From: Candidatus Berkelbacteria bacterium
GTDB lineage: Bacteria > Patescibacteriota > UBA1384 > DTJR01
DNA: 64,000 nt
Assembly (NCBI GenBank): GCA_026397175.1
Contig: JAPLVK010000021.1
Span: forward strand, 56,989 to 120,988
Reading direction: 5' to 3'
How positions within the stretch are numbered: position 1 is the first letter of the stretch; each line of letters starts with the position of its first letter. The translations under genes were made by a program, and so were the position numbers. A model generated the notes under the pieces. The model ran no database searches. It had not been told where the DNA came from and was given only the letters and a program-made list of their open reading frames with translations. Below are positions 1 through 64,000 of this stretch, one piece after another.

Positions 1-549
1 AATAATGGTGTCAACGGCAATAGCGGTTTTTCCGGTTCCTCTGTCGCCAATAATCAACTCTCTTTGACCGCGACCGATTGGAATGATTGAATCAATCGCC
101 TTAATTCCGGTCTGAAGTGGCTTCCTAACTGATTCTCTCTCAATAACTCCCGGCGCCACTTTTTCGATTTCCATCATTTTCTCGGCTTTAATCGCGCCTT
201 TGCCGTCGATTGGATTGCCCAAAGTGTCAATAACTCGGCCGATCAAGTTTTTGCCGGCGGGGACTTTGGCAATTTCCCCGGTTGATTCAACTTCATCGCC
301 CGATGAAATACCGATATAGTCGCCCAAAATAACCGCGCCGATAATGCCTTCTTCCAAGCTCAAAACCATGGCCGAAACCGAGCCCGACTTTGTTTTTATT
401 TTTAGAAGCTCGCCTGATTTGGCTTGGGACAATCCAAAAATTCGCGCAATCCCATCGGCAACTTCTACGATTTCGCCGACTTTTTGCGATTTTATTTTGT
501 CGTCAAATTCCAAAATTTCTTTTTTTAATTCCTGTACAATATCACTCAT
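1..549 (-). CDS. atpA: F0F1 ATP synthase subunit alpha, N-terminal part (gene continues beyond the window edge)
   Basis: Reverse-strand translation starts [12 protein letters not shown] and contains the P-loop region [36 protein letters not shown]. The ATG at 549-547 overlaps the atpH stop (ATGA). The six-frame track missed it because it is truncated by the window edge. Confidence 0.9.
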   Translation of the reverse strand, partial: [183 protein letters not shown]

Positions 550-941
550 CTTCCACCCGCCATTTTTAATCTTAATTGATTTAGTTGCCCTCTCCACGAC
601 AGATCAATCATTTCATCTTGAACCCTGATTTTGATTCCTCCTAAAATATTTTTGTCTGTCTGACTAGTAAGATCGACCTTACTTTCATATTTTTCTTCGA
701 GCCGTTTCTGAATTAGTTTCAGATCTTGCTCGTTTAAGACCTCCATCGAATAAACATATGCAGAAAGTTTATTGTTGCTTGCCGACATTTTCTCTTTGAT
801 TTGAACGAGAAGATTATCCATTTGTCCCAATTTTTTCTGCTTTTGAAGTTCAAACCATAAGGCCTTCGCAAAATCGCCGACATTTTGAAAGTTAATTTTT
901 GAAGCCGTAATTTCCGCCAGTTTCGAAATTGATTTTTTCAT
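546..941 (-). CDS. atpH: F0F1 ATP synthase subunit delta (OSCP)
   Basis: 131 aa. It sits in the conserved atpB-E-F-H-A gene order, and its length and composition are typical of a delta subunit. Confidence 0.75.
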   Translation of the reverse strand: MKKSISKLAEITASKINFQNVGDFAKALWFELQKQKKLGQMDNLLVQIKEKMSASNNKLSAYVYSMEVLNEQDLKLIQKRLEEKYESKVDLTSQTDKNILGGIKIRVQDEMIDLSWRGQLNQLRLKMAGGR

Positions 942-1420
942 TTTATTTTTTCAATTTCCTTTGCGATTTGAGTTTTTTCTTGTTTTGTTTCAAGAATTTT
1001 TTCGGTCGCCGTCGCTACCAAATCAGCTATCTCTTTTTTGGCCTTTGTGAAAATTTGGTCTTGCTCGATTTTTGCTTGATTTCGAGCGGCAACTAAAATT
1101 TCTTCGGATTTCGTCTGCGCCTTCGAAATTGCTTTCGATGCTTCTTCTTCCATCGATTTCTTGGTTTCTTGCACAATTTTTTCTGCGTCCTGATTGGCTT
1201 TATTTATCAATTTTCTGGTTTTCTCTTCGGTTTCTTGCAATATCTTTTGTGATAATTCCGAGTCCTTTAGGCCTTTGGCAATTTTGTCTTGTCTTTCTTT
1301 TAGGATTTTTAAGATCGGATTATACAAAAACTTATACAGCAAAAACATCAGAATCAAAAAATTGATAATCTGTGCGATTAGGAGCTTTCCATCAATGCCC
1401 AGTGCCGAAAGTGCATCCAT
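938..1420 (-). CDS. atpF: F0F1 ATP synthase subunit B
   Basis: An N-terminal TM helix is followed by a long charged coiled coil (EKIVQETKKSMEEEASKAISKAQ...). Operon context supports the call. Confidence 0.8.
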   Translation of the reverse strand: MDALSALGIDGKLLIAQIINFLILMFLLYKFLYNPILKILKERQDKIAKGLKDSELSQKILQETEEKTRKLINKANQDAEKIVQETKKSMEEEASKAISKAQTKSEEILVAARNQAKIEQDQIFTKAKKEIADLVATATEKILETKQEKTQIAKEIEKIK

Positions 1421-1422
1421 TT

Positions 1423-1686
<264 letters not shown>

Positions 1687-1719
1687 TTATTTTTTGTTTT
1701 TGATTTTATCAGCTATCGT

Positions 1720-1775
1720 TTTACCCTTTACCCTTTACCCTTTTAACTTTTCACTTTCCCCTTTTCACTTTCCCC
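1720..1775. repeat. Short tandem repeats in the atpB-atpE intergenic region
   Basis: Three copies of TACCCTT (about 1722-1742) and two copies of TTTTCACTTTCCCC (about 1746-1773) on the + strand, which is GGGAAAGTGAAAA x2 and GGGTAAA x3 on the coding strand. Confidence 0.7.
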
Positions 1776-2512
1776 TAATGTATTTCCGCCGTCGCTCCTT
1801 TTATAAAAACCAGTGCCAGCATTGTAAAAACCAAGGCCTGAATAAATCCGACAAAAAGCTCAAGGAAAAAAAACGGAAGAGGCGCGACTAGCGGAACAAG
1901 AAAAGCAACAACAACCAACAAAACCTCTCCGGCAAAAACATTGCCAAAAAGTCGAAATGAAAACGAGATAATTCTAGCAAACTCCCCGATAAGTTCAAGT
2001 ATACCGACAAAAAAATTAATTGGACTCGAGAAGTTTATAAATTTTTTTCCATATTTAACAATTCCGATTGCCGCAACACCAAAGACCTGAACTGCAATCA
2101 TGGTGATAACAGCCAAAGCCAAAGTGGTGTTTAAGTCGGCATTTCCCGATCTAAAAAGCGGGATAAGAGTTGCATGGCCATTTTTAATCGTGTGTAGCCC
2201 GATTGTTCCGACTCCGGGGACAAGGCCGATCCAGTTGTTGGCGATAACGAAAATAAAAATGGTGGCGACGAGCGGGAAATATTTTCTCGTTTTTTCTTCG
2301 TCTTCGATAACACTGTTGGCGGTATTAAACAGAAACTCGATAATTGTTTCAAAAAAATTCTGGATTCCCTCTGGGATTGCTTTAATTTTATCCGTAGCCA
2401 ACACTGCTAGAATAATCAACAAAACGGAAACAACCCACGACAACAATATACTGTTGGTTATAGGCAAGGGTCCGATATGCCCGATTTTTTCGGCGACAAT
2501 AGAAATTTCCAT
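1775..2512 (-). CDS. atpB: F0F1 ATP synthase subunit A
   Basis: 245-aa polytopic membrane protein at the head of the atp operon (…FLELFVGFIQALVFTMLALVFI…). Confidence 0.8.
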   Translation of the reverse strand: MEISIVAEKIGHIGPLPITNSILLSWVVSVLLIILAVLATDKIKAIPEGIQNFFETIIEFLFNTANSVIEDEEKTRKYFPLVATIFIFVIANNWIGLVPGVGTIGLHTIKNGHATLIPLFRSGNADLNTTLALAVITMIAVQVFGVAAIGIVKYGKKFINFSSPINFFVGILELIGEFARIISFSFRLFGNVFAGEVLLVVVAFLVPLVAPLPFFFLELFVGFIQALVFTMLALVFIKGATAEIH

Positions 2513-2736
2513 TAGTCCAATTCCTTAATTTTTTCGATTGCGTCTTTAACCGTTTTTCTTAAAATAAAGAAAGAAATAAAAGCTGCAAATACAATGGCCA
2601 CAATGAATAATTTGGGAGTCGTGTTAAAGCGATGATCGAAGTAGCTTCCGAGAAACGCAAACACAACTAGCGGCAAGGCCGTTTCAATTCCAATTTTACC
2701 AATAAATGACAAAGAAAAAAACAGTCCTTTTTTCAT
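2512..2736 (-). CDS. Small two-TM membrane protein upstream of atpB, possibly AtpI/AtpZ-like
   Basis: 74 aa and hydrophobic. Its position immediately 5' of atpB in the operon is the main evidence. Confidence 0.45.
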   Translation of the reverse strand: MKKGLFFSLSFIGKIGIETALPLVVFAFLGSYFDHRFNTTPKLFIVAIVFAAFISFFILRKTVKDAIEKIKELD

Positions 2737-2818
2737 GTTCTATAGGGATTTATGTCTCCCTAATCAAAATAGCAAAATAAGGTTGGCAAATCAACCTTCT
2801 TCTGATACTCTGGTTTTG

Positions 2819-3472
2819 ATGTTATATATGATGGCTTCGCCAATCGGCAATCTTGATGATCTCACTCTAAGGCAAAGTAACATTTTGTCTTGTGTTGATT
2901 TTGTGTTGGCGGAGGACACCAGAAATTCTAAAAAAATTCTAGACAAACTAAATATCAAAAAAGAACTGATTTCATTTCACGAACATTCAAACGAATCAAA
3001 ACTTTTAACTATTATAGAGATGTTAAAGGCCGGCAAATCAGCAGCGTATTTGAGTGATGCGGGAACTCCCAATATTTCAGACCCTGGGGGAAAACTGGTG
3101 GAGTTTGCTTTAAAAAACGATATTGCAGTTTCTCCAATCCCCGGACCGAGTTCTTTAACTACTCTAATTTCCGTTGCACCCTTTGCTTGTTCAAATTTTG
3201 TATTTTTAGGTTATTTTCCAAAGAAAAAAGGCAGAGAAAAAATTATTGAAAAAATCAAAAATTACGACATGCCGGTTTTCTTTTTTGAATCCCCTTATCG
3301 GATTAAAAAAACCCTCAATCATCTTAAAGAACGCCTCGAGGGCTATCATATCCTAATCGGCCGCGAATTGACTAAAAAGTTTGAAGAAATTATATTTTGC
3401 GATTTAAATAATCCTGGCCTGCAAAACATCACTGAAAAAGGCGAATTTGTGTTTGCTTTAGTCAAGATATAA
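2819..3472 (+). CDS. rsmI: 16S rRNA (cytidine1402-2'-O)-methyltransferase RsmI (tetrapyrrole-methylase family)
   Basis: MASPIGNLDDLTLRQ…LAEDTR…SDAGTPNISDPG motifs. The start is probably the ATG at 2819; the ORF-track start at 2735 lies upstream. Confidence 0.8.
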   Translation: MLYMMASPIGNLDDLTLRQSNILSCVDFVLAEDTRNSKKILDKLNIKKELISFHEHSNESKLLTIIEMLKAGKSAAYLSDAGTPNISDPGGKLVEFALKNDIAVSPIPGPSSLTTLISVAPFACSNFVFLGYFPKKKGREKIIEKIKNYDMPVFFFESPYRIKKTLNHLKERLEGYHILIGRELTKKFEEIIFCDLNNPGLQNITEKGEFVFALVKI

Positions 3473-3495
3473 TCAATCGCTCCCATATTTGTCTT

Positions 3496-3533
3496 TACTT
3501 TATGAACTTTATACTTTATAAACTTTAAAAACT
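3496..3533 (+). promoter_or_regulatory. AT-rich UP-like repeat motif (ACTTTATGAACTTTATACTTTATAAACTTT) directly upstream of a TTGCAC-17-TATAAT promoter
   Basis: The same roughly 38-nt motif recurs at 47947-47985 and 60778-60815, in each case directly 5' of a -35/-10 pair. Confidence 0.55.
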
Positions 3534-3608
3534 CATCCTTGCACTTGATTTTTTAAATATGTATAATAAAGAAAGTTAACGAACTAATTTATTTTTTGTA
3601 GGAGGATT

Positions 3609-4871
3609 ATGGGTAAGGTGAAAATTCACAAAGGGTTTATCGGTGCAATTACAGCGGTGGCAGTAATTGCTGTTTTGGCCGGTACGGCTATTCGGCTTCA
3701 GTCAATTTCTGCGGATACCACAACCCCTGACGCTACCGGCAATGGTCTTAAGGGCGAATATTTTAAAACCGTGAGCCCGACCGGAACGCCGGAATTTACA
3801 TGCCTGGTTAAGAAATTAGAATTCAACTGGATAGCGACCCAGCCGACATCAGCTCACGATGGCTGCACGCCTCAAACCGGAGCAGTTGGCATTGATAATT
3901 TCTCTGTTAAATACACGGGACAAGTCCAGCCACAATATAGCGACACCTATACATTTTACGCGCTTACAGATGACGGAGTAAAGGTTTGGGTAAATAGTCA
4001 ATTGATAATTAACACATGGACAAATCAAACCAGTTCCGTCGAGTCAAAAGGTACAATTGCTCTACAGGCGGGTAAAAAATATCCGATAAAAATCGAATAT
4101 TATAATGGTGTCGGAAATGCACAGATGCAACTTTTATGGTCAAACTCCCATTCGCTCACAGCGTTCACTTCTCATCAAGTAAAACAAACTATTCCGCAAA
4201 GTCGGCTTTATACTGACTGGACTCCGCCGTCTGCATCAGCCACTGCTTCGCCGTCTACGACAGTCATGACCGAAACATTTAAAGGTGGGACGCAGGGTGT
4301 AAGCAAATACACGGCGCTTTACTTGCCGGCTGATACCACCGCGATTGCTACAAAACAACTTCAAGATGCCGGTCTCACGGTTTGGGCATTCAACAGAAGG
4401 TATGTTGAGGACTGGAATACTGATATTGTCGGCCTTAATCATGGTGTTGGCTACTATGTCGGGAATCCGTCCGGTGTAGATAAGACAGTTACGGTTAATC
4501 AACAAGTGGCTGAAAGTGCATCCAATATTTATATGCGAAAAGGTTGGAATTTACTGGCCAATAGCTCGACGAAAGCCGTGTCGCTTGCCGACTTGAAGTA
4601 TTATCTTAACCCGACCTGTACCCAAACAACCAATGCAAGCGGAAAAATTGTCAACTCCAATTGCACCGTTGGGGCCTCAACAACCCCGATCAGTGATTTA
4701 TTTCAGGGTACTGATGTAAATGCATATCTGGCCTACACGACAATTTACGAGATAAAAAATCCCGAAGCACAAACCGCAAGTGAGGCCTTTGACCAAGTGA
4801 CTGTTACGGCCAGCAACGCCAGTACTCTGACTATTCCCGCTCAAACGATGTTTTGGTTATATATCTGGTAA
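3609..4871 (+). CDS. N-terminally membrane-anchored surface protein with a PA14 domain and a shared C-terminal 'GYYV-GWNLL-FWxY' domain
   Basis: N-terminal TM helix (GAITAVAVIAVLAGTAI). PA14-like block GLKGEYF…FSVKYTGQ…DDGVKVWVN…YPIKIEYYN. The C-terminus (GYYVGNPSG, GWNLLANSS, FWLYIW) is shared with ORFs 4912, 6180, 8141 and 38306. Confidence 0.7.
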   Translation: MGKVKIHKGFIGAITAVAVIAVLAGTAIRLQSISADTTTPDATGNGLKGEYFKTVSPTGTPEFTCLVKKLEFNWIATQPTSAHDGCTPQTGAVGIDNFSVKYTGQVQPQYSDTYTFYALTDDGVKVWVNSQLIINTWTNQTSSVESKGTIALQAGKKYPIKIEYYNGVGNAQMQLLWSNSHSLTAFTSHQVKQTIPQSRLYTDWTPPSASATASPSTTVMTETFKGGTQGVSKYTALYLPADTTAIATKQLQDAGLTVWAFNRRYVEDWNTDIVGLNHGVGYYVGNPSGVDKTVTVNQQVAESASNIYMRKGWNLLANSSTKAVSLADLKYYLNPTCTQTTNASGKIVNSNCTVGASTTPISDLFQGTDVNAYLAYTTIYEIKNPEAQTASEAFDQVTVTASNASTLTIPAQTMFWLYIW

Positions 4872-4911
4872 ATTTAAATTGGGGGTATTGGACATTATCT
4901 AAAGGAGGACT

Positions 4912-6165
4912 GTGAAAAAAATAGGGCTGCAAAAAACATTTATTTTTGGGATAACGGCGGTTGCTCTTGTGGCGATTGCAACTGGTGCCATTATTCGTTT
5001 GCAGTCAATTTCGGCAAGCACGGACACCGCGAGTGTATCATGCGTTGCCGGCTCAACGGCCGTTCAAACCGATTTAAGCGCCGAAGAAGCAAGTTCTTTT
5101 GGTGCATCCGCCAAGGCCTATACAGTTCATACTACTCAAGGGTGGGGCAGATCTAACGGTGGGGACTTTCGGCTGGTAGTGGCGGCGCAAGAACAAAGTC
5201 GTCTAGGTAGTGGGGGACTTGTGCGATTTACCGTCGCTCTTGGCAATTTGAATAATTTTGTTTATGCGGAAAAAACAGGGAGAATAATCCTAAAATTTTC
5301 CAATAGCCAACAAACCATTTTTGAGTACGGTGATCCCCAGCTTGCAACGGGTAAATATTTGATTAAGCAAGCGAACTGGTCGGTTCTTGACTATTCGGTT
5401 TCCGTTAACGCCGAAATGAGATGGGGAACCGGTAATTATCTTCAGGGCTGTGTTTCAAACGCAATCAATTTGCAAGAGGCCTTAGGATTAGTGCCGACAG
5501 CGACATCAACTGCAACAGCGACTGCGACAACATCCCTAACCGCTTCCGCAACCGCAACAACCGTGTCAACTCAAACTACGCTTGATGTTTTAAGCGGCTA
5601 TAACGCGGTTTATTTACCCGACACTCAAAACGCGCTTTTAACCCAGCAATTAAAAGATGTCGGCATGAGTGTCTTTGAATTTAATCATAAATCGTTGAAA
5701 AGTTGGGACAATGATTCAAATGTCTTTTACCATGGAATTGGCTACTATGTCTATAATCCCGGGGCCGAAACCTCCGTCTTGGTCAATTCAGCCCCACAAA
5801 CTCCAGAGACATATTATGATCGTTATATCCAAAACGGTTGGAATCTTCTCTCGAACGGCTCGACAAGTGATAAAAAATTGAGTGATCTGGTTTATTATGT
5901 TAATAATCTTTGCACGATTGTAAGTGATAAAAATGGCAACCCAACCAGTACTGCCGCTTGCGATAGTTTATTGTCTTACAAATTGTCCGATCTTATAACT
6001 TCTAACGCGCAGACAACCCGCGGATATGCCACCTTGTATATAATCAAAGATCCTCACGGTCAAACGGCAACGGACGCCTTCGAGCAAGTGGATGTTACCG
6101 ACCAGAACAAGGATTCAATCGTGATTCCAGCAGGAAAGTTGTTCTGGTTCTATTTATTTGAATAG
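4912..6165 (+). CDS. Paralogous membrane-anchored surface protein (shared C-terminal domain)
   Basis: N-terminal TM helix almost identical to ORF 3609 (AIIRLQSISA). Contains a TATATAT linker, then GYYVYNPGAETS, GWNLLSNGS and LFWFYLFE. Confidence 0.65.
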   Translation: MKKIGLQKTFIFGITAVALVAIATGAIIRLQSISASTDTASVSCVAGSTAVQTDLSAEEASSFGASAKAYTVHTTQGWGRSNGGDFRLVVAAQEQSRLGSGGLVRFTVALGNLNNFVYAEKTGRIILKFSNSQQTIFEYGDPQLATGKYLIKQANWSVLDYSVSVNAEMRWGTGNYLQGCVSNAINLQEALGLVPTATSTATATATTSLTASATATTVSTQTTLDVLSGYNAVYLPDTQNALLTQQLKDVGMSVFEFNHKSLKSWDNDSNVFYHGIGYYVYNPGAETSVLVNSAPQTPETYYDRYIQNGWNLLSNGSTSDKKLSDLVYYVNNLCTIVSDKNGNPTSTAACDSLLSYKLSDLITSNAQTTRGYATLYIIKDPHGQTATDAFEQVDVTDQNKDSIVIPAGKLFWFYLFE

Positions 6166-6179
6166 TTTAAGGAGAAATT

Positions 6180-7742
6180 TTGGCAAACAGGGCTTCAAAG
6201 ATCTATATTGCCGGACTTGCTGCAATAGTTGTTTCTGTTTTGGGAGTTATCACTCTATCAACGGCGTCTTCTCTTGTGCCGAAGTCATCTTCTAATCTTT
6301 TGGAGTCAATTTGTGACGGTCAAAAATCATTTTATCTGCCTTCAGAGCTCTTAAATTTAGAGAAAAAGAAATATTCAAAAAATGCGCGCGGTTTCAAATT
6401 TATTGATAATAATTATGATAGTTTTAGGATTGTGATTGACTTCGGTCGCGCCTCAAAAGACAACAACGAAATTGAATTCGTTCTTTATTTGACCAATTTA
6501 TCTCAAGAAAAAGTTGATCTTGAAAATCTTGGAATAAAACTTGAATCTTCCGATAAATCCCAAATTACTCTTTCGCCAAATGATAATAATTTAGAGCTCA
6601 TAAAAAATCAGACAAAAGTTTTTAAAGCAAAACAAAATTTACCGAAAGACGATCAGGAAAGTTCAATGTCATATGATCTTATTGTTTCAAACAAAAACAA
6701 TAATGTCTGCACTGGTAAAATTCCCGAAATTGTAAAAATTGAACCGAAAAATCTTGATAATTTCAATGTCTTACAAGCAGACAACTTGGCTGTTTCGTCA
6801 AGGGAATTTGGGGATTTTGAAATTCCACCCGGTTTTAGCCCGATTGGTTTTTCCGATTTTCGACAATTGAAGCCATTTAAAGATAAAGGCCTAACAATTA
6901 TTGGTTATAATCTCAAAGGGCACGAATGGACAATTATTTCCAAAAACAATGATTTTTTGGCCGAACCGGGTGTCGGTTATTTTGTTTTGAATCCAACCGA
7001 AAAGACGATTTTGGTTGATGCCGGATTTCCCTTTTTCACTCCGGACGATATTGCGCGAAATACAGTCCGAAAGGGCTGGAATCTTATCTACAACGATACA
7101 GGAAATAATGCTTCCCCAAAAGAAATTAGTATCTCGATTTATCCGGGTTATAATCAATCGCGGGATTTTGAGGTCTCTTCCTATTCTCTACAGGATCTAA
7201 TTGACAAAAAAATTGCTTCAGGTGATATTTATATCGTTGATCCCGGAGATGCCTCGGTTTTAGGCCGAAAAACCGCACTTTCTTCCTCGACATTTTTAAT
7301 CCCTCAAGATGGTGTTTTCTGGTTTTATTTGTTTGATGAACCGCAAAATCTGGAGTTGAAAGTTCCTAATTTTCAATTTGAACTAACAGGCGGTGGCGAT
7401 ACATATAAATCGGGCGATTTTGTGCCTTTAACATTTAAAATTACCAATAACGATAACAAGTCGCATCAATTGCTTTTACCCGGCATCAAGGATCCCTGTT
7501 TTCTCGGCCTAACTGTTCTTAATTCATCAAACAATGTTGTTTATAATGACTTAGAAAATAAAACATGTCCTTTGTGGCCGTCAATTGTTGAAGTTTCACA
7601 AGGGGCGAAAGAAGAGTATAATTATTCTTGGGCTATACCAAAAAATTTGAAAGGCGATTTTACTTTAAAGGCCTATTTTAATTATTCTCGTCTCAATTCA
7701 TCGAATATGTTATATAATGAAAGTAAGATAAAAGTTGAATGA
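6180..7742 (+). CDS. Paralogous membrane-anchored surface protein (shared C-terminal domain plus extra C-terminal module)
   Basis: TTG start 5 nt after AAGGAG. Motifs GVGYFVLNPTEK, GWNLIYNDTG and VFWFYLFDEP are followed by a roughly 130-aa extension. Confidence 0.6.
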   Translation: MANRASKIYIAGLAAIVVSVLGVITLSTASSLVPKSSSNLLESICDGQKSFYLPSELLNLEKKKYSKNARGFKFIDNNYDSFRIVIDFGRASKDNNEIEFVLYLTNLSQEKVDLENLGIKLESSDKSQITLSPNDNNLELIKNQTKVFKAKQNLPKDDQESSMSYDLIVSNKNNNVCTGKIPEIVKIEPKNLDNFNVLQADNLAVSSREFGDFEIPPGFSPIGFSDFRQLKPFKDKGLTIIGYNLKGHEWTIISKNNDFLAEPGVGYFVLNPTEKTILVDAGFPFFTPDDIARNTVRKGWNLIYNDTGNNASPKEISISIYPGYNQSRDFEVSSYSLQDLIDKKIASGDIYIVDPGDASVLGRKTALSSSTFLIPQDGVFWFYLFDEPQNLELKVPNFQFELTGGGDTYKSGDFVPLTFKITNNDNKSHQLLLPGIKDPCFLGLTVLNSSNNVVYNDLENKTCPLWPSIVEVSQGAKEEYNYSWAIPKNLKGDFTLKAYFNYSRLNSSNMLYNESKIKVE

Positions 7743-8140
7743 TAATGAACCAAAGTAGCAGAAATTCCTTGATTGCCATATCTGTCCTTGCCGGCGCCAT
7801 AATCTTAGTCGGATCAATTATTTATAAATCAAATTTTACCATTCAGGCAAGCTCCGAAACAACCCCTGCAACGCCCAACAAATCCGTCCCCTTAAAGACC
7901 GGTTGGAATTCTCTGACAAACGGCCCCAAGACCGCAACCTTACAAAGTAGAATTATCACGATTAACGGAAGTTTGATTTCGATCGAAGAAGCAAAGACAA
8001 GGGGAGTGATTGATAGCGTTGCAAGCACAAAAGATGGTACAATATTAAATGAGAACAATAAGATATTGCCGAAAGAGGGCTTTGAAATTTTTGTTAAAGA
8101 CATCACCTTGTCGCCGGCTTTTTATCCGGAGGAAATTTAA
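7739..8140 (+). CDS. Small secreted or membrane-anchored protein within the surface-protein cluster
   Basis: N-terminal TM or signal segment (LIAISVLAGAIILVGSIIY) and a GWNSLTNG motif. Confidence 0.45.
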   Translation: MIMNQSSRNSLIAISVLAGAIILVGSIIYKSNFTIQASSETTPATPNKSVPLKTGWNSLTNGPKTATLQSRIITINGSLISIEEAKTRGVIDSVASTKDGTILNENNKILPKEGFEIFVKDITLSPAFYPEEI

Positions 8141-9256
8141 TTGAAAAATTTTATGGGATTGGAAGAAAAAGTCAAAAATCATTCGGCCTTGTCGAAGAAA
8201 AAGTACGCCACCGTTGCTGCTATTGCAATTGTCTTGGGGCTTGGTCTTGTTGCTGGCGGTGTCTTGTTAAATTCAAGTCAAACCCAAATTTTTGCCAGCA
8301 CCGACACTCCGCCGACTCCGGCAATTCCAACTCGTTCTGCTCCGCCAACACCTCCGATCCCATCAAGGACGGGAAACTTTTCGTTTGCCGCTGGCTGGAG
8401 CATGATTTCGGGTGATGCGCTATATGGATATGATTTAACCAATTTCTTAAAGGCCGGGCTGACTCTTTATAGTTTTAACGATCCAAAGGTGGCAAATCGC
8501 GATTGGACAGTTAAGGGTTTGGTTGCCGATACAAGCTGTGCAGCAGGACAAAGTTGTCCTCCGACACCGAGTTCTCCAACCAATACATCAGTCATATTTT
8601 ATCCCCAGCCACCATTCGGTTATTATGTCTATAACCCCGGGACCGCTGAAGCTAAGGTTGATCTAAAACCGGGCAGTGCCCCTGATTTATCAAATCAGAT
8701 GGTGGCACGGGGCTGGCACACACTCTATTGGCCGGGCGAGGCGACAACTAAAGATGAACTTCTAAAAAATATCACTTTAAAATATGCAGACGGAACAATA
8801 CTGACTGCAGCGCAAGCGGTCGCAAGCGACCAACACAAGGCAAGTATCGAGATTTATGTGGTTACCGATGAACACTCGATTGATGTTACTGCCTCTTCGA
8901 AACTTTTGACTTCTACCGATTCAAGCGCCGAGATCAGTAAAATCCCCAAAAACAGTTATTTCTGGCTTTATTTGAGACGAACACAGTATCGGGTAACGGA
9001 TGTATATTTGGCCAGCCAAAGCATTTCGACCGCCGAAAAAGAAGCGATTGATGTTTGGCTTAAGGCGAATAATTATACTGACTGTGGAGACGCAGCCGGA
9101 ACAATTTACACCGGCAGCAGTTGTCTATTTGACGAAGCAACCAACACAACGCGTGATAAATACGAATATCTTGTCAATAAATTCCCAGATAAGCCATGGT
9201 TTGCAGCATCAACTCCGCCAACTCCGGCCACTCCATCGGCAACTTCTACGAGCTAA
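8141..9256 (+). CDS. Paralogous membrane-anchored surface protein with Pro/Thr-rich linkers (shared C-terminal domain)
   Basis: TM helix, repeated PPTPAIPTRSAPPTPPIPS, then FGYYVYNPGTAEA, GWHTLYWPG and YFWLYLRR. Confidence 0.6.
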   Translation: MKNFMGLEEKVKNHSALSKKKYATVAAIAIVLGLGLVAGGVLLNSSQTQIFASTDTPPTPAIPTRSAPPTPPIPSRTGNFSFAAGWSMISGDALYGYDLTNFLKAGLTLYSFNDPKVANRDWTVKGLVADTSCAAGQSCPPTPSSPTNTSVIFYPQPPFGYYVYNPGTAEAKVDLKPGSAPDLSNQMVARGWHTLYWPGEATTKDELLKNITLKYADGTILTAAQAVASDQHKASIEIYVVTDEHSIDVTASSKLLTSTDSSAEISKIPKNSYFWLYLRRTQYRVTDVYLASQSISTAEKEAIDVWLKANNYTDCGDAAGTIYTGSSCLFDEATNTTRDKYEYLVNKFPDKPWFAASTPPTPATPSATSTS

Positions 9257-9259
9257 CAA

Positions 9260-10102
9260 ATGAACTCCAACAAAGTAATTGATACGCATTGTCATTTGAA
9301 TTTCAAATCATTTCAGGATGATTTTATTTTAGTTGCTAAAAAAGCACGGGAGTCGGGAGTTGAAAAAATAATTATTCCCGGTTCGGATTCGCAGACATCT
9401 TTTCAGGCCCTTGAAAACGCAAAAGCAATTAATCTCGCATTGTCATCCCGACCAGGTTTGGGGGTGGAACCCAAACCTCAGAAAATGTGGAGGGATCTTC
9501 CCCTTTTTGCCTACGCGGCTGTTGGAGTTCATCCGATTCACACCGACAGGAACGGATTCGAAACGATCGAGAAATTGGCGGAACTTCCGGAGGTAGTAGC
9601 GATCGGCGAAACGGGGCTCGATCAATTTCATAATCGAGATAATATCGCCGAACAGTTGGAGTTGCTCGGTAAACATGTTGATCTGGCACTCAAGATAAAT
9701 AAGCCGGTTATTTTTCACAATCGAGAATCGGATGCAGAGTTTTTGACATTTCTTAAATCGCTGCAGAAATTGCCGAGAGGTGTTTTCCATTGTTTTTCAA
9801 GCGATCATCATTTTGCAAAAGAAATAATCGAAATGGGATTTATGATTTCATTTACGGGGAATATAACTTGGGGTAATAAGAAGCTGAAAAAAGTAATAGA
9901 GAGAACGCCGCTTGAACGCATTATGATCGAAACCGATTCACCCTATCTTGTGCCGGAACCATTTAAATCTCAAGGCGTTGAACGAAACGAGCCGGCATAT
10001 GTTCTGGAAGTTGCCAAGAAAATTGCCCAAATTAAAAATATTAAGTTAGAAGAAGTTTGTAGCCAAACCACCCAAAACGCGATTGAGTTTTTTGGACTTT
10101 AA
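9260..10102 (+). CDS. tatD: TatD-family metal-dependent hydrolase (DNase)
   Basis: VIDTHCHLNF…GVHPIHT…AIGETGLD…IFHNRES…FHCFSSD…ETDSPYL, which are TatD signature residues. Confidence 0.85.
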   Translation: MNSNKVIDTHCHLNFKSFQDDFILVAKKARESGVEKIIIPGSDSQTSFQALENAKAINLALSSRPGLGVEPKPQKMWRDLPLFAYAAVGVHPIHTDRNGFETIEKLAELPEVVAIGETGLDQFHNRDNIAEQLELLGKHVDLALKINKPVIFHNRESDAEFLTFLKSLQKLPRGVFHCFSSDHHFAKEIIEMGFMISFTGNITWGNKKLKKVIERTPLERIMIETDSPYLVPEPFKSQGVERNEPAYVLEVAKKIAQIKNIKLEEVCSQTTQNAIEFFGL

Positions 10103-10282
10103 ATTTTATTGACATTCGCGAGATCCGTTTTAGGAATATTCAATTATGGATATTTGATTTCGTGTACCTTTTTCTCGATCGAGAAAAAGGTACACGAAAG
10201 TTCTGATATAAGTTGCAAAATTTGGCACTATTTTGATTATATTTTAGATCGAAGATTATCTTTTTAATTAAAAAACAAAACG

Positions 10283-10318
10283 GCCCGTCTCGAAAAATCG
10301 AGACGGGCCGGTGAATCT
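10283..10318 (-). terminator. Rho-independent terminator for the minus-strand gene ending at 10324
   Basis: On the minus strand, hairpin GGCCCGTCTCG-ATTTTT-CGAGACGGGCC is followed by GTTTTGTTTTTT. A second perfect inverted repeat (GTGTACCTTTTTCTCGATCGAGAAAAAGGTACAC) lies at about 10163-10196. Confidence 0.7.
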
Positions 10319-10323
10319 AGGAG

Positions 10324-11145
10324 CTACTGTCGTGCCAAAGGGTCAACCAACCCGGGCATCATGTCAATGCGATAACCGACCCACTCGAGTCGGGTAGCCG
10401 GCTGTACTTCATAGAAACGCTTGCTGACCAGACGGTCCACAGTCAGTTCCGCGAGGATGCTCGGTGATTTCTTGTTATCACGCATCCCGTAGAAACTGTT
10501 GCGAATCCGCCACAACATATGGTCAATGTGTACGCGATGCTCATCGGGGTTTTCCCCGGGACCGGAAACAATGTGTGCAGCGAGGTTAGAGATCTCGCCA
10601 AAGACGGGATGGCTATCCACGACATCATCACAGGTGTTGAGGGTTTCGCTGGTGAGTAGATCCGCCAAAAAGTCGGGCGGATAGAGCGCGTATCTGTTCC
10701 CGCTATCTGTGAAGTAATGTTTCCGATCCCTCGGAAGGTAGATCCAGGCGAGCGATTCGAAGACGCCGAGCAGCATGCCAGCCAGATACTCGGTCCCCCA
10801 GAATTTTGATGGCCACTTGTCGCTTGGTTCGATGATGGGATTGCATAGTCCGCGCAGCACTTGCCAATCGTTTGTGGCAACAGTGCACATAAGGCACAAG
10901 CCGGCGACATCCTCCGTTTCGTTTGTGGCCAGCATCATGCTCGTGATTGCTTGCTCGACCGGGAACTCATCGAGTGATACTGCATCCCAACCATCGCGCA
11001 GCGCCTTGAACACGCTAGTTAACAGCGCTTTGCCTTGTGGGTCTTGTGCTAGCGTTGTGTCCCCACTGGTCTCGTAGGCGTTCACCAGCTCGACCAGTGT
11101 TTCGACTCCACCTTTGCGACCAAACTGTCTCACATCCATGGTCAT
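10324..11145 (-). CDS. Hypothetical protein in a GC-rich island (no recognisable domain)
   Basis: 273-aa ORF at about 55-58% GC, in a locus of about 35% GC, with its own terminator and promoter region. I recognise no motifs in it. Confidence 0.55.
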   Translation of the reverse strand: MTMDVRQFGRKGGVETLVELVNAYETSGDTTLAQDPQGKALLTSVFKALRDGWDAVSLDEFPVEQAITSMMLATNETEDVAGLCLMCTVATNDWQVLRGLCNPIIEPSDKWPSKFWGTEYLAGMLLGVFESLAWIYLPRDRKHYFTDSGNRYALYPPDFLADLLTSETLNTCDDVVDSHPVFGEISNLAAHIVSGPGENPDEHRVHIDHMLWRIRNSFYGMRDNKKSPSILAELTVDRLVSKRFYEVQPATRLEWVGYRIDMMPGLVDPLARQ

Positions 11146-11169
11146 CTCCTCCTAAGAGATGGATTCCCT

Positions 11170-11250
11170 ACTCCCGCGATTAACAGAAACAGGGTTGCGA
11201 TTTCAATCCCCGATTAAGGGATCGTCCGCTTGTCCCGATTAAGGACTTGC
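11170..11250. promoter_or_regulatory. Three direct repeats of CCCGATTAAGG-like sequence in the promoter region of the GC-rich gene 10324-11145
   Basis: tcccgcgattaacag, tccccgattaagggatcg and tcccgattaaggacttg, spaced about 30 bp apart. Confidence 0.45.
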
Positions 11251-11381
11251 GAATTGCCAAAATCATACTCTTTTTTCAAAATTATCAAGTGTTCTGATGT
11301 TTTTGTTGCAAGGATTGATTTTCGTATTGATTTAAGCTATACTCAACAGGTTACAAGGAGCCAATAACATCTTTTTCAAAA

Positions 11382-13205
11382 ATGATCCGAAATGTCGCTA
11401 TCATTGCCCATGTAGATCACGGAAAAACCACACTTGTTGATGGTTTGTTAAAGCAGTCCAAAACATTTCGCGACAACGAAGCGGAAATGGGTCAGACGCT
11501 TATTATGGACTCGAATGATCAAGAGCGGGAGCGCGGAATCACGATTTTGGCCAAGAATACGGCGGTTGAATATAACGGTGTCAAAATTAACATTATTGAT
11601 ACTCCGGGCCACGCCGATTTTGGCGGAGAAGTTGAACGCACTTTAAATATGGCCGATGGCGCGATTTTGGTTATTGACGCGCAAGAAGGCCCGATGCCGC
11701 AAACCAAATTTGTTTTAAAAAAAGCCCTCGAAATCGGTCTTAAAATAATTGTGGTTATCAACAAAATTGACAAGAAAAATGCTCGAGTTGATGAGGTCAT
11801 CGAGCGAACTTCGGATTTATTTTTAGATCTCGCCCATCACGAATCACATCTTGATTTTCCTACCTTTTATTCAATTGCCAAACAGGGCAAGGCCTGGTCT
11901 AAGATGCCGGAAAATTTTGATGAGCCGGCGGACTTAAGCGATATTTTTGAAGCGATTATTAAATATGTCCCCGAACCAAAATCAGATCCCGACGGGCCTT
12001 TTCAAATGCTCGTTTCAGCCCTTGATTGGGATTCGTATCAGGGTAAATATGCTATCGGTAAAATTAGTCGAGGCAAAGCAAGACAGGGGTTGTCTGTCGC
12101 ACTTATTTGCGATAATGGTGTTTTAGAAAATACAAAAATTGACAAGGTCTTTATCAGCGTCGGGCTCAAGAGAGTGGAAGATAAAGAGGCGCGATCGGGC
12201 GATATTGTTGCCATCACCGGAATTAAAAATGCCGGAATTGGCGACACGATTGCCGATGCGCAAAATCCCGAACCGTTGCCTCGAATCAAAATCGAAGAGC
12301 CGACGCTCTCGATGGCGGTCTCCGCCAACACTTCTCCTTTTGCTGGGCGCGAAGGTCAGTTTGTAACCGGTCGCCAGATTCTGGAGCGGATTAAAAAAGA
12401 GCTCGAGACAAATGTCTCTTTAAAATTAAAAATTAACGATCAAGGTGAATATATTTTATCGGGCCGGGGCGAGTTGCATTTATCGGTTTTTATCGAAAAC
12501 TTGCGCCGCGAGGGCTTTGAGCTTCAAATTGGAAAACCGGAAGTGATTACCAAAACAGTTGACGGTGAAGTACAGGAGCCGGTTGAGGAGTTGACGATTG
12601 ATGTTGAGGACAATTTTGCCAACAATGTGATCGCCGAAGTTATCAAAAGGAAAGGAACCCTTCACTCGCAAATGCCATTGCACGATGGCAGTACAAGATT
12701 GGTTTTTGAAATTACAACTAGGGGTCTTTTAGGACTTCGAAATCAACTTTTGACCCTGTCCCGCGGCACGGCCGTTGCCAGCTCATTATTTTTGCGATTT
12801 GAAAAAATTGGTTCAGCCATTGCTCGACTTCGAAACGGTGTTTTGATTGCGGCGGAGGACGGCAAGGCCGTGGTTTATGGTTTAGACATTGCCCAAGGCC
12901 GAGGAATCACATTTATTGAGCCGCAAACCCAAGTTTATCACGGCATGATTATTGGTTTAAATTCAAAAGAAAGCGATATTGAAATTAATGTGGCCAAAGA
13001 AAAACATTTAACAAATATTAGGGCTTCAAGCTCGGATATTGCCACCATTTTAACAAAAGCCACAATTTTAACATTGGAACAATGTATTGATTTTTTAGAA
13101 GATGATGAGCTTTTGGAAGTTACGCCAAAGTCACTTCGTCTTCGCAAAAAAATCCTCGACCCGACTTTACGCTCTCGGGCGAGAAATCGCATATCCTCGA
13201 ACTAA
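11382..13205 (+). CDS. typA: Ribosome-binding GTPase TypA/BipA
   Basis: [15 protein letters not shown]…[14 protein letters not shown]…NKIDK. It is 607 aa with the EF-G-like domain order. Confidence 0.9.
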
Positions 13206-13236
13206 TTTTGACTTTTAACATTTAACCTTTGACTTC

Positions 13237-13276
13237 AGGAAAATTGTCTTCAGGTATTGACAATTTTCCTGTTATG
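13237..13276. promoter_or_regulatory. 13-bp perfect inverted repeat (CAGGAAAATTGTC…GACAATTTTCCTG) overlapping a TTGACA -35 element upstream of the phd-like/iscSU genes
   Basis: The inverted repeat is seen directly in the sequence. TTGACA at 13263 overlaps its right arm. Confidence 0.5.
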
Positions 13277-13327
13277 TATAATGTTATATATAATTATGAA
13301 ATAAAAGGATGGGGCGGAAGGTTATAG

Positions 13328-13558
13328 ATGAAAAATATCAATATCAATCAGCTTCAGTCGCAAATTTCGCGAGTGATGAAAGATGTTGAAGGGGGAGAAA
13401 CATACGAGGTTATGCGCTACTCTAAACCGGTAGCTGTAATTACCGCCAAAGACAAAAGTAAAAAAAATTCGGATGATAAATGCGATTCATGCGCTCAAAA
13501 GATGGATCAAATTATCATGCTTTTAAGTTTAAAAGGCGACAAAATTGATGCAAAATAA
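13328..13558 (+). CDS. Phd/YefM-family antitoxin-like small protein (orphan, no toxin partner)
   Basis: The N-terminus INQLQSQISRVMKDVEGGETYEVMRYSKPVAVI matches the Phd/YefM fold. No toxin ORF is adjacent. Confidence 0.5.
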   Translation: MKNININQLQSQISRVMKDVEGGETYEVMRYSKPVAVITAKDKSKKNSDDKCDSCAQKMDQIIMLLSLKGDKIDAK

Positions 13559-14777
13559 ACAAGTTTATTTAGATTACGCTTCGACCACACCAACCGATCC
13601 AAAGGTTGTTCAGGCCATGCTGCCTTATTTTAGTGATGTTTTTGCCAATCCTTCGGCGCTATATCGCCCCGCTCTAAAAGCAAAAGCTGCAATTGATAAA
13701 TCCCGCCAGATAATCGCTGACTTTTTGGGAGCTAAACCGTCTGAAATCATTTTTACTTCAGGTGGAACGGAATCAGATAATTTAGCAATTTTGGGAATTG
13801 CAAGATTTATTAAAAAAGGGCATATTGTCACTTCTCAAATCGAGCATCCGGCGGTTTTGAATTCTTGCAAGCAGCTTAAAAAAGAAGGGTTTGAAGTCAC
13901 TTATCTTAAACCCGATCATGACGGATTTATTTCTCCACAGGATGTTAAAAAAGCGCTCAAAAAAAATACGATTTTGGTTTCTATAATGTATGCCAATAAC
14001 GAGATTGGGACGATACAGCCGGTAAAAGAAATCTCGAATATTATTCGGGATTTCAAATTATCAAAATTCAAATCTCAAAATTCAAATAAATCTCAATTTC
14101 CAAAATCTAAAAATTTGGGATTTAGTGCTTTGGATTTGATGCTTGAAAAATCGTACCCGCTTTTTCACTCTGATTCTTGCCAGGCGGCCGAATATTTAGA
14201 TATGAATGTTTCGCGCCTTGGCGTTGATCTATTGACTTTTAACGGATCAAAAATTTATGGGCCAAAAGGAATCGGTGTCTTATATATAAAGGAAGGCACA
14301 AAAATTGAACTAATCATTTATGGTGGTGGACAAGAAAATCAAATGCGCTCCGGGACCGAAAATGTTCCGTTGATTGTCGGCATTGCTGAAGCAGTCAAAC
14401 TAATCAAAAAATCAAAAACCGAAAAAGCCCACAGGGATTATTTAATCCGAGAACTCTTAAAAATTAAAGATGTCTCGTTGAACGGATCAATAAAAAATCG
14501 CCTCGATAATAATGTCAATGTTTCAATCAAAGGCGTCGAGGGCGAATCGGCCGTTTTGTATCTCGATCGCGAAGGAATTTTTGTTTCAACCGGTTCGGCC
14601 TGTTCCAGCAAATCGCTCGAGCCCTCACATGTTATTCAAGCCATCGGTGCGGGGCGCGAAGCGGCGCACAGCTCTTTGCGCATAACATTGGGGCGCAAAA
14701 CCACCAAAACAGAGATTGATTATTTTCTAAAAAAAGTTAAAATTATTGTGGAAAATTTAAGAGAAATAAGCGCATAA
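13545..14777 (+). CDS. iscS: Cysteine desulfurase (NifS/IscS family) with an internal low-complexity insertion
   Basis: VYLDYASTTP…FTSGGTESDN…SQIEHPAV…SGSACSS. It is followed by iscU. Confidence 0.85.
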   Translation: MMQNKQVYLDYASTTPTDPKVVQAMLPYFSDVFANPSALYRPALKAKAAIDKSRQIIADFLGAKPSEIIFTSGGTESDNLAILGIARFIKKGHIVTSQIEHPAVLNSCKQLKKEGFEVTYLKPDHDGFISPQDVKKALKKNTILVSIMYANNEIGTIQPVKEISNIIRDFKLSKFKSQNSNKSQFPKSKNLGFSALDLMLEKSYPLFHSDSCQAAEYLDMNVSRLGVDLLTFNGSKIYGPKGIGVLYIKEGTKIELIIYGGGQENQMRSGTENVPLIVGIAEAVKLIKKSKTEKAHRDYLIRELLKIKDVSLNGSIKNRLDNNVNVSIKGVEGESAVLYLDREGIFVSTGSACSSKSLEPSHVIQAIGAGREAAHSSLRITLGRKTTKTEIDYFLKKVKIIVENLREISA

Positions 14778-14781
14778 AAAA

Positions 14782-15219
14782 ATGAAAAGCGATTTTGATG
14801 TCAAAGAACAATCGGGGACTAAATGGATTTATTCTCAAAAAGTTGAAGATCACTTTTTTAGTCCCAGAAATGTCATGACTAGAAATATCAAAAAAACCGG
14901 CTACAACGGGTATGGCGCAGTCGGCTCTCCCGCATGCGGCGATGTTATGCGCGTCTGGTTAAAAATTAAAAACAATAAAATAATTGATTTTAAGTGGAAG
15001 ACATTTGGTTGTGCTTCGGCCATTGCCGCTACCAGCATTTTGTCCGAAATGGCTACTGGAAAATCAATTGATTTGGCCTATAAAATTACCGCCCAAGATA
15101 TTGTTAAAAAACTAGGCGGATTACCGAAGAGAAAAATCCATTGTTCTATATTGGGCGATCAGGCCTTGCGCCTTGCCATCGAGAACTATCGCAATCAGAA
15201 GCCAAAAAAAGTATTATAG
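14782..15219 (+). CDS. iscU: Fe-S cluster assembly scaffold IscU/NifU
   Basis: GAVGSPACGDVMRVWLKI…FKTFGCASAIAATS conserved Cys triad. Confidence 0.85.
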   Translation: MKSDFDVKEQSGTKWIYSQKVEDHFFSPRNVMTRNIKKTGYNGYGAVGSPACGDVMRVWLKIKNNKIIDFKWKTFGCASAIAATSILSEMATGKSIDLAYKITAQDIVKKLGGLPKRKIHCSILGDQALRLAIENYRNQKPKKVL

Positions 15220-15223
15220 AAGT

Positions 15224-16156
15224 GTGAATATTGTCGATTTAATTTTTATTGCGCTGTTTGCTCTGGTAGCCATCTTTTGTTTTAAGATTTCTTTTTTGGT
15301 TGCGCTTGAATCAATAATCTCTTTGGCTCTTAGTTTTTTTATCGGCTCTAAATCGCTAAATTTTTTACTTTCGATTTTGGAAAAGTTTGGTTGGCGCGAA
15401 AATATTTATACGCCTTCTTTGGTTTTGATTTTAGCAATTGTGATTATTTGGGGCGTAATCCAATCATTGTTTTCGATTATTTTTTCTAAAAAAACCGAGG
15501 CAACAATCTTTAGCAAATGTTTTTCTTTTGTTTTTGCTTTTATTTTTGCGCTGATTGTGGCCACGATTGCGTGTCTAACTTTTCCTCCTTTTTTCTCATC
15601 TTCAAATTCCTATGATTGTTTAACCGAGTCGCGCATTTGCTCCCTTTCAAAAAAATTAAATTTATCAAAGTCGCTTGATCTATCGGCGCTTCAAGGCAAT
15701 GTTTTAAATTTTATGACGCCTAAATCAGAAACGGACGCGATAATTTTGCCGGACTATCTTAAAAAAAACGGGCAGAATATGAGTGCAGAAAACGAAATAT
15801 TTAGTTTAGTCAATCAAGAACGAAAAACAAATGATCTCAAAGTGTTAGCAGCGGACGCTAATTTAAATCTTCTAGCTCAAAACTACGCCGAAACAATCCT
15901 CCAGACAAAATATTTTTCCCATTATGATATGTCCAAAAAAATGCCTGACGCACGGGCCAAAGCCGCCAATTATAATTTTAATTATTTCGGAGAAAATCTG
16001 GCAATTGCCGAAAATGTGCAAGTTGCACACAAAATATTGATGGATAGTTCGGCTCACAAAGAAAACATTTTATCGCCGATTTATCAAAGGGTCGGTATTG
16101 CGGTATTTAATCTTAAACCAAATTCGATTTTGGTCGTTGAGGAATTTTCAAACTAG
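15224..16156 (+). CDS. Membrane protein with N-terminal CvpA-like TM region and C-terminal CAP (SCP/YkwD) domain
   Basis: Multiple TM helices, then the CAP block NEIFSLVNQER…YFSHYDM…NYFGENLAI…HKENILSPIYQRVGIAV. A GTG at 15224 is a plausible start; the ORF-track start at 15173 overlaps iscU. Confidence 0.6.
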   Translation: MNIVDLIFIALFALVAIFCFKISFLVALESIISLALSFFIGSKSLNFLLSILEKFGWRENIYTPSLVLILAIVIIWGVIQSLFSIIFSKKTEATIFSKCFSFVFAFIFALIVATIACLTFPPFFSSSNSYDCLTESRICSLSKKLNLSKSLDLSALQGNVLNFMTPKSETDAIILPDYLKKNGQNMSAENEIFSLVNQERKTNDLKVLAADANLNLLAQNYAETILQTKYFSHYDMSKKMPDARAKAANYNFNYFGENLAIAENVQVAHKILMDSSAHKENILSPIYQRVGIAVFNLKPNSILVVEEFSN

Positions 16157-16171
16157 ACATAATTTTTTTAA

Positions 16172-16963
16172 ATGATTTTAAACGGAAAAAAAATCGCAGA
16201 CGAAATATTCAACAGTTTAAAAGAACTTCAGCCGCCCGAAGGAAAATTTGTTGTTATTCAGGTTGGAAATGATCCCGTCAGCAACCTCTATGTTTTGCAG
16301 AAAAAAGCGATGGCAGAAAAACTTAATTTTGTTATCGAGGTGCAAAAATTTGATGAGATTGTTTCGGAAGATGAGCTCAAACAGGAAATCACTCAATTAA
16401 ACAATGACCCAAAAGTGCGGGCAATTATGGTGCAAATGCCGCTGCCGAAAAATATTGATCGAATCAAAATAAGTGAGTTAATTGATGTAAAAAAAGATGT
16501 TGATGGCTTCTCTTATATTTTAGAAAAATCACCCTTCACATTTTTCCCGCCGACGATTTTGGCAATTGATGAAATTTTGCGCTATTACAAAATTTCAAAA
16601 ATAAATAAAAAAATATTAATTGTGGGAGAGGGTTTTTTGGTAGGAAAACCGTTATTTCATTTTTACAAGGACCAGAAACTTGCCGTAAGTGTTTTAAAAA
16701 AAGATGATGCGGACTATGAAAAAAAACTTAAAGAGTCGGACATTATAGTCGTGGCAACCGGCGGAGGAAGGGTTTTTTCAAAAGATGATTTTAAGTCGGG
16801 CGTAACCGTAATTGATGCCAGCACTGTTTCGGACGAAGGAAAAATCAGAGGAGATGTCAATTTAGCTGATTGGCCAAATGGTGTAAATATCGCTCCGGTT
16901 CCGGGAGGAGTCGGCCCGCTAACCGTAGCGATGCTTATGAAAAACTATTATTCTTTATCGTAA
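16172..16963 (+). CDS. folD: Bifunctional methylenetetrahydrofolate dehydrogenase/cyclohydrolase
   Basis: ILNGKKIADEI…VIQVGNDPVSNLYV…VATGGGRV…PVPGGVGPLTVAML. Confidence 0.85.
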   Translation: MILNGKKIADEIFNSLKELQPPEGKFVVIQVGNDPVSNLYVLQKKAMAEKLNFVIEVQKFDEIVSEDELKQEITQLNNDPKVRAIMVQMPLPKNIDRIKISELIDVKKDVDGFSYILEKSPFTFFPPTILAIDEILRYYKISKINKKILIVGEGFLVGKPLFHFYKDQKLAVSVLKKDDADYEKKLKESDIIVVATGGGRVFSKDDFKSGVTVIDASTVSDEGKIRGDVNLADWPNGVNIAPVPGGVGPLTVAMLMKNYYSLS

Positions 16964-17012
16964 AAATAATCTTTGGCTGCTTTGTTTCCCTATAACATTT
17001 TGATATGCTGGA

Positions 17013-18215
17013 TTGGTCATGAAAAAACTCAAAAAAATTAAAGTACTATTTGTCGTTTTCTTTGCGGTCTCGCTTTTTATTTCCGGTTCAATCGGATATT
17101 TTATTGGGCACAAAAATCTTTACCTTAATGGCACAACTCCTCATTTTGTTAATTCAGATAAAAACAAACCGGACAATGTTGATTTTTCTTTGTTTTGGGA
17201 TGCGTATCAAAAAGTCAAAGAAAATTATTATGGCGATATCAATATGCAAAATTATCTTTACGGGGCAATTTCCGGCGCTTATGCCTCGCTCGGTGATCCC
17301 TACACGGCATTTTTGTCGCCCGATTTAAATAAGGAATTTCAGGACGAGCTTTCTGGAGATTTGGAGGGAGTCGGAATCAAAATGGGGGTTTTGGACGGCT
17401 ACCCAACGGTTATCGCGCCACTTGACGGGTCGCCGGCGTATAAGGCAGGTATGAAAGCGAAAGATAAAATTATTAAAGTTGATGATCTTGAAACCAAGGA
17501 TCTTTCGCTTGACTTCGTCGTTTCAAAAATTCGCGGTCCATCCGGCACGAAAGTCAAATTAGCTTTCGTTCGAGATGGTGAAAATAAAATTAGGGAAGTC
17601 GAGCTGACGAGAGCCAAAATTGATGTTAAAACCGTCGAGTTAAATTATAAAGGTGATGTGGCGGTTATTACCATTAATGAATTTGGAGTTGACACGACGC
17701 AGGAATTTAAAAAATTTTCAGGAGAAATTACGGGCAAAAACATTAATAAAGTAATTCTTGATTTAAGAAACAATCCCGGGGGACTTTTGGACGGATCGAT
17801 TGATATTGCCGGATTTATTTTCCCCAAAGATACAATGGTTGTTTCAGAGCAAGGGAAATCCGACAAGGTAGATCACAAATCAACAGGACAAGGTGAGCTA
17901 AAAAATGTTAATTTAGTCGTTTTGGTAAATGGCGGAAGTGCCTCTGCGGCGGAAATTTTGGCTGGGGCCATCAAAGACAACAAACGAGGCCAAATTATTG
18001 GCGAAAAGACATTTGGCAAAGGAACGGTGCAGATTTTGAGTAACTTAAAGGATAACTCCTCGGCCAAAATAACGGTGGCCAAGTGGCTGACTCCATCCGG
18101 GCAAAACATTGACAAAAACGGCATCCAACCGGATATCGAGGTAAAGGACTCGGATAATCCTAATTTTGATACTAATGATCCGATTTTGAATCGTGCTCTT
18201 TTAGAGCTAAAATAA
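17013..18215 (+). CDS. ctpA: Carboxyl-terminal processing protease (S41) with PDZ domain
   Basis: TM anchor, PDZ (GIKMGVLDGYPTVIAPLDGSPAYKAGMKAKDKI), and the S41 core DLRNNPGGLL…VLVNGGSASAAEILAGA. Confidence 0.85.
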   Translation: MVMKKLKKIKVLFVVFFAVSLFISGSIGYFIGHKNLYLNGTTPHFVNSDKNKPDNVDFSLFWDAYQKVKENYYGDINMQNYLYGAISGAYASLGDPYTAFLSPDLNKEFQDELSGDLEGVGIKMGVLDGYPTVIAPLDGSPAYKAGMKAKDKIIKVDDLETKDLSLDFVVSKIRGPSGTKVKLAFVRDGENKIREVELTRAKIDVKTVELNYKGDVAVITINEFGVDTTQEFKKFSGEITGKNINKVILDLRNNPGGLLDGSIDIAGFIFPKDTMVVSEQGKSDKVDHKSTGQGELKNVNLVVLVNGGSASAAEILAGAIKDNKRGQIIGEKTFGKGTVQILSNLKDNSSAKITVAKWLTPSGQNIDKNGIQPDIEVKDSDNPNFDTNDPILNRALLELK

Positions 18216-18340
18216 TTTGATTTTTTCTCCATATAAAGTCATAATTAATCTTTAGGGGAGGAAAAATTAAATTTTCTCGTGTCAGAAATTATTTAAGTAA
18301 ATTCTCAAAACGATCTCTTTTTACTTTTGCTTCTGTATTT

Positions 18341-19405
18341 GTGTTATTTTTGGCTTCCGGCGCTGTTGTTTTAGCCCAAACCGGTCATTTCAAAATTCTG
18401 GCTGATGTTATAGCTCCAAAAGCGGCTTTAGACAATGGAAGTTTACAAGTTTATATCAAAGATAAAGATACTCTTAAACCAGCATCAGGATCTCTTTCTG
18501 TCGAGTTATGGCAAGACAATACTTATATTACGAGATCTGCGGCTATTGCTTCGGAAACGAGCACAATTGCCTATTTCGGAGGTCTTTCAATCGGAACAAC
18601 CTACTATGTTAAATTAGAATCACCAACGCAAATGCCGGTATGCATCGGACAAAGTGTAGTTATTGCCGATGGTCTGCCGACTAAAACAGAACTTATATCA
18701 CCTTGCCAAACAGAATCCAAAACGCCAGAACCCAACAAGACCCAAACAGCAACTCCGGCTCCTACTTCGACCGGTTCTATTATTCCCTCCACCAAATTTG
18801 TCCTAACCGGCACGGTCTATGGCGGAGATGGTGAAACAACTCTACTCGCTGGTGCTACAGTTGACCTTTGGAATATCCCTGCTAACAAAAGCGTCTCTTC
18901 TGTCCAAACGAAGCCAGATGGAACATTCGAACTGCCAGTTGATTTACCATCCGGTAAAACGGTTGTTTTCCCGAAGGACTACTTTTTGCAATTCACAGCT
19001 ACAAATTACACTTCATTCGCAATCAACCCGCTCTCACAGAAATTCCCCAGCAATAATTTCGATGGAGGAAAGTCATACGATATAGGCAAGGTTCATCTTT
19101 ACAAAATACAATCAGCAACTCCAACGCCGACTGCGACAGCTACAATTGTTAAATCAAATCCAGATGTTACTCCAACGGCGGCTGTTGTAGTAAAGAAGTT
19201 TGATGTAGTCGGTTATATCGGATCTGAAACCCCGGAATTTTATCTTGATGGTATCAACTTGCAGCTTGTTATGAAGAGAGGCACCACAACCCATAACTAC
19301 AAGACAGTTACAACTGCCGAGGCGATAGATTCTCGAACCGGAGAGCAAAAAGTTAATTCTTGTTTGCCGATGCGACATACACTCTTATTCCTAAACTTAA
19401 TTTAG
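18341..19405 (+). CDS. Secreted protein with carboxypeptidase-regulatory-like beta-sandwich; probable N-terminal part of a split metallopeptidase gene
   Basis: Signal-like N-terminus. The open frame extends upstream to about 18245 with no ATG. The 3' end overlaps the next ORF by 46 nt in another frame. Confidence 0.5.
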   Translation: MLFLASGAVVLAQTGHFKILADVIAPKAALDNGSLQVYIKDKDTLKPASGSLSVELWQDNTYITRSAAIASETSTIAYFGGLSIGTTYYVKLESPTQMPVCIGQSVVIADGLPTKTELISPCQTESKTPEPNKTQTATPAPTSTGSIIPSTKFVLTGTVYGGDGETTLLAGATVDLWNIPANKSVSSVQTKPDGTFELPVDLPSGKTVVFPKDYFLQFTATNYTSFAINPLSQKFPSNNFDGGKSYDIGKVHLYKIQSATPTPTATATIVKSNPDVTPTAAVVVKKFDVVGYIGSETPEFYLDGINLQLVMKRGTTTHNYKTVTTAEAIDSRTGEQKVNSCLPMRHTLLFLNLI

Positions 19406-22296
19406 ATTTTTCTTCTCCGATTGATATCAATTCTCTGTTTAAAATTGATATCACTTCCCAAGACCTGCAAAACCACGATGGAATCTATTATAAATTTAAA
19501 GAAATTGATTTTGACGACAATATGGCTATTGATGTCTCGGTGAACGATGAGAATGGACCGTTGCCGAAGTCAACAGTTGAGGTTTCTTCTCAAGGATGTT
19601 CAGTCCTTAGATCAAAAAGCCAGATGACCAATAATGATGGCGAAACCAATTTTCTTAATGCTGATTTATTGTGGTTTTTTACTTATTTAAGATTACCGGG
19701 GAGCAAGTGTTTGCCCTATATTGATATCAAGGTTTCAAAAAATGGATATATCACTAAGGTATTAAACTATGATGTCGAGAACCTAAAAAGCGATTCGTTT
19801 AGAGTGAATGGTCAAGTGTCAATAGGAGTAACCCTTCAGAAAACAAAACCAGATCAAAAAGGCATTATTGGTACAGTACTGGATGCCGATAAAAAACCTA
19901 TTGAGGGAGCAGATGTCTATTTGTGGCGAGACAAAGCTATCGGCTTGCCATTATATCTAAAACACTCTGATTCTTCGGGTGGATTTGAATTTGGAGATAT
20001 CACGGGTGGTAACTACATTGTTTCATCATTTCATAAGGATTATTTATCGACCGAAAACAGCAGGCGATTCATAAAATTACGAACAGGTGAAGCGCAGGAA
20101 CTTGAGCTGGTTATGACTAGCTATCCTCACGATTTGGCGGAAAATATCTATTCGTTACCGGTAACTGCGTTTGAGCGCGAGACACAGACACTCGTTTCAG
20201 ATTTAAGTGTCGAATTTGATCAAGGAGGTAAATCAGAAAAGGTCTCTGTCAATTCCGGACGACTTTATATTAATGTAAAACCTGGTGCTTTGAGAGTAAA
20301 AGCTACGCGAAGTAACGAGACACTTACATCTCAAGTAGAAATCCCATCTGATTTTAATGCGTTGAGCGATACGGATAAGCAAAATATTTACGATAAACTT
20401 ACTTTTTATTTTTCTAATCTATCGCACGATACCGTTGACCGTCAAATCATAAAAGTTCTCGATCAAAAAAATCAACCGGTTGCAAATGCCCAGGTGGTTT
20501 TCTCTTATAATGACATCTTGCCTTTCTTCTTGAGTGGAAAAATGGCTGGGCAAACAAACAACAATGGTATTATCAATCTGCCAAACGACTTTCAATATGT
20601 AGATATTAACGATCTTCCGATTGCTATGTCTGTGGTCAAAAAAATAACACAGTTTAAACTCGGTCTTCTCGGGACCTTATCCCTAAAAGTCAAACGCCCA
20701 GATAGCGAAACTATCTATCCGTTTACAGAGCAAGTAAAGGGCGCAGATAAAAATTATGAAATTATTTTAAAAATTCCTGTCCTTTCTGAAAACAGTTCTG
20801 CAACCAGCCATTCTATCAATGTGCAGATCGCTGATCTAATAAAATGGGCTAGTGCAAGCGCAGACGACCTTAAGCCATTATATCTTGAGAAGAAAACAGG
20901 CAAAAATTGGGAAAGAGTTCAAATTCAGCCATCAATCCAAGAGGAGTCGATTTTAAATGGATTGTATAAAAAGCGTTTCAAATCATACCCTCATCCCGAA
21001 AAGGGAATTTATCGAGCGAGGATGGAGGGGAGCGATTACATCAGTGAGGAAAAAGTTTTTGATGATAAAGATGATTTGGGATTCTCGATCAATGGCTGTG
21101 TAAATAATGGAAATTACCATAAAGTTGATTATCCGGGAAATATATTCTTTGTTATGGGTTCGGGCGAATACACGGCTTATCAAAATAATGCAGCGCGAAA
21201 AAAACTTTTTGATAAAATTGCCGGTGACTTGTTGCTAGCCAAGAATCATTCTGTTGATGTCGGGCCATTGGTGGTAATTTGGACAGGCGATATGATCGGC
21301 ATCAATGCTTTTATGACCGACCCGGTTGCAACATGCATGGGAGTAAATAATGCAAGACCGATAAAGTTTACAAGCGAGTTTTTAGCTCTTGCCGAGAAGG
21401 GAAATATGGACTATATTATCAGCCCGGTCGTTATTCATGAGTATGGGCATCAGGTATATGAAGTTCTGAAGACCCAAAATCCGGATTTTTATAATCGTTG
21501 GGTAGATTTGTTTAAAAACATTAAGGGTTCGCAAAATAGTTGTGTGTGGGATCGTCTTAAAGAAGGGAATATTTGGTCAAATTATGTCGGCCTGGGTGGG
21601 CATCCAGACGATGACTATGGAGGTACGCTACCAGGACATGAAATGTTTGCCTCGATGTATTCTTCTTATTTTTCAATTAATTTTCATAACCGGCTTTTGT
21701 CAACAATAAATAATTATTCATCCGGAGAATGCCAGAACACTCTCGCTTATATGTGGACTTTATTTTCGGAAAATGTTGGGGAGCTTGTGAGTGGAGACAA
21801 GATTGCGTTCCAACCTTATGGTGGCGGAGTTAACCGTGCCCGATATTCTTTTTCTCAAATCAAAAGCGGAGCTTGGCGAGCGGATAGGTTTGGTGATCTG
21901 GGTTTATCCGGACAGGTTTCTGTAATGTATCAAAAATTTATCGCTCCGCTTGGAAGTAGTACTCGTACGGCGGCAATCGAAGCTAAGCTCGCGATAATAA
22001 ATAAATTTATTGATCTCAAAACGACAGGACGCCCAAAAGGAAATATTGAGGGCGTTGTGGTTGATAATCAGAACCTCAAAGTTCGTAGAGCTATCGTTAA
22101 AATCGGTCAGAAATATGCGGTTACCGATGATTCTGGCAGATTTTCGATAATTGGTATAGCGGAGGGAAGCCAGAATATATCGAGTATTATATTATTTAAT
22201 ACCGGTGGAAGTTATTTAGTTCAAAAACCTGCCGGCAAGAAGATTGTGATTCAAAAAGACAAGACGGTCTTTGTTAATATTAAAGTAGACAAGTAG
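19360..22296 (+). CDS. Large zinc metallopeptidase (HExxH) with carboxypeptidase-regulatory-like domains; lacks its own signal peptide
   Basis: VVIHEYGHQVYEV HExxH motif. CarboxypepD_reg-like segments (GTVLDADKKPIEGADVYLW…; GNIEGVVVDNQNLKVRRAIV…DDSGRFSI). TTG start with no obvious RBS. Confidence 0.55.
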   Translation: MFADATYTLIPKLNLDFSSPIDINSLFKIDITSQDLQNHDGIYYKFKEIDFDDNMAIDVSVNDENGPLPKSTVEVSSQGCSVLRSKSQMTNNDGETNFLNADLLWFFTYLRLPGSKCLPYIDIKVSKNGYITKVLNYDVENLKSDSFRVNGQVSIGVTLQKTKPDQKGIIGTVLDADKKPIEGADVYLWRDKAIGLPLYLKHSDSSGGFEFGDITGGNYIVSSFHKDYLSTENSRRFIKLRTGEAQELELVMTSYPHDLAENIYSLPVTAFERETQTLVSDLSVEFDQGGKSEKVSVNSGRLYINVKPGALRVKATRSNETLTSQVEIPSDFNALSDTDKQNIYDKLTFYFSNLSHDTVDRQIIKVLDQKNQPVANAQVVFSYNDILPFFLSGKMAGQTNNNGIINLPNDFQYVDINDLPIAMSVVKKITQFKLGLLGTLSLKVKRPDSETIYPFTEQVKGADKNYEIILKIPVLSENSSATSHSINVQIADLIKWASASADDLKPLYLEKKTGKNWERVQIQPSIQEESILNGLYKKRFKSYPHPEKGIYRARMEGSDYISEEKVFDDKDDLGFSINGCVNNGNYHKVDYPGNIFFVMGSGEYTAYQNNAARKKLFDKIAGDLLLAKNHSVDVGPLVVIWTGDMIGINAFMTDPVATCMGVNNARPIKFTSEFLALAEKGNMDYIISPVVIHEYGHQVYEVLKTQNPDFYNRWVDLFKNIKGSQNSCVWDRLKEGNIWSNYVGLGGHPDDDYGGTLPGHEMFASMYSSYFSINFHNRLLSTINNYSSGECQNTLAYMWTLFSENVGELVSGDKIAFQPYGGGVNRARYSFSQIKSGAWRADRFGDLGLSGQVSVMYQKFIAPLGSSTRTAAIEAKLAIINKFIDLKTTGRPKGNIEGVVVDNQNLKVRRAIVKIGQKYAVTDDSGRFSIIGIAEGSQNISSIILFNTGGSYLVQKPAGKKIVIQKDKTVFVNIKVDK

Positions 22297-22382
22297 TATT
22301 TGCAAACCGATTCCAGACCTGATATTCAACCAAAAAGTTGAAGTGAAATTAAGGCGTGAAATGCCTGAAATAAGATAGAAAG

Positions 22383-22420
22383 AGAAAAAGGCCGGCTCCA
22401 GCGGAGCCGGCCTTGGTGGA
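22383..22420 (-). terminator. Rho-independent terminator for the GC-rich gene 22437-22859
   Basis: On the minus strand, GGCCGGCTCC-GCTG-GAGCCGGCC is followed by TTTTTCTCTTTC. Confidence 0.75.
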
Positions 22421-22436
22421 CGGTGCGACCGACTCT

Positions 22437-22859
22437 TCATGGGCCGGTGAACTGGACACGGAAACATAGTGTCCAGATCGCTCGATCTTTATCTGCGGCG
22501 AAGATTGCGCTAATCCAGCCCTCGCGGGCCGAACCGGCACTGATTCTATAACCGCTCTCGCTGCGTTCAACCTTGAGACCGGGCGAAGCGAGAACGACAA
22601 GGGGTGTATTTCCCTCGAATAATGCCACTCCCTCGGCGGGGTACCATGTCCTGTACCATCCTGCCATCTTGATCTCAAGCTGGCCTGTAACCAGCTCGGA
22701 TTCCCCGGGATTGGAAGGTGTGCCGACCAAAATCGGGTCGGCATAGTACCCCCGTGCCCGCTCTGTCATTGGCAGCATTCTGCCGACTTGGATCCCGCTC
22801 GCCTGTGTCGTAGTTATGAAGCAGGCGAGTACGACAAAAATCATCGCGATTATCTTCAT
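22437..22859 (-). CDS. Small secreted protein in a GC-rich island (signal peptide, unknown function)
   Basis: The likely start is the ATG at 22859, 7 nt after GAGGAAG. Signal peptide MKIIAMIFVVLACFITTTQASG. About 58% GC. The ORF-track start at 22868 is a GTG two codons upstream. Confidence 0.55.
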   Translation of the reverse strand: MKIIAMIFVVLACFITTTQASGIQVGRMLPMTERARGYYADPILVGTPSNPGESELVTGQLEIKMAGWYRTWYPAEGVALFEGNTPLVVLASPGLKVERSESGYRISAGSAREGWISAIFAADKDRAIWTLCFRVQFTGP

Positions 22860-23093
22860 TTCAAACACTTCCTCGTTGGAAGATTACAGGGCAACATCTA
22901 GCGCCCTTAGAAATAAGACAGCTCATTTCTAAAAGAACAAGATAAATTACTATACCATAAAAACCCCAAAATATCAACCTGATTATAGCTTTTTGATGGT
23001 CTTAACGAAAGCTTTTAAGTCTCAAACTTGTATTTAGAAATGGAACTTGGGCTTGCATTTCAATTTGTGGTATCATATATGCGAGGAGGATAA

Positions 23094-24371
23094 ATGACCG
23101 ATGATTTAAATGTACAAAAGAAGGACGAAACCCCAATGGGGCCAAGGGAAAATGGTTTTGGTAATCAAATAAGCGATACGCCCCAAAAATCGCCACTCGA
23201 GGAAGCAAGCTCAACGCCGGATTCAGCTCCCGAAACGCCGGGTTTGGGTGTTTCTCAAAATCAAGATATAGCTGAACCGCAAGATTCCCCAAGTGACCAA
23301 ACTCCCTCCGAAGAAACCGCCCAAGCTCCCGACACCGACGAATTTTTAAAAAGTATTCTTGACGAAAAAAATCCTCCTGCCGAACCAGCCCCGAGCGCCG
23401 ATTCTCAACCGGTTTCTTCGGAGCCGCCAAAGACCGCAGAGACCCCAATCGTTCCGGAACTTCACGATGCGCCCGCACAGAACGATAATTCTATGGGTTT
23501 AAATCAGCCCACACCTCCCGAAGCGCCGACCCCTCAAGCTTTAACTCCCGAAACCCCAGCTCCAGGCGATTCTGCCTTGCCGCAACCGCCCGATCTTTCC
23601 ACACCCGATACCGGTATGGCTCAAGAAGCACCGATAGCACAAAGCCCAAACGAACCACCCCAAGAGCCCAAGATCAAAGATGAAATCGGGAACTTGGACG
23701 GAATCGTTTCAAGTCAAAAAGATAACCCAGACAAACCCGCATCAAGTGATATTTTTTCTGCTCCCAAAAATCCCGGGACTCCTAAATCGTCTTCTCTAAA
23801 ATTAATTCTTTTTGTCGGAGTCGCACTTATTGTTGTTGCTGCCGGCTATATTGGTATCAGCAAGTTATTCTCAAAACCAAGCACAACTACGGATTTGACA
23901 TCTTTGTCGGGTCAGACATCTGTGGCAGAAATTACCCAAAGTGCTACTGCAGCTATCGCGACACCCGATCAACAAAGAAAAGAGGACTTAAAGACCATCC
24001 AGCAGGCGCTTCTTAATTATTACGCTGCTCATGGGCAATACCCAATCGCAGCCGAAATTGTAATGTTGGGCACCTCGGGAAATATTCTGGAAAAGGAGCT
24101 GGTCCCGTCATATCTTAATAAAATTCCTGCCGACCCGATAGCCACCAAAAATTACGCCTATAAATCAGACGGCACGACATTCATTCTTTCGGCGGTTTTG
24201 GATGACGCGACGGATTCGGAGGGTGTCGTCGAAGGTGGACTGACTCTTTATAAAGTTACAAACTCCACAACCACAACCCAAGCGGCAAGCTCAACTGGCA
24301 CAACTGATTCGAGTTCAAGCGTAGATAATGCTTCATCTTCTACCTTGCCGACAAGCGCAACAGGCCTTTAA
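23094..24371 (+). CDS. Membrane protein with long Pro/acidic disordered N-terminal region, central TM helix and type IV pilin-like C-terminal domain
   Basis: TM LILFVGVALIVVAAGYIGI. C-terminus DLKTIQQALLNYYAAHGQYP…YAYKSDGTTFILSAVLDD resembles pilin or pseudopilin globular domains. Confidence 0.5.
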   Translation: MTDDLNVQKKDETPMGPRENGFGNQISDTPQKSPLEEASSTPDSAPETPGLGVSQNQDIAEPQDSPSDQTPSEETAQAPDTDEFLKSILDEKNPPAEPAPSADSQPVSSEPPKTAETPIVPELHDAPAQNDNSMGLNQPTPPEAPTPQALTPETPAPGDSALPQPPDLSTPDTGMAQEAPIAQSPNEPPQEPKIKDEIGNLDGIVSSQKDNPDKPASSDIFSAPKNPGTPKSSSLKLILFVGVALIVVAAGYIGISKLFSKPSTTTDLTSLSGQTSVAEITQSATAAIATPDQQRKEDLKTIQQALLNYYAAHGQYPIAAEIVMLGTSGNILEKELVPSYLNKIPADPIATKNYAYKSDGTTFILSAVLDDATDSEGVVEGGLTLYKVTNSTTTTQAASSTGTTDSSSSVDNASSSTLPTSATGL

Positions 24372-24395
24372 AATACAAGTTACAAAAGGAGCACC

Positions 24396-24956
24396 ATGAT
24401 CGCATGGATAATTATCGGAATTTTAGTTGTTATTGTTTTGTATTTGATTTTAATTTATAACTCTTTGATTACGCTCAAAACCAGATCAGAAGAGGCGTGG
24501 AGCGACATTACGGTTCAGCTAAAGCGCAGATACGATTTGATTCCGAATCTTGTTAACGCGGTTAAGGCCTACGCAAAACACGAGAGAGAACTTTTCGAAA
24601 AAGTGACGCAGGCCCGAACCGCCGCCATTTCGGCCAAAGGCATCAAAGATCAGCAAAAGGCCGAAAATCAAATTTCCGAATCGTTAAAATCAATTTTCGC
24701 CGTGGCCGAGAATTATCCCAATCTTAAAGCCAACGAAAATTTTCTTAATTTACAAGGAGAGTTAATGGACACGGAAAACAAAATCGAGGCCTCACGAAGA
24801 TTTTACAATGCGAATGTCCGCGACTTTAACATCAAAATTCAGTCATTTCCCAGCAGTATAATTGCCAATTCGTTTAAATTTACGCAAAAGGATTTGTTCG
24901 AGGTTGAGGCCTCCCAAAAAGATGTTATTCAAAATCCACCCAAAGTTGAGGTTTAG
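24396..24956 (+). CDS. lemA: LemA-family membrane protein
   Basis: N-terminal TM helix then LITLKTRSEEAWSDITVQLKRRYDLIPNLV…NYPNLKANENF, the LemA signature. Confidence 0.8.
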   Translation: MIAWIIIGILVVIVLYLILIYNSLITLKTRSEEAWSDITVQLKRRYDLIPNLVNAVKAYAKHERELFEKVTQARTAAISAKGIKDQQKAENQISESLKSIFAVAENYPNLKANENFLNLQGELMDTENKIEASRRFYNANVRDFNIKIQSFPSSIIANSFKFTQKDLFEVEASQKDVIQNPPKVEV

Positions 24957-25442
24957 ATGAAAAAAGTCCTCATTATTTTCGGGATTTTAATTTTGGCTCT
25001 AGTTGGTTATTTTACTTATCAGTCATATTCCGGCAAACCCAAGACGCCAAATATTTCGGAAAGTTTTACCGATAAGGGGTTTAGTATTTCCGGGCTTGGA
25101 AAGTCAATTGATACCGAGTATGTCAGCGACCCGATGAATTCTGATTTCGGAGTTGCAATTTATCCCAATTCGCAGCCGGCCGCAAATGTGCAATCGGCGG
25201 GCAAAGTTGATATCGGAGGTGAAAAGGCCTTAATTGGTACATTTAGGACTTCCGACTCGTTAGCCAAAGTGGTAACATTTTACACAAAACAAATGGGTTC
25301 GCAGGCGGTAACGGGGGATGTTGAGTCAAACGGTGTAACTTATAAAATTATCAAAAACCAAAATAACCAAGGCACGGTTATCAGTGTTTACACTCAAGAC
25401 AATTCAACTTTGTTTATTCTCGTCAAGCCGATTAAGACATAA
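24957..25442 (+). CDS. Hypothetical membrane-anchored protein
   Basis: N-terminal TM helix. Starts 1 nt after the lemA stop. No recognised domain. Confidence 0.4.
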   Translation: MKKVLIIFGILILALVGYFTYQSYSGKPKTPNISESFTDKGFSISGLGKSIDTEYVSDPMNSDFGVAIYPNSQPAANVQSAGKVDIGGEKALIGTFRTSDSLAKVVTFYTKQMGSQAVTGDVESNGVTYKIIKNQNNQGTVISVYTQDNSTLFILVKPIKT

Positions 25443-25557
25443 AATTTTTCTCAAATTAACTCCGGGTCTGATTTTTTTATTTGTATTAGTAAAATGCATA
25501 AGTTGACACAACCAACAAGAATTGTATAATTCTTGTTGATACTAAAAAGGGAGAAAA

Positions 25558-25800
25558 ATGAAGACAAAAACAGTCAACATATCTTTGCCAAATAAACTTT
25601 TAGAGGAAATTGACCGCAAGGCGAAAGAGGAGTACAAGAGTCGCAGCGAATTAATCAGAGAGGCAGCGCTTCAGTATATTCAGGGCCGAGATAATTGGGA
25701 GCTATTTCGAATTGATGCAGCACAGAGAGCCAAAAATTTTGGAATCAAAACCGAAGATGATGTTGAGAAAATGGTTGACTCCACGCGGAAATTTCTTTGA
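25558..25800 (+). CDS. Ribbon-helix-helix (CopG/Arc-like) DNA-binding protein
   Basis: VNISLPNKLLEEIDRKAKEEYKSRSELIREAALQYI has the beta-strand-helix-helix pattern. Confidence 0.6.
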   Translation: MKTKTVNISLPNKLLEEIDRKAKEEYKSRSELIREAALQYIQGRDNWELFRIDAAQRAKNFGIKTEDDVEKMVDSTRKFL

Positions 25801-25877
25801 AAATTCTGTTCAAATCTGGTTAAATCAAATAGAAGAGAGAAAATTTATCAATTAAATAATTAGTCAATTCAACAATT

Positions 25878-27635
25878 ATGGCGGAAAATAAAACCTGCAA
25901 ACAGTGCAAAAAAGAATTTGTCGTCACCGACGATGATCTAGCATTTTATAATAAAATCTCACCAACCTTTGATGGGAAAGTTTTTGAAATTCCCGCGCCA
26001 ACTTTGTGTCCAGATTGCAGAAACAGGCGGCGGCTCGGTGTACGGAATGTAACAAACCTCTACAAGAGGAAATGCGATCTTTGCGGCAGAGAAATGGTTT
26101 CAATGTATTCGCCCGATAAAACCGATCTAAAGGTTTACTGTTCTGATTGTTGGTGGTCTGATAAATGGAGCCATTCTGATTTTGCCCAAGATTATGACCC
26201 CAGTAAAAGCTTTATTGAACAAATTACCGAACTAAAACAAAAAGTACCGGCTCCTGCGTTGATGCATGCCGGCGATGAAAACAGTGATTATATAAATCTA
26301 GCCAATGACAACAAGAGTTGTTATTTGGTTTTTCTCTCTGGCAGAAATGAAGATACTTATTATGGTTATTGGTCGGAGGATAGCAAAAATTGCTGTGATG
26401 TTTCATACAACTCTTTTTGCGAGCTTTGCTACGAAGGAATAAATTTGGGTCGATGCTACAACGCTCACTGGGCTATTATGTGTCGCGATTGCCGCGATTG
26501 TTATTTCATCGAGGACTCATCAAATTGCTCTGACTGCATAATGTGTAGCCGACTTGCTCACAAACAATATTGTTATAAAAACAAACAACTTACGAAAGAA
26601 GAATACGAAATAATAAAAGCAGAGCTGATAGCCGGGCTCGAAACCAAGCTCGATGAATACAAAAAAGAATTTCACGAAATAGTAATTACTCAACCGAAAA
26701 AATACTCGCAAATTTTGAGATCTGAAAATTGTACAGGGGACAATATTTTCGATTCCAAAAATTGTCAACATTGTTTTATGACTTCGATGGCAGAGGACTG
26801 CAAATTTTGCTATGACTTAAATCGCGGCAAGGACTCTTATGATATAACCGGTTTTGGTATTCCAATCGAGCTTGTTTACGAATCGCAAAATGTTGGTTTG
26901 GGGTCGGGGCGTTGTGCTTTTATTAGCTTTGCTTATCAGCTCGCCGATTCTTATTATAGTGAGCACTGTTATTATTCAAAATATCTATTCGGCTGCGTTG
27001 GAGCCAAAAACCACGCTGAATATTGTATTTTGAACAAGCAGTATACAAAAGAAGAATACGAGAAGAAAGTTGCTGAAATAATCACAAACATGATGGCGAC
27101 CCCACTCCGCCCAGGCTCCGCGGGGCAGGGATGGGGTGAGTTTTTCCCTGCTGGTTTCTCTTCGTTTGGCTACAACGAAACGATGGCAATCGAATATTAC
27201 CCGATGCCCAAGGAAGAAGCCGAAAAACTCGGTTATTTTTGGTTTGAACAAAATAGCGATATTGAATTTAATGGCGTATCTTACGAACCGTTGCCAATTG
27301 AAAAATATAAAAACGATGAAACGGAGAGGCAGAAACTTTTGGGTGGAGTATTAAAATGTATCAAAACTGGTCGTCCATTTAAAATTATGCCTCAAGAGCT
27401 TCTATTTTATATCAAAAATAATCTTCCAATTCCAAAAGTGCATTGGGAGCAGAGAATGACCGACCGGCTGAATTTGATCAACCGAAATATACTCTATCAT
27501 CGTCAGTGTGACTGTGAGCAGGGTGGCCACGATCATGACGGAAAAAAATGCGAGAGAGAATTCGAGACAACCTACTCGCCAAATCAGCCAGAAAAGGTAT
27601 ATTGCGAGAATTGTTACTCGTGGGAAGAAAAATGA
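25878..27635 (+). CDS. Cys-rich protein, tandem paralog 1 (multiple CxxC zinc-ribbon-like motifs, internal repeat)
   Basis: 585 aa. N-terminal CKQCKKEF…CPDCRNRR…CDLCGRE…CSDCWW. Repeated C…C…LNKQYTKEEYE blocks. C-terminal CDCEQGGHDHDGKKCE…CENCY. Confidence 0.6.
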   Translation: MAENKTCKQCKKEFVVTDDDLAFYNKISPTFDGKVFEIPAPTLCPDCRNRRRLGVRNVTNLYKRKCDLCGREMVSMYSPDKTDLKVYCSDCWWSDKWSHSDFAQDYDPSKSFIEQITELKQKVPAPALMHAGDENSDYINLANDNKSCYLVFLSGRNEDTYYGYWSEDSKNCCDVSYNSFCELCYEGINLGRCYNAHWAIMCRDCRDCYFIEDSSNCSDCIMCSRLAHKQYCYKNKQLTKEEYEIIKAELIAGLETKLDEYKKEFHEIVITQPKKYSQILRSENCTGDNIFDSKNCQHCFMTSMAEDCKFCYDLNRGKDSYDITGFGIPIELVYESQNVGLGSGRCAFISFAYQLADSYYSEHCYYSKYLFGCVGAKNHAEYCILNKQYTKEEYEKKVAEIITNMMATPLRPGSAGQGWGEFFPAGFSSFGYNETMAIEYYPMPKEEAEKLGYFWFEQNSDIEFNGVSYEPLPIEKYKNDETERQKLLGGVLKCIKTGRPFKIMPQELLFYIKNNLPIPKVHWEQRMTDRLNLINRNILYHRQCDCEQGGHDHDGKKCEREFETTYSPNQPEKVYCENCYSWEEK

Positions 27636-29359
27636 ATAAAACATGCAAACAGTGTAGCAAAGAGTTCATAGTCGAAGATGACGACCTTGCTTTCTATAAA
27701 AAAATCTCCCCGACTTTTGCAGGCAAGACTTTTGAGATTCCAGCGCCGACTTTGTGTCCTAAATGCCGGCTGATACGAAGAATGATTTGGCGAAATGAAA
27801 GAAGGCTCTACAAAGCGAACTGTAATTTATGCAAGAAAGATATTGTCTCGGTTTATTCTCCTAATAAAAAATTTAAAATATTGTGCCGGGATTGCTTTTG
27901 GTCTGATAAATGGGATCAGTTTCAATATGTGCTTGATTACGATCTAGAAAAACCTTTCTTCGAGCAATTTAAAACTCTGATGAAAAGTTCCTACTTGGTT
28001 AATTTATATTCGACCAATTGTGAAAATAGTGAGTTTGTAAATCAAGAGATGAATTCTAAGGACTGCTATTTGTGCACCGGAGGGAATGATAATATCGAAT
28101 GCTACTATTTAGAGAGCTGTATTCACGATACGAACTGTGTTGATTGCTACGGTGTCGGTTTTTCCGAGAAAGTTTCAAATAGCGAATTTTGCACGGTCTG
28201 CTTTTCCAGTCAATATCTTTTCAATTGCCACATGTGCCATAACTGTGTTTTATGCGATGATTGCACGGGCTGCGACCACTGTTTTGGATCAAAAAATTTA
28301 CGATACCAAAAATATCATTTTTTTAATGAGCCATTGTCGAAGGATGAGTATTTCAGTAGGGTCGGCGAATGCTTAAAGAATCCCGAACAACTTGAGAAGA
28401 ATAAGCAAAGATTTTCCGAGCACAAATTAAAATATCCTTACAAATATATGCTGACTATATCCTCCACCGACGATTGTAGTGGGGATGTTTTGATGAACTG
28501 TAAAAATACTGCGAAAAGTTACTACTGCTATAAAACAGAAAATACAAAATATTCTTACATTCTCGACTCAATGAAGGATGTCATGGATATTTTATCAACT
28601 GGTACTGGGGAGCTTTGTTTTGACTGTGCCTCTTCGAGTAATATCTATGGATCATGTTTTATTGACGCTTGCGAGAAAGTGAGAAATTCATATTACTCTT
28701 TTAACTGCACTAATTGTCACAATTTATTTGGTTGTGTAAGTTTAAATCATAAGGAATATTGCATACTAAATAAACAATATTCCAAAGAAGAATATGAGCG
28801 ACGAGTAGGGCAAATTATCAATCATATGCAAGAAACAGGTGAGTGGGGTGAATTCCTGCCGATCTCAAATTCACCCTTTTGTTTTAACGAGACAAACGCA
28901 AAAGAGCATTTCAACCTTGATTGCTCTGAGGCGAAACGAATCGGATCTTGCTGGCTGGACAAAGATTTCTCATCGAAATACTCAGGACCGATTTATACCC
29001 CTAAGGCACTCTCTAATTACCTGATAGGGGAAAATCCTCAAGCAGAAAATGAAATCGCAAAGTGCTTGCAAGGGGTTTTAAAATGTAAGGTCACGGGACA
29101 ATATTTTAAGATTATTCCGCAAGAATTAGTAGCTTGTATTAAGCAGAGAATTGAACTTCCCACAGAACACCCCGACCAACGCCACAAGGAACGTCTTGCA
29201 AAATTTAACAAGATGAATCTGTATAGTCGGCAATGTATGTGCGAAGAAACAAAGCATGGGCATAACGGACGATGCAAGGTAGAATTTGAAACCACCTACG
29301 CCCCGGATCGGCCCGAGCGGGTTTATTGCGAAAGTTGTTATCAAAAGGCGGTGATATGA
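27632..29359 (+). CDS. Cys-rich protein, tandem paralog 2
   Basis: The ATG at 27632 overlaps the stop of paralog 1 (ATGA). MNKTCKQCSKEF… is collinear with paralog 1 throughout, including CILNKQYSKEEYERR. Confidence 0.6.
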   Translation: MNKTCKQCSKEFIVEDDDLAFYKKISPTFAGKTFEIPAPTLCPKCRLIRRMIWRNERRLYKANCNLCKKDIVSVYSPNKKFKILCRDCFWSDKWDQFQYVLDYDLEKPFFEQFKTLMKSSYLVNLYSTNCENSEFVNQEMNSKDCYLCTGGNDNIECYYLESCIHDTNCVDCYGVGFSEKVSNSEFCTVCFSSQYLFNCHMCHNCVLCDDCTGCDHCFGSKNLRYQKYHFFNEPLSKDEYFSRVGECLKNPEQLEKNKQRFSEHKLKYPYKYMLTISSTDDCSGDVLMNCKNTAKSYYCYKTENTKYSYILDSMKDVMDILSTGTGELCFDCASSSNIYGSCFIDACEKVRNSYYSFNCTNCHNLFGCVSLNHKEYCILNKQYSKEEYERRVGQIINHMQETGEWGEFLPISNSPFCFNETNAKEHFNLDCSEAKRIGSCWLDKDFSSKYSGPIYTPKALSNYLIGENPQAENEIAKCLQGVLKCKVTGQYFKIIPQELVACIKQRIELPTEHPDQRHKERLAKFNKMNLYSRQCMCEETKHGHNGRCKVEFETTYAPDRPERVYCESCYQKAVI

Positions 29360-29691
29360 AAAAAATTTGTAAGTAGAATGAAAAAATCCCCCGCAAGTGA
29401 GGTATATAAACCTCGTGCCGAGGATCTCTGGTACAATAATATCATAATAGAATAAAATCTTCTATGCAGATAGACATCAAAAAATTCAAGCGAATAAAAA
29501 AAAGAAGCAGTCGAGTTTTATCTTGAAATTGCGTCGCAAATAAAAAAATCCTCCATATCGGAAATCTAGAGGAGGATTAATTGGCACTTGTCTGCGGTTT
29601 ATGTTTTAACCGCGAGAGGACTAAAGCCCTCACAAGCACCATCTACATTATGGCAGAAAATAATGCAAAGTCAATAAGATAAAGGTTTACG

Positions 29692-31764
29692 GTGGATAAA
29701 CAAGAAGCAAAAAAAAGAATCGAGGTTCTAAAAAAAGAAATCGATGAAAATCGGTATCTTTATCATGTGCAGGATAAACCGCGCGTTTCGGATGCGGTTG
29801 ATGATTCGCTCAAGCACGAGCTGGCAAAATTAGAGGAGCAATTTCCGGAGCTGGTAACTGATGATTCGCCGACGCAGCGCGTCGGCGGCAAACCGCTTGA
29901 TAAATTTGTCAAAGTTAGGCACTCAACACCGATGATTTCTTTAAATGATGTTTTTTCGTTTGATGAACTAAAAGCGTGGGAAGCTCGCCTTATTAAATTA
30001 GCCGGTGAGAAAAAAATTCGCGAATCAGGTTTCTACTGCGAATTAAAAATGGATGGATTGGCGGTAGCGCTGATTTACACAAACGGCACATTCACGCTTG
30101 GCGCAACACGCGGCGACGGACAGGTGGGGGAGGATGTAACAAATAATTTAAAAACGATAGAATCGATTCCGCTCGGTATAAAAATTAAAAATCAAAAATC
30201 CGCCGAGGAGAGTCCAGCCCTCTGGACGGCGTCAAATATCAAAATTGAGGAAGCGGAATTACCAGATGAATTCGAAATTAGGGGTGAGATTTATTTGTCA
30301 AAAAATGATTTTGAAAAATTAAATGAAGAGCAGAAAAAAAAGGGTGGGCAAATTTATGCGAACCCCCGCAACATTGCCGCGGGTTCAATTCGCCAGCTTG
30401 ACCCAAGTATTGCCGCATCACGAAATCTAAAATTTATGTCTTATCAAGTTGCCACAGAAATCGGATTAAAAAACCATTCCGAAGAGCACGAGCTAGTGGA
30501 GAAGTTAGGTTTTCAAGCAAACACGAACAATAATAAATTATGTAAAACAATCGAAGAAGTTAATGGATTTTTCGTTCATTGGAATAAACACCGAGAGGGA
30601 CTTCCATATCAAATCGACGGACTGGTTATTGGAATAAATGACCGGAAGCTTTTTAAGTCGCTCGGAATTGTCGGCAAAGCACCCAGAGCACAAATTGCAT
30701 TTAAATTTGCCGCCGAAGAAGCGACAAGCGTTGTAAAAAATATTATTGTTCAAGTTGGCCGAACGGGAAAATTAACACCCGTGGCAATTCTGGAACCGAC
30801 CGTCGTTGCCGGCTCGACCGTTTCTCGTGCCACGCTTCATAACGAGGACGAAATAAATCGCAAGGATATTAAAATCGGCGACACGGTTATTATCCGTAAA
30901 GCGGGCGATGTAATTCCCGAAGTTAAGGAAGTGATTAAAAGAATGCGATCAGGCAAAGAGAAAAAATTTTCGATGCCAAAGTCGTGTCCGGTTTGCGGAG
31001 GTGAAATTGTTAAAAGAGAAGGCGAAGTTGATTCGTATTGCAAAAACAAAAATTGCGCTATTGTCGAAATGCGCCAAATCGGACACTTTGTCTCGAAAGG
31101 GGCATTCGAGATTGATGGGCTTGGGCCAAAAATTATCGAACATTTAATTACCGAAGGTCTTATTAAAGACGCATCGGATATTTTTGATCTTAAAGTGGGG
31201 GATTTGGAACCGCTCGAGCGATTTGGCGAAAAATCAGCGCAAAATATAATCTTGGCAATTGACGAGAAGAGGGAAGTCGAACTCGACCGATTTATTTATT
31301 CGCTTGGAATTCGCCATGTCGGATCAACGATGGCAATGGACATCGCCAAGCAATTCGGAAATATAAATGACTTTCTCTCGGCCAAAGAAGGGGACTTTAA
31401 TAAAATGTATGGGGTGGGGGACAAGGTTGCGCAAAGCATTATCGAATATATAGGCGATGAGAAAAGTCAAAACTTTATAAAACGATTGATTGAGTTTGGC
31501 GTAAAAGTCAAAAATTACCACTCCCCTGTTTTGAAAAATAAATTAAGCGGAAAAACATTTATTGTTACTGGAACGCTTACGAGCATGACACGCGAGGAAG
31601 CACACAAAAAAATCATTCAATTTGGCGGCGAAGTTTCCGCTTCCATTTCCCAAAATACAAATTATTTGATTGTAGGCGATGAGCCGGGCTCAAAGCTCGA
31701 CAAGGCAAAACGGTTAGGTGTCAAAATCATCAGTGAAAAAGAATTTTTTGAAATATTGAAGTAG
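29692..31764 (+). CDS. ligA: NAD-dependent DNA ligase
   Basis: KxDG adenylation motif (CELKMDGLAV), Zn finger CPVCGGEIV…C, HhH and BRCT regions. 690 aa. Confidence 0.9.
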   Translation: MDKQEAKKRIEVLKKEIDENRYLYHVQDKPRVSDAVDDSLKHELAKLEEQFPELVTDDSPTQRVGGKPLDKFVKVRHSTPMISLNDVFSFDELKAWEARLIKLAGEKKIRESGFYCELKMDGLAVALIYTNGTFTLGATRGDGQVGEDVTNNLKTIESIPLGIKIKNQKSAEESPALWTASNIKIEEAELPDEFEIRGEIYLSKNDFEKLNEEQKKKGGQIYANPRNIAAGSIRQLDPSIAASRNLKFMSYQVATEIGLKNHSEEHELVEKLGFQANTNNNKLCKTIEEVNGFFVHWNKHREGLPYQIDGLVIGINDRKLFKSLGIVGKAPRAQIAFKFAAEEATSVVKNIIVQVGRTGKLTPVAILEPTVVAGSTVSRATLHNEDEINRKDIKIGDTVIIRKAGDVIPEVKEVIKRMRSGKEKKFSMPKSCPVCGGEIVKREGEVDSYCKNKNCAIVEMRQIGHFVSKGAFEIDGLGPKIIEHLITEGLIKDASDIFDLKVGDLEPLERFGEKSAQNIILAIDEKREVELDRFIYSLGIRHVGSTMAMDIAKQFGNINDFLSAKEGDFNKMYGVGDKVAQSIIEYIGDEKSQNFIKRLIEFGVKVKNYHSPVLKNKLSGKTFIVTGTLTSMTREEAHKKIIQFGGEVSASISQNTNYLIVGDEPGSKLDKAKRLGVKIISEKEFFEILK

Positions 31765-31851
31765 GCCATTTTTTGACAGTACTGATTTTTATATTAACTC
31801 CGATATTGTATCCGATATCAACTCAATACTACTCCAATATCGCGTTCTCTG

Positions 31852-31880
31852 TGCGATCGCACATATAGTGCGATAAATTA
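31852..31880. repeat. Direct repeat copy A (TGTGCGATCGCACATATAGTGCGATAAATT) containing the 12-bp palindrome GTGCGATCGCAC
   Basis: A near-identical copy lies at 32510-32541. The two copies flank the Cas2-fold gene. Confidence 0.7.
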
Positions 31881-31947
31881 GTTCTTCGTCCGTTTGTTGA
31901 CTTTAATTAATTAAATCTAAGTTTTAATCTGAATTTAAAGAACAAAA

Positions 31948-32472
31948 TTAGTCCAAACGGAAAAGACGCATTAGCTTCTCTTGTTGTGGGAGGTGGTCCG
32001 TGTTCAAATATGCTACGAATGGCGCAACACCGATGTTTTGACAGAGCACCGCGATTTCCTCTTGGCATTCGTAGGGATAAACCCACAAGCTTTTTTGAAT
32101 TTGGTAAAAATTAAATTCTATAAGTTTTCTTCGCAAATAATTTCTTCGTCCCTTATATTTTTCGGGTATATCATAACAAACCAAATGCCAATTTCCGTCC
32201 CAACTGTCCTTCGGTTCAATTGTGATTTCTTCTACTTCGATTTGTTTTAATAGTCGCTCACCTTTCTTGGTCAATCTGATTTCTTCACCGGACAAATATA
32301 TTGCTTTATCATTATAAAGTTTTTTAATTGTCTTTTTGTATCTATATCTCTTGTCTTTATTCAACGGCTTCAATATTTGCAACAAATTTGGAGCAAGAAT
32401 AATTGCTCCAGTAGCAAATGTTATGAGTCCAATCGTCTTAAGAATATCTTTTTGATTTTGCGAAATTGTCAT
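31948..32472 (-). CDS. Membrane-anchored protein with C-terminal Cas2/VapD-like fold
   Basis: C-terminal roughly 85 aa (WHLVCYDIPEKYKGRRNYLRRKLIEFNFYQIQKSLWVYPYE…MRLFRL) follows the Cas2 pattern LVxYDI…RR…LRK…G.R.Q.SV. N-terminal TM helix. No CRISPR array is present. Confidence 0.5.
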   Translation of the reverse strand: MTISQNQKDILKTIGLITFATGAIILAPNLLQILKPLNKDKRYRYKKTIKKLYNDKAIYLSGEEIRLTKKGERLLKQIEVEEITIEPKDSWDGNWHLVCYDIPEKYKGRRNYLRRKLIEFNFYQIQKSLWVYPYECQEEIAVLCQNIGVAPFVAYLNTDHLPQQEKLMRLFRLD

Positions 32473-32509
32473 TAATTTAATTTTACACTGTTTTAGTTAA
32501 TATCGCACT

Positions 32510-32541
32510 TTATGTGCGATCGCATATAAAGTGCGATAAAT
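32510..32541. repeat. Direct repeat copy B (TGTGCGATCGCATATAAAGTGCGATAAATT) upstream of the Cas2-fold gene
   Basis: Same palindrome plus GTGCGAT half-site as copy A. Confidence 0.7.
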
Positions 32542-32689
32542 TGATGTTGTGATTCAGAAGTGTTCGTATTGATTATGTTGTATCTTTTTTGCTAAAATTT
32601 AAAAAACTGCCGTCAAGAGACCGAATTTTGCCCTTCGTTTGGTGTCAACATAAAAAATATTTTTGGTTCACAAAGGACGAAGGCCCGGC

Positions 32690-32880
32690 CGCATCGCAGC
32701 GGCCGGGCCCCAGTAGAGTCGGATCACCTCCCGCAACCTCGGCGAGGTTGTATTTGGATGCAATAGCTACTACGGTTGACCGCGCGACATGTCTGAGCGA
32801 AGAGAGTTATGTCTCTTAGTATTGCATCTGTAAGTCGCGCCGAAAACACAGCCATAGTATTACTTCCGAGCGGGGATGTG
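32690..32880. ncRNA. GC-rich, hairpin-dense intergenic element; candidate structured RNA of unidentified class
   Basis: GGCCCGGCCGC-ATCGCA-GCGGCCGGGCC hairpin, CAACCTC-GGC-GAGGTTG hairpin, GCGCGAC…GTCGCGC long-range pair. About 60% GC in an AT-rich spacer. I could not match it to tmRNA, RNase P or SRP by eye. Confidence 0.25.
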
Positions 32881-32993
32881 AAACAACTATTTTAAATTTA
32901 ATACTTTTTTGCATCGCTTATTAAAGTAAAATTTTAGCAGAACAAACGCATTGCGTTTTGTCGGGTAAATGGTAAGATTAAGTCGAGGTAAAA

Positions 32994-33299
32994 ATGTTGA
33001 AAAGAGACGATGTTTTGCAAGTAGCGAAACTGGCGCGTTTGGAATTGTCTGACGCGCAGGTTAAAAAATTCTCCGAACAATTAAACAGTGTTTTTGAATT
33101 GTTTAAAAAAATTGAAAAAGTTGAACTTGATAATGTTGAAGAGACCTCACAAGTAACTGGCTTAAGAAATGTTTTTAAAAAAGATGAAATTAAATGCGAC
33201 GAGCAGGCGACAACTTGCAGTACAGACAATCTTTTGTCAAATATCCCCTATCGTGAAGAAAATAAAATTATTGTGCCGAGAATTATCGAGGAAAGGTAA
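32994..33299 (+). CDS. gatC: Asp/Glu-tRNA amidotransferase subunit C
   Basis: VLQVAKLARLELSDAQVKKFSEQLNSVFELFKKI. Start of the gatCAB operon. Confidence 0.85.
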   Translation: MLKRDDVLQVAKLARLELSDAQVKKFSEQLNSVFELFKKIEKVELDNVEETSQVTGLRNVFKKDEIKCDEQATTCSTDNLLSNIPYREENKIIVPRIIEER

Positions 33300-34786
33300 T
33301 GGAATTATTAACATTTTCAATTTCAGAGGTCTCGAAAATGCTTGCGGAGAAGAAAATAACTTCGCAGGAATTAACGGAATCGATTTTTGAGCGCATCAAA
33401 AAAGTGGAGCCAAAAATCTCGGCATTTGTTACACTTTTAAAAAAATCAGCATTAAAACAGGCCAAGGACTCTGATCAAAGAAGGTCAGATGGAAAAATCT
33501 TAAGCAAACTCGACGGTATTCCGATTGCGCTTAAAGATCTGCTTTGCACTAAAGGAGTCGAGACAACCGCTTCGTCAAATATCTTAAAGGGCTTTGTTCC
33601 GCCATATAACGCCACGGTCGTGAATTTACTTGAGCAAGCCGGTGCAGTTATTGTGGGAAAAACAAATTTGGATGCATTTGCACACGGTTCATCGACCGAA
33701 AACTCTGACTTTAAAACAACCAAAAACCCATGGGATACAAGCAGAGTTCCAGGTGGATCGTCCGGCGGTTCGGCCGCCGCAGTAGCGGCGGATGAATGTT
33801 TGGGTGCGATCGGAACAGACACGGGCGGATCAATTCGCCAGCCAGCCAGTTTATGTTCGGTTGTAGGACTTAAGCCAACATACGGTCGTGTATCTAGATA
33901 CGGCGTTATTGCTATGGCCTCAAGTTTAGATGTTGTTGGCCCGATTGCCAAGACGACCGAAGATGCGGCGTTAATTCTGGAAATAATTGCCGGACACGAT
34001 AAACTTGATGCAACAACGCTTAATGTGCCTGTGCCAAAATACTCAGAAAATTTGGATAAAGATATTAAAGGTCTAAAAATCGGGATTCCGAAAGAATATT
34101 TCGCAACTGGTATGGACGAAGATGTCGAAAAAGTTATTAGAGATACGATCGAAAAGATGAAAAAGATGGGAGCTGAAATTTACGAGATTTCACTTCCCCA
34201 TAGCGATTATGCTTTGGCGACTTATTATATTTTGCAGCCGGCAGAGGTAAGCTCGAATTTATCGCGATATGACGGAATTAAATATGGTTTTTCGACGCTC
34301 CGAGACAATAAAAATCAAGCGTTAGAGGATGTTTATTTCAAATCCAGGGGAGAAGGGTTTGGGGCGGAGGCCAAAAGACGCATTATGCTTGGCACTTATG
34401 TTTTGTCTGCCGGATATTACGACGCCTATTACCGAAAAGCGCTGAAATTGCGTACTTTGGTAAAGAATGATTTTGAAAGGGTCTTTGACAAATCGGCGAA
34501 TGGCGTTGATGTGATCGTAACACCGGTCTCGCCTACCCCGGCTTTTAAAATTGGAGAAAAATCAGACGACCCGGTCAAAATGTATTTAAGCGATATTTAT
34601 ACGGTACCAATCAATCCCGCAGGAGTTCCGGCAATTTCAACACCGGTCGGTTTCGTTTCTCGCGATGGTAAAAAATTGCCAGTCGGTCTTCAAATTATCG
34701 GCCCAGTCCTGGGTGAGCAAATTATTTTAAATGTTTCACACCAGCTTGAGCAAAATTTATCAATTAAAGACAAACCGGAATTATGA
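33299..34786 (+). CDS. gatA: Asp/Glu-tRNA amidotransferase subunit A (amidase)
   Basis: Amidase signature GGSSGGSAAAVAA…GTDTGGSIRQPAS. 495 aa. Confidence 0.9.
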   Translation: MELLTFSISEVSKMLAEKKITSQELTESIFERIKKVEPKISAFVTLLKKSALKQAKDSDQRRSDGKILSKLDGIPIALKDLLCTKGVETTASSNILKGFVPPYNATVVNLLEQAGAVIVGKTNLDAFAHGSSTENSDFKTTKNPWDTSRVPGGSSGGSAAAVAADECLGAIGTDTGGSIRQPASLCSVVGLKPTYGRVSRYGVIAMASSLDVVGPIAKTTEDAALILEIIAGHDKLDATTLNVPVPKYSENLDKDIKGLKIGIPKEYFATGMDEDVEKVIRDTIEKMKKMGAEIYEISLPHSDYALATYYILQPAEVSSNLSRYDGIKYGFSTLRDNKNQALEDVYFKSRGEGFGAEAKRRIMLGTYVLSAGYYDAYYRKALKLRTLVKNDFERVFDKSANGVDVIVTPVSPTPAFKIGEKSDDPVKMYLSDIYTVPINPAGVPAISTPVGFVSRDGKKLPVGLQIIGPVLGEQIILNVSHQLEQNLSIKDKPEL

Positions 34787-35214
34787 TGGCTAAATTTCAA
34801 AAACCAAATAACGATTCATCAAATCCTCTATCAATGTTTGAGCGATTGATCGGTTCTTGGATTGACAAGCTTTTTTCAAAAAATAATTTTGCAGTTTTTT
34901 CTAAAGGTGAAATAAATAAAAGATGGGGCGAGATTGAAAAAATGGATCCGCAGCTTGCCGTGATTGAAGCCGATAAATTGGTTGATACGGTTTTAAAAAG
35001 AGCTGGATTAAAAGGAGAGTCAATGGCGGAGCGATTACGCAAGACCGAAAGCCAAATCCCCCACTTTGTTTATCAGGACATGTGGGATGCGCACAAATTA
35101 AGGAATCGTTTGGTTCACGAAGTGGATCATTCGGCGAATCATTACGAATCACAACAAGCGGTTTGGAAAATGAAAAAATATTTGCTAACACTCGGAGTTT
35201 TTAAAAATGAATGA
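34783..35214 (+). CDS. HEPN-like small protein (RNxxxH motif) embedded between gatA and gatB
   Basis: AHKLRNRLVHEVDH matches the Rx4H HEPN/DUF86-type motif. It overlaps gatA by ATGA and gatB by 8 nt. Confidence 0.4.
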   Translation: MMAKFQKPNNDSSNPLSMFERLIGSWIDKLFSKNNFAVFSKGEINKRWGEIEKMDPQLAVIEADKLVDTVLKRAGLKGESMAERLRKTESQIPHFVYQDMWDAHKLRNRLVHEVDHSANHYESQQAVWKMKKYLLTLGVFKNE

Positions 35215-36655
35215 ATTTACCACAATGGATTCGACGCAGCTCACCACGAGAATCGGGCTTGAAATTCATGTTCAGCTTAATACAAAAAGCAAAATGTTTT
35301 GTGGTTGCTCTAATGATGCCGAAGACATGAAGCCAAACACAATTTTGTGTCCGATATGCTTTGGCATGCCAGGGACCCTGCCCGTGCCGAATCGCGAGGC
35401 AGTTGAAAAAACCGTGAGAATTGGTCTTGCCTTAAATTCAAAAATTGCCAAATTTTCGAAATTTGATCGCAAACACTATTTTTACCCTGACCTTCCGAAG
35501 GGCTATCAGATTAGCCAATACGACATGCCATTTTGTATTGGTGGGGAATCAACTGTAGCAGGGGAAACGATCCGATTTAACCGCGTGCATCTCGAAGAAG
35601 ATGCGGGCAAACTTTTGCACCTAAAAGGCGTAAATTATTCGATTGTAGATTTAAATCGTGCCGGGACACCGCTAGCCGAAATGGTTACAGAGCCGGATAT
35701 TACGAGTCCCGAGATGGCACGAGAGTTTTTGAAGGAATTAAGGGATCTTTTAAGATCAATTGGGGTTAGCGATGCTGATATGGAGAAAGGGCAGATGAGA
35801 TGCGATGCGAATATCTCGATAACTCGAAATTCAAAAACCAGCGACCAGCGACTAGTAACTAGCAATCCAGCCGCAATGTCAGTAATTGTGGAGATTAAAA
35901 ATCTCAATTCATTTAAATTTGTCGAAAAAGCGCTTAGCTACGAAGAAAAACGGCTCACAGAGGACTTTGAAAATTGGCCGATCAAAGTAACCAAGGTAAC
36001 TCGTGGTTTTGATTCAAATTCGGGCAAGACATATGTGCTTCGCGAAAAAGAAGAAGCCAAGGACTACCGATATTTTCCGGAACCGGACATTCCGCCGATT
36101 TATTTGCATGAAGAATTTAATATCGAAGAGATTAAAAAGTCCCTGCCGGTTTTGCCAGCACAAATTAAAGAAAAATTAATTGAGTTTGGTGTTAATCCAG
36201 ATGACACATTAGTTTTATTAAAAGACCAGAAACTGCTAAAATCGATTCTTGAATTAATTGAAAAAAAACCAGACAGGGTCGCCAAAATATCAAAAGTTAT
36301 TTTAAATTTAGTATCAGCTCGGAAACTAAATATTAGACAACTTATTGATTTGGATGAAACTATTGAAACCAATCAAGTCCCATCAAATATCGTAAGGCAA
36401 ATCGTTGACGATATTTCCTCCGAAGATCAAATGCCATCCAATATTTATCTTGGAAAATTTAAAAATACCGGTGAGGGTTTATCGGACATACTGGCAATGA
36501 TTCTTAAGGACAACCAAGATGCGGTTGATAAATATAAGTCGGGCAAAACACAGGTTCTGGGGTTTTTGGTTGGGCAAGTGATGAAATCAACTCAAGGAAA
36601 ATTTGATCCGAATCAAATCAGAAAAGAAATTATTGAGAAAATAAATCTCGCTTAA
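35207..36655 (+). CDS. gatB: Asp/Glu-tRNA amidotransferase subunit B
   Basis: GLEIHVQLNTKSKMFCGC…CPICFGMPGTLP…HLEEDAGK, the GatB signature. Confidence 0.9.
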   Translation: MNEFTTMDSTQLTTRIGLEIHVQLNTKSKMFCGCSNDAEDMKPNTILCPICFGMPGTLPVPNREAVEKTVRIGLALNSKIAKFSKFDRKHYFYPDLPKGYQISQYDMPFCIGGESTVAGETIRFNRVHLEEDAGKLLHLKGVNYSIVDLNRAGTPLAEMVTEPDITSPEMAREFLKELRDLLRSIGVSDADMEKGQMRCDANISITRNSKTSDQRLVTSNPAAMSVIVEIKNLNSFKFVEKALSYEEKRLTEDFENWPIKVTKVTRGFDSNSGKTYVLREKEEAKDYRYFPEPDIPPIYLHEEFNIEEIKKSLPVLPAQIKEKLIEFGVNPDDTLVLLKDQKLLKSILELIEKKPDRVAKISKVILNLVSARKLNIRQLIDLDETIETNQVPSNIVRQIVDDISSEDQMPSNIYLGKFKNTGEGLSDILAMILKDNQDAVDKYKSGKTQVLGFLVGQVMKSTQGKFDPNQIRKEIIEKINLA

Positions 36656-36693
36656 TTTTGATTTTAAAAAATTTTTGCGAGGAAAGGATTTAG

Positions 36694-37005
36694 ATGGCGG
36701 AAGAAGAAAAAATAAAAAAACCTTCCAGGAAAGTCCGATTAGCGAGGGAGTTTAATAGTCAATTCATCCAAACATTTTCGACACTTTTGACATCGGCTTT
36801 TGGTTTGGTTGCGGCTTTTGCATGGAATGATTTGGTTAAAGCGGCAATTGATCGTTATATTTCTTCTGGACAAGGTATGATTTCCAGATTGATTTACGCT
36901 CTTTTGGTAACGATCTTGGCGGTTTTGGTTTCATACCAGCTTGGAAAGATTGCAGCACTGTATAAAATTGAAGAAGAGGACTCAAAAGATAAAGAAGAGG
37001 ACTAG
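36694..37005 (+). CDS. Small two-TM membrane protein with acidic C-terminal tail
   Basis: Hydrophobic segments plus the EEEDSKDKEED tail. Function unknown. Confidence 0.4.
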   Translation: MAEEEKIKKPSRKVRLAREFNSQFIQTFSTLLTSAFGLVAAFAWNDLVKAAIDRYISSGQGMISRLIYALLVTILAVLVSYQLGKIAALYKIEEEDSKDKEED

Positions 37006-37078
37006 GCCAATTGATTAAGCAAATTTTTTTTAAAAATGCTACAATAAAAGTTGAAAAAGGGGATTTTAAAGGAGATTT

Positions 37079-38266
37079 ATGAATGTACAAAATAGGCCTC
37101 TGATTGTTTTTCTCGTAATCTTGAGTTTTTTGACGGGAATCATTGGGGGGATCGGGGGAATAGCTTTGGTAGCAAGTTCTAAAACGCTTCAAAAAAGTGT
37201 CGGCATAAAGACCGATTCCGGCATAGCTTTTCCGGCACAAGAAAAAGTTGAAAGCATTTCAGTCAAAGAGGACTCCGCTGTTGTCAGTTCTGTAAAAAAG
37301 GTCTCGCCGGCCGTTGTCAGCGTTGTTTTTACCAAAGATATTCAAGTGATCAATCCTTTTGGATCCCAATTTGGAATGCCGGATCAGTCGGTTCAGCAGC
37401 AACAGGGCGGAGGAAGCGGATTTATTTTGACTTCAGAAGGACTGATTGCAACCAACAAACATGTGGCTGATGTTGACGGAGCGAAATACACCGTTATTAC
37501 CCAAGAAGGAAAAAAATATGATGCGACGGTTTTAGCTAAAGATCCAAGCAGTGATTTTGCCATTTTAAAAATTGATGCCAAGGGTTTACCGGTTGTAGAA
37601 TTTGGCGATTCGGACAATCTTGATATTGGGCAAAGAGTGATTGCTATCGGAAACGCGCTCGGTGAATTTCAAAACACCGTAACTGTCGGGGTGCTATCCG
37701 GAAAGGAAAGAACCTTGACGGCAACCGATTCATCCGGTGGACAATCAGAACCACTCGAAGGACTTTTGCAAACCGATGCGGCAATTAACGAAGGCAATTC
37801 CGGCGGACCACTTCTAAATTTAAAAGGTCAGGTTATCGGAATTAATACGGCGACTGCGGCAAAGGGTCAGGCCGAGGGCTTGGGTTTTGCAATTCCGATC
37901 AATTCTCTTAAGTCGGCGGTTGATTCAATTAAGAAAACCGGAAAAATAGTCAGACCATATCTTGGAGTCAGATATGTAGTGGTTGACAGTAAAATTTCGG
38001 CAATCAAAGGAATGAAAAACGATAGTGGAATTCTGATAGTGGGAGGTACGAATCAGCCGGCTATTGTTATCGGCTCTCCGGCCGACAAAGCTGGGCTAAA
38101 AGAAGGGGATGTGATTCTAAAAGTTAACAATGATGATGTCGGCAAAGACAAGTCGCTTGTTGGAGTGTTGACTAAATATCAACCAAACGACGAAGTAACA
38201 TTGCATATCCTAAGAGATGGGAAAGAGATGGATGTAAAGGCCCGACTGGGAGAAATGCCTTCGTAG
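37079..38266 (+). CDS. htrA: HtrA/DegP-family serine protease with PDZ domain
   Basis: TM anchor, GSGFILTSEGLIATNKHV (His), DFAILKI (Asp), GNSGGPLLNLKGQVIGINTA (Ser), C-terminal PDZ. Confidence 0.85.
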   Translation: MNVQNRPLIVFLVILSFLTGIIGGIGGIALVASSKTLQKSVGIKTDSGIAFPAQEKVESISVKEDSAVVSSVKKVSPAVVSVVFTKDIQVINPFGSQFGMPDQSVQQQQGGGSGFILTSEGLIATNKHVADVDGAKYTVITQEGKKYDATVLAKDPSSDFAILKIDAKGLPVVEFGDSDNLDIGQRVIAIGNALGEFQNTVTVGVLSGKERTLTATDSSGGQSEPLEGLLQTDAAINEGNSGGPLLNLKGQVIGINTATAAKGQAEGLGFAIPINSLKSAVDSIKKTGKIVRPYLGVRYVVVDSKISAIKGMKNDSGILIVGGTNQPAIVIGSPADKAGLKEGDVILKVNNDDVGKDKSLVGVLTKYQPNDEVTLHILRDGKEMDVKARLGEMPS

Positions 38267-38305
38267 AAAAATTTAGTTTTCCGTGAGAAGATAATTGAGG
38301 GGAAA

Positions 38306-40825
38306 ATGAGAAAAGAAGTTAACGCAGTTACTATCGGAATTTTATCTATTTTAATTGTGGGGGGGATGGCCTCTCTTGCTTTGAAGTATAAAATCTTTGC
38401 CGATTCGGAAACGATGGGGCTTAATCCGAATATAAAATTAAGCCAGATCTCCACTTTCGTAAATCCGGATATCAAAAATGGCTCCGTTGATGCTAATGTT
38501 GGCGATAAAAAACCAATTGGCACTGTCGAAATAAATGTTCCGAGGAATGAATCGAAAAGCTTTTCGGTACTTTTGGAAAATCAATCTGCAAGTTCTATCA
38601 ATGATTTAACTTTAAAGAAAAGTGATTTAACTGGAGTTGGCGCGCAAAGTAGCTCAAAGATTTCGCAAAATTTAATTGATGATCGTGTCGTGCATAAGTG
38701 GACACAAAAAACAATTAATTGGTATACGGACAAGCCAAGCGATGACAATAATAATGTAAATGTTGATGAGCTTTTAGTTAAAAATGATAAAACAGATTTT
38801 TTCTCAACGAAAATTGGAACTTCGGTTAATAGCTTGTTAACAAGTGGTGGGTCTGTTCAGGGTTTTTTCTCTAGCCCAAACGGATCGGCAGAAAAAATTC
38901 AGACATCCGTTGCACAAGCTCAAAGCAAAAAATTCTTTTTTACACTGGAACCCTCCGCGGCTGATGCCGGACAATATCAGGCCCCAGTATCTTTTGTTGA
39001 CAAGGACAAAAACACAATCATCGCGCAGTTTAATTTAAAGGTTAATATTTTAGATATTGATTTGGTAAAGCCAAGTCAAGCCAAAACACCACTAAATTAT
39101 GGATGTTTCACCAATGATAGAATTTCTATCGGCAAAGACCCTTCTGCGAGAAGTGATACTTATATCAGTAAGGACCTTTTTGAAAAAAGGCTTAAAATCA
39201 TTAAAAATCAAGGTTGTGAATCGCTAATATTAAGATTTGGTCCTGATGCGGATAATTTAGCTGCGCTAGAGCTGATTTCAAATTATGGTTTTGCTGGTCC
39301 GGTTATTTTGAATTATTACTATCCTGATGATTCGATCAATAAATATAGACAAGACCCGATTGCATCAAGCGACTCCCAAGCTGCTTTTAAAAATATAGTT
39401 AATCAGATTCAAAATGACAAGAAAATATCCATACCAATTATGTTCTATGGATACGATGAACCGAACAGTGATACGGAATATCCGTTAGCAGTTACAAGAA
39501 CGAATAATATTATCAAAATTGTCAAAGAAGTTCTCGGAAGCAATCTTTCAAAAAGTAATGCAAAAGCTAATGTAACTATGGCTTCGCAACCGAAAATCGC
39601 CGATCAATTAACACAGGAAAATTTCGGTTTTAAGATGGATATGACAATCGAAGATTATTCGAAACCCGGTTTCTTAAAAAGAGTTGATAATTTTAATTCG
39701 GGGTCGCTCACTCCTCTGTCAGGCCAAAGCTATTATTTTCAAGGTTGGCAAGCGCTGCCTTTGACGGATCGTTATTTGGGAGGACTTGCACTAATAAAAT
39801 CAGGTTATCGCGGCGCTTTTATGAATGTAATTTACGGCTACCAAAATGCTAATGTTAGACCGATTTACGACGACAGTCAAATCACAACTTGGCAAGCGCA
39901 ATTTCTTACTTATTATCCTGCAAGTGACGGATTTATCCCAACCTTAGAATCCGAGGGTTTGCGTGAAGGGAATTTGGACTTAAAGTATTACCTGACTTAT
40001 TTGGATCGAAAAGAGAAAATTCAGTCCCAGTGCCCAGAAGTTGCTTCGCAATTTTCTTCACTTGAACAGTCAATTCAAAGCCAAATGAATAAATATACTA
40101 TAGACACGAATCAATATACGGTTCCTGCTAATTTGAGTCCGGCGGATTTTGATAAAACCAGATCTCTTCTTGAGCAATATGTGATCGATTTTAACTCAAG
40201 ATGTGTTACGAGAAAGGTAGATATTACCTCGGGATTTTCGGTCATAGGGGCTGACGGAAGCGCGCCCAGCCAAGCGGTTGTTCAAGGGGATATGACTGGC
40301 CTTGCATTTGAAGGAGACAAAGTTAATTTAAGTGGCAAAAAAGGTGATTGGACAAAAACATCAAGTGGACAATTTGAATTAAATCCGGGACAGGCCTATT
40401 ATCTTTTTGAACCGTTAAATTCGGGCGCGAAACAAGTCCAATTTAGCGTTGATCCGACCTCAACTCTTTCAAGACCACTGACTTTAGGGTGGAATTTACT
40501 CTGGTCACCATACAACACGGTTCTAGGCCAAATCAATACGGTTATTACGAATCCGTCAAAAACATGCAAAAAAATCGTTAATTTACAGGCCCTAACCACT
40601 CTCAAAGCTGCTTCAAATGGTGACTATGCTTCGAGATTGGTTTATGTTATTACAAACGACAAGGCGCAGTTGGCGAAAGATGCATTCAAAATTTTAGGTT
40701 ATTCAATTACGCAGTCAACATACCCATACATCGAAAAAATTCCCGCCAATACAGCATTTTGGTATTATATTTTTCAAACTCCAAATGCCGACGACGCTGC
40801 TTTTAACAATATTACTTGTCAATAG
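38306..40825 (+). CDS. Large (839-aa) membrane-anchored surface protein, remote paralog of the 3.6-9.3 kb family (shared C-terminal domain)
   Basis: N-terminal TM helix. C-terminus FELNPGQAYYLFEP…LTLGWNLLWSPYN…NTAFWYYIFQTP. Confidence 0.6.
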   Translation: MRKEVNAVTIGILSILIVGGMASLALKYKIFADSETMGLNPNIKLSQISTFVNPDIKNGSVDANVGDKKPIGTVEINVPRNESKSFSVLLENQSASSINDLTLKKSDLTGVGAQSSSKISQNLIDDRVVHKWTQKTINWYTDKPSDDNNNVNVDELLVKNDKTDFFSTKIGTSVNSLLTSGGSVQGFFSSPNGSAEKIQTSVAQAQSKKFFFTLEPSAADAGQYQAPVSFVDKDKNTIIAQFNLKVNILDIDLVKPSQAKTPLNYGCFTNDRISIGKDPSARSDTYISKDLFEKRLKIIKNQGCESLILRFGPDADNLAALELISNYGFAGPVILNYYYPDDSINKYRQDPIASSDSQAAFKNIVNQIQNDKKISIPIMFYGYDEPNSDTEYPLAVTRTNNIIKIVKEVLGSNLSKSNAKANVTMASQPKIADQLTQENFGFKMDMTIEDYSKPGFLKRVDNFNSGSLTPLSGQSYYFQGWQALPLTDRYLGGLALIKSGYRGAFMNVIYGYQNANVRPIYDDSQITTWQAQFLTYYPASDGFIPTLESEGLREGNLDLKYYLTYLDRKEKIQSQCPEVASQFSSLEQSIQSQMNKYTIDTNQYTVPANLSPADFDKTRSLLEQYVIDFNSRCVTRKVDITSGFSVIGADGSAPSQAVVQGDMTGLAFEGDKVNLSGKKGDWTKTSSGQFELNPGQAYYLFEPLNSGAKQVQFSVDPTSTLSRPLTLGWNLLWSPYNTVLGQINTVITNPSKTCKKIVNLQALTTLKAASNGDYASRLVYVITNDKAQLAKDAFKILGYSITQSTYPYIEKIPANTAFWYYIFQTPNADDAAFNNITCQ

Positions 40826-41738
40826 AAAAAATCGCATAGCGGTCATATCCGCCGAGATCTTTTAGAACCTTGGTTTTAAGGTTCTTTTTAGTTGCCATTT
40901 TTATAATGGAATTTTTTTGTTTATACCCGATTTCCAGGATTGCTTGGCCATTTTTAGATAATTTTTCCGGTAAATTTTCGATTAATTTAGCAATAAGTTC
41001 AAGGCCATCCTTGCCACCATTTAGAGCCAATGCCGGCTCGAAGGGTAGTTTTTTTGTTTCTTCTGGTGATAAATATGGAAGATTGGCAATAATTAGGTCA
41101 AATTTTTTTGGTAATTTTGGATTTGAAAAAAGATCGGACTTCAGGAACTTTATTTTGTTTTCTACATTGTGAAATCGAGCATTTTGCTTAGCAATTTGCA
41201 GCGCCTTTGGTGAGATGTCAGATGCAAAGGGTTGAATTACGAATTTAGAATTATGAATGATAGGATTGCCAGAGCAATCCTTTATAATTGAAATTATTAT
41301 ATTTCCTGATCCAGTTCCGATATCCAGAATGTTAAATCCTGTATTTATTCGTAATTCACCCGCCTGCATTCGCTGGCGCGAAGCAGCTGCGGGCAGGTAA
41401 TTCGTAATTCTAGATTCTATAAATCTTGTAGCAATTTCTATGATTTTTTCCGTTTCCGGGCGGGGGATTAAGACCGAATCATTGGCTGTAAATTCACGAT
41501 CGTGAAATGAGCACTTTCCTAGCACATATTGGATTGGAATGCCCGACAGAACTTCTTTCTCAATTTGCTTGAATTTCTTTAAATTATCTGCAGATAATTT
41601 AATTTTATCTTTGTCTAAAAACAATTTTTCGGGTGTAATTTTTAATAAATCACAAATCAATTTTTCTGTGATATTGCTCGGGAGATGAGAGTCATTAATT
41701 AGTCGAGAGATATTCTTCAAGCTTGTTCTTTCTGTCAA
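40812..41738 (-). CDS. prmC: Release factor glutamine N5-methyltransferase PrmC/HemK
   Basis: DIGTGSGNI…DLIIANLPY (NPPY-type motif). It overlaps prfA upstream. Confidence 0.8.
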   Translation of the reverse strand: MTERTSLKNISRLINDSHLPSNITEKLICDLLKITPEKLFLDKDKIKLSADNLKKFKQIEKEVLSGIPIQYVLGKCSFHDREFTANDSVLIPRPETEKIIEIATRFIESRITNYLPAAASRQRMQAGELRINTGFNILDIGTGSGNIIISIIKDCSGNPIIHNSKFVIQPFASDISPKALQIAKQNARFHNVENKIKFLKSDLFSNPKLPKKFDLIIANLPYLSPEETKKLPFEPALALNGGKDGLELIAKLIENLPEKLSKNGQAILEIGYKQKNSIIKMATKKNLKTKVLKDLGGYDRYAIFSIDK

Positions 41739-42585
41739 TATCTTGTAACTCGCTGATGACCGGATCTAAATTTCCATCCAGTATCTTTTGCATATTATTC
41801 CAAGACCTTGGAATGCGGTGGTCGGTTATTCTGTCTTGCGGATAATTATAAGTTCGTATTTTTTCACTTCGATCTCCGGTTTTAACCATCGAAAGCCGTT
41901 TCTCACTATTTTCTTTTAATTTTTCATCCTGATCTGCTTGCCAAATTTTAGCTCGCAAAATCCCCATTGCTTTTTCTTTGTTTTTTAACTGCGATCTTTC
42001 GTCCTGGCAGGTTACGACAATATTGGTAGGCAGATGAGTGATTCGAACGGCCGAATCGGTTGTATTAACGGACTGGCCGCCATGTCCTCCGGCGCGATAA
42101 ACATCAATTTTTAAGTCCTCACTTTTAATCTCAACCAATTTTCCTTCAATTTCGGGCAAAACAACGACGGTTGCCGCGGAGGTGTGAATTCGTCCTTGTT
42201 TTTCTGTTTTCGGGACTCGTTGTACTCGATGAACTCCCGCCTCATATTTCATTGATCCGTACACATTTTGGCCCGAAATTGTGGCTAAAAATTCTTTAAG
42301 TCCGCCGATATTATTATCTTTTTTGTCGTTAATAGCTATTTTCCAACCATTTTTCTCGGCAAATTTTAAATACATTCGCGCAAGCTCTGCTGCAAATAAT
42401 TCTGCTTCTTCCCCACCGGTTCCGGCTCTAATCTCTAAAATTGCGTTTTTTGCATCTCCCTCTTCCGGTTTAACAATTTCTCCTTCCAGTTTTTTTATTT
42501 CATCGCGAATTAACTCGGAAAATTCCGGGTCGCTTGATTGCTTGAGCATTTCGATGTTTTTTTTGAGTTCTTCTATTTTATCCAT
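41695..42585 (-). CDS. prfA: Peptide chain release factor 1
   Basis: GGQ motif (RAGGHGGQSVNTTDSAVRITHLPT) and an RF1-type tripeptide region RVPKTEKQGRIHTSAATV. Confidence 0.85.
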   Translation of the reverse strand: MDKIEELKKNIEMLKQSSDPEFSELIRDEIKKLEGEIVKPEEGDAKNAILEIRAGTGGEEAELFAAELARMYLKFAEKNGWKIAINDKKDNNIGGLKEFLATISGQNVYGSMKYEAGVHRVQRVPKTEKQGRIHTSAATVVVLPEIEGKLVEIKSEDLKIDVYRAGGHGGQSVNTTDSAVRITHLPTNIVVTCQDERSQLKNKEKAMGILRAKIWQADQDEKLKENSEKRLSMVKTGDRSEKIRTYNYPQDRITDHRIPRSWNNMQKILDGNLDPVISELQDIDRKNKLEEYLSTN

Positions 42586-42655
42586 TGCATTTATCTTAAC
42601 AAAAAATTATGAATTGATTCAATTTTAATTCATAAATAGTTTAATGAGTTGCGAA

Positions 42656-42946
42656 TTATTTCTTAGTATCTTGATCTGTTTTTGCTTCGTCTTTTGACTT
42701 CTTCTGGCTTTCTTGTTGCAGCTTGACATCTTGTTTTAGGGACTCTGACTTTTTAAGCCGAGCCATAAAACGGTCAACTCTTCCTGCGGTGTCAACCAGT
42801 TTTTTGTTGCCGGTATATAACGGGTGGCAATTTGAACAAATCTCAACTTGGATATTGTCGTTGGTTGAGCCAATTTCAAATTCAGCGCCACACGAGCACT
42901 TTACTTTCGCATTGTTGTAATATTTGGGATGGATATTTTGTTTCAT
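42656..42946 (-). CDS. rpmE: 50S ribosomal protein L31 with Lys-rich C-terminal extension
   Basis: MKQNIHPKYY…CSCGAEFEI…CSNCHPLYTG. The start is at 42946 after AAAGGAAA; the ORF-track start at 42982 is too far upstream. Confidence 0.8.
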   Translation of the reverse strand: MKQNIHPKYYNNAKVKCSCGAEFEIGSTNDNIQVEICSNCHPLYTGNKKLVDTAGRVDRFMARLKKSESLKQDVKLQQESQKKSKDEAKTDQDTKK

Positions 42947-43087
42947 TATTTTTCCTTTTATCTGACGAAATGATGGTACCATATCTTAATTTGTTTTTCA
43001 AGAATTCATTGCGTAATTTGGGTGTAAACAGATTGACAGCCATGTAATAATCTGCTATCATTTTGTTCTAAGAACCTTGAAAATTAT

Positions 43088-43186
43088 TCTTGAAGCCCCA
43101 GTGGTTATCTTTTTCTTGTCATTGCGAAGAGCTCCGCCAGCCGGCGGAGCGATGTGGCAATCTAAGATGGTCAGCGGGGCTTCAAG
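43088..43186. promoter_or_regulatory. 12-bp inverted repeat (TCTTGAAGCCCC…GGGGCTTCAAGA) enclosing an inner hairpin, at the 5' boundary of the GC-rich DGR target
   Basis: Arms at 43088-43099 and 43175-43186. Inner CTCCGCC-AGCC-GGCGGAG hairpin at about 43131-43148. Confidence 0.45.
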
Positions 43187-43246
43187 AATCCTGAACCCAC
43201 CACCTTGAAAGAAGGAGTGGGCAGGCAATAAAAGGAGGTGCTGACC

Positions 43247-43880
43247 GTGGGTGACACCACGCTCGGCGAAGCGCTCCGGCAGATAGCTGGACCGCTGAAA
43301 GATCTGCACGAGAAGCTGTCTGGTGAGGAAGGGCTTGTGTGGCTGGAGAAGCTGAAGAAGTTTCTTCGCAAGGAGAACCCCTGGGCCGAGGTGCAGAAGG
43401 TGGTTGTGGCTTTGCTCAAGTTCGTCAAGACGGTCGAGCTGCCGGCGGTCGGGGCATTCAAGCCCGAAGATCACTTCAAGGTCACTCCCGAGCGGGAACG
43501 CAAGACCGCCAAGGTGGTCATCGGCTATGTCAGCGATAATGTCAAGGCGCTCATCAAGGGCAGGTTGGAGCCGGAAGAGGCACAGGCCACTATCCGTATT
43601 CACGAACTCTGCCAGGCGTCCGTAGACGACCCGATTCTGGCCGAGCTAGGTGAGAATGTCAAGACGGGGCTCAATCGGATGTTCCAGATAATAGAGGAGC
43701 AAGGCCGTGGCCAAGAGGGCGACCTTCTGGTTGACGGCCGTGCCAACATCTTCTACATCGAGGGTACCGATTGGGCGGTCCTCTGCGACTGGCGCGCCGG
43801 CCCGCGGCTGGAACCTCTACGCCAGTCCGGTCTCTTCTCCGCGCAGTTGGAGCGCTGTCTACCGGGTCTTCTCCCGCTGA
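43247..43880 (+). CDS. DGR target (variable) protein, GC-rich; C-terminal VR. Reading frame disrupted or ambiguous by a 1-nt indel inside the VR
   Basis: GTG at 43247 sits 8 nt after AAAGGAGG. It is in frame with the AAC codons of the TR up to about 43804. After a 1-nt insertion relative to the TR, the TR-equivalent frame reads GWNLYASPVSSPRSWSAVYRVFSR and stops at 43878-43880. The ORF-track frame instead reads through to 43996. Confidence 0.6.
43771..43877 (+). repeat. DGR variable repeat (VR)
   Basis: Aligns to TR 44245-44353 with about 20 mismatches, every one at a TR adenine (A to C/T/G), no non-A substitutions, and a single 1-nt insertion near 43805. A GGGGC-TTTGT-GCCCC hairpin lies 20 nt downstream (43896-43910). 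Confidence 0.85.
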
Positions 43881-44244
43881 TTCTCTGGTATTTTGGGGCT
43901 TTGTGCCCCCTGTATCCGAGCCCCCCTTGTCCCTGTGACCCTTTGAAATCCCGCCTTTGGCGGGAAAGTAGAAGGGTCACTTTTCTGTTAAAATAAAAAT
44001 GAAGTTTGTGAAAGGCAACGGCTAGCCTTCGACCTTGCTCGGGCCAGGCGGCTTTTGCCCACAACTTTAGATTTTTGTTACAGAGAGTTGCTTTGGGTAC
44101 GCCTTGAGCGAGAATGGTTGCAAAAATCTCAAAAAATGAAGAGAATCGGTGCTTCCCATCAAGAGATTTTAGATCTCAATTAATATTCAGCGGAGCGATG
44201 TTGTATTTTGCCCGCAGTGATTATGAACGGCGGGTGGCACAAAC

Positions 44245-44353
44245 TTGGGCGGTCAACTGCAACTGGAACGCCGACAACGGCTGGAACCTCAACGCCAATC
44301 CGATCTCTAATCCGAACAGTTGGAACGCTGACAACCAGGTCTTCTCCCACGAC
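44245..44353 (+). repeat. DGR template repeat (TR), adenine-rich AAC-codon template
   Basis: aac tgc aac tgg aac gcc gac aac ggc tgg aac ctc aac gcc aat ccg … AAC-rich. Matches the VR except at adenines. Confidence 0.85.
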
Positions 44354-44749
44354 TCACTTCTTTTCTTCCGCTTCGGCGGAAGTTTTTGAAATGATTTTCT
44401 TTCTCCAACCACCAGTCATTCTCCCGATATTTTCTATTTCTTTGCCGATCTGGACAAATTGATTATTTGGAATAAGCTTTAGTTCCCAACAGTATTGAAT
44501 AAAAAAACGCAAAGAATCAATATATGACAAAGCGTCTTCGAGCAAGTGCACTTTTTTATTCAGAGGCGAGAATGAAGTTTTTTGAGCAATATCTAAAAGA
44601 TCAATAAAAAGAGAATCAATTTTGTGTCCCAAACCAAAGCGTTCACACTTTGGCATATTGCGCTGAATTTGAATCCAGCTTTTATAAGCATTTTTGATAT
44701 GTTCAATGATAGGTAAAGTGGGGTTATCGTGAAAAGAATTATTAGTCAT
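44354..44749 (-). CDS. avd: Four-helix-bundle protein of the Avd / 23S-rRNA-IVS family (DGR accessory variability determinant-like)
   Basis: KCERFGLGHKIDSLFIDLLDIAQKTSF…YCWELKLIPNNQFVQIGKEIENIGRMTGGW matches the IVS/Avd family pattern. It abuts the TR and diverges from the RT, with a 21-nt overlap of 5' ends. Confidence 0.65.
   Translation of the reverse strand: MTNNSFHDNPTLPIIEHIKNAYKSWIQIQRNMPKCERFGLGHKIDSLFIDLLDIAQKTSFSPLNKKVHLLEDALSYIDSLRFFIQYCWELKLIPNNQFVQIGKEIENIGRMTGGWRKKIISKTSAEAEEKK
44365..44392 (+). terminator. Hairpin plus T-run immediately 3' of TR (CTTCCGC-TTCG-GCGGAAG-TTTTT)
   Basis: Seen in the + strand sequence. Only the + strand has the T-tract. It lies inside the 3' end of the oppositely oriented avd-like ORF. 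Confidence 0.5.
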
Positions 44750-45751
44750 AAATTTGAAGAAATAATCTCAATTAATAATTTGTTTTTAGCATGGCAGGAA
44801 TTTGCTGAAAATAAAAGGAAACGAGCTGATGTACGGGCGTTTTCGCATAATTTGATGGGTAATGTTCTTGCTCTCCATCAGGATCTTAGCAATTTTAGAT
44901 ATCATCATGCAGATTACGAGGAATTTTATATTACCGATCCGAAGCCAAGAGTTATTCACAAAGCAACAGTGCGGGATCGTCTGCTGCATCGTGCGATTTA
45001 TCGGGTTCTCTATCCACTATTTAATTCAACATTTGTCTTTGATAGTTATTCCTGCCGGAAGGAAAAAGGAACGCACAAAGCGTTTAAACGGCTGGTTAAA
45101 ATTGCGAGACAGCAAAGTAAAAATTACTCTGGTTCTTGTTGGGCGTTAAAGTGCGATGTAAAAAAGTTTTTTCATAGCATTGACCATCAGGTTTTGGTTA
45201 ATCTCTTGTCGCAAAGAACTTCCGATGAGCGGCTAATTAATTTACTCAAAGAAATTATTGAAAGTTTTGCGGTTTGCGGGCGGAACGCAAACCTAAACAA
45301 TAAAAAAGGAATACCCCTCGGAAATTTGACTTCACAATTATTTGCCAATATTTACATGGACCCGCTTGATAAATTTGTCAAACACAAACTTAAAGCCAAA
45401 TATTATCTGCGATACGCTGACGATTTTATGATCTTAGCCAAAAATTCTGAAGTTTTACGAGATTATTTACAAGAAATTGATCATTTCTTAACCAATCATC
45501 TTAAACTTTCGCTTCATCCCGACAAAATCACTTTTCGCAAACTGAACTGGGGCTTGGATTTTGTCGGCTATGTTACATATCCAAAATTCAATTTGCCGAG
45601 ACCGAAAACTGTCGAAAGAATGTTTAGAAATCTTGAAGAAATAAAGAGAAATAGACCCGAGAAATTAAATAAAAGTTTGCAGTCATATCTTGGTTATCTT
45701 GAACATGTAGATGCCAAAGCAATTTCTGATTATTTGAAATTGCTTTATTAA
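44729..45751 (+). CDS. DGR reverse transcriptase (RT domains only, 340 aa)
   Basis: N-terminal NLFLAWQEFAENKRKR…YEEFYITDPKPRVIHKATVRDRLLHRAIY. RT motif C is RYADDFMIL. No maturase or endonuclease domain. GTG start. Confidence 0.85.
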   Translation: MKRIISHKFEEIISINNLFLAWQEFAENKRKRADVRAFSHNLMGNVLALHQDLSNFRYHHADYEEFYITDPKPRVIHKATVRDRLLHRAIYRVLYPLFNSTFVFDSYSCRKEKGTHKAFKRLVKIARQQSKNYSGSCWALKCDVKKFFHSIDHQVLVNLLSQRTSDERLINLLKEIIESFAVCGRNANLNNKKGIPLGNLTSQLFANIYMDPLDKFVKHKLKAKYYLRYADDFMILAKNSEVLRDYLQEIDHFLTNHLKLSLHPDKITFRKLNWGLDFVGYVTYPKFNLPRPKTVERMFRNLEEIKRNRPEKLNKSLQSYLGYLEHVDAKAISDYLKLLY

Positions 45752-45862
45752 ATATGTTCATTGAACGAGACCTCTTGATATTTTTTTCACTTTAGGGTTT
45801 AATTCAGTTATAGAAAGTTGATTTATTTCAAATTTTCTCCTATAATCAAGAGAGGATTTTTT

Positions 45863-46708
45863 ATGTCAGTAAAAATACCAGAAGTCAAAGAGTTATTTAA
45901 GGCCGGTGTTTATTTTGGACACCAAAGATCAAGAACCGACGCAAGAAGTTCGGAGTATATTTATGGTTTTCAAAATAAAATTGCGGTAATTGATTTAGAA
46001 AAAACCCGCGAGCTTTTAGTGGGCGCATTTAGTTTTCTCGAGGGAAAAGCTCAAAACGGTGCTATGATTTTGTTTGTCGGCACAAAACTTCAGGCCAAAG
46101 ATAAAGTCAAAGAAGTTGCCGAAAAATTAGGGATGCCTTATGTAGTCGAAAGATGGCCCGGTGGACTTCTGACAAATTATGAAATTGTGACAAAAAGTAT
46201 CAAAAAAATGCTTAAAACCGAAGCGGATATCGCCGAAAATAAATATGAATATTTGACTAAAAAAGAACGGCTCAAAATCGAGAAAGACCTCAACAAGCAG
46301 CATTTGACATTTGGGGGATTAAGAAAATTAGATCGATTGCCGGATGTTGTTTTTATCGTTGATGCGAGCCAAGAAAATAGCGCGATCAGAGAAGCGAAAC
46401 GCAAAGATATTCCGCTGGTTGCAATTTGCGACACGAACGCCAATCCGCGCGAAATCGATTATCCAATTTTGGCTAACGATGATTCAAGAAATTCGATTGA
46501 TTTGATTATGGGATTGGTTGAGCAAACCATTAGAGAAAATTATAAAGCGAAAGTTCAAGCGAATGATGCAAATACAAAAGAACGATTAGAAAAAAATCTT
46601 AACAAGCCCGAAGAAAAAAAAGAAGAGAAGAAAATGCCTCAATCTGTTAAGGAAACGAAAAAACCAGAAGCGAAAAAAGCAAAAAAGGAAAAAGATGGAA
46701 AAAATTAA
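45863..46708 (+). CDS. rpsB: 30S ribosomal protein S2 with Lys/Glu-rich C-terminal tail
   Basis: MSVKIPEVKELFKAGVYFGHQRSRTDARS…. The promoter TTGATT-17-TATAAT lies upstream. The true start is likely 45863, not the ORF-track start at 45818. Confidence 0.85.
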   Translation: MSVKIPEVKELFKAGVYFGHQRSRTDARSSEYIYGFQNKIAVIDLEKTRELLVGAFSFLEGKAQNGAMILFVGTKLQAKDKVKEVAEKLGMPYVVERWPGGLLTNYEIVTKSIKKMLKTEADIAENKYEYLTKKERLKIEKDLNKQHLTFGGLRKLDRLPDVVFIVDASQENSAIREAKRKDIPLVAICDTNANPREIDYPILANDDSRNSIDLIMGLVEQTIRENYKAKVQANDANTKERLEKNLNKPEEKKEEKKMPQSVKETKKPEAKKAKKEKDGKN

Positions 46709-47153
46709 AGTACTTAGAGAAAAAACCGGTGCCGGAGTGATGGATGTTAAGCGAGCACTCGATGAAGCAAAAGGGGACGAAAAGAAAGCCGAAGAAATTT
46801 TGAAGGCAAGAGGTCTTGAAATTGCCGACAAAAAGTCGCAGCGAGAAACCGCCAATGGCTTAATTGACAGTTACATTCATCTTGGTAAAATCGGTGTCTT
46901 GGTTGAAGTAAGTTGCGAAACGGACTTTGTTGCCAGAAACGATGAATTTAAAAAGTTTGTCCACGAAATTGCTCTTCAGGTTGCACAATCGCAAGCGAAA
47001 AATGTAGATGAATTGTTAAAAGAAGAGTTGTTCAAGGAGCCGGGAAAAACAGTTGAAAATATGCTGAAAGAAACAATCGGCAAAATCGGTGAAAACATTA
47101 AAATCAAACGATTTGTTAAATTTGTTTTAAGCGAATCTACGATCGTGTGTTAA
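46695..47153 (+). CDS. tsf: Elongation factor Ts (short form)
   Basis: KVLREKTGAGVMDVKRALDEAKGD…NGLIDSYIHLGKIGVLVEVSCETDFVARN. Confidence 0.85.
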   Translation: MEKIKVLREKTGAGVMDVKRALDEAKGDEKKAEEILKARGLEIADKKSQRETANGLIDSYIHLGKIGVLVEVSCETDFVARNDEFKKFVHEIALQVAQSQAKNVDELLKEELFKEPGKTVENMLKETIGKIGENIKIKRFVKFVLSESTIVC

Positions 47154-47173
47154 CTTAAATCGGGAGGGTTGTT

Positions 47174-47887
47174 GTGATTCAACCTCAATATAAAAGGATT
47201 CTACTGAAGCTTTCCGGCGAGGCCTTTATGGGAAAGCGTGAGACAGGAATTGATTTTGAAGCTGTTACGCAGTTAGCCAAAGAAATTTTAGAAGTCAAAA
47301 AACTCGGTGTTGATGTTGCGATTGTAAATGGCGCCGGAAATTTATTCAGAGGAAAATCGGGGGCTAAACATGGTATGGATCAGGCCTCGGCGGATTATAT
47401 CGGCATGGTTGCAACGGTTATGAACTCTCTGGCTTTGCAAAATGCGATCGAAAATGTTGGCGGGGAAACAAGAGTGATGTCGGCGCTTGAGATTTCAAAA
47501 GTCGCCGAACTCTATATTAGACGCCGCGCAATTAGACATATGGAAAAAGACAGAATTGTTATTTGTGCCTGCGGTACCGGCAATCCATTTTTTACAACCG
47601 ATACGGCTGGGGTATTGCGTGCCTTAGAGTTAAACTGCGAAATCATGCTCAAGGCCTCAAATGTTGATGGCGTTTACGATAGCGATCCTGACGAGAACAA
47701 GTTGGCCAAAAAATTTGAAAAAATTTCGTATCAGGACTTTGTGGAAAAAAATCTCCAAGCACTTGATCAAACTGCGGTTGCTCTGGCTCGCGAGAAGAAC
47801 TTGCCGATAGAAATTTTCAATTTTTTCGAAAACGGCAACCTCAAGAAAGTCGTTTGTGGGGAAAGAATAGGGACCCTGATACGATAG
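47174..47887 (+). CDS. pyrH: UMP kinase
   Basis: KRILLKLSGEAF…VIVNGAGNLFRG…ADYIGMVATVMNSLALQ…ICACGTGNPFFTTDTAG. Confidence 0.9.
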   Translation: MIQPQYKRILLKLSGEAFMGKRETGIDFEAVTQLAKEILEVKKLGVDVAIVNGAGNLFRGKSGAKHGMDQASADYIGMVATVMNSLALQNAIENVGGETRVMSALEISKVAELYIRRRAIRHMEKDRIVICACGTGNPFFTTDTAGVLRALELNCEIMLKASNVDGVYDSDPDENKLAKKFEKISYQDFVEKNLQALDQTAVALAREKNLPIEIFNFFENGNLKKVVCGERIGTLIR

Positions 47888-47990
47888 TTCATAAAGTTTT
47901 AAAGTTCATAAAGTTTGTAAAGTGAATACAAATGTCTGAAATTCCCTACTTTATAAACTTTCTACTTTATGAACTTTACGAACTCGATAA
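47883..47990. promoter_or_regulatory. Palindromic cluster of AACTTTAYRAACT repeat units (both orientations) upstream of the frr promoter TTGCGT-17-TAAAAT
   Basis: AGTTCATAAAGTTTTAAAGTTCATAAAGTTT … ACTTTATAAACTTTCTACTTTATGAACTTTACGAACT. Same motif family as 3496-3533 and 60778-60815. Confidence 0.55.
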
Positions 47991-48042
47991 CAGTTGCGTA
48001 AATGTCCTCTTCTAGATAAAATGAATTTGTAGGATAATTTAT

Positions 48043-48612
48043 TTGGAGTTTGATATGTATCAAAATGAAATCAAGAATCTTAAGGTAAAGTTTGATCAAG
48101 TTATCGAGAAGTTAAAAGAGGACTTTGTGTCAATTAGAACGGGTAGGGCTTCAACTGGGCTGGTTGAAAACATTATGGTTTCATACTACGGGACGATAAC
48201 ACCCCTTAAACAAATGGCTTCGCTCACAACTCCGGATGCCGCTCAAATTGTTGTTATACCTTGGGACAAAAACTCAATTGGTGACATAGAACTGGCGATT
48301 AGGAACTCTGATCTTGGATTATCTCCGGTTAATGATGGCAAATCAGTCAGAATAATTTTGCCCCAAATGACTCAAGAAAGACGCGAAGAGTTAACCAAAA
48401 ATATTTCAAGAAAAAGCGAAGAAGCCAGGGTGGCGCTAAGAAATGTGCGAGGGGATGCATGGGACAAAATCAAAAAGATGGAAAAAGATGGGCTAATAAC
48501 CGAGGATGATAGATATTCGGCCGAGGAAGAATTAAATAAAGTTATTGACGAGCATAACAAAAAAATTGGCGAAATTTTAGAGGCCAAAGAGAAAGAGATT
48601 AAGGCAATATAA
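48043..48612 (+). CDS. frr: Ribosome recycling factor
   Basis: FVSIRTGRASTGLVENIMVSYYGTITPLKQMASL…RNVRGDAWDKIKKMEKDGLITEDD. Confidence 0.9.
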   Translation: MEFDMYQNEIKNLKVKFDQVIEKLKEDFVSIRTGRASTGLVENIMVSYYGTITPLKQMASLTTPDAAQIVVIPWDKNSIGDIELAIRNSDLGLSPVNDGKSVRIILPQMTQERREELTKNISRKSEEARVALRNVRGDAWDKIKKMEKDGLITEDDRYSAEEELNKVIDEHNKKIGEILEAKEKEIKAI

Positions 48613-49664
48613 TGTTTTGGCTCACACTGCTGGCATTTTTGGTAATCTTAGGACTTTTGGTTTTTGTTCATGAACTTGGACATTTTTTGATGGCAAAAGC
48701 AAACGGTGTTAAAGTCGAAGAATTTGCTTTTGGCTTTCCGCCAAAATTAATTTGTAAAAAAAGAGGGGAAACCAAATATTGTATAAACCTGATTCCTTTT
48801 GGCGGTTATGTAAAAATGCTTGGAGAAGAGCGGGACGAACATTCAAGCCGTTCTTTTTCAAGAAAAAAGCCCAGGCAAAAATTTTTAATTATTGTGGCCG
48901 GGGTTTTGATGAATTTTATACTAGCTGGATTTTTGCTTGGAATCGGCTATATGGTCGGGATGTCGCCGATTCGTCTTAATCCGGAGCAATTAGGTGGACA
49001 GCAAAATCATCAAGTTATTGTCGCGCAGATTCAAAGCGACTCGCCCGCGCAGGTGGCCGATTTAAAATCGGGCGATATAATTTTGGGCTTTGAAACAGTT
49101 GATGCCTTTAGGGCGTTTACTGTTTCCAAATCAAATCAGGACATTACACTTTTGATAAAAAGAGATGGCGAAAATTTAGAAAAGCAAATCCATGTTTCCC
49201 AAAATAGCGTGGCTCCGATTGGCGTTGGAATTGTTGATGTGCCGAGTGTGAAGCTACCGTTTTTTAAGGCAATATATTTTGGATTTAAAGAAATGCTATT
49301 TACCACCGGCTATGTCTTTGTCATTTTACTTTCCTTTTTAAAGGGAATATTTTTTAAGGGCCAAATTGCAAACGAAGTGGCTGGCCCAATCGGGATTTTC
49401 AATATTACCGGTGAAGCCGTGAAAATGGGAATCGCATATCTTATTCAACTTGCTGCGATTTTGTCTATTAACTTGGGACTGGTCAACATCCTACCGTTTC
49501 CGGCACTAGACGGTGGAAGGGCAGTTATCATTGCCGCGGAGGGAGCCACGGGCAAGAAAGTCATCAAAACAGAAATCGAAAATTTCCTCCACATGATCGG
49601 GTTCATAATTTTGATTTTGTTTATTTTGTTCATAACATTTAGAGAAGTCATCGCGCTGCTCTAA
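48612..49664 (+). CDS. rseP: RIP metalloprotease RseP (site-2 protease) with PDZ domain
   Basis: HELGHFLMAK HExxH in TM1, PDZ segment, C-terminal LDGG motif (PFPALDGGRAV). Confidence 0.85.
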   Translation: MFWLTLLAFLVILGLLVFVHELGHFLMAKANGVKVEEFAFGFPPKLICKKRGETKYCINLIPFGGYVKMLGEERDEHSSRSFSRKKPRQKFLIIVAGVLMNFILAGFLLGIGYMVGMSPIRLNPEQLGGQQNHQVIVAQIQSDSPAQVADLKSGDIILGFETVDAFRAFTVSKSNQDITLLIKRDGENLEKQIHVSQNSVAPIGVGIVDVPSVKLPFFKAIYFGFKEMLFTTGYVFVILLSFLKGIFFKGQIANEVAGPIGIFNITGEAVKMGIAYLIQLAAILSINLGLVNILPFPALDGGRAVIIAAEGATGKKVIKTEIENFLHMIGFIILILFILFITFREVIALL

Positions 49665-49680
49665 AATAACGAAAGAGGGG

Positions 49681-50499
49681 ATGGAATATCCAATTGTCGT
49701 TGCTAACTGGAAAATGAATTTAACGCTTTCGGAGGCGCTTATTTTGAGCGGGCAAATTTTTCGTAATGTGGAAAATATTAAGCATGTTGATATTGTGCTT
49801 TGTCCGCCAGCTGTTTTTTTGTATCCGGTTATTGATGGCTTAAGAACAAAAACCAAAAACCTTTATTTTGGTTTGCAAAACGCAATGAGCGAAAAAGAAG
49901 GCGAATTTACCGGCGAAACATCATTAAATATGGTTAAAAATGTTTGCGATTTCGCGATTGTGGGCCACTCCGAAAGACGAAGGTTGTTTTTGGAAACGGA
50001 CGAGATGGTTAATAAAAAAGTTAAATTTTGTTTGCAAAATTCAGTCAAGCCGATAGTTTGTATCGGCGAGCAAGAACGGTTTCATTTGGAAGATCATTTT
50101 GACAAAGAAATCGAGAGAATGAAAAAACAAGGTGGAATTTTGACGCAAATTGATACGGCGCTTGAAGGTGTTAGCGAAAAAGACCTATCGAAGATTTGTA
50201 TTACTTATGAACCGATTTGGGCGGTGGGGACCGATAATGCCGCAAGCGGTGTTTATGCGGCGGCAATTTCTTACATCATCAAAAATCATCTAAAAGAAAA
50301 ATTTTCAGATCACGCTTCGGATATAAGGGTCCTCTATGGCGGGTCTGTTAATAGCCAAAATGTAAGGGAGTTTATGATGCAGCCGAACATTGACGGCCTG
50401 TTGGTCGGCAGAGCAAGTTTGAATTTTAAGGAATTTTGTGAGATATGTCAAATAGCATCGCAAGTCAAAAGCGGCAATACGAGCTTCAAAGATAATTAG
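49681..50499 (+). CDS. tpiA: Triosephosphate isomerase
   Basis: VVANWKMN…IVGHSERRRLF…ICIGEQE…ITYEPIWAVGT…YGGSVN. Confidence 0.9.
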   Translation: MEYPIVVANWKMNLTLSEALILSGQIFRNVENIKHVDIVLCPPAVFLYPVIDGLRTKTKNLYFGLQNAMSEKEGEFTGETSLNMVKNVCDFAIVGHSERRRLFLETDEMVNKKVKFCLQNSVKPIVCIGEQERFHLEDHFDKEIERMKKQGGILTQIDTALEGVSEKDLSKICITYEPIWAVGTDNAASGVYAAAISYIIKNHLKEKFSDHASDIRVLYGGSVNSQNVREFMMQPNIDGLLVGRASLNFKEFCEICQIASQVKSGNTSFKDN

Positions 50500-50504
50500 C
50501 CAAA

Positions 50505-51626
50505 ATGGAAAATCAATTCAAAAGGATTATGCGGCTTCCATCGCATCGTCAGCTAAAAAGAGCCGATTTTCGGGGTAAAAAAGTTCTGGTCCGTTTTGAT
50601 TTGAATGTTCCGATCGAGGGTGGAAAAATTTTAGATGACAGCAGGATTTTAGCGGCCCTGCCGACTTTGAAAAAAATAATAGAGCGAGGCGCAAAGCAGG
50701 TAAATATTATTTGTCATTTGGGTCGCCCCATTGGTCTTGATAAAAACTTTTCTACGATTTATATTGCTGATGAATTGTCTAAATTGTTTCGATCAAAAAA
50801 CAAAGCAAAAAAGATTGAAACGGACGAAAAAAGTCCGGCGCTGAAACATTATTATCAAATTACCGATAAAATCAATCTTTTTGAAAATTTAAGATTTGAT
50901 TCTCGCGAAGAAAAAAATTCTACAGAGTTTGCTAAAGAACTAGCAGGGCTCGGTGATGTTTTTGTTCAGGACGCGTTTGCCAATATTCACAGAGCCCACA
51001 CTTCGATGGTTAAGTTGCAAGAGTGTCTGCCGACATTTGCCGGATTACTTTTGGAAAAAGAAATTAATGTTTTGTTTCGGCTTTTGTCAATTGCCGAAAA
51101 GCCATTTGTTGTGATAATTGGTGGAGTGAAAATCGAGGATAAAATTCCGATCATAGAATCACTTTCTCAAAAAGCCGATGCGGTTCTGGTGGGTGGCGTA
51201 ACCGGCAACGAATGGGTCGCGCAAAATCTGCCGACAAAAGAAAATATATTTTTGCCAAATGATGGGGTTAACAAGTTTGGCGCGATTGTTCCGGTAACCA
51301 AAGAGACCGTAAAAAATGGTGTTTTTGATATCGGACCACAAACGATTTTGCTTTTTAAAGGAATTCTATCTTCCGCTAAAACCGTTTTTTGGAATGGTAA
51401 TTTGGGGATGACCGAAAACAAAAGATTTATTCATGGCACCAACGAAATCGCGAGATTTGTGGCAAAGATAAAGGCGGAAAAGGTGGCATCTGGCGGCAAT
51501 ACGGCAGATGTAATTGATGATTTGGGTTTGAGGGAAGCATTTAATTTTATTTCAACCGGCGGCGGCGCAACCTCCGATTTAATCTGCGGTAAAAAATTAC
51601 CGGCATTGGAAATGCTATTAAAATAA
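50505..51626 (+). CDS. pgk: Phosphoglycerate kinase
   Basis: KKVLVRFDLNVP…ICHLGRP…NLRFDSREEKN…VIIGGVKIEDKIP…FWNGNLGMTE…STGGGAT. Confidence 0.85.
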   Translation: MENQFKRIMRLPSHRQLKRADFRGKKVLVRFDLNVPIEGGKILDDSRILAALPTLKKIIERGAKQVNIICHLGRPIGLDKNFSTIYIADELSKLFRSKNKAKKIETDEKSPALKHYYQITDKINLFENLRFDSREEKNSTEFAKELAGLGDVFVQDAFANIHRAHTSMVKLQECLPTFAGLLLEKEINVLFRLLSIAEKPFVVIIGGVKIEDKIPIIESLSQKADAVLVGGVTGNEWVAQNLPTKENIFLPNDGVNKFGAIVPVTKETVKNGVFDIGPQTILLFKGILSSAKTVFWNGNLGMTENKRFIHGTNEIARFVAKIKAEKVASGGNTADVIDDLGLREAFNFISTGGGATSDLICGKKLPALEMLLK

Positions 51627-51669
51627 ATCTGATTGTAAAATTAAAAATTTTAAATTAAAAATTTAGTAT

Positions 51670-52506
51670 ATGGCTCTAAAGCAAATATTAAACGAGGCAT
51701 ATAGTGATAAACACGCTATTGGTGGTTTTAATTTTTTTAACTATGAATCGGCTAAAGCGATAGTGCAGGCAGCCAAAACAACAAAAAAACCGACAATTCT
51801 GATGGTTTCGGAAAAATCCGTGGATTATTATGGACTTGATAATTTAATTTTTTCCTTTAATAAAGTCAAAAAGGATTCGGAAGCACAAATATTTTTGCAT
51901 TTAGATCACGGCTCAAATTTAGAACTTATTAAAGAGTGCATAAATAGTGGATTCGACTCGGTGATGTTTGACGGGTCAAATTTGGCTCTTGATCAAAACA
52001 TTGCGCTGTCAAAAGATCTTCGAAAATTGGCGCATAAAAAAAGTGTGGTTTTTGAAGCGGAAATCGGCCATATCGGAGGCCGCGAGGACTACCAAATAAC
52101 CTCCGCTGTATTTAAAACAAATCCAGCCGAAGCATTGATGTTTTACGATCAAGTTCAACCGGACATGCTGGCGGTCGCGATCGGCAACATCCACGGACCG
52201 TTAACGGCAATCGAAGAGCTGGACTTTAGTTTGCTGGCAAAAATTCAAGACACGGTTAAGAGACCGCTGGTTTTGCACGGCTGCTCAAATCGCAAACCGC
52301 AAGAGTATCAAGTGGCGATTTCGGAAGGCGTGGTCAAAATTAATATTGATACCGAACTTCGCGAAGCGTTTGTTGATGGAATAAAAGATGCGCTTCACAA
52401 AAAGGAAAACGATCCTCGCGAAATTTTAAATTTATCAAGTTTATTTATTTCAAAACGCACTCAAGAAAAAATCGAACTCTTTGCGAAAGGGTGTTGTTCT
52501 CGATAA
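51670..52506 (+). CDS. fba: Class II fructose-bisphosphate aldolase
   Basis: AIGGFNFFNYESAKAIVQAA…LHLDHG…VMFDGS…EAEIGHIGG…VAIGNIHGP…LVLHGCS. Confidence 0.85.
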   Translation: MALKQILNEAYSDKHAIGGFNFFNYESAKAIVQAAKTTKKPTILMVSEKSVDYYGLDNLIFSFNKVKKDSEAQIFLHLDHGSNLELIKECINSGFDSVMFDGSNLALDQNIALSKDLRKLAHKKSVVFEAEIGHIGGREDYQITSAVFKTNPAEALMFYDQVQPDMLAVAIGNIHGPLTAIEELDFSLLAKIQDTVKRPLVLHGCSNRKPQEYQVAISEGVVKINIDTELREAFVDGIKDALHKKENDPREILNLSSLFISKRTQEKIELFAKGCCSR

Positions 52507-52599
52507 AGATTAGGGAATCATTATTTTATGTAATAGAGCATTTTGATTTTTAAGCTAAGATCTGATATATTCCAAAAGTAAAACCTTACAAAGGAGTTT

Positions 52600-53799
52600 A
52601 TGAAAACCGAAAAAAAGCAAATTTCTAAAAATAGAATTAAGCTGACCATAACGATTGACCCAGAACAGATGGAAAGGCATTTTGAAGAGGAGTATAATCG
52701 GCTCGCCCCATCGGTTAGTTTGCCCGGATTTAGGCCCGGTAAAGCACCAAAAGTTATGACGATTGAAGCAATCGGCCAGACGCGACTTTCACAATCGGCG
52801 TTAGAGCGCGGAGTGGACGAGGGCTACAAAGCAGCTTTAATGGAGTACAAAACATTTCCGGTTACACAGCCATCCGTTTCAATCTCTAAACATCCGTCTT
52901 TTTCGGGATCAGGCGATCAAAACCAACTGGTTTTTGAAGTTGAATTTGATATTTTACCCGAGGCCAAAATCGGCAATTACAAAAAATTGAAAGTTGATAA
53001 AATTGACCCTAAAAACCTGGAAGTCAACGACGAAGAAGTTAGCAAGATTCTCGACTATTTGCGCCGTCAATCAGCCGAATTTACACCGATTGACAGAGAA
53101 AGCAAAATTGGTGATTGGGCCGAGATTTCGTTTGAGGGCAGCATTAAGCATGTTGTTAAGGAAAAATTAACCAGCAAGAACTTTCCGATGGTTATTGGCG
53201 AGACAAAAATAATTCCCGGATTTGAAGAAAAACTTTTGGGGATGAAAAAAGGCGAAAACAATGAGTTTGAAATCAAGATTCCGAAGGACTTTACCGACAA
53301 GGAATTTGCTTCTCAAACCGTGTCGTTCAAACTGACCTTGGATGATCTAAAGGAAATGAAACTACCGGAATTAAATAACGAATTTGTGGCAAAATTCGGG
53401 CTTAAAAATATTAACGAGCTAAAAGCAAATGTCAGAAAAAGTTTGGTTGAAGAAAAAAAACAACAACAGAAACAAGTGCAAGTGGCGCAAATTTCGGAGC
53501 AACTACTCAAGATCATATCAGTTGATATTCCGCAGTCGTTGATAGAAAACGAAAAAGCCAGAATGAAATCGGCAATGCAAAACGACTTATCGCAGCGCGG
53601 GACAACGATCGAAAAATATCTTGATAATATTAAATTGACCGAAGATAAATTAGAAGAGGATCTTAAACAGCAATCAAAGAGAAATATTTTGCTCGGTGTC
53701 GCCATCGGCGAAATTGCTAGAAAAGAAAATATAGAAATGTCGGGGCCAAAATCAAGTGAAAAGGTCTTCGACTTTTTGATCGAAACAAACTCTCGCTAA
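52600..53799 (+). CDS. tig: Trigger factor
   Basis: N-terminal ribosome-binding region (LPGFRPGKAPKVMTIEAIGQ), central FKBP-like region, C-terminal helical arm. 399 aa. Confidence 0.8.
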   Translation: MKTEKKQISKNRIKLTITIDPEQMERHFEEEYNRLAPSVSLPGFRPGKAPKVMTIEAIGQTRLSQSALERGVDEGYKAALMEYKTFPVTQPSVSISKHPSFSGSGDQNQLVFEVEFDILPEAKIGNYKKLKVDKIDPKNLEVNDEEVSKILDYLRRQSAEFTPIDRESKIGDWAEISFEGSIKHVVKEKLTSKNFPMVIGETKIIPGFEEKLLGMKKGENNEFEIKIPKDFTDKEFASQTVSFKLTLDDLKEMKLPELNNEFVAKFGLKNINELKANVRKSLVEEKKQQQKQVQVAQISEQLLKIISVDIPQSLIENEKARMKSAMQNDLSQRGTTIEKYLDNIKLTEDKLEEDLKQQSKRNILLGVAIGEIARKENIEMSGPKSSEKVFDFLIETNSR

Positions 53800-54665
53800 A
53801 TCTGCAATTTTAGATCTACTAATCCGTTTTCACTAACTTTAAAAGTTCTCTCTTTTTTTGATTTAGAGACCATTTTGTAAAATCCTGGACTTGCCAGCAT
53901 GTAAATCTTTCCTTGTCGGTTAGTTTTTGTTTGAGCCAAAGGATCACCTTTTGAATTATAAAACTGAATGACTTCCCGGGACATTTTTTTATTATTTGTA
54001 GATGTCAGAGTCAATCCACTTTTTTTGCAAGAAATAAAAATCACTAAAGTTGCAATCAAACACAATGAAGCTTCAATTGTCACAGATGTTCCCCAAAAAA
54101 TGCTTGCGCAATACGAAAGTAAAATTCCTGCAAGAGCCAAGATCAACCAAATAAAATTATTCGCAATCATAAATTTTAAGACGCCAAAATTGACTCTTAT
54201 GTCTTCGATTTCTTTGGTCTCAAGGGTTAGGTCGGTTTCACTGGAACTGTTTTTAATCTCGATTTCTTTAGATAGTGCGGATTGAAATCCAAAACGATCG
54301 GCCGATAAAAAGTACTTTCCCGGTTCAACGAAAAAATCAAATTCGCCATTACGGCTTGTAAATGTATGAGAGACAATTTTTTCCGAACTGTCCGAAAGTG
54401 TTACCTTTAAATAAGCCACTGGTTTTTTGGATTGATCTTCAATAAAACCGCGAATTTTGTGATGTCCGTGCTTTTTGGTTTTTTTGAAAGTTGAAAACTT
54501 CAACCAGTTTATATAATCACTAAATTTTGATGAGATAAGAAGCAGACACGCAATTAAAACCAAAACAAAATAAATTATCAAAACGATTTTAACCGTTTCG
54601 CCTTGTTCAATTGTCCTCTGTGCCGTCTGCGTAATTGATTCAAACAAAATTCCTCCTAATATCAT
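53796..54665 (-). CDS. Hypothetical membrane protein with two carboxypeptidase-regulatory-like segments flanking TM helices
   Basis: VAYLKVTLSDSSEKIVSHTFTSRNGEFDFFVEPGKYFL and KGDPLAQTKTNRQGKIYMLASPGFYKM, plus 3-4 TM helices. Confidence 0.4.
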   Translation of the reverse strand: MILGGILFESITQTAQRTIEQGETVKIVLIIYFVLVLIACLLLISSKFSDYINWLKFSTFKKTKKHGHHKIRGFIEDQSKKPVAYLKVTLSDSSEKIVSHTFTSRNGEFDFFVEPGKYFLSADRFGFQSALSKEIEIKNSSSETDLTLETKEIEDIRVNFGVLKFMIANNFIWLILALAGILLSYCASIFWGTSVTIEASLCLIATLVIFISCKKSGLTLTSTNNKKMSREVIQFYNSKGDPLAQTKTNRQGKIYMLASPGFYKMVSKSKKERTFKVSENGLVDLKLQI

Positions 54666-54717
54666 TATAGCTTGATAGACAGTTTTTTAAAATAAAAAAA
54701 TCATAATGTGCATTATC

Positions 54718-54930
54718 CCGTTTCTGGAAATAAAATATGTCTTTTCGCTTCTAGCGGAAGCTCGCAAACTTGTCGAGAGGGTTTGCCAGAAAGAAAAGAC
54801 ATATTTTATGCTCCAGAAACAGCGTGCGGGGTAGGGAATTATTAAAACCGTAGGGGCTGCCTCGCAATTAAGCCCCTTTGGTTTTAATAATAGTCCCGCA
54901 AGCTGCAAGCTTGCAACTTGTGTAAAGCAC
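54718..54930. promoter_or_regulatory. Inverted-repeat-dense divergent promoter region upstream of clpP
   Basis: 23-nt arms CTGGAAATAAAATATGTCTTTTC / GAAAAGACATATTTTATGCTCCAG (54733-54755 and 54797-54820). Inner GCTTCTAGCGGAAGC hairpin. AGGGGCT…AGCCCCT hairpin. 12-bp palindrome TGCAAGCTTGCA (about 54903-54916). Confidence 0.5.
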
Positions 54931-54983
54931 ACTTGACTTTTTGGCTGTAAATTGATTAAATAAAGCAAATTACTGGAGATAAA

Positions 54984-55559
54984 ATGTCATATTTGATCCC
55001 TACGGTTATCGAGAAGAGTCAGTTTGGTGAGCGTGCCTACGATATTTATTCTCGGCTTTTAAAAGAGCGCATCATTTTTTTGGGTGGGCCGATTGATGAT
55101 GATGTTTCAAATATAATTATTGCTCAACTTTTATTTTTGCAATCAGAATCGAACAAAGAAGATATTAAACTGTACATCAATTCTCCCGGTGGTTCCGTTA
55201 CGGCAACTCTGGCAATTTACGATACGATGAAACATATCGCCTGCGATGTCTCGACCGTTTGTGTGGGGCAGGCGGCATCCGGCGCGGCGCTTTTGCTAAC
55301 TGGTGGTAAAAAAGGCAAAAGATTTGCGTTGCCGAATTCGCGTGTGATGATTCATCAACCGCTAGGCGGAGTCGAAGGGCAAGCGACCGATATCCAGATC
55401 CACGCCGAAGAAATTATTAAAATCAAGAGTCGGCTTAACGAAATTTTGGCCAAAGAAACCGGTAAAACCAAGAAGCAAGCCGAGGCCGATACCGAGCGCG
55501 ATCGATTTATGACCGCCGACGAAGCGAAAAAATATGGGATAATTGATAAAGTTATCTAG
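54984..55559 (+). CDS. clpP: ATP-dependent Clp protease proteolytic subunit
   Basis: [23 protein letters not shown]…[14 protein letters not shown]…RVMIHQP, the Ser-His-Asp triad context. Confidence 0.9.
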
Positions 55560-55675
55560 TTCGTAAAGTGACATTTTGGTGTCATCCTCGAGCCGGAAGA
55601 ATTCCGACATCAGGGATCTAGATTCCCGCTTTTGCGGGAATGATAAGGAATTAATAAAGTTAATAAAGGAATAAA

Positions 55676-56644
55676 ATGAAAGTACAAGAAATATTTGACC
55701 TAGCTATTAAAGTCGGTATTGAAAATGATCCTCGCGGTACAAAAGAGGTTGCAAATTATTTAAAGTCAGTTAGAAAAGACTACAGCGAGTTACCGGAAAA
55801 AAAGAAAAAAGAATTCGACAAAGAAAAACTGACAAACCCTTACTCGGATTCCAAATTTCAAGCCGGTGATAAAAATAAAGCGGTTAAAAGGGTCATGGTT
55901 GGTATTGATATCGGCACGGGTGGAGTTTTACTCGCCAAAGAATTAGAGCGCCAAGGCAAAAAAATCGATCTCATCATTGCCCACCACCCGGTTGGCAAAG
56001 CACTGGCCGATTTGCACGAGGTCATGGATTTGCAAACTTCTGTTTATGCTAAAGGCGGTGTGCCGGAAAATATTGCCGAAGGCATTTTGCGAGAGGGAAT
56101 CGAAAGTGTTGCCAGAAGAATTGCTCCAGTTAACCATTATGAATCACCGATGACCGCCGAACTCCTTGGCATTTCGATGATTAATATTCATACTCCGGCC
56201 GACAATGCAGTTTGGAAGTTTGTGAGTGACTATATTGAAAAGAAAAACCTTAAAAGAGTTGGTGAACTAGTCGATATTCTTAAGGAAATTCCGGAATACA
56301 AGAAAGCAACCGAACTTGGCGCTGGTCCGGTAATCTTTTCGGGTAGCGAAAAGTCACGGCTTGGCAAGGTTTTGGTAAGTGGCATGACTGGCGGGACCGA
56401 TGGCAAGGCCCACGAAAAACTTTACGAGAGAATGGCACATTATGGAATCGGGACTGAAGTAGCGATGCATGTTGGCGACGAGGATCGCGACGAGGCCATC
56501 AAGCATTATATAAATATCGTTATTGCCGGACACATTGCCTCGGATTCGCTCGGTCTTAATATCATTATGGACGAACTCGAGAAAAAGGGAATCGAAATTA
56601 TTCCATGCTCTGGCTACATCAGATATTCCAGAGTCAAAAAATAA
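55676..56644 (+). CDS. Nif3-family (YqfO/DUF34) dinuclear metal-centre protein
   Basis: DLIIAHHPVGK…NIHTPADNAV… matches the Nif3 pattern. 322 aa. Confidence 0.65.
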   Translation: MKVQEIFDLAIKVGIENDPRGTKEVANYLKSVRKDYSELPEKKKKEFDKEKLTNPYSDSKFQAGDKNKAVKRVMVGIDIGTGGVLLAKELERQGKKIDLIIAHHPVGKALADLHEVMDLQTSVYAKGGVPENIAEGILREGIESVARRIAPVNHYESPMTAELLGISMINIHTPADNAVWKFVSDYIEKKNLKRVGELVDILKEIPEYKKATELGAGPVIFSGSEKSRLGKVLVSGMTGGTDGKAHEKLYERMAHYGIGTEVAMHVGDEDRDEAIKHYINIVIAGHIASDSLGLNIIMDELEKKGIEIIPCSGYIRYSRVKK

Positions 56645-56647
56645 AAT

Positions 56648-57148
56648 TTGGAGGGCACAATGGATTTTTTAGAACTAGTCAAAAAAAGGCGATCAGTCAG
56701 GGCTTATCAAAACAAGTCAATTCCCGATCGTGAATTAAGTAAAATCTTGGAGGCAGCGCGTCTCGCGCCGTCTGGCTTTAACGCGCAGGCCTATAAAATT
56801 ATCGTAATAAAAGACGAAAAATCGAGAGAAAAATTGGGCGAGCTCGCCAAGCAACCCTACATCTCCAAAGCCCCGATCATTTTGGCAGCCGTCAACACAA
56901 AATTAGACGATAAATATTCTCCGCTTGATATTGCAATTGCGCTCGATCATATAATGCTTGCCGCGGCAGAACTTGGTATTGGCACGGTTTTTGTTGGCGC
57001 TTATCATAACGAAGAAATCCGCGATTTTGTGGGCGCGCCGAATACGGCCGAAATGGTTGCCTTGATGCCGCTTGGTTATCCTGCCGACAAAGAAATTGCT
57101 AAAAAAAGAAAAGAAATATCTGAACTTATAAGTCAAGAAAAATTCTAA
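56648..57148 (+). CDS. Nitroreductase-family protein
   Basis: RRSVRAYQNKSIPDRELSKILEAARLAPSGFNAQAYKIIVIKDEKSREKL. Confidence 0.7.
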   Translation: MEGTMDFLELVKKRRSVRAYQNKSIPDRELSKILEAARLAPSGFNAQAYKIIVIKDEKSREKLGELAKQPYISKAPIILAAVNTKLDDKYSPLDIAIALDHIMLAAAELGIGTVFVGAYHNEEIRDFVGAPNTAEMVALMPLGYPADKEIAKKRKEISELISQEKF

Positions 57149-57214
57149 TCACTCTTTTTTAATCGAGTAAATCCCCTGATTTTCGAATAAATGTTATAAT
57201 TAAAAAAAGAGGTT

Positions 57215-57670
57215 TTGTTTATGAACATCGAAGAATACATGAAGGATGCGCCTTTGCAAATTGATTCGTTTGTTTCGCGCGCAAACGCCACTTTTACATT
57301 TGTGGTTTGCGCGCTTTATCTTTTTACACCCTTGAAATGGCCAATATTTCCATTGTTTCTTGATTTTTATGTGCGCGGATTTATGACGCCGGAGTACTCG
57401 CTTTTGTCGCTTTTTAATGCAAAATTGTTAAAATTTCTGCATATCGGAGGTCACAGGGTCTTTGCACCACCCAAGATTTTTGCGGCAAAAGTCGGTTTCG
57501 TTTTTTCATTTTTGGCCTTTATTTTTTATATTTCGGGCTATGATATTTTGGCAATTATCTTTATCGGTCTTTTGGCAATTTTCTCGTTTTTGGATGCATT
57601 TGTTGATTATTGCGCAGCGTGTCATTTGCACTCTTATTTTGTACAAAAGAAAATTTTTAAATCGTTTTAG
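57215..57670 (+). CDS. Hypothetical polytopic membrane protein (DUF4395-like)
   Basis: Four predicted TM helices. CAACH near the C-terminus. Confidence 0.4.
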   Translation: MFMNIEEYMKDAPLQIDSFVSRANATFTFVVCALYLFTPLKWPIFPLFLDFYVRGFMTPEYSLLSLFNAKLLKFLHIGGHRVFAPPKIFAAKVGFVFSFLAFIFYISGYDILAIIFIGLLAIFSFLDAFVDYCAACHLHSYFVQKKIFKSF

Positions 57671-57753
57671 AAATGGGCAAACTGTTGATTTTTTCTGATT
57701 TTTGTTATAGGATAATTTTGCGCTTAAGCGCTTTTTAGTTTGGGAGGATAATC

Positions 57754-58455
57754 ATGACCGAAAAATACAGACAATTTGCAGCAGGACAAAATGCAGTGAA
57801 TAATTTGCTCTCGGGCAAATATTCGCTGACTCGGGCCATGAAACCACCGGCCAAGAAAATTCTTGGCTGCATAGACGACGGAATCGAAGAAGCGCAAAGC
57901 AGGGCGGCGGGATCGTACATTCTTCTCGGGGAAGACGAAGCGATGAAGTTGGTTTGGCAAAACGGCTTTGAGTACATCGGATTTCACGATGACTGCGGAG
58001 CTGTCAAGAAATACCTTGAAGATAAGGGTGTTTTCGAACCATCGTCCGAGCAAGTAAACCAAGAGTCCAAACGGTGGGCGAAGCGTTTGGCTCAACTCAC
58101 GAAATGCAAAGCCAAAAAGATGGAATTGACTCGCGGTCATCATCACGAGGCGCGCATTGCATACTACGATGGCACTGGCAAGATGACCAGCACGATGGGG
58201 CTGCCCAAGGGATTTATTATTTCAAGGGGAGTTTTGCGCCGCGACTACGCATGTTCCGAGATGGTAACGGCAACCGATATCGCCTTCAACCATGGCTTCA
58301 ACGAACTATATTCTCCAGAACGCTCGTTTATTTGGGCGGCTCTCGGCAAAGATCAAAACCACGCCGCAGAGCTTGAAGGGGAACTCAAACCCATACTTTC
58401 TCGTCTCACGCATTTTGAGTTGGGAGCGATCAAGGTCATCGCGATTTCTCTCTAG
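57754..58455 (+). CDS. Hypothetical protein with beta-carbonic-anhydrase-like Cys…HxxCG arrangement (very tentative)
   Basis: LGCIDDGIEE … FHDDCGAVKK resembles beta-CA CxDxR / HxxCG metal-binding motifs but lacks the Arg. Intermediate GC. Confidence 0.3.
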   Translation: MTEKYRQFAAGQNAVNNLLSGKYSLTRAMKPPAKKILGCIDDGIEEAQSRAAGSYILLGEDEAMKLVWQNGFEYIGFHDDCGAVKKYLEDKGVFEPSSEQVNQESKRWAKRLAQLTKCKAKKMELTRGHHHEARIAYYDGTGKMTSTMGLPKGFIISRGVLRRDYACSEMVTATDIAFNHGFNELYSPERSFIWAALGKDQNHAAELEGELKPILSRLTHFELGAIKVIAISL

Positions 58456-58507
58456 CGTCTCTGCCACCAAATCCAACCTACGAGGTCGGATTTAGAGGTG
58501 AGATTCT

Positions 58508-58627
58508 TCACAGGCGATCGGAGTCCTTATTTTTTTAAGGATCTCGATCGCCTGTTTTGTTATACAAATTTTCCGATCGGAAAATTTGTATAACAAAACA
58601 GGCGATCGAGATCCTTAAAAAAATAAG
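58508..58627. repeat. 120-bp perfect palindrome (60-bp arms, no spacer) centred on CCGATCGG
   Basis: ATCGGAGTCCTTATTTTTTTAAGGATCTCGATCGCCTGTTTTGTTATACAAATTTTCCGA|TCGGAAAATTTGTATAACAAAACAGGCGATCGAGATCCTTAAAAAAATAAGGACTCCGAT. It contains multiple CGATCG sites and TGTTATACAAA (DnaA-box-like, 7/9 match to TTATCCACA). Confidence 0.85.
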
Positions 58628-58639
58628 GACTCCGATTGG

Positions 58640-58900
58640 CAAAACTGCTGACAGCTAAGAGATGTTAGTGGTAGATATATAAATTTTCTGTACGGAAAAA
58701 TCGTATATTTTAACAGTTTTATTTTTTAATTTATATTTTTATTTATGATCACATTTATACAAAAAGAAACGATCGTTCCGTTTTGTATAACAGAATTTAT
58801 ATTTTTTGTTTTTAAAATTTTTAAATTGCAAAAATTTGCATTGGGGGTTTAAATTTGATTCAATAAAATACTCACCTGATATGGTGAGAAGTCGCAACTT
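58640..58900. other. Extremely AT-rich tract (about 20% GC) with degenerate copies of palindrome sub-motifs
   Basis: TTTTCTGTACGGAAAAATC (58672-58690) is a degenerate copy of TTTTCCGATCGGAAAA. TATACAAAAAGAAACGATCGTTCCGTTTTGTATAAC (58760-58795). A TTGCAA-17-TTAAAT promoter for the downstream operon at about 58827-58857. Confidence 0.5.
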
Positions 58901-58924
58901 GACATCGAAATGGAGGCAAGAGAA

Positions 58925-59707
58925 ATGAACGGTAATTTTTTGGGTCGTTTGTCATTGAAGGATATCGTCGCGATGACCGAGGTGGTATCTCCAGAGATCA
59001 TTGCCGAGGAGATTGTCCAAGGTGGTCTGGTTCATATCCGCAATGTGGCTGATGGCGAGGAGGCGTATCACTACTCGAGCGGTAACTGGGGACCGATGTA
59101 TGTAACTGTCAAAGGGGGGTGCAGCAACCAGAACTTGTTCAAATTTATGGCACGCCAGCTTTCTCTGCGTGTCAGCGACATCACCGACTTCGATTTCGTT
59201 GCTGGGCTTGTAACTGGTGGCGTTCCGCCCTCGATCTACCTGCGGGACTGGGTGCAGGAAATGCAAGACAGGGAAATTCCCTGGGTTTACATTCGGGACA
59301 CACGCAAGCTTGGCGGCACCAAGGAGCATGTGACCGGACTCTATATGCCGAACGGCCAGCGTAGTTTGTTCATACCCGAGGGCGCAGTTGGGTTAGTGGT
59401 GGAAGAACTGGTGAACTATGCCAACTCGACTACCAATGGGGCTATTTTGCTCCGGAGTGAAGAGTGTAAGTGTGGCTGTCGCCGGGGTGTAACCATCTTG
59501 GATTATGACAACCCTGTAGCGCACAAATATCGTGCCAAGTACAATGTCGAACTGACTAGCGTGGTCAAGATGACCGAAGTGCTGGATGCTATCCAGCGGA
59601 TTGGTCTCTACTCTGACGATTTGGTCGAGGATGCCCGCTGGTCACAACGCGACCCGCAGGAATGGATGGGTTTCTACGGTCTCGAGAAGACGGAACTCAA
59701 GAAGTAA
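58925..59707 (+). CDS. Type-I phosphoribosyltransferase-like protein with degenerate PRPP loop, GC-rich
   Basis: YHYSSGNWGPMYVTVKG (compare OPRT FxLSSGxxSPxYxD), VAGLVTGGVPPS, and a PRPP-loop position reading LVVEELVNYANS instead of VxDVxTTGGS. GGAGG RBS. The likely start is 58925; the ORF-track start is 58910. Confidence 0.5.
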   Translation: MNGNFLGRLSLKDIVAMTEVVSPEIIAEEIVQGGLVHIRNVADGEEAYHYSSGNWGPMYVTVKGGCSNQNLFKFMARQLSLRVSDITDFDFVAGLVTGGVPPSIYLRDWVQEMQDREIPWVYIRDTRKLGGTKEHVTGLYMPNGQRSLFIPEGAVGLVVEELVNYANSTTNGAILLRSEECKCGCRRGVTILDYDNPVAHKYRAKYNVELTSVVKMTEVLDAIQRIGLYSDDLVEDARWSQRDPQEWMGFYGLEKTELKK

Positions 59708-59756
59708 CCATAGGTGCGTGATTAAGCGCCTGAATGATTAATAGGGATGTGTAAAC

Positions 59757-60503
59757 ATGGATCGTGACGCGATGGTTAAAACTCTGCCACTACTTTTCGT
59801 AGCACTCGACGACTCGTCGCTACCGAAGGTGATGGAGCGTGCCAGTACCGTTACACAGGTGACTGGCAATTACGGCTTCAAGGTCAACCTCGATGCTATG
59901 CTGGGTGTCGGTGTCGAGAACGCGCTCAATGCTGTTGCCCAGTTCGGGAAGCCGATCTTCGCCGACTTCAAGATGTACAATGGTGCTCGGACGATGTCCG
60001 AGATGGTGCAGGCGGCCGCTCGCAGTGGTGCTGTGCTCACCAATGTGTTTGCCGGTAATGCTCCCAACCTTCTCCGGAAAGTGGCCATAGCGGCCTCTGG
60101 TGATGAGGAGCATAAGGTGCCACCGATCTTGGTCTATGGCATCGGCCCCTTGACACACCTAACTGACGAGGACTGCCAGTGTATCTACGGCTGCAATTTT
60201 GAAGCAGCCACAGTACGCCTGGGCGAAATCACGGTGAAGGCAGGTTTGGATGGTTACATTGGCCCGGGCAGAATGAACCGTGCCTTGAACATCTTACAGC
60301 TCCCGCTTCTCAACCCGGCAGTCAGGCCTGACTGGTACGAGGACCCGAAGGCCAATGACCAGGAGCAGACGGTAACGCCAACCCAAGCGATTGTCGTTGC
60401 CGAGAAAAAGGTTGTACTCGTCTGCGGCAGCCCAATCTTCAAGAGCCCAGACCCGGAAGCGGCGCTCAAGAGGATTCTCGACGAGATCGCCAGAGCCGCC
60501 TAA
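59757..60503 (+). CDS. OMP-decarboxylase-superfamily (ribulose-phosphate-binding barrel) protein with non-canonical catalytic motif, GC-rich
   Basis: LLFVALDD…GFKVNLDAML…IFADFKMYNGART (DxK kept, downstream Asp replaced) …LVYGIGP…VVLVCGSPIFKSPDP, resembling the PyrF/KGPDC/HPS family. Confidence 0.5.
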   Translation: MDRDAMVKTLPLLFVALDDSSLPKVMERASTVTQVTGNYGFKVNLDAMLGVGVENALNAVAQFGKPIFADFKMYNGARTMSEMVQAAARSGAVLTNVFAGNAPNLLRKVAIAASGDEEHKVPPILVYGIGPLTHLTDEDCQCIYGCNFEAATVRLGEITVKAGLDGYIGPGRMNRALNILQLPLLNPAVRPDWYEDPKANDQEQTVTPTQAIVVAEKKVVLVCGSPIFKSPDPEAALKRILDEIARAA

Positions 60504-60537
60504 TCGGCCAAACCGCCTGACACAAGGAGGAATCAAT

Positions 60538-60717
60538 ATGTGTCTGGCTAATCCGTCAGGTCTTACCTCGCGCGACACAGCGAGTAGTATCTCCGACATT
60601 GCGAAGACCTGCTGCGTCTGTGGCTACGAACTCGACCCGGGTGACTATGATCCCGAGAAGAGCCCATTTGCCCAGAAGCACAAAACCAGGGTTTTATGCT
60701 CCACTTCGAGCAAGTAG
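60538..60717 (+). CDS. Small Cys-containing protein (59 aa) ending the GC-rich operon
   Basis: MCLANPSGLTSRDTASSISDIAKTCCVCGYELDPGDYDPEKSPFAQKHKTRVLCSTSSK. The ATG lies 8 nt after AGGAGG. Confidence 0.4.
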   Translation: MCLANPSGLTSRDTASSISDIAKTCCVCGYELDPGDYDPEKSPFAQKHKTRVLCSTSSK

Positions 60718-60730
60718 CTTACCATTCAGG

Positions 60731-60770
60731 GCCAGCACCCGCATCTTATCGGGGTTGCTGGCTCTTTTTT
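60731..60770 (+). terminator. Rho-independent terminator of the GC-rich operon
   Basis: GCCAGCACCCG-CATCTTAT-CGGGGTTGCTGGC followed by TCTTTTTTT. Confidence 0.75.
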
Positions 60771-60777
60771 TACCCCT

Positions 60778-60858
60778 CACTTTATAAACTTTTAACTTTA
60801 CGAACTTTATGAACTATCTTTTTGTTGACATCCTTTCAAAAATTTAGTATTCTCATTC
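60778..60858 (+). promoter_or_regulatory. rRNA promoter: UP-like ACTTTATAAACTTTTAACTTTACGAACTTTATGAACT motif plus TTGACA-17-TATTCT
   Basis: The motif is at 60778-60815. TTGACA is at about 60825, with a -10 element 17 nt later. The 16S gene begins about 300 nt downstream. Confidence 0.55.
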
Positions 60859-61312
60859 TTGGAGGCAATTTGGCTTACAATTTTTGACATTAGATAGAAC
60901 ATAAAGCAGAGCAAGCCCAGCTTTCTGCTGGGCTATTATAGTCAAAAAAAACCAAAAGCCCTGAAATTTGACAAATGGATTTCCTGTTAACCCATTAGAC
61001 CTGGGAGCATTTAAATATGCATTAACGGGAAAAATCATCGGTTTGACAAAACCAGATGAGGAAGTGTTGAGGACACTTTACAGAAAAAATCCTCGTCAAT
61101 TCAAATTGAATTAAAGAGCCAGAATTGCTTTCAAGGCAATTCACTCAAATTCTTTACTAAGAGTTTGATCCTGGCTCAGGATGAACGCTAGCGGTGTACC
61201 TAAAACATGCAAGTCGTACGCTTGTAAAAGCGTGGCGAACGGGTGAGTAACGCGTGGGAATCTGCCTCAATCCGGGAAATACCTTGCCGAAAGGTGAGTT
61301 AATGTCCCATGA

Positions 61313-61739
61313 GATGGTAGCTAGTCATTGGTAGTTAGTTACTGGTAAAATGAGTTCATGATTTATAATGGACTCGATGTCTATAAACGAGCATACAAGT
61401 TGGCAATAGAAATACATAAGTTCTCCTTAGAACTTCCAAGATATTTACATAATGATATCGGAAGTCAAATAAGAAGATCCTCAAGATCGATTCCTTCTCA
61501 AATAGCAGAAGGTTTCTCTAGAAATAAATCAGATAAAGACAAGAAAAATTTCTTAAGAGATGCTCTTGGCTCAAACGAAGAAATGCTCTTCAATCTCAAG
61601 TTTATGAGAGATACGGATCTTATAAATTTAGAGAAGTATGAGTATTTCTTTAGCGAGTATGTTATCTGCGGAAAGCAGCTAATGAACTTGATGAAAAGTA
61701 TAGATACCAGAAACTAGCGACTAGCGACTAGTTACCATC
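61313..61739 (+). other. Intervening sequence (IVS) in 16S rRNA: 14-bp extended stem (GATGGTAGCTAGTC / GACTAGTTACCATC) closing a roughly 400-nt loop that encodes a protein
   Basis: The stem halves lie at 61313-61326 and 61726-61739. Flanking rRNA sequence is continuous with the conserved 16S 5' domain. Confidence 0.65.
61358..61717 (+). CDS. Four-helix-bundle protein of the rRNA-IVS family, encoded inside the 16S IVS
   Basis: YKRAYKLAIEIHKFSLELPRYLHNDIGSQIRRSSRSIPSQIAEGFSR is the family signature (…GLxSQIRRAAVSIPxNIAEG…). Same family as the Avd-like ORF at 44354-44749. Confidence 0.7.
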   Translation: MIYNGLDVYKRAYKLAIEIHKFSLELPRYLHNDIGSQIRRSSRSIPSQIAEGFSRNKSDKDKKNFLRDALGSNEEMLFNLKFMRDTDLINLEKYEYFFSEYVICGKQLMNLMKSIDTRN

Positions 61740-62279
61740 AAAGCTCCGGCGGATTGAGAGGAGCCTGCGTCCTATCAGCTTGTTGGTGGGGTAAAAGCCT
61801 ACCAAGGCAACGACGGGTAGCTGGTCTGAGAGGATGGTCAGCCACAATGGGACTGAGACACGGCCCATACACCTACGGGTGGCAGCAGTTAGGAATCGTA
61901 CACAATGGGGGAAACCCTGATGTCGTGACACCGCGTGAAGGATGAAGGTTTTCGGATCGTAAACTTCTTTTCTATGGGAGGATTATGACTTAACCATAGG
62001 AATAAGCATCGGCTAACTACGTGCCAGAAGCCTCGGTAATACGTAGGATGCGAGCGTTATCCGGTCTTATTGGGCGTAAAGAGCGCGTAGGCGGCCCGGC
62101 AAGTCCAATCTTAAATCCCATGGCTCAACCATGGAGCTGGATTGGATACTACCTGGCTTGAACACTTGCAGGGGTATGCGGAATCTACGGTGTAGGAGTA
62201 AAATCCATTGATATCGTAGAGAACACCAATGGCGAAGGCAGCTTGCTAGGCATTCACTGACGCTGAGGCGCGAAAGCGT

Positions 62280-62313
<34 letters not shown>

Positions 62314-62816
62314 ACGCCGTAAACGATGCGGACTAGGTATTGGGATCATCGACCGTCCTTGTACCAAAGCAAACGCGTTAAGTCCGCCGCCTGGGGAGTA
62401 CGAGCGCAAGCTTAAAACTCAAAGGAATTGGCGGGGGCTCGCACAAGCGGTGGAACATGTGGTTTAATTCGACAGTAAGCGGAGCACCTCACCAAGGTTT
62501 GACATCTATGGAATCCTGATGAAAGTCGGGAGTGCCCGCAAGGGAGCCGTAAGACAGGTGCTGCACGGTCGTCGTCAGCTCGCGGCATGAGCTGTTCCGT
62601 TAACTCGGGACACGAGCGCAACCCCGATCGTCTGTTAAATTTCCACACGTGTTACAATGGCCGGTACAGAGGGTTGCAATATCGCGAGATGGAGCTAATC
62701 CCTAAAGCCGGTCCCAGTTCGGATTGGAGTCTGAAACTCGACTACATGCAGTCGGAATTGCTAGTAACCGTAGATCAGAACGATCCGGTGAATACGTCCT
62801 CGAGCCTTGCACACAA

Positions 62817-63647
62817 ATGTAAAGACGCATGGCAGTTTGATTAACTAAGTCGTGGAAATCGACTCCTCCGATACGCCATCGGAGCGTAGCTTAAAGCAGG
62901 TCCAACCTCGTGAGAGATGGACTAGAGGGCTAAATGGCAATTTGCAGCGGGCAGGCGAAAACCTGTACTGACTTATGTTAGGCGGTTGTGGCCTAGGGAA
63001 AGTACAATAAAAAGGTTGCTCGATGTAGAAAATAGCTAATCAAATGATCCATGGAGATCTTGCCTATGATAACGCAAACAAGGGCAAGAAGTCAGCCTGT
63101 TCATAGTAGACGCTGTGGTATAATGTATTTACCATGACGCAGCGTCAAAGGGACAGACCTAAGATTCTGTCACCAGAATATCTAGTCGGCTTAACTGATG
63201 GCGAAGGTTGCTTTTATGTTAACATTCGCCCGCCGCGATCAAAAAATGGCTTGCCTCAAGTAGAATTTCATTTCTACATTAAGTTAAGAGGCGACCACTT
63301 GGATCTTCTAAAAAAAGTCCAAAAATCTTTTGGTTGCGGAGCAGTGTATCGCCAAGCCGAGAAGCGAGCAAATCATAGCGAATGCTATCGGTTTGAAATA
63401 AACTCGCGAAAAGATATAAATCGTGTACTAGTACCGTTTTTCTTGCACTATCCCTTGCAGGGTCCGAAATCAAATGATTTTGCGACCTTCTGTAAAATTT
63501 TCAACCTTGTTTTGCAAGGTGAGAATAGTACAGAAAAGGGACTAGTTAAAATTAAACGGTTGAAAGAAAAAATGAATCTTGGGGCCCGCCGAGTGTGGAA
63601 AATCCGCTTGCTCGGTGGCAACGTGAAGTAGCGTTAACTATCACAAT
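62817..63647 (+). mobile_element. Insertion of 831 nt (probable intron) in 16S between …CCTTGCACACA and CCGCCCGTCA… (E. coli position about 1400), carrying a LAGLIDADG homing endonuclease
   Basis: Conserved 16S sequence breaks at 62816 and resumes at 63648. Insertions at this site with homing endonuclease ORFs are known in CPR 16S genes. Confidence 0.65.
63134..63631 (+). CDS. LAGLIDADG-family homing endonuclease (single-motif, 165 aa)
   Basis: YLVGLTDGEGCFYVNI is the LAGLIDADG motif. The size resembles I-CreI-type homodimeric enzymes. Confidence 0.75.
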   Translation: MTQRQRDRPKILSPEYLVGLTDGEGCFYVNIRPPRSKNGLPQVEFHFYIKLRGDHLDLLKKVQKSFGCGAVYRQAEKRANHSECYRFEINSRKDINRVLVPFFLHYPLQGPKSNDFATFCKIFNLVLQGENSTEKGLVKIKRLKEKMNLGARRVWKIRLLGGNVK

Positions 63648-64000
63648 CCGCCCGTCAAGGCAGGAAAGCCGGCAATGCCCGAATCACGATTTTTTCGTGA
63701 CACGGCAGGGTCGGTAATCAGGCCTAAGTCGTAACAAGGTATCCGTAGGGGAATCTGCGGATGGATCACCTCCTTTCTAGGGAGATAAACCCTGCGCCTC
63801 TTGGCGCAGCGGAAGATTATGGTTGATTTCCGGATTTATCCGGAATATCTCATCTGGTTTTGTCAGATCGAAAAATTTCGATTAGTACTATTTGGTTGGA
63901 AATCATAAATTCAAAACAGTTTAAAATTTGAGATTTAAAATTTATTTGATTTTTGGTGCTTTGGATTTGGTGCTTAAATTACTGCGTATCTAGTAGCTAA

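Follow-up and report, generated by a model that had tools for sequence, protein, structure and literature searches.

A chromosomal diversity-generating retroelement of Candidatus Berkelbacteria with a frameshifted target gene and covarying RNA helices

Our results revealed that positions 43033-45751 of the window (the whole 64,000-nt stretch of DNA that was analysed) very probably form a chromosomal diversity-generating retroelement (DGR) of the CPR type with architecture B3, which would work by the mechanism proposed below and whose target gene is frameshifted. The cassette belongs to a Candidatus Berkelbacteria MAG, is flanked by rpmE and rpsB, and consists of the target gene with its VR, a spacer, the TR, avd on the opposite strand and the reverse transcriptase (RT) gene (Table 1). 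The initial annotation had called a complete DGR. The call was right for every feature that could be tested and all the parts are present; the completeness is doubtful, because the VR frameshift is fixed in every assembly of the lineage.

Table 1. Features of the cassette (positions in the window)
Feature	Position	Strand	Remarks
Promoter-like site upstream of target	43033-43061	+	TTGACA-17 nt-(TG)TATCAT; consensus match only
Structured 5' leader of target mRNA	43086-43221	+	Long hairpin 43086-43189 and second hairpin 43196-43221
Target (variable protein) gene	43247-43880	+	GTG start 7 nt after AGGAGG; in-frame end would be TGA 43878-43880
VR	43771-43877	+	107 nt; 20 substitutions and a 1-nt insertion relative to TR
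G/C run with the 1-nt insertion relative to TR	43799-43803	+	Deleting any one base leaves 20 mismatches, all at A
GC hairpin GGGGC-TTTGT-GCCCC	43895-43909	+	Downstream of VR; not enriched over controls
P0a, purine-rich GAAGAGAAUCG	44138-44148	+	Proposed primer strand; followed by 2-nt linker, G44149 and invariant U44150
Structured RNA domain 5' of TR	44151-44238	+	P1, P2, A-rich junction, P3, junction AGUGAUUAUGAAC; covariation
P1 helix	44151-44160 with 44229-44238	+	Covariation
P2 hairpin	44163-44177	+	Folds better than shuffles, mean z -1.97
A-rich junction	44178-44189	+	Between P2 and P3
P3 helix	44190-44194 with 44211-44215	+	Covariation
TR	44245-44350	+	106 nt, 28 A; homology with VR
P0b, CGACUCACUUC	44350-44360	+	Strand at TR 3' end, pairs with P0a
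avd (accessory variability determinant)	44354-44749	-	131 aa; full-length matches to Avd models
Stem-loop CUUCCGC-UUCG-GCGGAAG, then UUUUU	44365-44387 (stem-loop 44365-44382)	+	Inside avd 3' end (other strand)
DGR RT	44729-45751	+	340 aa, GTG start, RYADDFMIL; 21-nt overlap with avd start

When TR and VR were aligned with one gap, they differed at 20 positions, all 20 of which were TR adenines; 20 of the 28 adenines of the TR were changed in VR and none of its C, G or T (hypergeometric P ~1.6e-15 for adenine-only mismatches). The earlier claim of about 20 substitutions confined to adenines was thus upheld. The direct, ungapped alignment given for it fails, as VR holds one extra base, and the TR end had been placed at 44353 while homology stops at 44350. 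At their 3' ends the two repeats have GGTCTTCTCCC in common and diverge after it (GCTGATTCTC vs ACGACTCACT), where an IMH of the VR and an IMH* of the TR would lie. Translated in frame, the TR reads WAVNCNWNADNGWNLNANPISNPNSWNADNQVFSH, and a count of nine AAC and two AAT codons bore out its AAC richness. VR is present as a single copy in the window, and no further VR allele or copy was matched when JGI metagenome contigs were scanned with the TR pattern (A to N). Locus L001, from another MAG and another genomic context, also carries the cassette, with an A-biased TR/VR pair of its own. Furthermore, in a sister cassette, L098 and L099 differed at 13 positions in 2223 nt, with 13/13 in the VR and 12/13 at TR adenines, which shows that this cassette has diversified.

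In the target family, VR makes up the last 36 codons of the reading frame, and the window copy is frameshifted within it. The extra VR base stands opposite GCC|GAC AAC of the TR, and the assembled ORF (43238/43247-43996; 249-aa product) quits the AAC frame 28 nt into VR and continues to 43996, indicating that the target was frameshifted by a 1-nt insertion beside an AAC codon. The VR sequence was identical in six Logan assemblies and the NCBI MAG, with 100% identity over 1.1-1.3 kb. No VR variant of the window lineage was seen in these seven assemblies and no second allele in a 15-billion-protein collection; the 90% cluster of the target protein has a single member.

The frameshift could mean that the DGR is decaying or silent, with the target pseudogenised and the RT, avd and TR still there only for want of time to erode. 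We regard this as a serious possibility, though on the whole a somewhat unlikely one. It fits a frameshift that is fixed in 7/7 assemblies with no other allele among the 15 billion proteins, and a shifted C-terminus that has neither W205, otherwise invariant, nor the conserved end QV[FVI]SR; moreover, homing would replace VR and restore the frame, and no such event is recorded. However, both the RT ORF and the avd ORF are intact, and so are the TR and the RNA domain (78.9 bits). The identity of the assemblies also points to a clonal population, in which absent variants say little about the rate. In addition, frameshifting indels beside AAC are a known by-product of functional DGRs: they were reported in 11 of 372 DGRs, and most TR/VR indels were found in the GAC AAC context (Wu et al., 2018, PMC5758913). 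As the frameshifted allele is the only one seen, current activity of the window copy is unproven, and the target of this lineage may be a pseudogene. Far less probable is an artefact, in which assembly or consensus calling of a heterogeneous VR created the frameshift and the true gene is in frame. VRs with many coexisting alleles are hard to assemble, and the insertion lies inside a G/C run, but six runs (two accession series) and the MAG authors' own assembly all led independently to one 249-aa product and to DNA that is 100% identical. Since the six independent Logan assemblies and the NCBI MAG are identical, we take the frameshift as real and reject the artefact.

The target protein had no match in Pfam, NCBIfam or PHROGs, the 17 proteins found for its family are without Pfam assignment, and a Foldseek comparison of its structure model with the PDB gave nothing below E 0.5. 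That the target is small and without signal peptide, as originally described, agrees with the small targets lacking signal peptides of CPR clade 2 (Roux et al., 2021, PMC8144416). Upstream of the gene, the candidate promoter matches 11 of 12 consensus positions and has an extended -10 TG, and in L004 and L005 the family members have comparable TTGACA/TATCAT-like boxes at the corresponding upstream position. The long hairpin of the leader is an inverted repeat (I1; 26-nt arms, 81% complementary) whose arms (UUCUUGAAGCCCCAGUGG.../...GCGGGGCUUCAAGAA) are nearly unchanged in L004a and L005, the 3' arm being found also in L001, and the second leader hairpin covaries (CCCAC/GUGGG vs CCCAUU/AAUGGG).

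The 340-aa RT with RYADDFMIL was confirmed as an intact ORF of DGR type. It matched PF00078 at E 1e-27, carries [LIV]GxxxSQ (LGNLTSQ) and YADD, both read directly from the sequence, and has about 8000 relatives, mostly from CPR. Among solved structures, its best relative was the 328-aa RT of 8ub7 (E 4.7e-39); the alignment starts at residue 9 in both proteins, runs to 332/315 and places the fingers motif LGNLTSQLFAN of the window RT opposite IGSLTSQLFAN. By its sequence, we take the 8ub7 chain to be the Bordetella phage bRT. Group II intron RT and retron RT structures scored 4e-23 and 9e-18, so that 8ub7 is the best relative by 16 orders of magnitude, which, as far as sequence comparison goes, favours a DGR RT as had been proposed. 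That the RT instead comes from a group II intron or retron, the TR/VR likeness being an ordinary decayed duplication, can practically be dismissed: the inferred RNA topology resembles retron msr/msd and the best NCBIfam match is the group II RT/maturase model TIGR04416, because the library holds no DGR RT model, but this score is 149.5 bits against a cut-off of 300 and that of the retron model NF038233 is 66.7 against 235, no group II intron RNA was matched in the window (Rfam) and there is no maturase/endonuclease domain, ordinary divergence cannot yield 20/20 mismatches at adenines, and a DGR-specific Avd is present.

This Avd matched, over its full length, NCBIfam NF033474 DivGenRetAVD (E 3e-17, 62.8 bits, cut-off 80) PHROG 3206 'Avd protein of DGR' (E 3e-18) and Pfam PF22296 bAvd (E 7e-10, 39.8 bits, cut-off 40), in agreement with the Avd-family gene first annotated. 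The scores lay slightly under the curated cut-offs. A sequence search of the PDB with Avd gave nothing meaningful.

We screened 87 sequences (the window and the loci fetched by then) and found A-biased TR/VR pairs in 59 of them. In 57 of these 59 loci, avd lay on the minus strand between TR and RT, and overlapping avd/RT 5' ends recurred among related loci. The coordinates bear out that avd lies on the strand opposite the RT with the 5' ends overlapping by 21 nt; what does not stand is that this layout is atypical. [quoted passage not shown] (2018) and corresponds to DGR clade 2 of Roux et al. (2021). The window shares with CPR B3 DGRs this order and a target upstream on the RT strand, an AAC-rich TR, a Patescibacteria host, a frameshifting indel beside AAC, and a small target in which no domain, signal peptide or transmembrane segment is recognised; in layout there is no difference. 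CPR DGRs were reportedly first surveyed by Paul et al. 2017. The target family (17 proteins) could not be tied to the UVR classes of the papers on CPR B3 DGRs. In the DGR literature covered there is no mention of GC-rich targets, of the P0 duplex or of an RNA domain 5' of the TR, all of which are described below.

RNAalifold, run on a sequence-only MAFFT alignment of the 59 loci, predicted 16 pairs, 15 of which showed compensatory changes. In the domain 5' of the TR, 86.4% of cells were paired, compared with 56% in shuffled and 43-50% in slid alignments, and the covariation score was 0.82 vs 0.28. A search of 687 kb with a covariance model of this domain (R1) gave 62 matches, all of them on the strand of the RT and just upstream of a TR, with a single match per locus; eight of the 62 fell in loci outside the model-building set. 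The sole match in the window with E <0.1 was 44122-44256 (78.9 bits). The domain had no match in Rfam, and nothing was found when the cassette was searched against Rfam at gathering and E-value thresholds. P1 of the window has two non-pairs. A 12-nt repeat GCGGAGCGATGT (43144 and 44190) is no more than chance would give in 3 kb.

P0a and P0b form 9 of 11 pairs in the window (two mismatches) and 10 of 11 in L019 and L020. The duplex energy was -12.6 kcal/mol for cognate vs -10.1 kcal/mol for non-cognate strands, with 0/5000 permutations as low, and the mean z against shuffles was -1.76. In the alignment, 76.4% of P0 cells were paired, compared with 62.8% in shuffled and 30-52% in slid alignments; one alignment pair (18-56) was GC in 23 sequences and CG in 19. 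A44144, U44146 and U44150 were invariant in 61 sequences. Covariation over about 50-60 loci thus supports two elements, a structured RNA on the 5' side of the TR and a long-range duplex that reaches the TR 3' end. The predicted template, 44239-44349, fills exactly the interval from P1b to P0b: P0b follows immediately on 44349, the last A-to-N position, and 6 nt separate P1b from 44245, where homology with VR sets in.

On the other side of the TR, the stem-loop 44365-44382 with its T-run is terminator-like on the + strand only, and a hairpin with a U-run occurs 4-23 nt after the TR in 37 of the 59 loci, with differing stem sequences. The hairpin and T-run earlier described as a + strand-only terminator therefore exist; however, they are better read as the Avd-binding stem-loop predicted by Handa et al. 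(bioRxiv 10.1101/2023.10.23.563531), whose predictions place a stem-loop immediately downstream of the TR in 207 of 278 DGRs, CPR members among them. This putative function is suggested by the position and the UNCG loop, which match their predictions (section 10). No promoter-like site for a separate TR RNA was found. The GC hairpin after VR exists as well, but as a conserved IMH-associated element it was rejected, because comparable hairpins occurred in 12 of 59 related loci vs 105 of 560 (19%) control windows of like composition, i.e., at chance level. The closest relative, L001, has none, and inverted repeats after the IMH were reported in only 34% of DGRs (Wu et al., 2018). The hairpin probably serves no function.

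We propose the following mechanism, which combines the Bordetella paradigm with the covariation in related loci. RT and Avd would bind a + strand RNA with the domain 44138-44238, the TR and the stem-loop 44365-44382, and the P0 duplex (44138-44148 with 44350-44360) would put the TR 3' end into the active site. Priming would take place in cis at the P0a/P1a junction; cDNA would be synthesised from 44349 to about 44239, with misincorporation opposite TR adenines, and would stop at helix P1. The cDNA would then replace VR (43771-43877) in the gene of a small cytoplasmic-looking protein with a putative C-type-lectin-like C-terminal domain. We infer the roles of the helices and the priming site by analogy with one solved complex, the bRT-Avd-RNA complex of the Bordetella phage BPP-1 DGR (mtd-avd-TR-brt; Handa et al., bioRxiv 10.1101/2023.10.23.563531; PDB 8ub7 series by sequence match).

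The cryo-EM structure of that complex has the arrangement Sp47-56:TR117-129 / 2 nt / Sp59-70:avd369-379. In the window, P0a, 2 nt and P1a, with the TR looped between P1b and P0b, would reproduce it in a circularly permuted order. As in BPP-1, the RT aligns over its full length including the fingers motif, an Avd homologue is present, adenine-specific transfer goes from TR to the 3' end of a gene for a putative C-type-lectin-like protein, and a stem-loop lies directly 3' of the TR. Likewise, one continuous strand would carry two duplexes about 2 nt apart, from between which the TR is looped out, and the same strand goes on into a short stem-loop, a single-stranded adenosine-rich stretch and a longer stem-loop. 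Unlike BPP-1, however, avd is inverted and abuts the TR, the primer/stop strand and stem-loops are placed 5' of the TR and not in the 3' spacer, the stop duplex P1 comes wholly from upstream sequence, no conserved hairpin follows VR, and the element is chromosomal while that of BPP-1 is phage-borne. In Bordetella, compensatory changes in the avd:Sp duplex failed to restore synthesis. We consider the chances about even that the functional RNA of B3 DGRs is circularly permuted relative to that of Bordetella, with the primer/stop strand and protein-binding stem-loops 5' of the TR (44138-44238). In that case only the Avd stem-loop would stay 3' of the TR, and the TR would be a loop between P1 and P0. 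This topology is retron-like, since in msr/msd, too, a 5' strand pairing with the template 3' end is followed by the priming nucleotide, stem-loops and the template. The likeness is one of topology only: the RT is outside the retron clade (66.7 bits vs the cut-off of 235), Avd and a VR target are present, and the product would presumably be integrated and not kept as msDNA.

The target gene was confirmed to be GC-rich: we measured about 60% GC vs about 35% for RT and avd and 41% for the window. In the clade, target GC3 was 0.60 vs 0.36 for the RT, and targets with GC3 of about 0.6-0.78 lay within genomes or cassettes of about 0.3-0.45. A contig chimaera was rejected as the source of the jump, because the same junctions occur in L001 and many other loci. 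Amino-acid composition was rejected as well, because the effect is in GC3. Adenine-specific erosion was not supported, A3 and T3 both being depleted. RT adjacency was rejected, because orphan targets are equally GC-rich, and so was a trait of one family, because 51 non-homologous targets have it too.

As a DGR, the cassette is one further CPR example with a small unannotated target family and is ordinary by itself. What it adds is a covariation-supported RNA model for the commonest CPR architecture, in which P0, the 2-nt linker, P1, A44144, U44146 and U44150 are targets for mutation. The model allows the generality of a priming/stop geometry known from one phage complex to be tested, and the covariance model could improve DGR finders, since it marks TRs even when the VR is off the contig. 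If GC-rich targets are confirmed outside the clade, they would indicate a selective or mutational force on DGR targets that is undiscussed in the DGR literature covered.

Our results revealed that the element of the window is a genuine diversity-generating retroelement (DGR) built on the usual CPR plan, whose variable repeat (VR) carries a real frameshift. As the initial annotation had claimed, substitutions were confined to adenines of the template repeat (TR): local alignment of TR (44245-44350) with VR (43771-43877), allowing one gap, gave 20 mismatches, 20/20 at TR adenines (P ~1.6e-15, with 28 A among the 106 TR positions). AAC occurred nine times and AAT twice among the codons in the TR frame. 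Neither a second VR nor a paralogue of the target gene was found in the window. The VR was longer than the TR by one base, which lies within a G/C run at 43799-43803 and stands opposite GCC/GAC AAC of the TR. TR/VR length differences have been reported in 7% of DGRs, 11/25 of them frameshifting and most adjoining AAC (Wu et al., 2018, PMC5758913). The target ORF starts at GTG 43247, seven bases after AGGAGG, and keeps the AAC frame only over the initial 28 nt of the VR; past the inserted base this frame belongs to another ORF ending at TGA 43878-43880, and the assembled target ORF continues through an unrelated tail to 43996. The frame-corrected target ends in ...SWSAVYRVFSR, matching the C-terminal QV[FVI]SR of its homologues (n=14, 207-226 aa), and these lengths and the shared end indicate that the family normally ends at 43880 and that the window copy is shifted. 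Assembly error as the source was ruled out, since the exact 249-aa product was encoded on independently assembled contigs of six runs (ERR15302213, -196, -223, -191, -169 and SRR20698651), and all fetched contigs matched the window at 100% identity across either 43061-44188 or 43061-44400. An NCBI entry on a 129-kb contig showed 99% identity to the product of the assembled target ORF. The 249-aa protein was alone in its 90%-identity cluster, which leaves this lineage with a single recorded VR allele.

The assignments of an Avd-like gene and a DGR-type RT were both borne out. Among solved relatives, the RT was closest to the 328-aa RT of entries 8ub7-8ube (E 4.7e-39), compared with 4e-23 for group II intron RTs and 9e-18 for retron RTs. 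This chain, recognised by its sequence, we take to be the Bordetella phage bRT. NCBIfam contains no DGR RT model, and its group II and retron models scored far under their cut-offs. The alignment to the 8ub7-8ube chain ran from residue 9 in both to 332/315, with LGNLTSQLFAN opposite IGSLTSQLFAN, and this equal N-terminal register supports GTG 44729 as the RT start, so that the RT and avd (start at 44749) share 21 nt at their 5' ends. The avd product matched NF033474 ("diversity-generating retroelement protein Avd") and PHROG 3206 ("Avd protein of DGR"), and scored marginally under the cut-off of the bAvd family.

With the window RT, 80 loci were retrieved from species-representative genomes, nearly all Patescibacteria, and when the window and 86 loci were screened by self-BLAST, an A-biased TR/VR pair was detected in 59 of the 87 sequences. 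In 57 of these 59 loci, an Avd homologue encoded on the minus strand separated the TR from the RT; the TR end preceded the RT start by ~380-550 nt, with the VR usually ~450-600 nt ahead of the TR, so the layout first described as atypical is the norm for the clade. Several other loci also showed the overlap of avd and RT starts. The cassette of L001, from another MAG, had a target of the same family, shared the layout, carried an A-biased repeat pair of its own and was sited between glycosyltransferase genes, indicating that the cassette moves as a unit. Around the cassette of the window lie typical core genes, with prmC, prfA and rpmE on the upstream side and rpsB, tsf and pyrH on the downstream side. 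The window has a GC content of 40.8% and contains a bacterial 16S rRNA gene (61153-62851) of 1699 nt against a 1533-position model, thus with ~165 nt of insertions. Insertions of this kind have been reported in rRNA genes of CPR.

Evidence for activity in the family came from a sister cassette, its avd likewise on the minus strand, in which L098 (GCA_038216025.1) and L099 (SRR19962012) had 13 differences over 2223 nt: 13/13 were in the VR (L098 894-1005), of which 12 fell at TR adenines and the other at a TR thymine. In L098 the called RT ORF was only 219 aa with a terminal ERERER run, and may be disrupted. Assemblies of the window's own lineage showed no difference anywhere, the VR included, so the sampled population is clonal; these identical VRs gave no evidence of current activity of the window DGR.

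Between the window and L001, conservation of the ~110 nt preceding the TR exceeded that of the proteins. Helices P1 and P3 were predicted there by RNAalifold from a sequence-only MAFFT alignment of the 59 loci, with compensatory changes in 15/16 pairs and pairing in 86.4% of cells, versus 56% when shuffled and 43-50% with slid partners. The hairpin P2, between the P1 and P3 strands, folded better than shuffles (mean z -1.97). Assemblies of different runs break within the same ~30-nt stretch at P2 (44159-44188): four Logan contigs stop at 44188 and three start at 44159-44162, with sequence either side identical to the window. No Rfam family corresponded to this domain. Over 687 kb its covariance model found 62 sites, each in a different locus and always on the RT strand just upstream of the TR; eight fell in loci outside the model-building set, and the only window match at E <0.1 was 44122-44256. 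A purine-rich motif directly 5' of P1 was complementary to sequence starting at the TR end, forming the duplex P0. Its energy was lower in cognate than in non-cognate pairs (0/5000 permutations reached the observed mean), with a mean z against shuffles of -1.76 and +0.22 for a control segment. By alignment, 76.4% of P0 cells were paired (62.8% shuffled, 30-52% slid), and one pair was split GC:23 / CG:19 across sequences. The interval between P1b and P0b was filled exactly by the TR homology and all 20 substitutions (44255-44349). Matching P0-P3 sites were present in 62 loci.

Coordinates of the DGR genes, RNA elements and target leaders
Feature	Position	Strand	Remarks
Promoter-like box and leader hairpins	window 43033-43221; L004 ~4810-5000; L005 ~4830-5000; L001 ~5800-6000		
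P0a	44138-44148		
Linker G44149 and invariant U44150	44149-44150		between P0a and P1a
P1a	44151-44160		
P1b	44229-44238		
P0b	44350-44360		
avd	44354-44749	-	NF033474 3e-17; PHROG 3206 3e-18; PF22296 bAvd 39.8 bits (cut-off 40)
Stem-loop CUUCCGC-UUCG-GCGGAAG and UUUUU	44365-44387	+	inside avd 3' end
RT	44729-45751	+	PF00078 match; closest solved relative, 328-aa RT of 8ub7-8ube

In the Bordetella complex, Sp47-56 is paired with TR117-129, with A56 as the priming nucleotide; after 2 nt, Sp59-70 is paired with avd369-379 immediately before the TR, which is looped out between the two duplexes, and the Sp strand goes on with a short stem-loop followed by unpaired adenosines, then a "thumb ring" and the bRT-binding stem-loop (Handa et al., bioRxiv 10.1101/2023.10.23.563531). 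The window has the same succession along one strand, namely P0a, 2 nt, P1a, the short hairpin P2, an A-rich junction (consensus CGAAUAAAAUWCAG) and P3. However, its primer/stop-type strand sits 5' of the TR. From this combination we infer that P0 would be the template:primer duplex, that P1 may act as the stop for cDNA synthesis, and that the DGR RNA would be circularly permuted relative to that of Bordetella. The stretch covered by Handa et al. upstream of each TR was 40 nt only. Downstream of the TR, the stem-loop and U-run that had been read as a terminator do exist, and counterparts with unrelated stem sequences were found 4-23 nt past the TR in 37/59 loci; in shuffled sequence the scan had a background of ~3 sites per 3 kb, counting both strands, so ~4 would be expected by chance over the 59 flanks. 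Their position is that of the Avd-binding stem-loops predicted "just downstream of TR" in 207/278 DGRs, CPR included, often of 9 bp with tetraloops (Handa et al., bioRxiv 10.1101/2023.10.23.563531). The GC hairpin past the VR, proposed as an IMH-linked element, did not hold up: similar hairpins occurred in 12/59 loci versus 105/560 control windows from equally GC-rich target ORFs, and L001 had none. A 12-nt repeat at 43144 and 44190 was at chance level and was rejected as an element.

Across this CPR clade, the targets were consistently GC-rich compared with their own RT and avd and with flanking genes (window 43090-43990; target ORFs of L001 and L007-L086; L004 5001-6484; L005 5001-5675). Without the VR, the target had ~58-60% GC in the window and L001, against 35-38% for RT and avd. 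Mean GC over the 59 loci was 0.519 for the target, 0.364 for the RT and 0.416 for the rest of the locus; the target exceeded the RT in 59/59 loci and the flanks in 56/59. The excess ended at the target ORF boundary and was marked at third positions, depleted of both A and T (GC3 0.596 versus 0.360 in RTs). Orphan family members with no RT nearby had a GC3 of 0.75-0.78 (neighbours 0.27-0.51), and 51 targets without detectable homology to the window's target family showed the same excess. Wu et al. (2018, PMC5758913) considered GC only for the whole DGR relative to the host. CPR clade 2 targets are typically without transmembrane or other recognisable domains (Roux et al., 2021, PMC8144416).

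Targets of the window's family share a promoter-like box and a long 5' leader hairpin whose arms are almost invariant (UUCUUGAAGCCCCAGUGG... / ...GCGGGGCUUCAAGAA); another hairpin, which covaries, lies ahead of the ribosome-binding site. L004 carries two tandem paralogues (5001-5648 and 5807-6484) within a dcw cluster, with a PBP gene on one side and a Mur ligase gene on the other, and no RT, avd or TR was found in the available 5 kb either side. Two proteins of 238 aa each, P0016 and P0017, resemble the target family over the first ~45 residues (70-83% identity), have an unrelated central part and end in RQVVSV, which suggests that different variable proteins share one N-terminal module. For specialists, the DGR as described is ordinary, and what merits a further look is the RNA model for the clade, together with the GC richness of the targets.

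Follow-up and report, generated by a model that had tools for sequence, protein, structure and literature searches.

A single extra base within the variable region (VR) of a diversity-generating retroelement (DGR) was found to throw the target gene out of frame, and this base is real rather than a product of mis-assembly. The change is most likely a +1 slip that occurred either in reverse transcription by the reverse transcriptase (RT) at the last retrohoming event or in replication soon afterwards. Judging from conservation and a structural model, the resulting frameshift allele is most probably null. The locus belongs to a metagenome-assembled genome (MAG) of Candidatus Berkelbacteria (GCA_026397175.1, contig JAPLVK010000021.1), and all coordinates are those of the window, that is, the whole stretch of 64,000 nt that was analyzed. 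It appears to add a further natural example, within the Candidate Phyla Radiation (CPR), of an element that is otherwise intact but whose variable protein has been knocked out at a site next to AAC.

The element, its TR/VR pair and the gene model

The window holds a complete CPR-type DGR comprising a target gene, VR, TR, bAvd and RT (Table 1). The bAvd product matched Pfam family PF22296 (bAvd) with an E value of 6.9e-10 and a score of 39.8 bits, 0.2 short of the curated cut-off of 40, and the precomputed annotation of a protein identical to the window Avd was also bAvd. The RT matched RVT_1 with an E value of 1e-27 and contained the motifs GIPLGNLTSQ and YADD; Schillinger et al. 2012 (PMC3521204) name the SQ dipeptide of motif 4 as distinguishing the DGR RT clade. 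The cassette order of target-VR, TR, inverted avd and RT was the same in a relative, L001 (GCA_043824275.1), to which the window Avd was 67% identical, the RT 70% identical over 320 aa and the target protein about 76 to 81% identical at the amino acid level. The TR begins 368 nt downstream of the VR, and neither a further TR copy nor a second VR for this TR was found within the 64-kb window. On all the sequence features that could be tested, with the exception of evidence of current diversification, the window element is a DGR.

Table 1. Features of the DGR locus in window coordinates
Feature	Position	Strand	Remarks
Target (variable protein) gene, native-frame part	43247..43798	+	likely GTG start 43247
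VR, 107 nt, 3′ end of target gene	43771..43877	+	alignment to TR
Interval GGCCCG with the single extra base	43799..43804	+	opposite GACAA/C of the TR
VR remainder in TR (AAC) frame, GWNLYASPVSSPRSWSAVYRVFSR, then native stop TGA 43878-43880	43805..43880	+	
Out-of-frame tail of current ORF, 63 codons, RLEPLRQSG...RVTFLLK, TAA 43994-43996	43805..43996	+	
Hairpin directly 3′ of native stop codon	43883..43920	+	fold
Long GC-rich hairpin (43935-43980), then TTTTCTGTT; intrinsic-terminator-like	43935..43989	+	fold
TR, 106 nt, 9 AAC and 28 A, single continuous AAC/AAT codon frame	44245..44350	+	
Hairpin CTTCCG-CTTC-GGCGGAAG and T-run, just 3′ of TR	44365..44382	+	
bAvd-like accessory gene, 131 aa	44354..44749	-	strand opposite TR/RT; Pfam PF22296
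Apparently intact DGR reverse transcriptase, 340 aa, GTG start 44729	44729..45751	+	RVT_1

The two repeats were compared by alignment. Aligned over their entire length, the VR and TR differed by 20 substitutions, every one of which had hit a TR adenine while all other bases were unchanged, and by one single-base gap, the VR having exactly one base more than the TR. Eight of the TR adenines were unchanged, and the others had been replaced by G (nine), C (six) or T (five). The chance of all 20 mismatches falling on adenines is P ~0.264^20, or roughly 3e-12, and the pattern of substitutions showed that the VR had been copied from the TR by adenine-specific mutagenesis. The earlier note had reported an extra G near 43805. 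One extra base is indeed present in the VR, but its identity and position are ambiguous, with six equally parsimonious placements between 43799 and 43804 (G, G, C, C, C or G). All six lie opposite the TR hexamer GACAAC, the three adenines of which have all been substituted. With the extra base, the VR region 43795-43810 is a 16-nt version, GCCGGCCCGCGGCTGG, of which the in-frame counterpart would be 15 nt in length.

The AAC/AAT codon frame runs through the TR without a break, and it is the target ORF that is interrupted. The event was accordingly an insertion in the VR, and the alternative of a base lost from the TR was rejected. An aberrant length of the TR was likewise rejected: relatives had one codon more at the indel loop in the protein alignment (NSGNDYW versus NADNG-W), and this loop comprised 4, 5 or 6 residues between two Trp across the target family, so that loop length varies in frame and the TR is normal. 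A compensating second indel was looked for in the alignment and none was found, the only other gap lying after the native stop codon and being common to many family members.

Re-reading of the frames bore out three observations made earlier. The ORF at 43238/43247-43996 follows the AAC-codon frame as far as the indel, reading ...TDWAVLCDWRAGP, with the in-frame stretch ending ...WRAGP; downstream of the indel, the AAC frame reads GWNLYASPVSSPRSWSAVYRVFSR and ends at the TGA at 43878-43880; and the called ORF, now in a different frame, extends as far as the TAA at 43994-43996. The 5′ 28 to 33 nt of the VR are read in the AAC frame while the 3′ ~75 nt are out of frame in the window allele, the extra base cutting the last 24 VR codons and the native stop from the rest of the target gene. 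The deposited product, MCX6809885.1, is a hypothetical protein of 249 aa that starts at 43247. An SD sequence, AGGAGG, is located at 43233-43238 and is followed after 8 nt by GTG 43247. The first GTG (43238), which was the start in the computed ORF list, overlaps this SD sequence. GTG 43247, the NCBI start, is the likelier of the two, and the native length of ~210 aa fits the homologues. The corrected gene model is a native protein of ~210 aa encoded by 43247-43880 minus one base.

Several observations were made on the flanks of the repeats. In the putative IMH/IMH* boundary region, TR/VR homology stopped at ...TCTCCC(A/G)C, beyond which the VR continued as TGATTCTC and the TR as GACTCAC, with a one-base offset just past the end of homology that was common to many family members. 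At this 3′ boundary the VR (43875-43885) reads CGC TGA TTCTC and the TR (44348-44358) reads C(A/G)C-GAC TCAC; the T of the target stop codon is absent from the TR, and the offset was seen family-wide. The hairpin directly after the native stop codon sits where an inverted repeat follows the VR in other DGRs and, by analogy, may have a putative role in homing. The hairpin 3′ of the TR falls within the 3′-terminal part of the avd ORF on the minus strand, 9 nt in from the avd stop codon, and the hairpin stem was also present in L001. A conserved TR flank, GACTCACTTCTTTTCTTCCG, runs into this hairpin and the T-run.

Base composition was uneven across the locus. The target gene (non-VR) and the TR formed a sharp GC-rich island of ~58% GC in the window (43100-44350), and the upstream flank and avd/RT were AT-rich, with 35 to 37% GC. 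This split was observed family-wide in 40 related loci (e.g., L001, 5000-6115), with medians of 54% for the target, ~54% for the TR and 41 to 42% for the flank and avd/RT, and it persists although the target, RT and Avd appear to have been co-inherited with L001.

Independent assemblies and the target family

Mis-assembly of the consensus of a hypervariable VR had been put forward in the earlier note as one of two explanations for the indel. A sequencing or assembly artefact of this GC-rich VR, with the real gene in frame, gains some credence from the fact that assemblers can be confused by VR heterogeneity, and one sibling contig (L188, from SRR20698639) ends within the VR at 43841. Exact look-ups were performed with the 249-aa frameshift product, the Avd and the upstream L31 protein and led to Logan contigs from 13 sequencing runs. 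Ten of these runs (ERR15302166, -169, -191, -196, -213, -214, -223, -224, SRR20698639 and SRR20698651) had contigs spanning 43799-43804, and all of these contigs carried the extra base and were 100% identical to the window, the longest one over a span of 6.2 kb. The Logan runs were assembled one by one and with an assembler different from that used for the window; the recovery of the same sequence from separate assemblies and a different assembler excluded a one-off consensus error. A chimeric path via substitution variants would, moreover, leave the length unchanged. An artefact is thus extremely improbable, and mis-assembly was discarded. The 10 runs represent no more than two accession series; they are independent measurements, not independent evolutionary events.

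The population is clonal at the DGR locus over more than 6 kb. The contigs of the 10 runs all had the same VR at the consensus level, minority alleles being visible only in reads, and no near-identical protein with a different VR was found in the protein collection. In-frame sibling alleles were sought by scans of metagenomes and GTDB representatives, which gave only relatives with ≤72% identity, and by exact look-ups of the Avd and the neighbouring L31 protein, which returned only identical DNA. Clonality of the population at this locus presumably explains why the window allele alone was observed. The indel had also been expected to be informative about DGR activity, and it is so only weakly: the adenine-only pattern attests to past homing, but there was no second VR allele and no sign of ongoing diversification at the consensus level.

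The ends of the sibling contigs coincided upstream of the TR. Four contigs ended exactly at 44188, and four others started at 44159 or 44162. The resulting 27- to 30-nt overlap at 44159-44188 is the expectation for a branching node in a k=31 assembly graph, and other DNA in those samples apparently carries the same 30-mer. This 30-mer belongs to a stretch that is also conserved in L001 and precedes the TR by 57 nt.

A search with the repaired 213-aa protein detected the deposited 249-aa product of the window itself, together with 12 full-length relatives and three further matches that were partial or weaker. The full-length homologues were 207 to 226 aa in length and 42 to 76% identical to the target. 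All 12 had the TR-frame C-terminus, W..A.PV..P..W.AG.QV.SR(stop), and residues W185, W191, W204 and V210 were invariant among them. The out-of-frame 63-residue tail was not found in any homologue, and the 43238-43996 frame was conserved in none of them, so that the conserved full-length protein which, according to the earlier note, would have spoken against a frameshift was absent. In a wider family scan, at least 420 relatives were detected in metagenome contigs and at least 122 in GTDB species representatives, and in both scans the target family was almost purely Patescibacterial. From 175 fetched loci, 69 unique TR/VR pairs with adenine-biased differences were drawn. All but one of these pairs (68/69) were in frame, with an AAC-frame ORF that extended cleanly to an ...SR-type terminus located where the homology stops or slightly beyond. 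The sole shifted lineage was that of the window, which was also the only one among the 69 pairs with a gap inside the mutagenized part of the VR. The rough frequency of frameshifts in the target family is, hence, 1 in 69 TR/VR pairs. The TR-frame ends of the homologues (...QVxSR and stop) and the in-frame state of the other pairs upheld the first of the earlier explanations, namely, that the current allele is frameshifted, whether through a homing error or as a pseudogene.

For the target family, neither a Pfam match nor any similarity to C-type lectins or Ig was detected, and it may correspond to one of the 'unknown VR' groups of Wu et al. Some relatives had two tandem target genes, both with adenine-only differences from a single TR; examples are L029 (VRs at 3554-3657 and 4294-4414, TR at 4715-4834) and L113 (VRs at 2426-2536 and 3364-3494). 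Two metagenomic proteins of 238 aa, P0015 and P0016, matched the target family over only the N-terminal ~45 residues and then diverged. Their common N-terminal pattern, …LGEALRQ..GPLKDL.EKLSGE.G..WLEALKKFLRKENP, suggests a separable N-terminal module in the target family.

Consequences and origin of the extra base

An AlphaFold (AF2) model of the repaired protein was built with 13 sequences and was of moderate confidence (pLDDT 75.8). The last predicted strands in this model comprised residues 179-186, 190-197 and 209-212. As the shift occurs after ~residue 189, two predicted strands and three invariant residues are lost; the shifted product would lack the last two beta-strands and W191, W204 and V210 and would have 63 unrelated residues instead. 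The region downstream of the VR was strongly folded, with an MFE of -47.1 kcal/mol and a z of -5.5 for 43876-44000. Hairpin 43935-43980 was missed by a simple terminator scan due to a loop of more than 8 nt. The shifted ORF passes both downstream hairpins and the U-tract and encounters a stop only at 43994-43996, and the shifted message may be a non-stop message if hairpin 43935-43989 terminates transcription.

A useful shift could take the form of a functional alternative C-terminus, of +1 ribosomal shifting to the native end or of an off/on toggle of the DGR. The window allele dominates all the samples, the intact TR would permit reversion by homing in principle, and Wu et al. 2018 (PMC5758913) put forward the idea of added diversity through non-canonical mutagenesis. 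Usefulness is, however, very unlikely, given a tail that has no homologue, removes invariant residues and reads through two strong hairpins and given a single shifted case among 69 family members. Direct reading of GCC GGC CCG CGG CTG revealed no recognisable slippery motif, stop or long homopolymer, and programmed +1 frameshifting and transcriptional slippage were rejected. We attach a similarly low probability to the DGR acting as both a reversible switch and a diversifier, whereby slippage at an AAC site would write a silent version that sweeps the population and later homing from the intact TR would re-activate the gene with a new sequence. If this were true, the silent version could sweep, for example, when the displayed protein is a liability.

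With respect to origin, we lean towards a real +1 frameshift allele generated by RT slippage. The reverse transcriptase would have lost register while copying GACAAC, with all three adenines miscopied, and the faulty cDNA would have been installed in the VR when homing last occurred; in one of the parsimonious placements, the extra base is a second copy of the C of GAC. The length difference is not a multiple of 3 and lies opposite GAC-AAC of the TR, in keeping with the frameshifting indels ascribed to RT slippage. Wu et al. 2018 (PMC5758913) report TR/VR length differences for 25 of 372 DGRs, with 11 being frameshifting and with 74% of indels adjoining AAC, and attribute TR/VR indels to RT template slippage. 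Unlu et al. 2026 (PMC12875486) propose that bRT transiently re-uses the preceding template C at AC/ACC contexts. Re-use of a template C without restoration of register would produce an insertion, and a duplicated C of GAC would fit this model. AAC adjacency itself is weak support for RT slippage because 34% of the TR positions fall within or beside an AAC anyway, and no more than three of the six equivalent placements do so.

Indels were negligible in reconstituted BPP-1 systems (bioRxiv 10.64898/2026.07.21.739853), and a second paper on reconstituted DGRs mentions deletions only at abasic template sites. The former result favors a replication slip after homing, in which one base would have been added to a GG or CCC run made by A-to-G/C mutagenesis and the null allele would then have drifted or hitch-hiked to fixation. 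Whichever placement is chosen, the added base duplicates or adjoins a neighbouring G or C, lengthening or abutting a short run (GG, CCC), and clonality over more than 6 kb would be consistent with fixation without selection. These runs are, however, just 2 to 3 bases in length and are poor substrates for slippage; the insertion falls exactly at three miscopied adenines; such indels are tied to AAC sites by the survey data of Wu et al. 2018; and no other VR mutation has accumulated, so that only a short time was available. We regard replication slippage as the less likely of the two routes, while acknowledging that the sequence does not separate it from slippage by the RT.

No non-adenine TR/VR difference was detected in the 75 nt that lost frame. 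The absence of any other mutation in this out-of-frame stretch indicates that the frameshift event was recent, and the same reasoning was applied to recently inactivated DGRs by Schillinger et al. 2012 (PMC3521204). As the TR, Avd and RT appear intact, further retrohoming may plausibly replace the VR sequence and bring the gene back into frame.

The main value of these findings is for annotation and quality control, as the deposited MCX6809885.1 (249 aa) is a frameshift product. The case also shows how a DGR-linked frameshift may be verified when no reads are at hand, namely, through look-ups of the exact product and of neighbouring proteins in runs that were assembled independently. The known mechanism of DGRs is left unchanged by the window case.

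Comparison with known systems

DGRs of CPR and DPANN organisms were reportedly described by Paul et al. in 2017. The window element has the same order of target-VR, TR, avd and RT as CPR-type cassettes, with avd on the opposite strand and in a Patescibacteria genome, but differs in having a target family with no Pfam match or C-type lectin/Ig similarity. In C-type lectin-fold DGR variable proteins, such as Mtd, TvpA and AvpA, the VR is displayed on a CLec/FGE-sulfatase-like fold. The Bordetella phage BPP-1 system (Mtd/TR/Avd/bRT) has in common with the window an adenine-specific transfer from TR to VR, an Avd partner, the SQ and YxDD motifs of the RT, a C-terminal VR in the target and a hairpin after the VR. 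In contrast to BPP-1, the window avd is inverted, and the target is small (~210 aa) and of unassigned fold, whereas that of BPP-1 is a phage tail-fibre CLec protein; the window element is also known from sequence alone.

[quoted passage not shown] 2018 (PMC5758913), and the window order is probably this CPR-typical B3. The inactivated DGRs of Schillinger et al. 2012 (PMC3521204) resemble the window case in having been disabled by a point event with the TR/VR still adenine-only, implying recency. In those cases the RT gene was broken, whereas in the window the VR is broken and the RT, Avd and TR are intact.

Frameshifting TR/VR indels are a class already described in the 2018 survey (Wu et al.). 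Compared with the indels reported there, the window indel was verified across 10 independent assemblies and is the only one among the 69 TR/VR pairs of its own family. Where that account reads indels as possible extra diversification, the conservation data for the window point to a damaged allele. New here are the verification across independent assemblies, the within-family frequency of 1/69 and the corrected gene model.

Follow-up and report, generated by a model that had tools for sequence, protein, structure and literature searches.

The record of a Candidatus Berkelbacteria MAG (locus tags NTZ65_04120/04125) carries, in the 64,000-nucleotide window (the whole stretch of DNA that was analysed), a 120-bp perfect palindrome that is probably not a property of the organism; we consider it a fold-back copy private to this record, which would be a local metagenome assembly error. 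The palindrome is true of the record and is not demonstrated for the organism, and its outer right arm (58593–58635/6) has no match in assemblies of the same clone. What remains true of the site is a hairpin at the end of a gene and a short palindromic site of a kind typical of the lineage.

The long form, as written in the record, is the following.

58517–58636, no strand assigned: 120-bp perfect zero-spacer palindrome, centre between 58576 and 58577 (CCGA/TCGG)

In the window sequence, its 60-nt arms (58517–58576 and 58577–58636) are 100% complementary with a spacer of 0, as stated in the preliminary description, which had set the start (58508) about 9 nt too far left. The several CGATCG sites listed there were found again at 58545, 58574 and 58603 inside the palindrome and at 58515 on its edge, with one more nearby at 58770. 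When all even centres of the 64 kb were scanned, perfect palindromes had arms of 60, 21, 12 and 8 nt and then of at most 7 nt; because the next longest arms are only 21, 12 and 8 nt, a chance origin of the 60-nt arms is excluded. Arm and core are single-copy within the window; TGTTATACAAA occurs once on the plus strand (58558) and twice on the minus strand (58585, 58782), and TTTTCCGATCGGAAAA has a single exact occurrence. The palindrome is internal to a 129-kb contig and has unique flanks on both sides, there are 0 Ns in the window, and neither a contig-end position nor an unlimited inverted duplication was found at this site.

For comparison, we used Logan contigs (k = 31) from other sequencing runs that encode exactly the same 233-aa protein as the gene upstream of the palindrome or exactly the same pyrE-like protein as the gene downstream of it. 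The features concerned are listed below.

57754–58455, plus strand: upstream gene for the 233-aa hypothetical protein NTZ65_04120, from the ORF list
58561–58592, no strand assigned: site A, corroborated 32-bp perfect palindrome (TATACAAATTTTCCGA/TCGGAAAATTTGTATA), with the k = 31 break pattern of 16-nt arms
58593–58635, no strand assigned: fold-back segment without corroboration, exact reverse complement of 58518–58560, from the window aligned with contigs L011 and L013
58925–60503, plus strand: downstream operon with a divergent pyrE-like gene (58925–59707) and pyrF (59757–60503)

The left-side contigs with the identical 233-aa protein, which come from many runs, all have 0 mismatches to the window over up to 3.8 kb, and those from 6 runs stop at 58590, that is, 14 nt beyond the palindrome centre. 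The right contigs with the identical pyrE-like protein (at least 3 runs among the matches listed) start 14–15 nt left of the centre; in them TCGGAAAATTTGTATA is followed by GTAAATTAAACCTGTTGTTTTAGCTACTTTTTGATTTATCTGAAT and then by TTGGCAAAAC..., and they match the window again from 58636 on, with 0 mismatches for 1.9–2.5 kb. Where the window has the 43 nt of the fold-back segment, the independent assemblies thus carry 45 nt of unrelated AT-rich sequence (GTAAATTAAACCTGTTGTTTTAGCTACTTTTTGATTTATCTGAAT). These native 45 nt are absent from the 64-kb window and so have not been moved elsewhere in it. At the return junction of the fold-back segment (CCGAT / TTGGC), as read from the sequences, the two sides share 1 nt only. 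A single PvuI (CGATCG) site, at 58603, distinguishes the two versions, which would also differ in their snap-back behaviour.

Apart from this segment, the window and the other runs agree completely over about 10 kb, so that one clone is present in the samples. In this clone only the 32-bp perfect palindrome is present in 8 other runs, possibly from other samples or dates than the MAG: the assemblies have 16-nt arms, a different stretch of 45 nt and flanks that are 100% identical, so that the long form is missing from independent assemblies of the same genome.

The arm length follows from a rule that we derived for the k = 31 graph, according to which the flanking unitig of a perfect palindrome ends at centre + 30 − arm. 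The rule held at the 42-bp palindrome 10158–10199 (arm 21, contigs ending at centre +9 in 3 runs) and in the relative L028/L029, where the Logan contig at a 34-bp palindrome (arm 17) ends at centre +13. The break offset of +14 at the focal site therefore gives an arm of 16 nt, and the end at 58546 expected for a 60-nt arm was found in 0 of 13 contigs. The k = 31 graph alone cannot separate a joining of left and right from a folding back of each flank, as both attach to the same palindromic 31-mer; the adjacency of the two flanks rests on the MAG contig, the unchanged skew and the gene orientation. In SRR20698650/51, possibly the source project, the Logan contigs stop short of the palindrome. 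The ENA MEGAHIT contig L026 of a related species (78% DNA identity) ends within the 233-aa gene, and hence no assembly with k > 32 crosses the palindrome.

The left arm of the long palindrome consists mostly of a hairpin that follows the 233-aa gene, and then of half of the 32-bp palindrome.

58510–58555, plus strand: intrinsic-terminator-like hairpin of the 233-aa gene, inverted repeat of about 19 pairs followed by TTTTGTT

Its stem sequences are ACAGGCGATCGGAGTCCTTA and TAAGGATCTCGATCGCCTGT, and its RNA fold has a predicted energy of −31.2 kcal/mol (z = −7.9). The hairpin has the form of an intrinsic terminator, because the stem-loop begins 55 nt past the stop codon of the 233-aa gene, and it is unchanged in every independent left-side contig that reaches that far; from its form, it would end transcription of this gene. 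It resembles rho-independent terminators in the stable stem-loop right after a stop codon and in the TTTTGTT that comes next, and differs from them in an unusually long stem; a simple terminator scan missed it. A stable stem-loop after a gene together with a T-run is found only at 58510–58555, whereas the 32-bp core and the 120-bp form have no T-run after the stem.

To the right of the core lies an AT-rich tract with two further sites.

58637–58900, no strand assigned: AT-rich intergenic tract upstream of the pyrE-like gene, 25.4% GC, the most AT-rich 264 bp of the window
58673–58710, no strand assigned: site C, 27/38 identical to the 38-bp central unit, of which it is a decayed copy, centre CTGTACGG instead of CCGATCGG
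58755–58790, no strand assigned: site B, imperfect palindrome TTATACAAA-N6-CGATCG-N6-TTTGTATAA, 18-nt arms 89% complementary

The earlier figure of about 20% GC for this tract was too low. The 27 matches of site C were reached in 0 of 5000 Markov simulations (P < 2e-4), and the extended pairing of site B amounts to 16/20 pairs. The local "boxes" first described as DnaA-box-like elements are only half-sites of two palindromes. Sites A, B and C are all located past the terminator-like hairpin and ahead of the start codon of the pyrE-like gene, and the tract contains a promoter consensus, TTAACA-16-TATATT, at 58710–58737, as a pattern match only. The stretch from site A to site B contains no remnant of a PaaX-like gene. 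The 32-bp palindrome is real, and site A with its two decayed copies represents putative protein-binding or hairpin sites in the promoter region of the pyrE-like gene.

Two ordinary elements are real, the terminator-like hairpin after the 233-aa gene and the adjoining 32-bp CGATCG-centred palindrome; in the record alone, the 43–44 nt to the left of the core are repeated as their reverse complement on the right side. The repeated copy takes the place of the 45 nt of the native AT-rich spacer and so turns hairpin and core into a 120-bp perfect palindrome. According to the explanation that we favour, the fold-back sequence would have arisen at the short palindrome and would probably have been joined to the following sequence although no read supported the join; the copy would then have been made in silico and not in the cell. 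An assembly error is favoured because the long form is missing in 8 other runs of the same clone while the flanks are identical, and because a short palindrome is a natural site for fold-back sequence. As a plain de Bruijn assembler cannot make a 1-nt join, a scaffolding, gap-filling or curation step must be assumed. Against an assembly error also count the position of the fold-back inside a 129-kb contig without Ns and the several real perfect palindromes in the genome, which make a biological process that produces them plausible.

Local assembly errors without read support are common in short-read MAGs; Chen et al. (2020, Genome Res, PMC7111523) found 13 in one CPR genome of 1.13 Mb, a rate of about 1 per 90 kb. 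The present case resembles them in that a short stretch of consensus is at odds with independent data within perfect surroundings in a CPR MAG, and differs in that fold-back or palindromic errors are not specifically described in that paper, where "palindrom" and "hairpin" have 0 occurrences. An arm of 59–60 nt equals (k − 1)/2 for k = 119–121, which would fit a fold-back contig tip; without knowledge of the assembler this is numerology, and we gave it zero weight. The caveat in the preliminary description that long perfect palindromes are a classic assembly artefact has proved to be the best supported of its options, since the long form does not occur in independent contigs of the same clone.

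A possible, though clearly less probable, explanation is that the long form is a real and very recent allele, which arose from a 16-nt-arm palindrome by a template-switch mutation and reached 60-nt arms in a single event. The nascent strand would copy the 32-bp palindrome, snap back, take its own left flank as template for about 44 nt and rejoin the original template about 45 nt further on. The segment 58593–58635 has the pattern of such an event: it is the exact reverse complement of the adjoining sequence, the change begins precisely at the edge of an existing perfect inverted repeat, and the length is nearly kept (43 nt for 45 nt), but this pattern does not separate a cellular from a software origin. 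The 1-nt junction is more in keeping with a polymerase or end-joining event than with a k-mer join, and the genome has other perfect zero-spacer palindromes. Perfect palindromes of more than 100 bp, however, are unstable in bacteria, and the same would be expected of this one. In addition, the signature of the allele is present in 0 of 8 informative runs of the same clone, and the prior for such an event as the sole difference in about 10 kb is low.

It is documented that template switching creates perfect stems of tens of bases in single events (PMC8794818), and the process is well studied at bacterial quasi-palindromes (PMC7202029). Compared with the quasi-palindrome mutations of the Ripley type, the likeness is that one flank gives way to the reverse complement of the other, giving a longer perfect hairpin with a small change in length. 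The difference is that the classic bacterial cases fix a few mismatches in an imperfect palindrome, whereas here 43–44 nt without prior complementarity would change at once. By eye, the native right flank has about 30% identity with the left arm and no pre-existing complementarity, so that this is not a classic quasi-palindrome correction. The further proposal that the window caught a real one-step template switch from 32 bp to 120 bp in a CPR bacterium, and that the same process may have built the CGATCG-centred perfect palindromes of the lineage, is rather doubtful.

A function of the complete 120-bp unit as a bidirectional terminator or insulator, set between the upstream gene and the pyrE-like/pyrF/rRNA region, is in our view improbable. 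The predicted fold of 58517–58636 is very stable (−103.8 kcal/mol), and the unit sits between two co-oriented transcription units, but 8 runs of the same clone lack the right arm, the left sub-hairpin and its T-run already have the shape of a terminator, and the full hairpin has no T-run after it on the plus strand. Of the terminator role first proposed for the palindrome, the part that stands is a strong terminator-like hairpin in the left arm, serving the upstream gene; the whole 120-bp unit is not needed for it.

Still less likely, in our estimate, is the proposal that the palindrome and the AT-rich tract form a replication origin or a partition site, whether of the chromosome or of an integrated element. 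Five DnaA-box-like 9-mers with 1 mismatch lie within 290 bp, the tract 58637–58900 is the most AT-rich of the window, and the genes on both sides are compositionally atypical. However, four of these "boxes" are one and the same half-site, TTATACAAA, repeated in two palindromes, and there is no perfect box at the locus: TTATCCACA occurs 0 times in the window, and its sole exact TTATNCACA is far away at 44952. DnaA boxes with 1 mismatch are not enriched in the window (56 found vs 60.6 expected), and the GC skew is positive, the cumulative curve climbing through 58–59 kb without an inflection. At the site, neither a sign change of the skew nor an adjacent dnaA or dnaN was found, and the neighbouring genes are unrelated to replication; nor is there a parA, parB, rep or integrase gene nearby. 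The same genes are GC-rich in a syntenic relative too, as is the homologue of the 233-aa gene in L028, and hence no recent insertion is involved. Compared by blastn with plasmids and phages, the entire intergenic region gave no match.

Upstream of the palindrome lie genes for trigger factor, clpP, NIF3, a nitroreductase and a DUF4395 protein and then the 233-aa hypothetical gene, and no replication, partition or recombinase gene is among its neighbours. The 233-aa gene (GC 49.6%, GC3 55%) is GC-richer than its neighbours, and its product has no Pfam, NCBIfam or PDB match. The pyrE-like gene and pyrF are GC-rich as well (GC3 63–67%); their NCBIfam pyrE/pyrF matches are below the curated cut-offs, and there is a Pfam OMPdecase match. 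The three genes together form a GC3 island (57754–60503) of 55–67% against 36–46% in the neighbouring genes, and an ORF at 43238–43996 has a GC3 of 71%. The pyrE-like protein has no relative in the GTDB genomes searched, and the trigger factor matched only distant CPR contigs in JGI metagenomes (26–33% identity), which were of no help for the locus.

A conserved leader, TTGACAAGGAG(R)GAGAA..ACTAGAAG, precedes the pyrE-like gene in contigs L020 (690–720) and L021 (80–110) and also an unrelated 234-aa gene in L028 (8240–8270), whereas the window has only a shortened version of it at 58898–58924. It may represent a conserved promoter or else an RNA leader. Further downstream, a 16S rRNA gene was matched by Rfam at 61153–62851; the match extends over 1699 nt against a model of 1533 positions with a score of only 1083 bits, which suggests that the gene carries an insertion, as rRNA genes of CPR bacteria often do. 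It was the only Rfam match in the window at gathering scores. A 165-aa ORF (63134–63631) lies about 280 nt downstream of the 16S match, and a tRNA scan of the window found none.

A hairpin-telomere or cruciform resolution site resembling telRL of phage N15, or a junction of a hairpin-ended linear replicon, is hardly credible. It has in its favour that the palindrome is perfect and without a spacer and that the k = 31 graph alone is compatible with two fold-back ends. Against it, the record joins both flanks inside a 129-kb contig, skew and gene orientation are unchanged across the site, and no protelomerase-like gene is present among the scanned ORFs. What all assemblies share amounts to only 32 bp, palindromes of a similar kind are found at several internal sites, and the long form, far from being a conserved palindrome accompanied by a resolvase gene, is not conserved even within the clone. 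The protelomerase target telRL of phage N15 likewise is perfectly palindromic and flanked on either side by unique sequence; here, in contrast, a protelomerase gene is missing, conservation does not extend to the long form, and the site lies within the chromosome among housekeeping genes. The suggestion of a hairpin-resolution site is not supported, the long palindrome being absent from independent assemblies of the same clone.

A repeated mobile palindromic element of the MITE, REP or ERIC type has no support, since arm and core are single-copy in the 64 kb and only two decayed local copies exist; the exact 32-bp core had 0 matches among GTDB species representatives and JGI metagenomes. An RNA family was rejected as well: at permissive E-values, Rfam gave only sub-threshold eukaryotic miRNA-precursor models on both strands, which are generic matches to a long hairpin.

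The 32-bp core belongs to a class of CGATCG-centred zero-spacer palindromes of this Candidatus Berkelbacteria genome. Of 1027 centres with a 6-bp palindrome in the window, 26 are CGATCG, and the five longest extended palindromes (at least 15/20 pairs) of the 1027, at 58576, 10178, 32519, 58772 and 31856, are all CGATCG-centred.

10158–10199, 31838–31875, 32501–32538, 58561–58592 and 58755–58790: CGATCG-centred palindromes of the window, arms all different
L020, 580–609: 30-bp palindrome just upstream of the pyrE-like gene
L020, 2578–2611: 34-bp palindrome after pyrF

The contig L020, whose pyrE-like protein is 69% identical, has these two perfect zero-spacer palindromes, both CGATCG-centred and again with arms that differ. 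The members of the class are putative protein-binding or hairpin sites. In the window, CGATCG is over-represented 2.7-fold (26 found vs 9.6 expected), and GCGATCGC is over-represented too (3 found vs 0.4 expected). In this respect the genome resembles cyanobacteria with their HIP1 element (GCGATCGC); the differences are that the host is a CPR bacterium, that the enrichment is modest and that the hexamer is central in palindromes of 30–42 bp with variable arms.

Other 6-bp palindromes are scarce in the window (AACGTT 0, GACGTC 0, GTCGAC 0 and TACGTA 1 vs 10–20 expected), and GCCGGC and CGGCCG are 4–6-fold over-represented; judged by these counts, the hexamer pattern looks like restriction-site avoidance with a separate enrichment. 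A 24-bp perfect palindrome, TTAAATTATCTG/CAGATAATTTAA, is located at 41579–41602, inside or at the junction of two minus-strand ORFs.

Two similar palindromes (31838–31875 and 32501–32538) stand on either side of a small minus-strand gene with a PaaX central/Cas2-like domain (31948–32472), and one of the two is 29 nt upstream of its start codon. In the syntenic relative L028 (6789–7420), a PaaX-like gene directly follows the 233-aa homologue and lies between two related perfect or near-perfect palindromes, whose arms differ from those in the window and whose centre is CGGCCG. The palindrome–gene–palindrome layout may represent a module that regulates itself or a small mobile unit, and related pairs of palindromes beside promoters would fit operators of dimeric regulators better than RNA hairpins. 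A distant CPR contig (L023, 1470–1765) has three related zero-spacer palindromes, GGTAGAGACGAACGG/CCGTTCGTCTCTAC, with the centre CGGCCG and 110–150 bp apart. Perfect palindromes that occur in clusters and share a lineage-specific centre may be a general trait of CPR genomes.

Taken as a whole, the earlier interpretation of the site is partly supported, whereas readings of the site as an origin, a partition site, a telomere or a mobile element are without support. If the long form is an artefact, a public MAG record has about 44 wrong bases that are open to misreading as an origin, a telomere site or a cruciform, and the cheap check used here, independent k = 31 contigs with the arm length read from their break points, is reusable for other MAGs. 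If it is real, the window would give a rare direct view of the one-step birth of a long perfect hairpin in a bacterium that is uncultured and has reduced DNA repair. In both cases, the lead for the biology of this lineage is not the 120-bp form; it is the class of CGATCG-centred palindromes, including the pairs around the gene of the PaaX/Cas2-like regulator.

Follow-up and report, generated by a model that had tools for sequence, protein, structure and literature searches.

What is encoded by the GC-rich genes that stand directly upstream of the rRNA operon in a genome of Candidatus Berkelbacteria, and are their products known enzymes of nucleotide metabolism or something new? A preliminary description, made from the sequence alone, saw here an imported operon of three genes, for a degenerate phosphoribosyltransferase-like protein, a protein of the OMPDC superfamily and a small cysteine-containing protein, and proposed that the first two might form an undescribed nucleotide-modifying, nucleotide-salvage or defense-related module. 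We analyzed the locus within its window, that is, the whole stretch of 64,000 nucleotides, numbered from its first letter, and compared the three genes, here termed g1, g2 and g3, and the upstream open reading frame X with related loci, sequence profiles, solved structures and collections of phage and defense proteins.

Layout and composition of the locus

The genes g1 and g2 are co-oriented and lie between an AT-rich spacer on their 5' side and a strong terminator, close 5' of the 16S rRNA gene (Table 1); the rRNA operon, which has a promoter of its own, follows directly downstream, as had been described. The ribosome-binding sites were also borne out, with GGAGG 8 nt ahead of the g1 ATG and AAGGAGG 7 nt ahead of the g3 ATG, as was the terminator, a stem-loop with a dG of -23 kcal/mol (z = -3.3) that was equalled in stability by 0 of 200 shuffled sequences and is followed by the T-run TCTTTTTTT. 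The promoter singled out earlier, TTGCAA-17-TTAAAT, is present in the spacer but is a weak match that was absent from the list returned by a promoter consensus scan, and a better match, TTAACA-16-TATATT, lies further upstream; the scan itself found no excess of sites over shuffled sequence (5 versus 4.9). The genes g1 and g2 would be cotranscribed from this spacer, with the transcript ending at the stem-loop just before the rRNA promoter. The perfect palindrome within the spacer may be real or an assembly artifact. In sister genomes, the position of the spacer is occupied by a gene for an HD hydrolase (synteny with loci L040 and L049), and no remnant of a lost HD gene was detected in the spacer by blastx or tblastn.

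Table 1. Features of the locus, in window coordinates
Feature	Position	Strand	Description
X	57754..58455	+	Conserved hypothetical protein, 233 aa, GC-rich (0.50)
Spacer	58456..58924	+	GC 0.32; promoter-like sites, a palindromic motif present twice and a perfect 120-bp palindrome
Palindrome	58517-58636		Perfect, 120 bp, within the spacer
Promoter-like site	58710-58737		TTAACA-16-TATATT
Promoter-like site	58826-58854		TTGCAA-17-TTAAAT
g1	58925(58910)..59707	+	Type I phosphoribosyltransferase, OPRT-like, 260 aa; "hypothetical protein" at NCBI (NTZ65_04125)
g2	59757..60503	+	OMPDC-like (beta/alpha)8 barrel, 248 aa; NCBI label "orotidine 5'-phosphate decarboxylase"
g3	60538..60717	+	59-aa Cys-containing orphan ORF (MCLANPSG...CCVCG...)
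Intrinsic terminator	60728..60771	+	Predicted to close the g1-g2(-g3) transcript ahead of the rRNA promoter
rRNA promoter	60825-60853		TTGACA-17-TATTCT
16S rRNA gene	start 61153

The GC contents of g1, g2 and g3 are 0.525, 0.565 and 0.539, respectively, against a window mean of about 0.40 to 0.41 (standard deviation, 0.05), and GC3 reaches 0.63 in g1 and 0.67 in g2 versus 0.31 to 0.45 in most genes of the window. The compositional contrast reported earlier is thus real, but its size, given as 55 to 58% versus 35%, was somewhat overstated, and the GC-rich block is larger than the three genes first delimited, since it takes in X upstream (GC3, 0.55). Three more isolated GC-rich genes occur elsewhere in the window.

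The three open reading frames are co-directional, but an operon of three genes is not conserved. Homologues of g3 were absent from 54 related loci (tblastn and blastx), the only match among 1.84e9 representative proteins was g3 itself, and no match to Pfam, NCBIfam, PADLOC or PHROG was obtained; we therefore regard g3 as an orphan and reject it as a conserved third component. As an observation in its own right, g3 is a putative gene that has a good ribosome-binding site and sits within the GC-rich tail of the transcript. The database matches to X numbered five, the protein of the window itself and four homologues at about 50% identity, with C39, D41, H78, C81, H131 and H180 invariant, and no Pfam, NCBIfam or PDB profile and no PHROG or PADLOC entry matched it; the idea of a beta-carbonic-anhydrase-like protein (CxD...HxxC) found no support. 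An open reading frame 25% identical to X is present in L040, and the nitroreductase-DUF4395-X slot of the window recurs in L040 and L049, where X is syntenic with the g1-g2 pair; a link between X and the g1-g2 module is possible.

Relationship of g1 and g2 to PyrE and PyrF

Profile models place g1 well below their cut-offs (PF00156, 12.4 bits versus 26.3; TIGR00336, 41.5 versus 106.8; NF001729, 41.7 versus 245), but a profile built from its own family matched solved OPRTs over the full length, with an E value of 5e-25 for 4ohc. The AF2 model (pLDDT 92) has a type I PRT core and hood, and the top 32 Foldseek matches were OPRT or UMPS, save 2p1z, which is deposited only as "phosphoribosyltransferase"; the best was again 4ohc (E = 2e-15). 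The closest known system is the long subtype of PyrE (EC 2.4.2.10) with a C-terminal helical extension, as in Burkholderia cenocepacia (4OHC/9E5G), Bacillus anthracis (3M3H) and Streptococcus pyogenes (2AEE), to which g1 gave TM-scores of 0.75 to 0.85 when normalized to the solved structure and 0.64 to 0.68 when normalized to g1. Shared with PyrE are the type I fold, the N-terminal hood, a C-terminal extension ending in P-x-x-W, the motifs SG..P.Y and G-G-(I/V)-P, the flexible loop Y-(I/V)-R-x-x-x-K-x-G and an acidic pair ahead of the PRPP loop; identity, in contrast, is only 15 to 19%, and an invariant Asn164 stands in the PRPP loop where OPRTs have Thr or Ser.

The g1 family signature consists of YSSGNxGPxY, F(V/I)AGxVTGG(V)P, YIRDTRKxGGxKE, VVEELVN(Y/F)AxS/T and DPxxW. 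The strand and acidic pair of the PRPP motif are present, and the loop reads V-N164-(Y/F)-A-x-(S/T) rather than x-T/S-x-G-x-T/S. Reading this loop, correctly, as VEELVNYANS, the preliminary description took g1 for a degenerate enzyme, a view that did not hold: about 80 OPRT-like proteins share VEELVN(Y/F)AxS/T as a conserved signature, and the closest solved OPRT, 4OHC, likewise lacks T-G-G-T and reads VEDLTTDSRS. Among 81 homologues, N164 is retained in 81, E161 and K128 in 80 and E160 and R124 in 79, and R39, Y50, K63, R127, E134 and R177 are further invariant residues. The acidic pair is Glu-Glu, versus Glu-Asp in the OPRTs compared; Asp-Asp also occurs in OPRTs. The flexible loop, Y-I-R124-D-T-R-K128-x-G-G, aligns with Y-V-R-K-K-P-K-G-F-G of 4ohc, and we take R124 and K128 to be the pyrophosphate-binding Arg and Lys (R99 and K103 in the Escherichia coli/Salmonella numbering). 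Orotate-contacting residues vary even among the solved OPRT subtypes, and some members of the g1 family are tandem double-PRT proteins of 360 to 440 aa. Both g1 and g2 are under purifying selection, with dN/dS ratios of approximately 0.12 and 0.24, respectively, relative to the sister genome L040.

For g2, the Pfam model PF00215 gave 60.6 bits (gathering cut-off, 27), whereas the NCBIfam pyrF equivalog models were not reached (PRK00230, 84.1 versus 193; TIGR01740, 56.8 versus 92.3), which, together with the scores for g1, bears out the earlier statement that neither gene is a canonical pyrE or pyrF. The family profile matched solved OMPDCs over the full length (E = 2e-31 for 3ru6), the AF2 model had a pLDDT of 97, the top 50 Foldseek matches were essentially all OMPDC (E down to 7.5e-17), and TM-scores against 1dbt, 1eix and 3ldv were 0.86 to 0.88 normalized to the solved structure and 0.78 to 0.83 normalized to g2. 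The protein thus resembles bacterial PyrF (EC 4.1.1.23; E. coli 1EIX, Bacillus subtilis 1DBT, Vibrio cholerae 3LDV and Campylobacter jejuni 3RU6) in its (beta/alpha)8 barrel, and by alignment its D18, K42, D70-x-K72, T79, T133, P187 and R190 correspond to D22, K44, D71-x-K73, T80, the Thr of LT(S), P189 and R192 of the E. coli enzyme. Unlike PyrF, the family has DxKxxN for DxKxxD, GxRT for IPNT, Tyr, Trp or Phe for His99 and GSPI for GRPI. An apparent loss of the base-binding Ser127 (LTS to LTH) was rejected when the alignment was re-registered, which places Thr133 there; this register presumes the sequences MSH in Methanothermobacter thermautotrophicus and LTS in B. subtilis, and it gives g2 a His134 in common with the archaeal enzyme.

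The motif shared by about 73 OMPDC-like proteins of the g2 family is F-x-D70-x-K72-x-x-N75-G-x-R78-T79, TVLT133-H134, R190-P and G-S225-P-I. The ALDD, DxK (as DFK), NGART and GSPI stretches first noted are all present in g2. The core residues D18, K42, D70, K72, T79 and R190 are kept in 72 or 73 of 73 homologues, and the base-contacting Thr/Ser133 is retained across them; N44, D46 and H134 are new and invariant, and Arg78 is also new. The published active-site signature of OMPDC is D, K, D, K, D, H, P, R, represented in 1dvj by D20, K42, D70, K72, D75', H98, P180 and R203 (PMC3584854, Table 2), and g2, with D18, K42, D70, K72, N75, F98, P187 and S225, agrees at five of the eight positions. The deviations extend through the 73 sequences: N75 is found in 71 and Ser225 in place of Arg203 in 67, and position 98 is Tyr in 40, Trp in 17, His in 10, Phe in 4 and Cys in 2. 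Asp75' belongs to the catalytic tetrad K42-D70-K72-D75' (PMC12395307). The claim that NGART replaces the catalytic HDIPNT stretch was therefore sound in that the substitution is real and fixed family-wide but went too far, because it brings a single catalytic change, Asp75' to Asn, together with the new Arg78.

Other members of the OMPDC suprafamily, 3-keto-L-gulonate-6-phosphate decarboxylase and 3-hexulose-6-phosphate synthase (HPS), share the barrel of g2 and the D-x-K on strand beta-3, but the HPS match was much weaker (9lj9, E = 1e-4 over 30 residues) than that to OMPDC. Unlike those enzymes, g2 has K42 (73 of 73 homologues) and P187 (68 of 73), at signature positions 2 and 7, where Lys and Pro are reported to be OMPDC-specific within the ribulose-phosphate-binding-barrel superfamily (PMC3584854), and it has no sugar-metabolism context. 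The preliminary description had set strong full-length matches to PyrE and PyrF with intact catalytic residues against a new function; strong full-length profile and structure matches exist for both proteins, with TM-scores of 0.75 to 0.88 normalized to the solved structure, but part of the catalytic set has changed.

Distribution, pairing and neighbors of the pair

Carriers of the g1-g2 family are CPR bacteria and DPANN archaea, with almost none outside the ultra-small bacteria and archaea, and most are cellular genomes, complete chromosomes among them, in which the pair has housekeeping neighbors. Complete or near-complete carriers include CP179887.1 (Nealsonbacteria), OY969116.1 (Berkelbacteria), CP066683.1 (Woesearchaeota) and JACPJU010000001.1 (Aenigmatarchaeota). 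The functional coupling proposed for the two genes was upheld: g2 comes immediately after g1 in 38 to 39 of 49 nonredundant loci, the separate genes often overlap, and in L047 and L048 they are fused into single open reading frames of 451 and 501 aa with the OPRT part N-terminal. These fusions share their order with the bifunctional UMP synthase (fused OPRT-OMPDC) of eukaryotes and giant-virus metagenome assemblies and would couple the two activities of that enzyme, and the best viral structural matches in BFVD were "Uridine 5'-monophosphate synthase" of Marseillevirus LCMAC103 and Fadolivirus; in contrast, the window and most loci have two separate genes, and identity to the viral UMPS models is 11 to 17%. 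The JGI and NCBI pipelines label some family members OPRT or OMPDC, and a search of the literature on OPRT and OMPDC in CPR and DPANN, on new functions in the OMPDC suprafamily and on D75N returned general OMPDC papers and nothing specific to the g1/g2 family.

The gene neighborhood, a check that had been advised, was compared across related loci. Genes of the pyrimidine pathway adjoin the pair in relatives, always beside the OPRT-like gene, although none does so in the window itself: dihydroorotate dehydrogenase (PyrD) in L002, L003 (as a PyrD-PyrK fusion), L016 and L034, PyrI in L053, ThyA with DHFR in L043 and L044, and NDK in L002. Purine-side and other neighbors are IMPDH/GMPR (L019), PurA/PurB (L054) and a NUDIX protein (L025). 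In about 14 of the roughly 50 loci, the pair adjoins a phosphohydrolase of the HD superfamily, which may be Mesh1-like, YfbR-like or of another type; L023 and L040 are examples with a Mesh1-like or YfbR-like neighbor. The Mesh1/HDDC3-like neighbor matched PDB 3nr1 with an E value of 4e-11, and IMPase-family phosphatases recur nearby.

In most loci, the pair is richer in GC than the DNA on either side of it, the difference reaching 0.19, which suggests frequent transfer. The clade nearest to the pair of the window comprises genomes of about 65% GC and one phage-like contig (L042, a member of the nearest non-Berkelbacteria clade; 43 kb, GC 0.66, with PHROG matches phrog_5931, phrog_11053 and RtcB), and the earlier suggestion of an imported island agrees with this and with the foreign-looking composition. 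We infer the direction of transfer to be inward: an ancestor of this Berkelbacteria clade probably gained the GC-rich pair horizontally, with a high-GC lineage or one of its phages as the donor.

Function of the pair and its alternatives

Judged from sequences and models, g1 and g2 are most likely PyrE and PyrF in a strongly diverged form that is specific to the CPR/DPANN lineages, and we consider it fairly likely that they form a functional, horizontally mobile module leading from orotate through OMP to UMP. Homology and fold, conservation throughout the family, coupled and sometimes fused genes, a nucleotide-metabolism neighborhood and purifying selection are observed, and the substrates are our proposal: g1, working as a dimer and as a type I phosphoribosyltransferase of the long OPRT kind, would convert orotate and PRPP to OMP and PPi, and g2, as a dimeric TIM-barrel decarboxylase, would convert OMP to UMP by means of the retained D70/K72 pair, K42, D18 and T79'. 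The charge network of g2 would have been rebuilt, with Asn75' and Arg78' for Asp75' and Glu/Asn78' and with the new, invariant Asn44 and Asp46, and Ser would replace the phosphate-gripper Arg of GRPI, with Arg190 of the bacterial PGxR kept. The host or the environment would supply the orotate, which in relatives would derive from dihydroorotate by way of the adjacent PyrD. The neighbors PyrD, PyrI, ThyA-DHFR and NDK point away from exotic chemistry and toward a routine supply of pyrimidine nucleotides. What counts against a UMP module, as far as the alignments can be read, is that three of the eight OMPDC signature positions, Asp75' among them, are changed and fixed, that g1 has Asn164 for Thr/Ser and a Glu-Glu pair and that both proteins fall far under the NCBIfam equivalog cut-offs; the adjacency of HD phosphohydrolases, moreover, has no explanation in plain UMP synthesis.

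The fixed changes and the HD neighbors would be accommodated if the OPRT and OMPDC scaffolds had been kept for another substrate, either a different carboxylated base or else a nucleotide or ribosyl donor with changes in the sugar or its phosphates (for example, 2'-deoxy or 2'/3'-phosphorylated), with the adjacent HD phosphohydrolase as a third step giving a nonstandard nucleotide or nucleoside. We hold such neofunctionalization to be rather unlikely. The fixed changes do fall at substrate-contacting positions in both enzymes (in g2, Asn for Asp75', Arg78' beside the ribose-binding Thr79' and loss of the gripper Arg; in g1, Asn164 in the 5'-phosphate loop and Glu-Glu as the acidic pair), the recurrent hydrolases include Mesh1/HDDC3-like proteins, which remove 3'-pyrophosphate or 2'-phosphate, YfbR-like 5'-deoxynucleotidases and IMPase-family phosphatases, and a phage-like contig also carries the pair; however, g2 has lost none of Asp70/Lys72, Lys42, Asp18, Thr79 and the Thr/Ser133 that contacts the base, the PRPP loop varies in genuine solved OPRTs too, the pyrimidine-side neighbors suit ordinary supply, and genomic context yields no candidate alternative substrate. 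An elaboration that we find improbable is a three-enzyme route to a different nucleotide or nucleoside, formed by the pair and the HD phosphohydrolase in about a quarter of the loci and confined to ultra-small symbionts and their viruses; it would start from a carboxylated base other than orotate or from an analogue of PRPP changed in the sugar (such as a ribosyl donor that is deoxy or bears an extra phosphate), and its specificity would be set by Asn75', Arg78' and Ser225 in the decarboxylase and by Asn164 and Glu-Glu in the transferase.

We give very little credence to a phage-derived auxiliary or counter-defense cassette that boosts or alters the nucleotide pool during infection and was domesticated in CPR. 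The phage-like contig in the nearest non-Berkelbacteria clade, four IMG/VR contigs that carry the pair and its raised GC content speak for such an origin, but the IMG/VR "GVMAG" labels may be misbinned, a tblastn search with g1 and g2 of 50,697 GenBank phage genomes gave no match, g1, g2 and g3 had no PHROG match, and most carriers are cellular. Nor did g1, g2, g3, X or two HD neighbors match PADLOC-DB models at an E value of <=0.01, and the defense-related role first suggested finds no footing there. A phage source is in any case a statement about origin and not about biochemistry, and it is compatible with a UMP module. That the genes are inactive relics, decaying copies of laterally acquired pyrE and pyrF, is scarcely credible: scores under the family cut-offs and the absence of the gripper Arg and of one member of the canonical catalytic tetrad would fit decay, but the deviant residues are near-invariant across 73 to 81 homologues from two domains of life, dN/dS is low, gene order is conserved, fusions exist and the AF2 models are very confident. 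The conservation already largely refutes this reading.

[quoted passage not shown] Should the pair not make UMP, an undescribed nucleotide pathway would be common to ultra-small symbionts and some viruses. If, as we favor, it does make UMP, many CPR bacteria and DPANN archaea would possess a short salvage route from orotate or dihydroorotate. Threshold-based annotation misses half of this UMP route, because g1 is labelled a hypothetical protein, and the pyrimidine capacity of these symbionts may therefore be under-called in metabolic reconstructions. A whole clade of OMPDCs would then operate although both the phosphate-gripper Arg and one residue of the "invariant" K-D-K-D tetrad, Asp75', are missing, a natural experiment in which the new Arg78' and the Asn44/Asp46 pair would make the contributions of individual residues testable by reciprocal swaps.

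Distribution and coupling of the gene pair

The OPRT-like gene (g1) and the OMPDC-like gene (g2) form a real, conserved, coupled pair, and their family is a small clade found largely in CPR bacteria and DPANN archaea and occasionally in viruses. Among 5.8 billion proteins, searches recovered no more than 38 g1 relatives and 45 g2 relatives, the weakest seven of the latter being canonical PyrF. In one genome per GTDB species, a peptide-pattern scan, the counts from which are nonexhaustive, placed the g1 family in 37 loci. The CPR hosts were Nealson-, Berkel-, Falkow-, Giovannoni-, Uhr-, and Moraniibacteria, Saccharibacteria, and Paceibacterota, and the DPANN hosts were Aenigmat-, Woese-, and Nanoarchaeota; a few MAGs bear other labels. 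With neighboring genes in GTDB loci defined by naive ORF calling, g2 directly followed g1 in 38 of 49 nonredundant g1 loci (39 with L004, where only the naive ORF start was at fault) and was absent from 7, 3 of which lay at contig ends. Two IMG/VR "GVMAG" contigs (L047 and L048) carry the pair fused into one UMPS-like ORF. In L042, a 43-kb phage-like contig of 66% GC with PHROG hits and an RtcB ligase, the homologues are parted by a 68-aa ORF and a 340-aa ParB-like phage protein (phrog_5931; DGHHR motif), which together look like an insertion into the pair. Tandem double-PRT forms of g1 (360 to 440 aa), with a degraded PRPP loop in the N-terminal copy, were observed mostly in DPANN archaea; the architecture-variant loci other than the fusions are L016, L034, L035, L038, L053, and L054. 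We found no published description of this clade in a literature search of incomplete coverage.

Signatures and predicted structures of the two proteins

The g1 product scored 12 bits against Pfam Pribosyltran and 41.5 bits against TIGR00336 (pyrE; cutoff, 106.8), and the family profile matched a solved OPRT over its full length (E = 5e-25). An AlphaFold2 model built on the family alignment (pLDDT 92) retrieved OPRTs from the PDB with Foldseek, led by the Burkholderia cenocepacia enzyme (4ohc/9e5g) and then by Gram-positive enzymes. Across 81 nonredundant sequences, the signature comprises Y-S-S-G-N-x-G-P-x-Y, F-(V/I)-A-G-x-V-T-G-G-V-P, Y-I-R124-D-T-R-K128-x-G-G-x-K-E, and V-V-E160-E161-L-V-N164-(F/Y)-A-x-(S/T), with N164 conserved in 81, E161 and K128 in 80, and R124 in 79. 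The preliminary description had noted that the PRPP loop lacks T-G-G-T/S and had called the g1 protein degenerate. The absence is real, but the loop is a family signature and not a product of decay. Since 4ohc, a genuine OPRT that shares with g1 a C-terminal P-x-x-W extension, also lacks the textbook T-G-G-T (its loop reads V-E-D-L-T-T-D-S-R-S), the missing motif is weak evidence against OPRT function.

The g2 product passed the Pfam OMPdecase threshold (60.6 against 27) and did not reach that of the NCBIfam pyrF equivalogs (84 against 193); its family profile matched a solved OMPDC over the full length (E = 2e-31). Its AlphaFold2 model, also built on the family alignment (pLDDT 97), matched almost only OMPDCs in the PDB, the best being 3ldv, 1dbt, and 1eix (TM-scores of 0.86 to 0.88 normalized to the solved structure and 0.78 to 0.83 normalized to g2). 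The substituted catalytic motif seen in the initial reading is present, but as a family-wide signature: in F-x-D70-x-K72-x-x-N75-G76-x-R78-T79, D70, K72, and T79 are invariant in 73 sequences, N75 occurs in 71, and R78 occurs in 72. D18, K42, N44, D46, H134, R190, and G-S225-P (Ser in 67 of 73) are also retained. The features taken for decay are thus conserved signatures in both families, and in comparison with the sister Berkelbacteria genome L040, where dS had reached saturation, dN/dS was 0.12 (g1) and 0.24 (g2); reading the genes as degenerate relics is unsupported.

Five diverse characterized OMPDCs define a local-structure signature, D,K,D,K,D,H,P,R (PMC3584854, Table 2), which corresponds to D20, K42, D70, K72, D75', H98, P180, and R203 in 1dvj and to D22, K44, D71, K73, D76, H99, P189, and R222 in 1l2u (PMC3584854); among superfamily members, only OMPDC is said to have Lys at position 2 and Pro at position 7 (PMC3584854). 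Asp75' is part of the catalytic tetrad, and Arg203 binds phosphate, its replacement by Ala raising Km approximately 1,000-fold with little effect on kcat (PMC12395307). Both OMPDC-specific residues are present in g2. A phmmer alignment with E. coli 1eix, which reproduces the published E. coli numbering, pairs D70/K72 with D71/K73, N75 with D76, F98 with H99, P187 with P189, and S225 with R222, so that g2 carries the signature residue at five of the eight positions. Thr133-His134 aligns with what we take to be Ser127-His128 of the archaeal enzyme. With Thr133 at the base-contacting position, this alignment limits the catalytic deviation of g2 to the change of Asp75' to Asn and to newly gained residues, namely Arg78' and the invariant Asn44 and Asp46. 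The second phosphate Arg, of bacterial type (R190 in "VRP"), is retained in the g2 family, whereas the archaeal enzyme lacks it. A further OMPDC-like variant, with the motif F-A-D-L-K-I-S-H-G-A-D-T, occurs in L016 (Aenigmatarchaeota) in the order double-PRT g1, 127-aa ORF, variant, PyrD; within DPANN, the beta-3 motif of these related enzymes seems to vary to an unusual degree.

Organization, composition, and origin of the locus

The source is a 129-kb metagenome-assembled contig of Candidatus Berkelbacteria (CPR/Patescibacteria), as named on database matches P0001 and P0039. Four ORFs in the same direction, a conserved hypothetical gene (X), g1, g2, and a small ORF (g3), lie between nitroreductase and DUF4395 genes and the 16S rRNA gene, and a stem-loop with a T-run closes the unit.

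Features of the window and of related loci
Feature	Locus	Position	Strand	Remarks
X	Window	57754-58455	+	233 aa
120-bp palindrome	Window	58517-58636		Two 60-nt arms
Palindromic motif, copy 1	Window	58560-58593		
Best promoter-like match	Window	58710-58737		TTAACA-16-TATATT
Palindromic motif, copy 2	Window	58755-58790		
Promoter first proposed	Window	58826-58854		TTGCAA-17-TTAAAT
g1	Window	58925-59707	+	260 aa; NCBI start; GGAGG 8 nt upstream
g2	Window	59757-60503	+	248 aa
g3	Window	60538-60717	+	59 aa; AAGGAGG in front
Terminator stem-loop	Window	60728-60765		dG -23 kcal/mol; z = -3.3; then T-run
rRNA promoter-like site	Window	60825-60853		Good TTGACA-17-TATTCT, ahead of rRNA gene
16S rRNA gene	Window	61153-62851		1,699 nt (model, 1,533 nt)
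Intervening-sequence ORF	Window	61358-61717		PF05635, 88 bits
LAGLIDADG ORF	Window	63134-63631		PF00961, 77 bits
Isolated GC-rich gene	Window	10324-11145	-	
Isolated GC-rich gene	Window	22437-22868	-	
Isolated GC-rich gene	Window	43238-43996	+	
Fused g1-g2	L047	5649-7004		451 aa
Fused g1-g2	L048	6748-8253		501 aa
Pair region	L042	5994-8738		
Variant g1	L016	7968-9194		
Variant g1	L034	1426-2739		
OMPDC-like variant	L016	9632-10360		
Archaeal-type OMPDC-like gene	L049	10341-11045		GC 0.61
Mesh1-like HD hydrolase	L016	7375-7875		
Mesh1-like HD hydrolase	L021	9334-9960		
Mesh1-like HD hydrolase	L023	571-1143		
Mesh1-like HD hydrolase	L028	10573-11097		
Mesh1-like HD hydrolase	L033	7420-7983		
Mesh1-like HD hydrolase	L035	500-1036		
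Mesh1-like HD hydrolase	L038	6553-7107		

The GGAGG-type ribosome-binding sites and the terminator proposed at the outset were borne out. The proposed promoter exists but is a weak match and not the best in the consensus scan, which found no excess of promoter-like sites over expectation. A three-gene operon did not hold: g3, despite its good ribosome-binding site and foreign-like GC content, has no domain match and no homologue in related loci or in 1.84 billion representative proteins, is absent from L040, and falls outside the conserved module. X (NTZ65_04120) had no Pfam, NCBIfam, or PDB match; only four homologues (approximately 50% identity) among 5.8e9 proteins and a 25%-identical ORF in L040 were found, always between DUF4395 and pyr-like genes. 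Its invariant C39, D41, H78, C81-G-A, H131, and H180-G-F could form a metal site.

The AT-rich X-g1 spacer holds a perfect, loopless palindrome with 100% complementary arms, exactly where the sister genomes L040 and L049 have an HD-hydrolase gene; the palindrome may be an assembly artifact of the fold-back type or a genuine element, able to form a hairpin, that a deletion or rearrangement left behind. Two copies, and no more, of the palindromic motif TTATACAA-N18/20-TTGTATAA (core ...CGATCG...) are present in the 64-kb window (0 expected by chance), both upstream of g1 and one of them in an operator-like placement just 3' of the best promoter-like site; none of 51 related loci examined has the motif. 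Downstream, the 16S gene contains a "23S rRNA-intervening sequence protein" ORF, and the LAGLIDADG endonuclease ORF probably lies within a 23S gene, for which Rfam gave no call in that region.

GC contents were 0.50 (X), 0.525 (g1), 0.565 (g2), and 0.54 (g3) against a window mean of 0.41 and 0.32 to 0.37 in the two flanking spacers, and GC3 was 0.55 in X, 0.63 in g1, and 0.67 in g2, compared with 0.31 to 0.45 in most genes; the compositional anomaly is therefore real but less extreme than the 55 to 58% against 35% first reported. Three further isolated GC-rich genes (GC, 0.55 to 0.59; GC3, 0.62 to 0.72) in an otherwise 0.35 to 0.45 GC genome had no Pfam match, and single orphan genes of foreign appearance seem to be scattered through the genome. 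In 37 of 48 loci, the pair exceeded its flanks in GC content, by up to 0.19. The nitroreductase-DUF4395-X backbone is common to the window and both sister genomes. In L040 (GCA_964489115.1), X is followed by a YfbR-like HD gene, g1, g2 (GC of the pair, 0.62, against 0.45 in the flanks), and, as in the window, the start of the 16S gene (53 nt, 98% identity). In L049, X is followed by a Cas2/PaaX-like gene, an HD gene, and a different OMPDC-like gene before the contig ends; this archaeal-type gene, in the g1-g2 slot, has extra residues in DxKxxD (F-D-L-Q-K-A-G-T-D-I-P-E) and scores 40.7 bits against PRK13813 (cutoff, 208). No HD gene or remnant was found in the window, where the slot is a 470-bp AT-rich spacer. 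In a neighbor-joining tree with canonical PyrF represented by one group of sequences, the g2 family was monophyletic on a long branch from PyrF; the window clade (the window copy, L040, L051, and P0040 to P0044) was sister to L001 (a 1.3-Mb contig) and L043, native to approximately 65% GC genomes, and phage-like L042. The simplest reading is that an ancestor of this Berkelbacteria clade acquired the pair horizontally from a high-GC lineage, possibly via phage; with a tree of this type and no taxonomic labels on the high-GC contigs, this reading is an inference.

Neighboring genes and predicted function

Nucleotide metabolism predominates among the neighbors of the pair: dihydroorotate dehydrogenase adjoins it in L002, L003 (a PyrD-PyrK fusion), L016, and L034; in L053, PyrI lies two genes upstream; in L043/L044, ThyA and DHFR lie directly downstream; and NDK (L002), IMPDH/GMP-reductase (L019), PurA/PurB (L054), NUDIX (L025), and a secreted nuclease (L016) also occur. 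The idea of a defense-related module found no support. The commonest single neighbor is an HD-superfamily phosphohydrolase (approximately 14 of approximately 50 loci): a small Mesh1/HDDC3-like hydrolase in 9 loci (profile against PDB 3nr1, E = 4e-11), a YfbR-like 5'-deoxynucleotidase homologue in L003, L040/L041, and L049, and another HD protein in L051. The Mesh1-like proteins (approximately 170 to 200 aa), missed by Pfam, lie directly beside the pair and accompany it in bacterial and archaeal branches that are far apart in the family tree; in L003, L040, and L049, YfbR-like proteins occupy that position. In L002 and L036, the pair also adjoins an IMPase-family phosphatase. Plain UMP synthesis does not explain the HD link, which keeps alive the rather unlikely alternative of a neofunctionalized pair with a changed substrate or sugar and the HD hydrolase as a third step. 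The likeliest function, which we consider reasonably probable, is that g1 and g2 convert orotate, or PyrD-derived orotate, to OMP and then to UMP. The pair would then consist of an OPRT variant with an Asn/Glu-Glu PRPP loop and an OMPDC variant in which Asp75' and the gripper Arg are missing and Arg78' is new.
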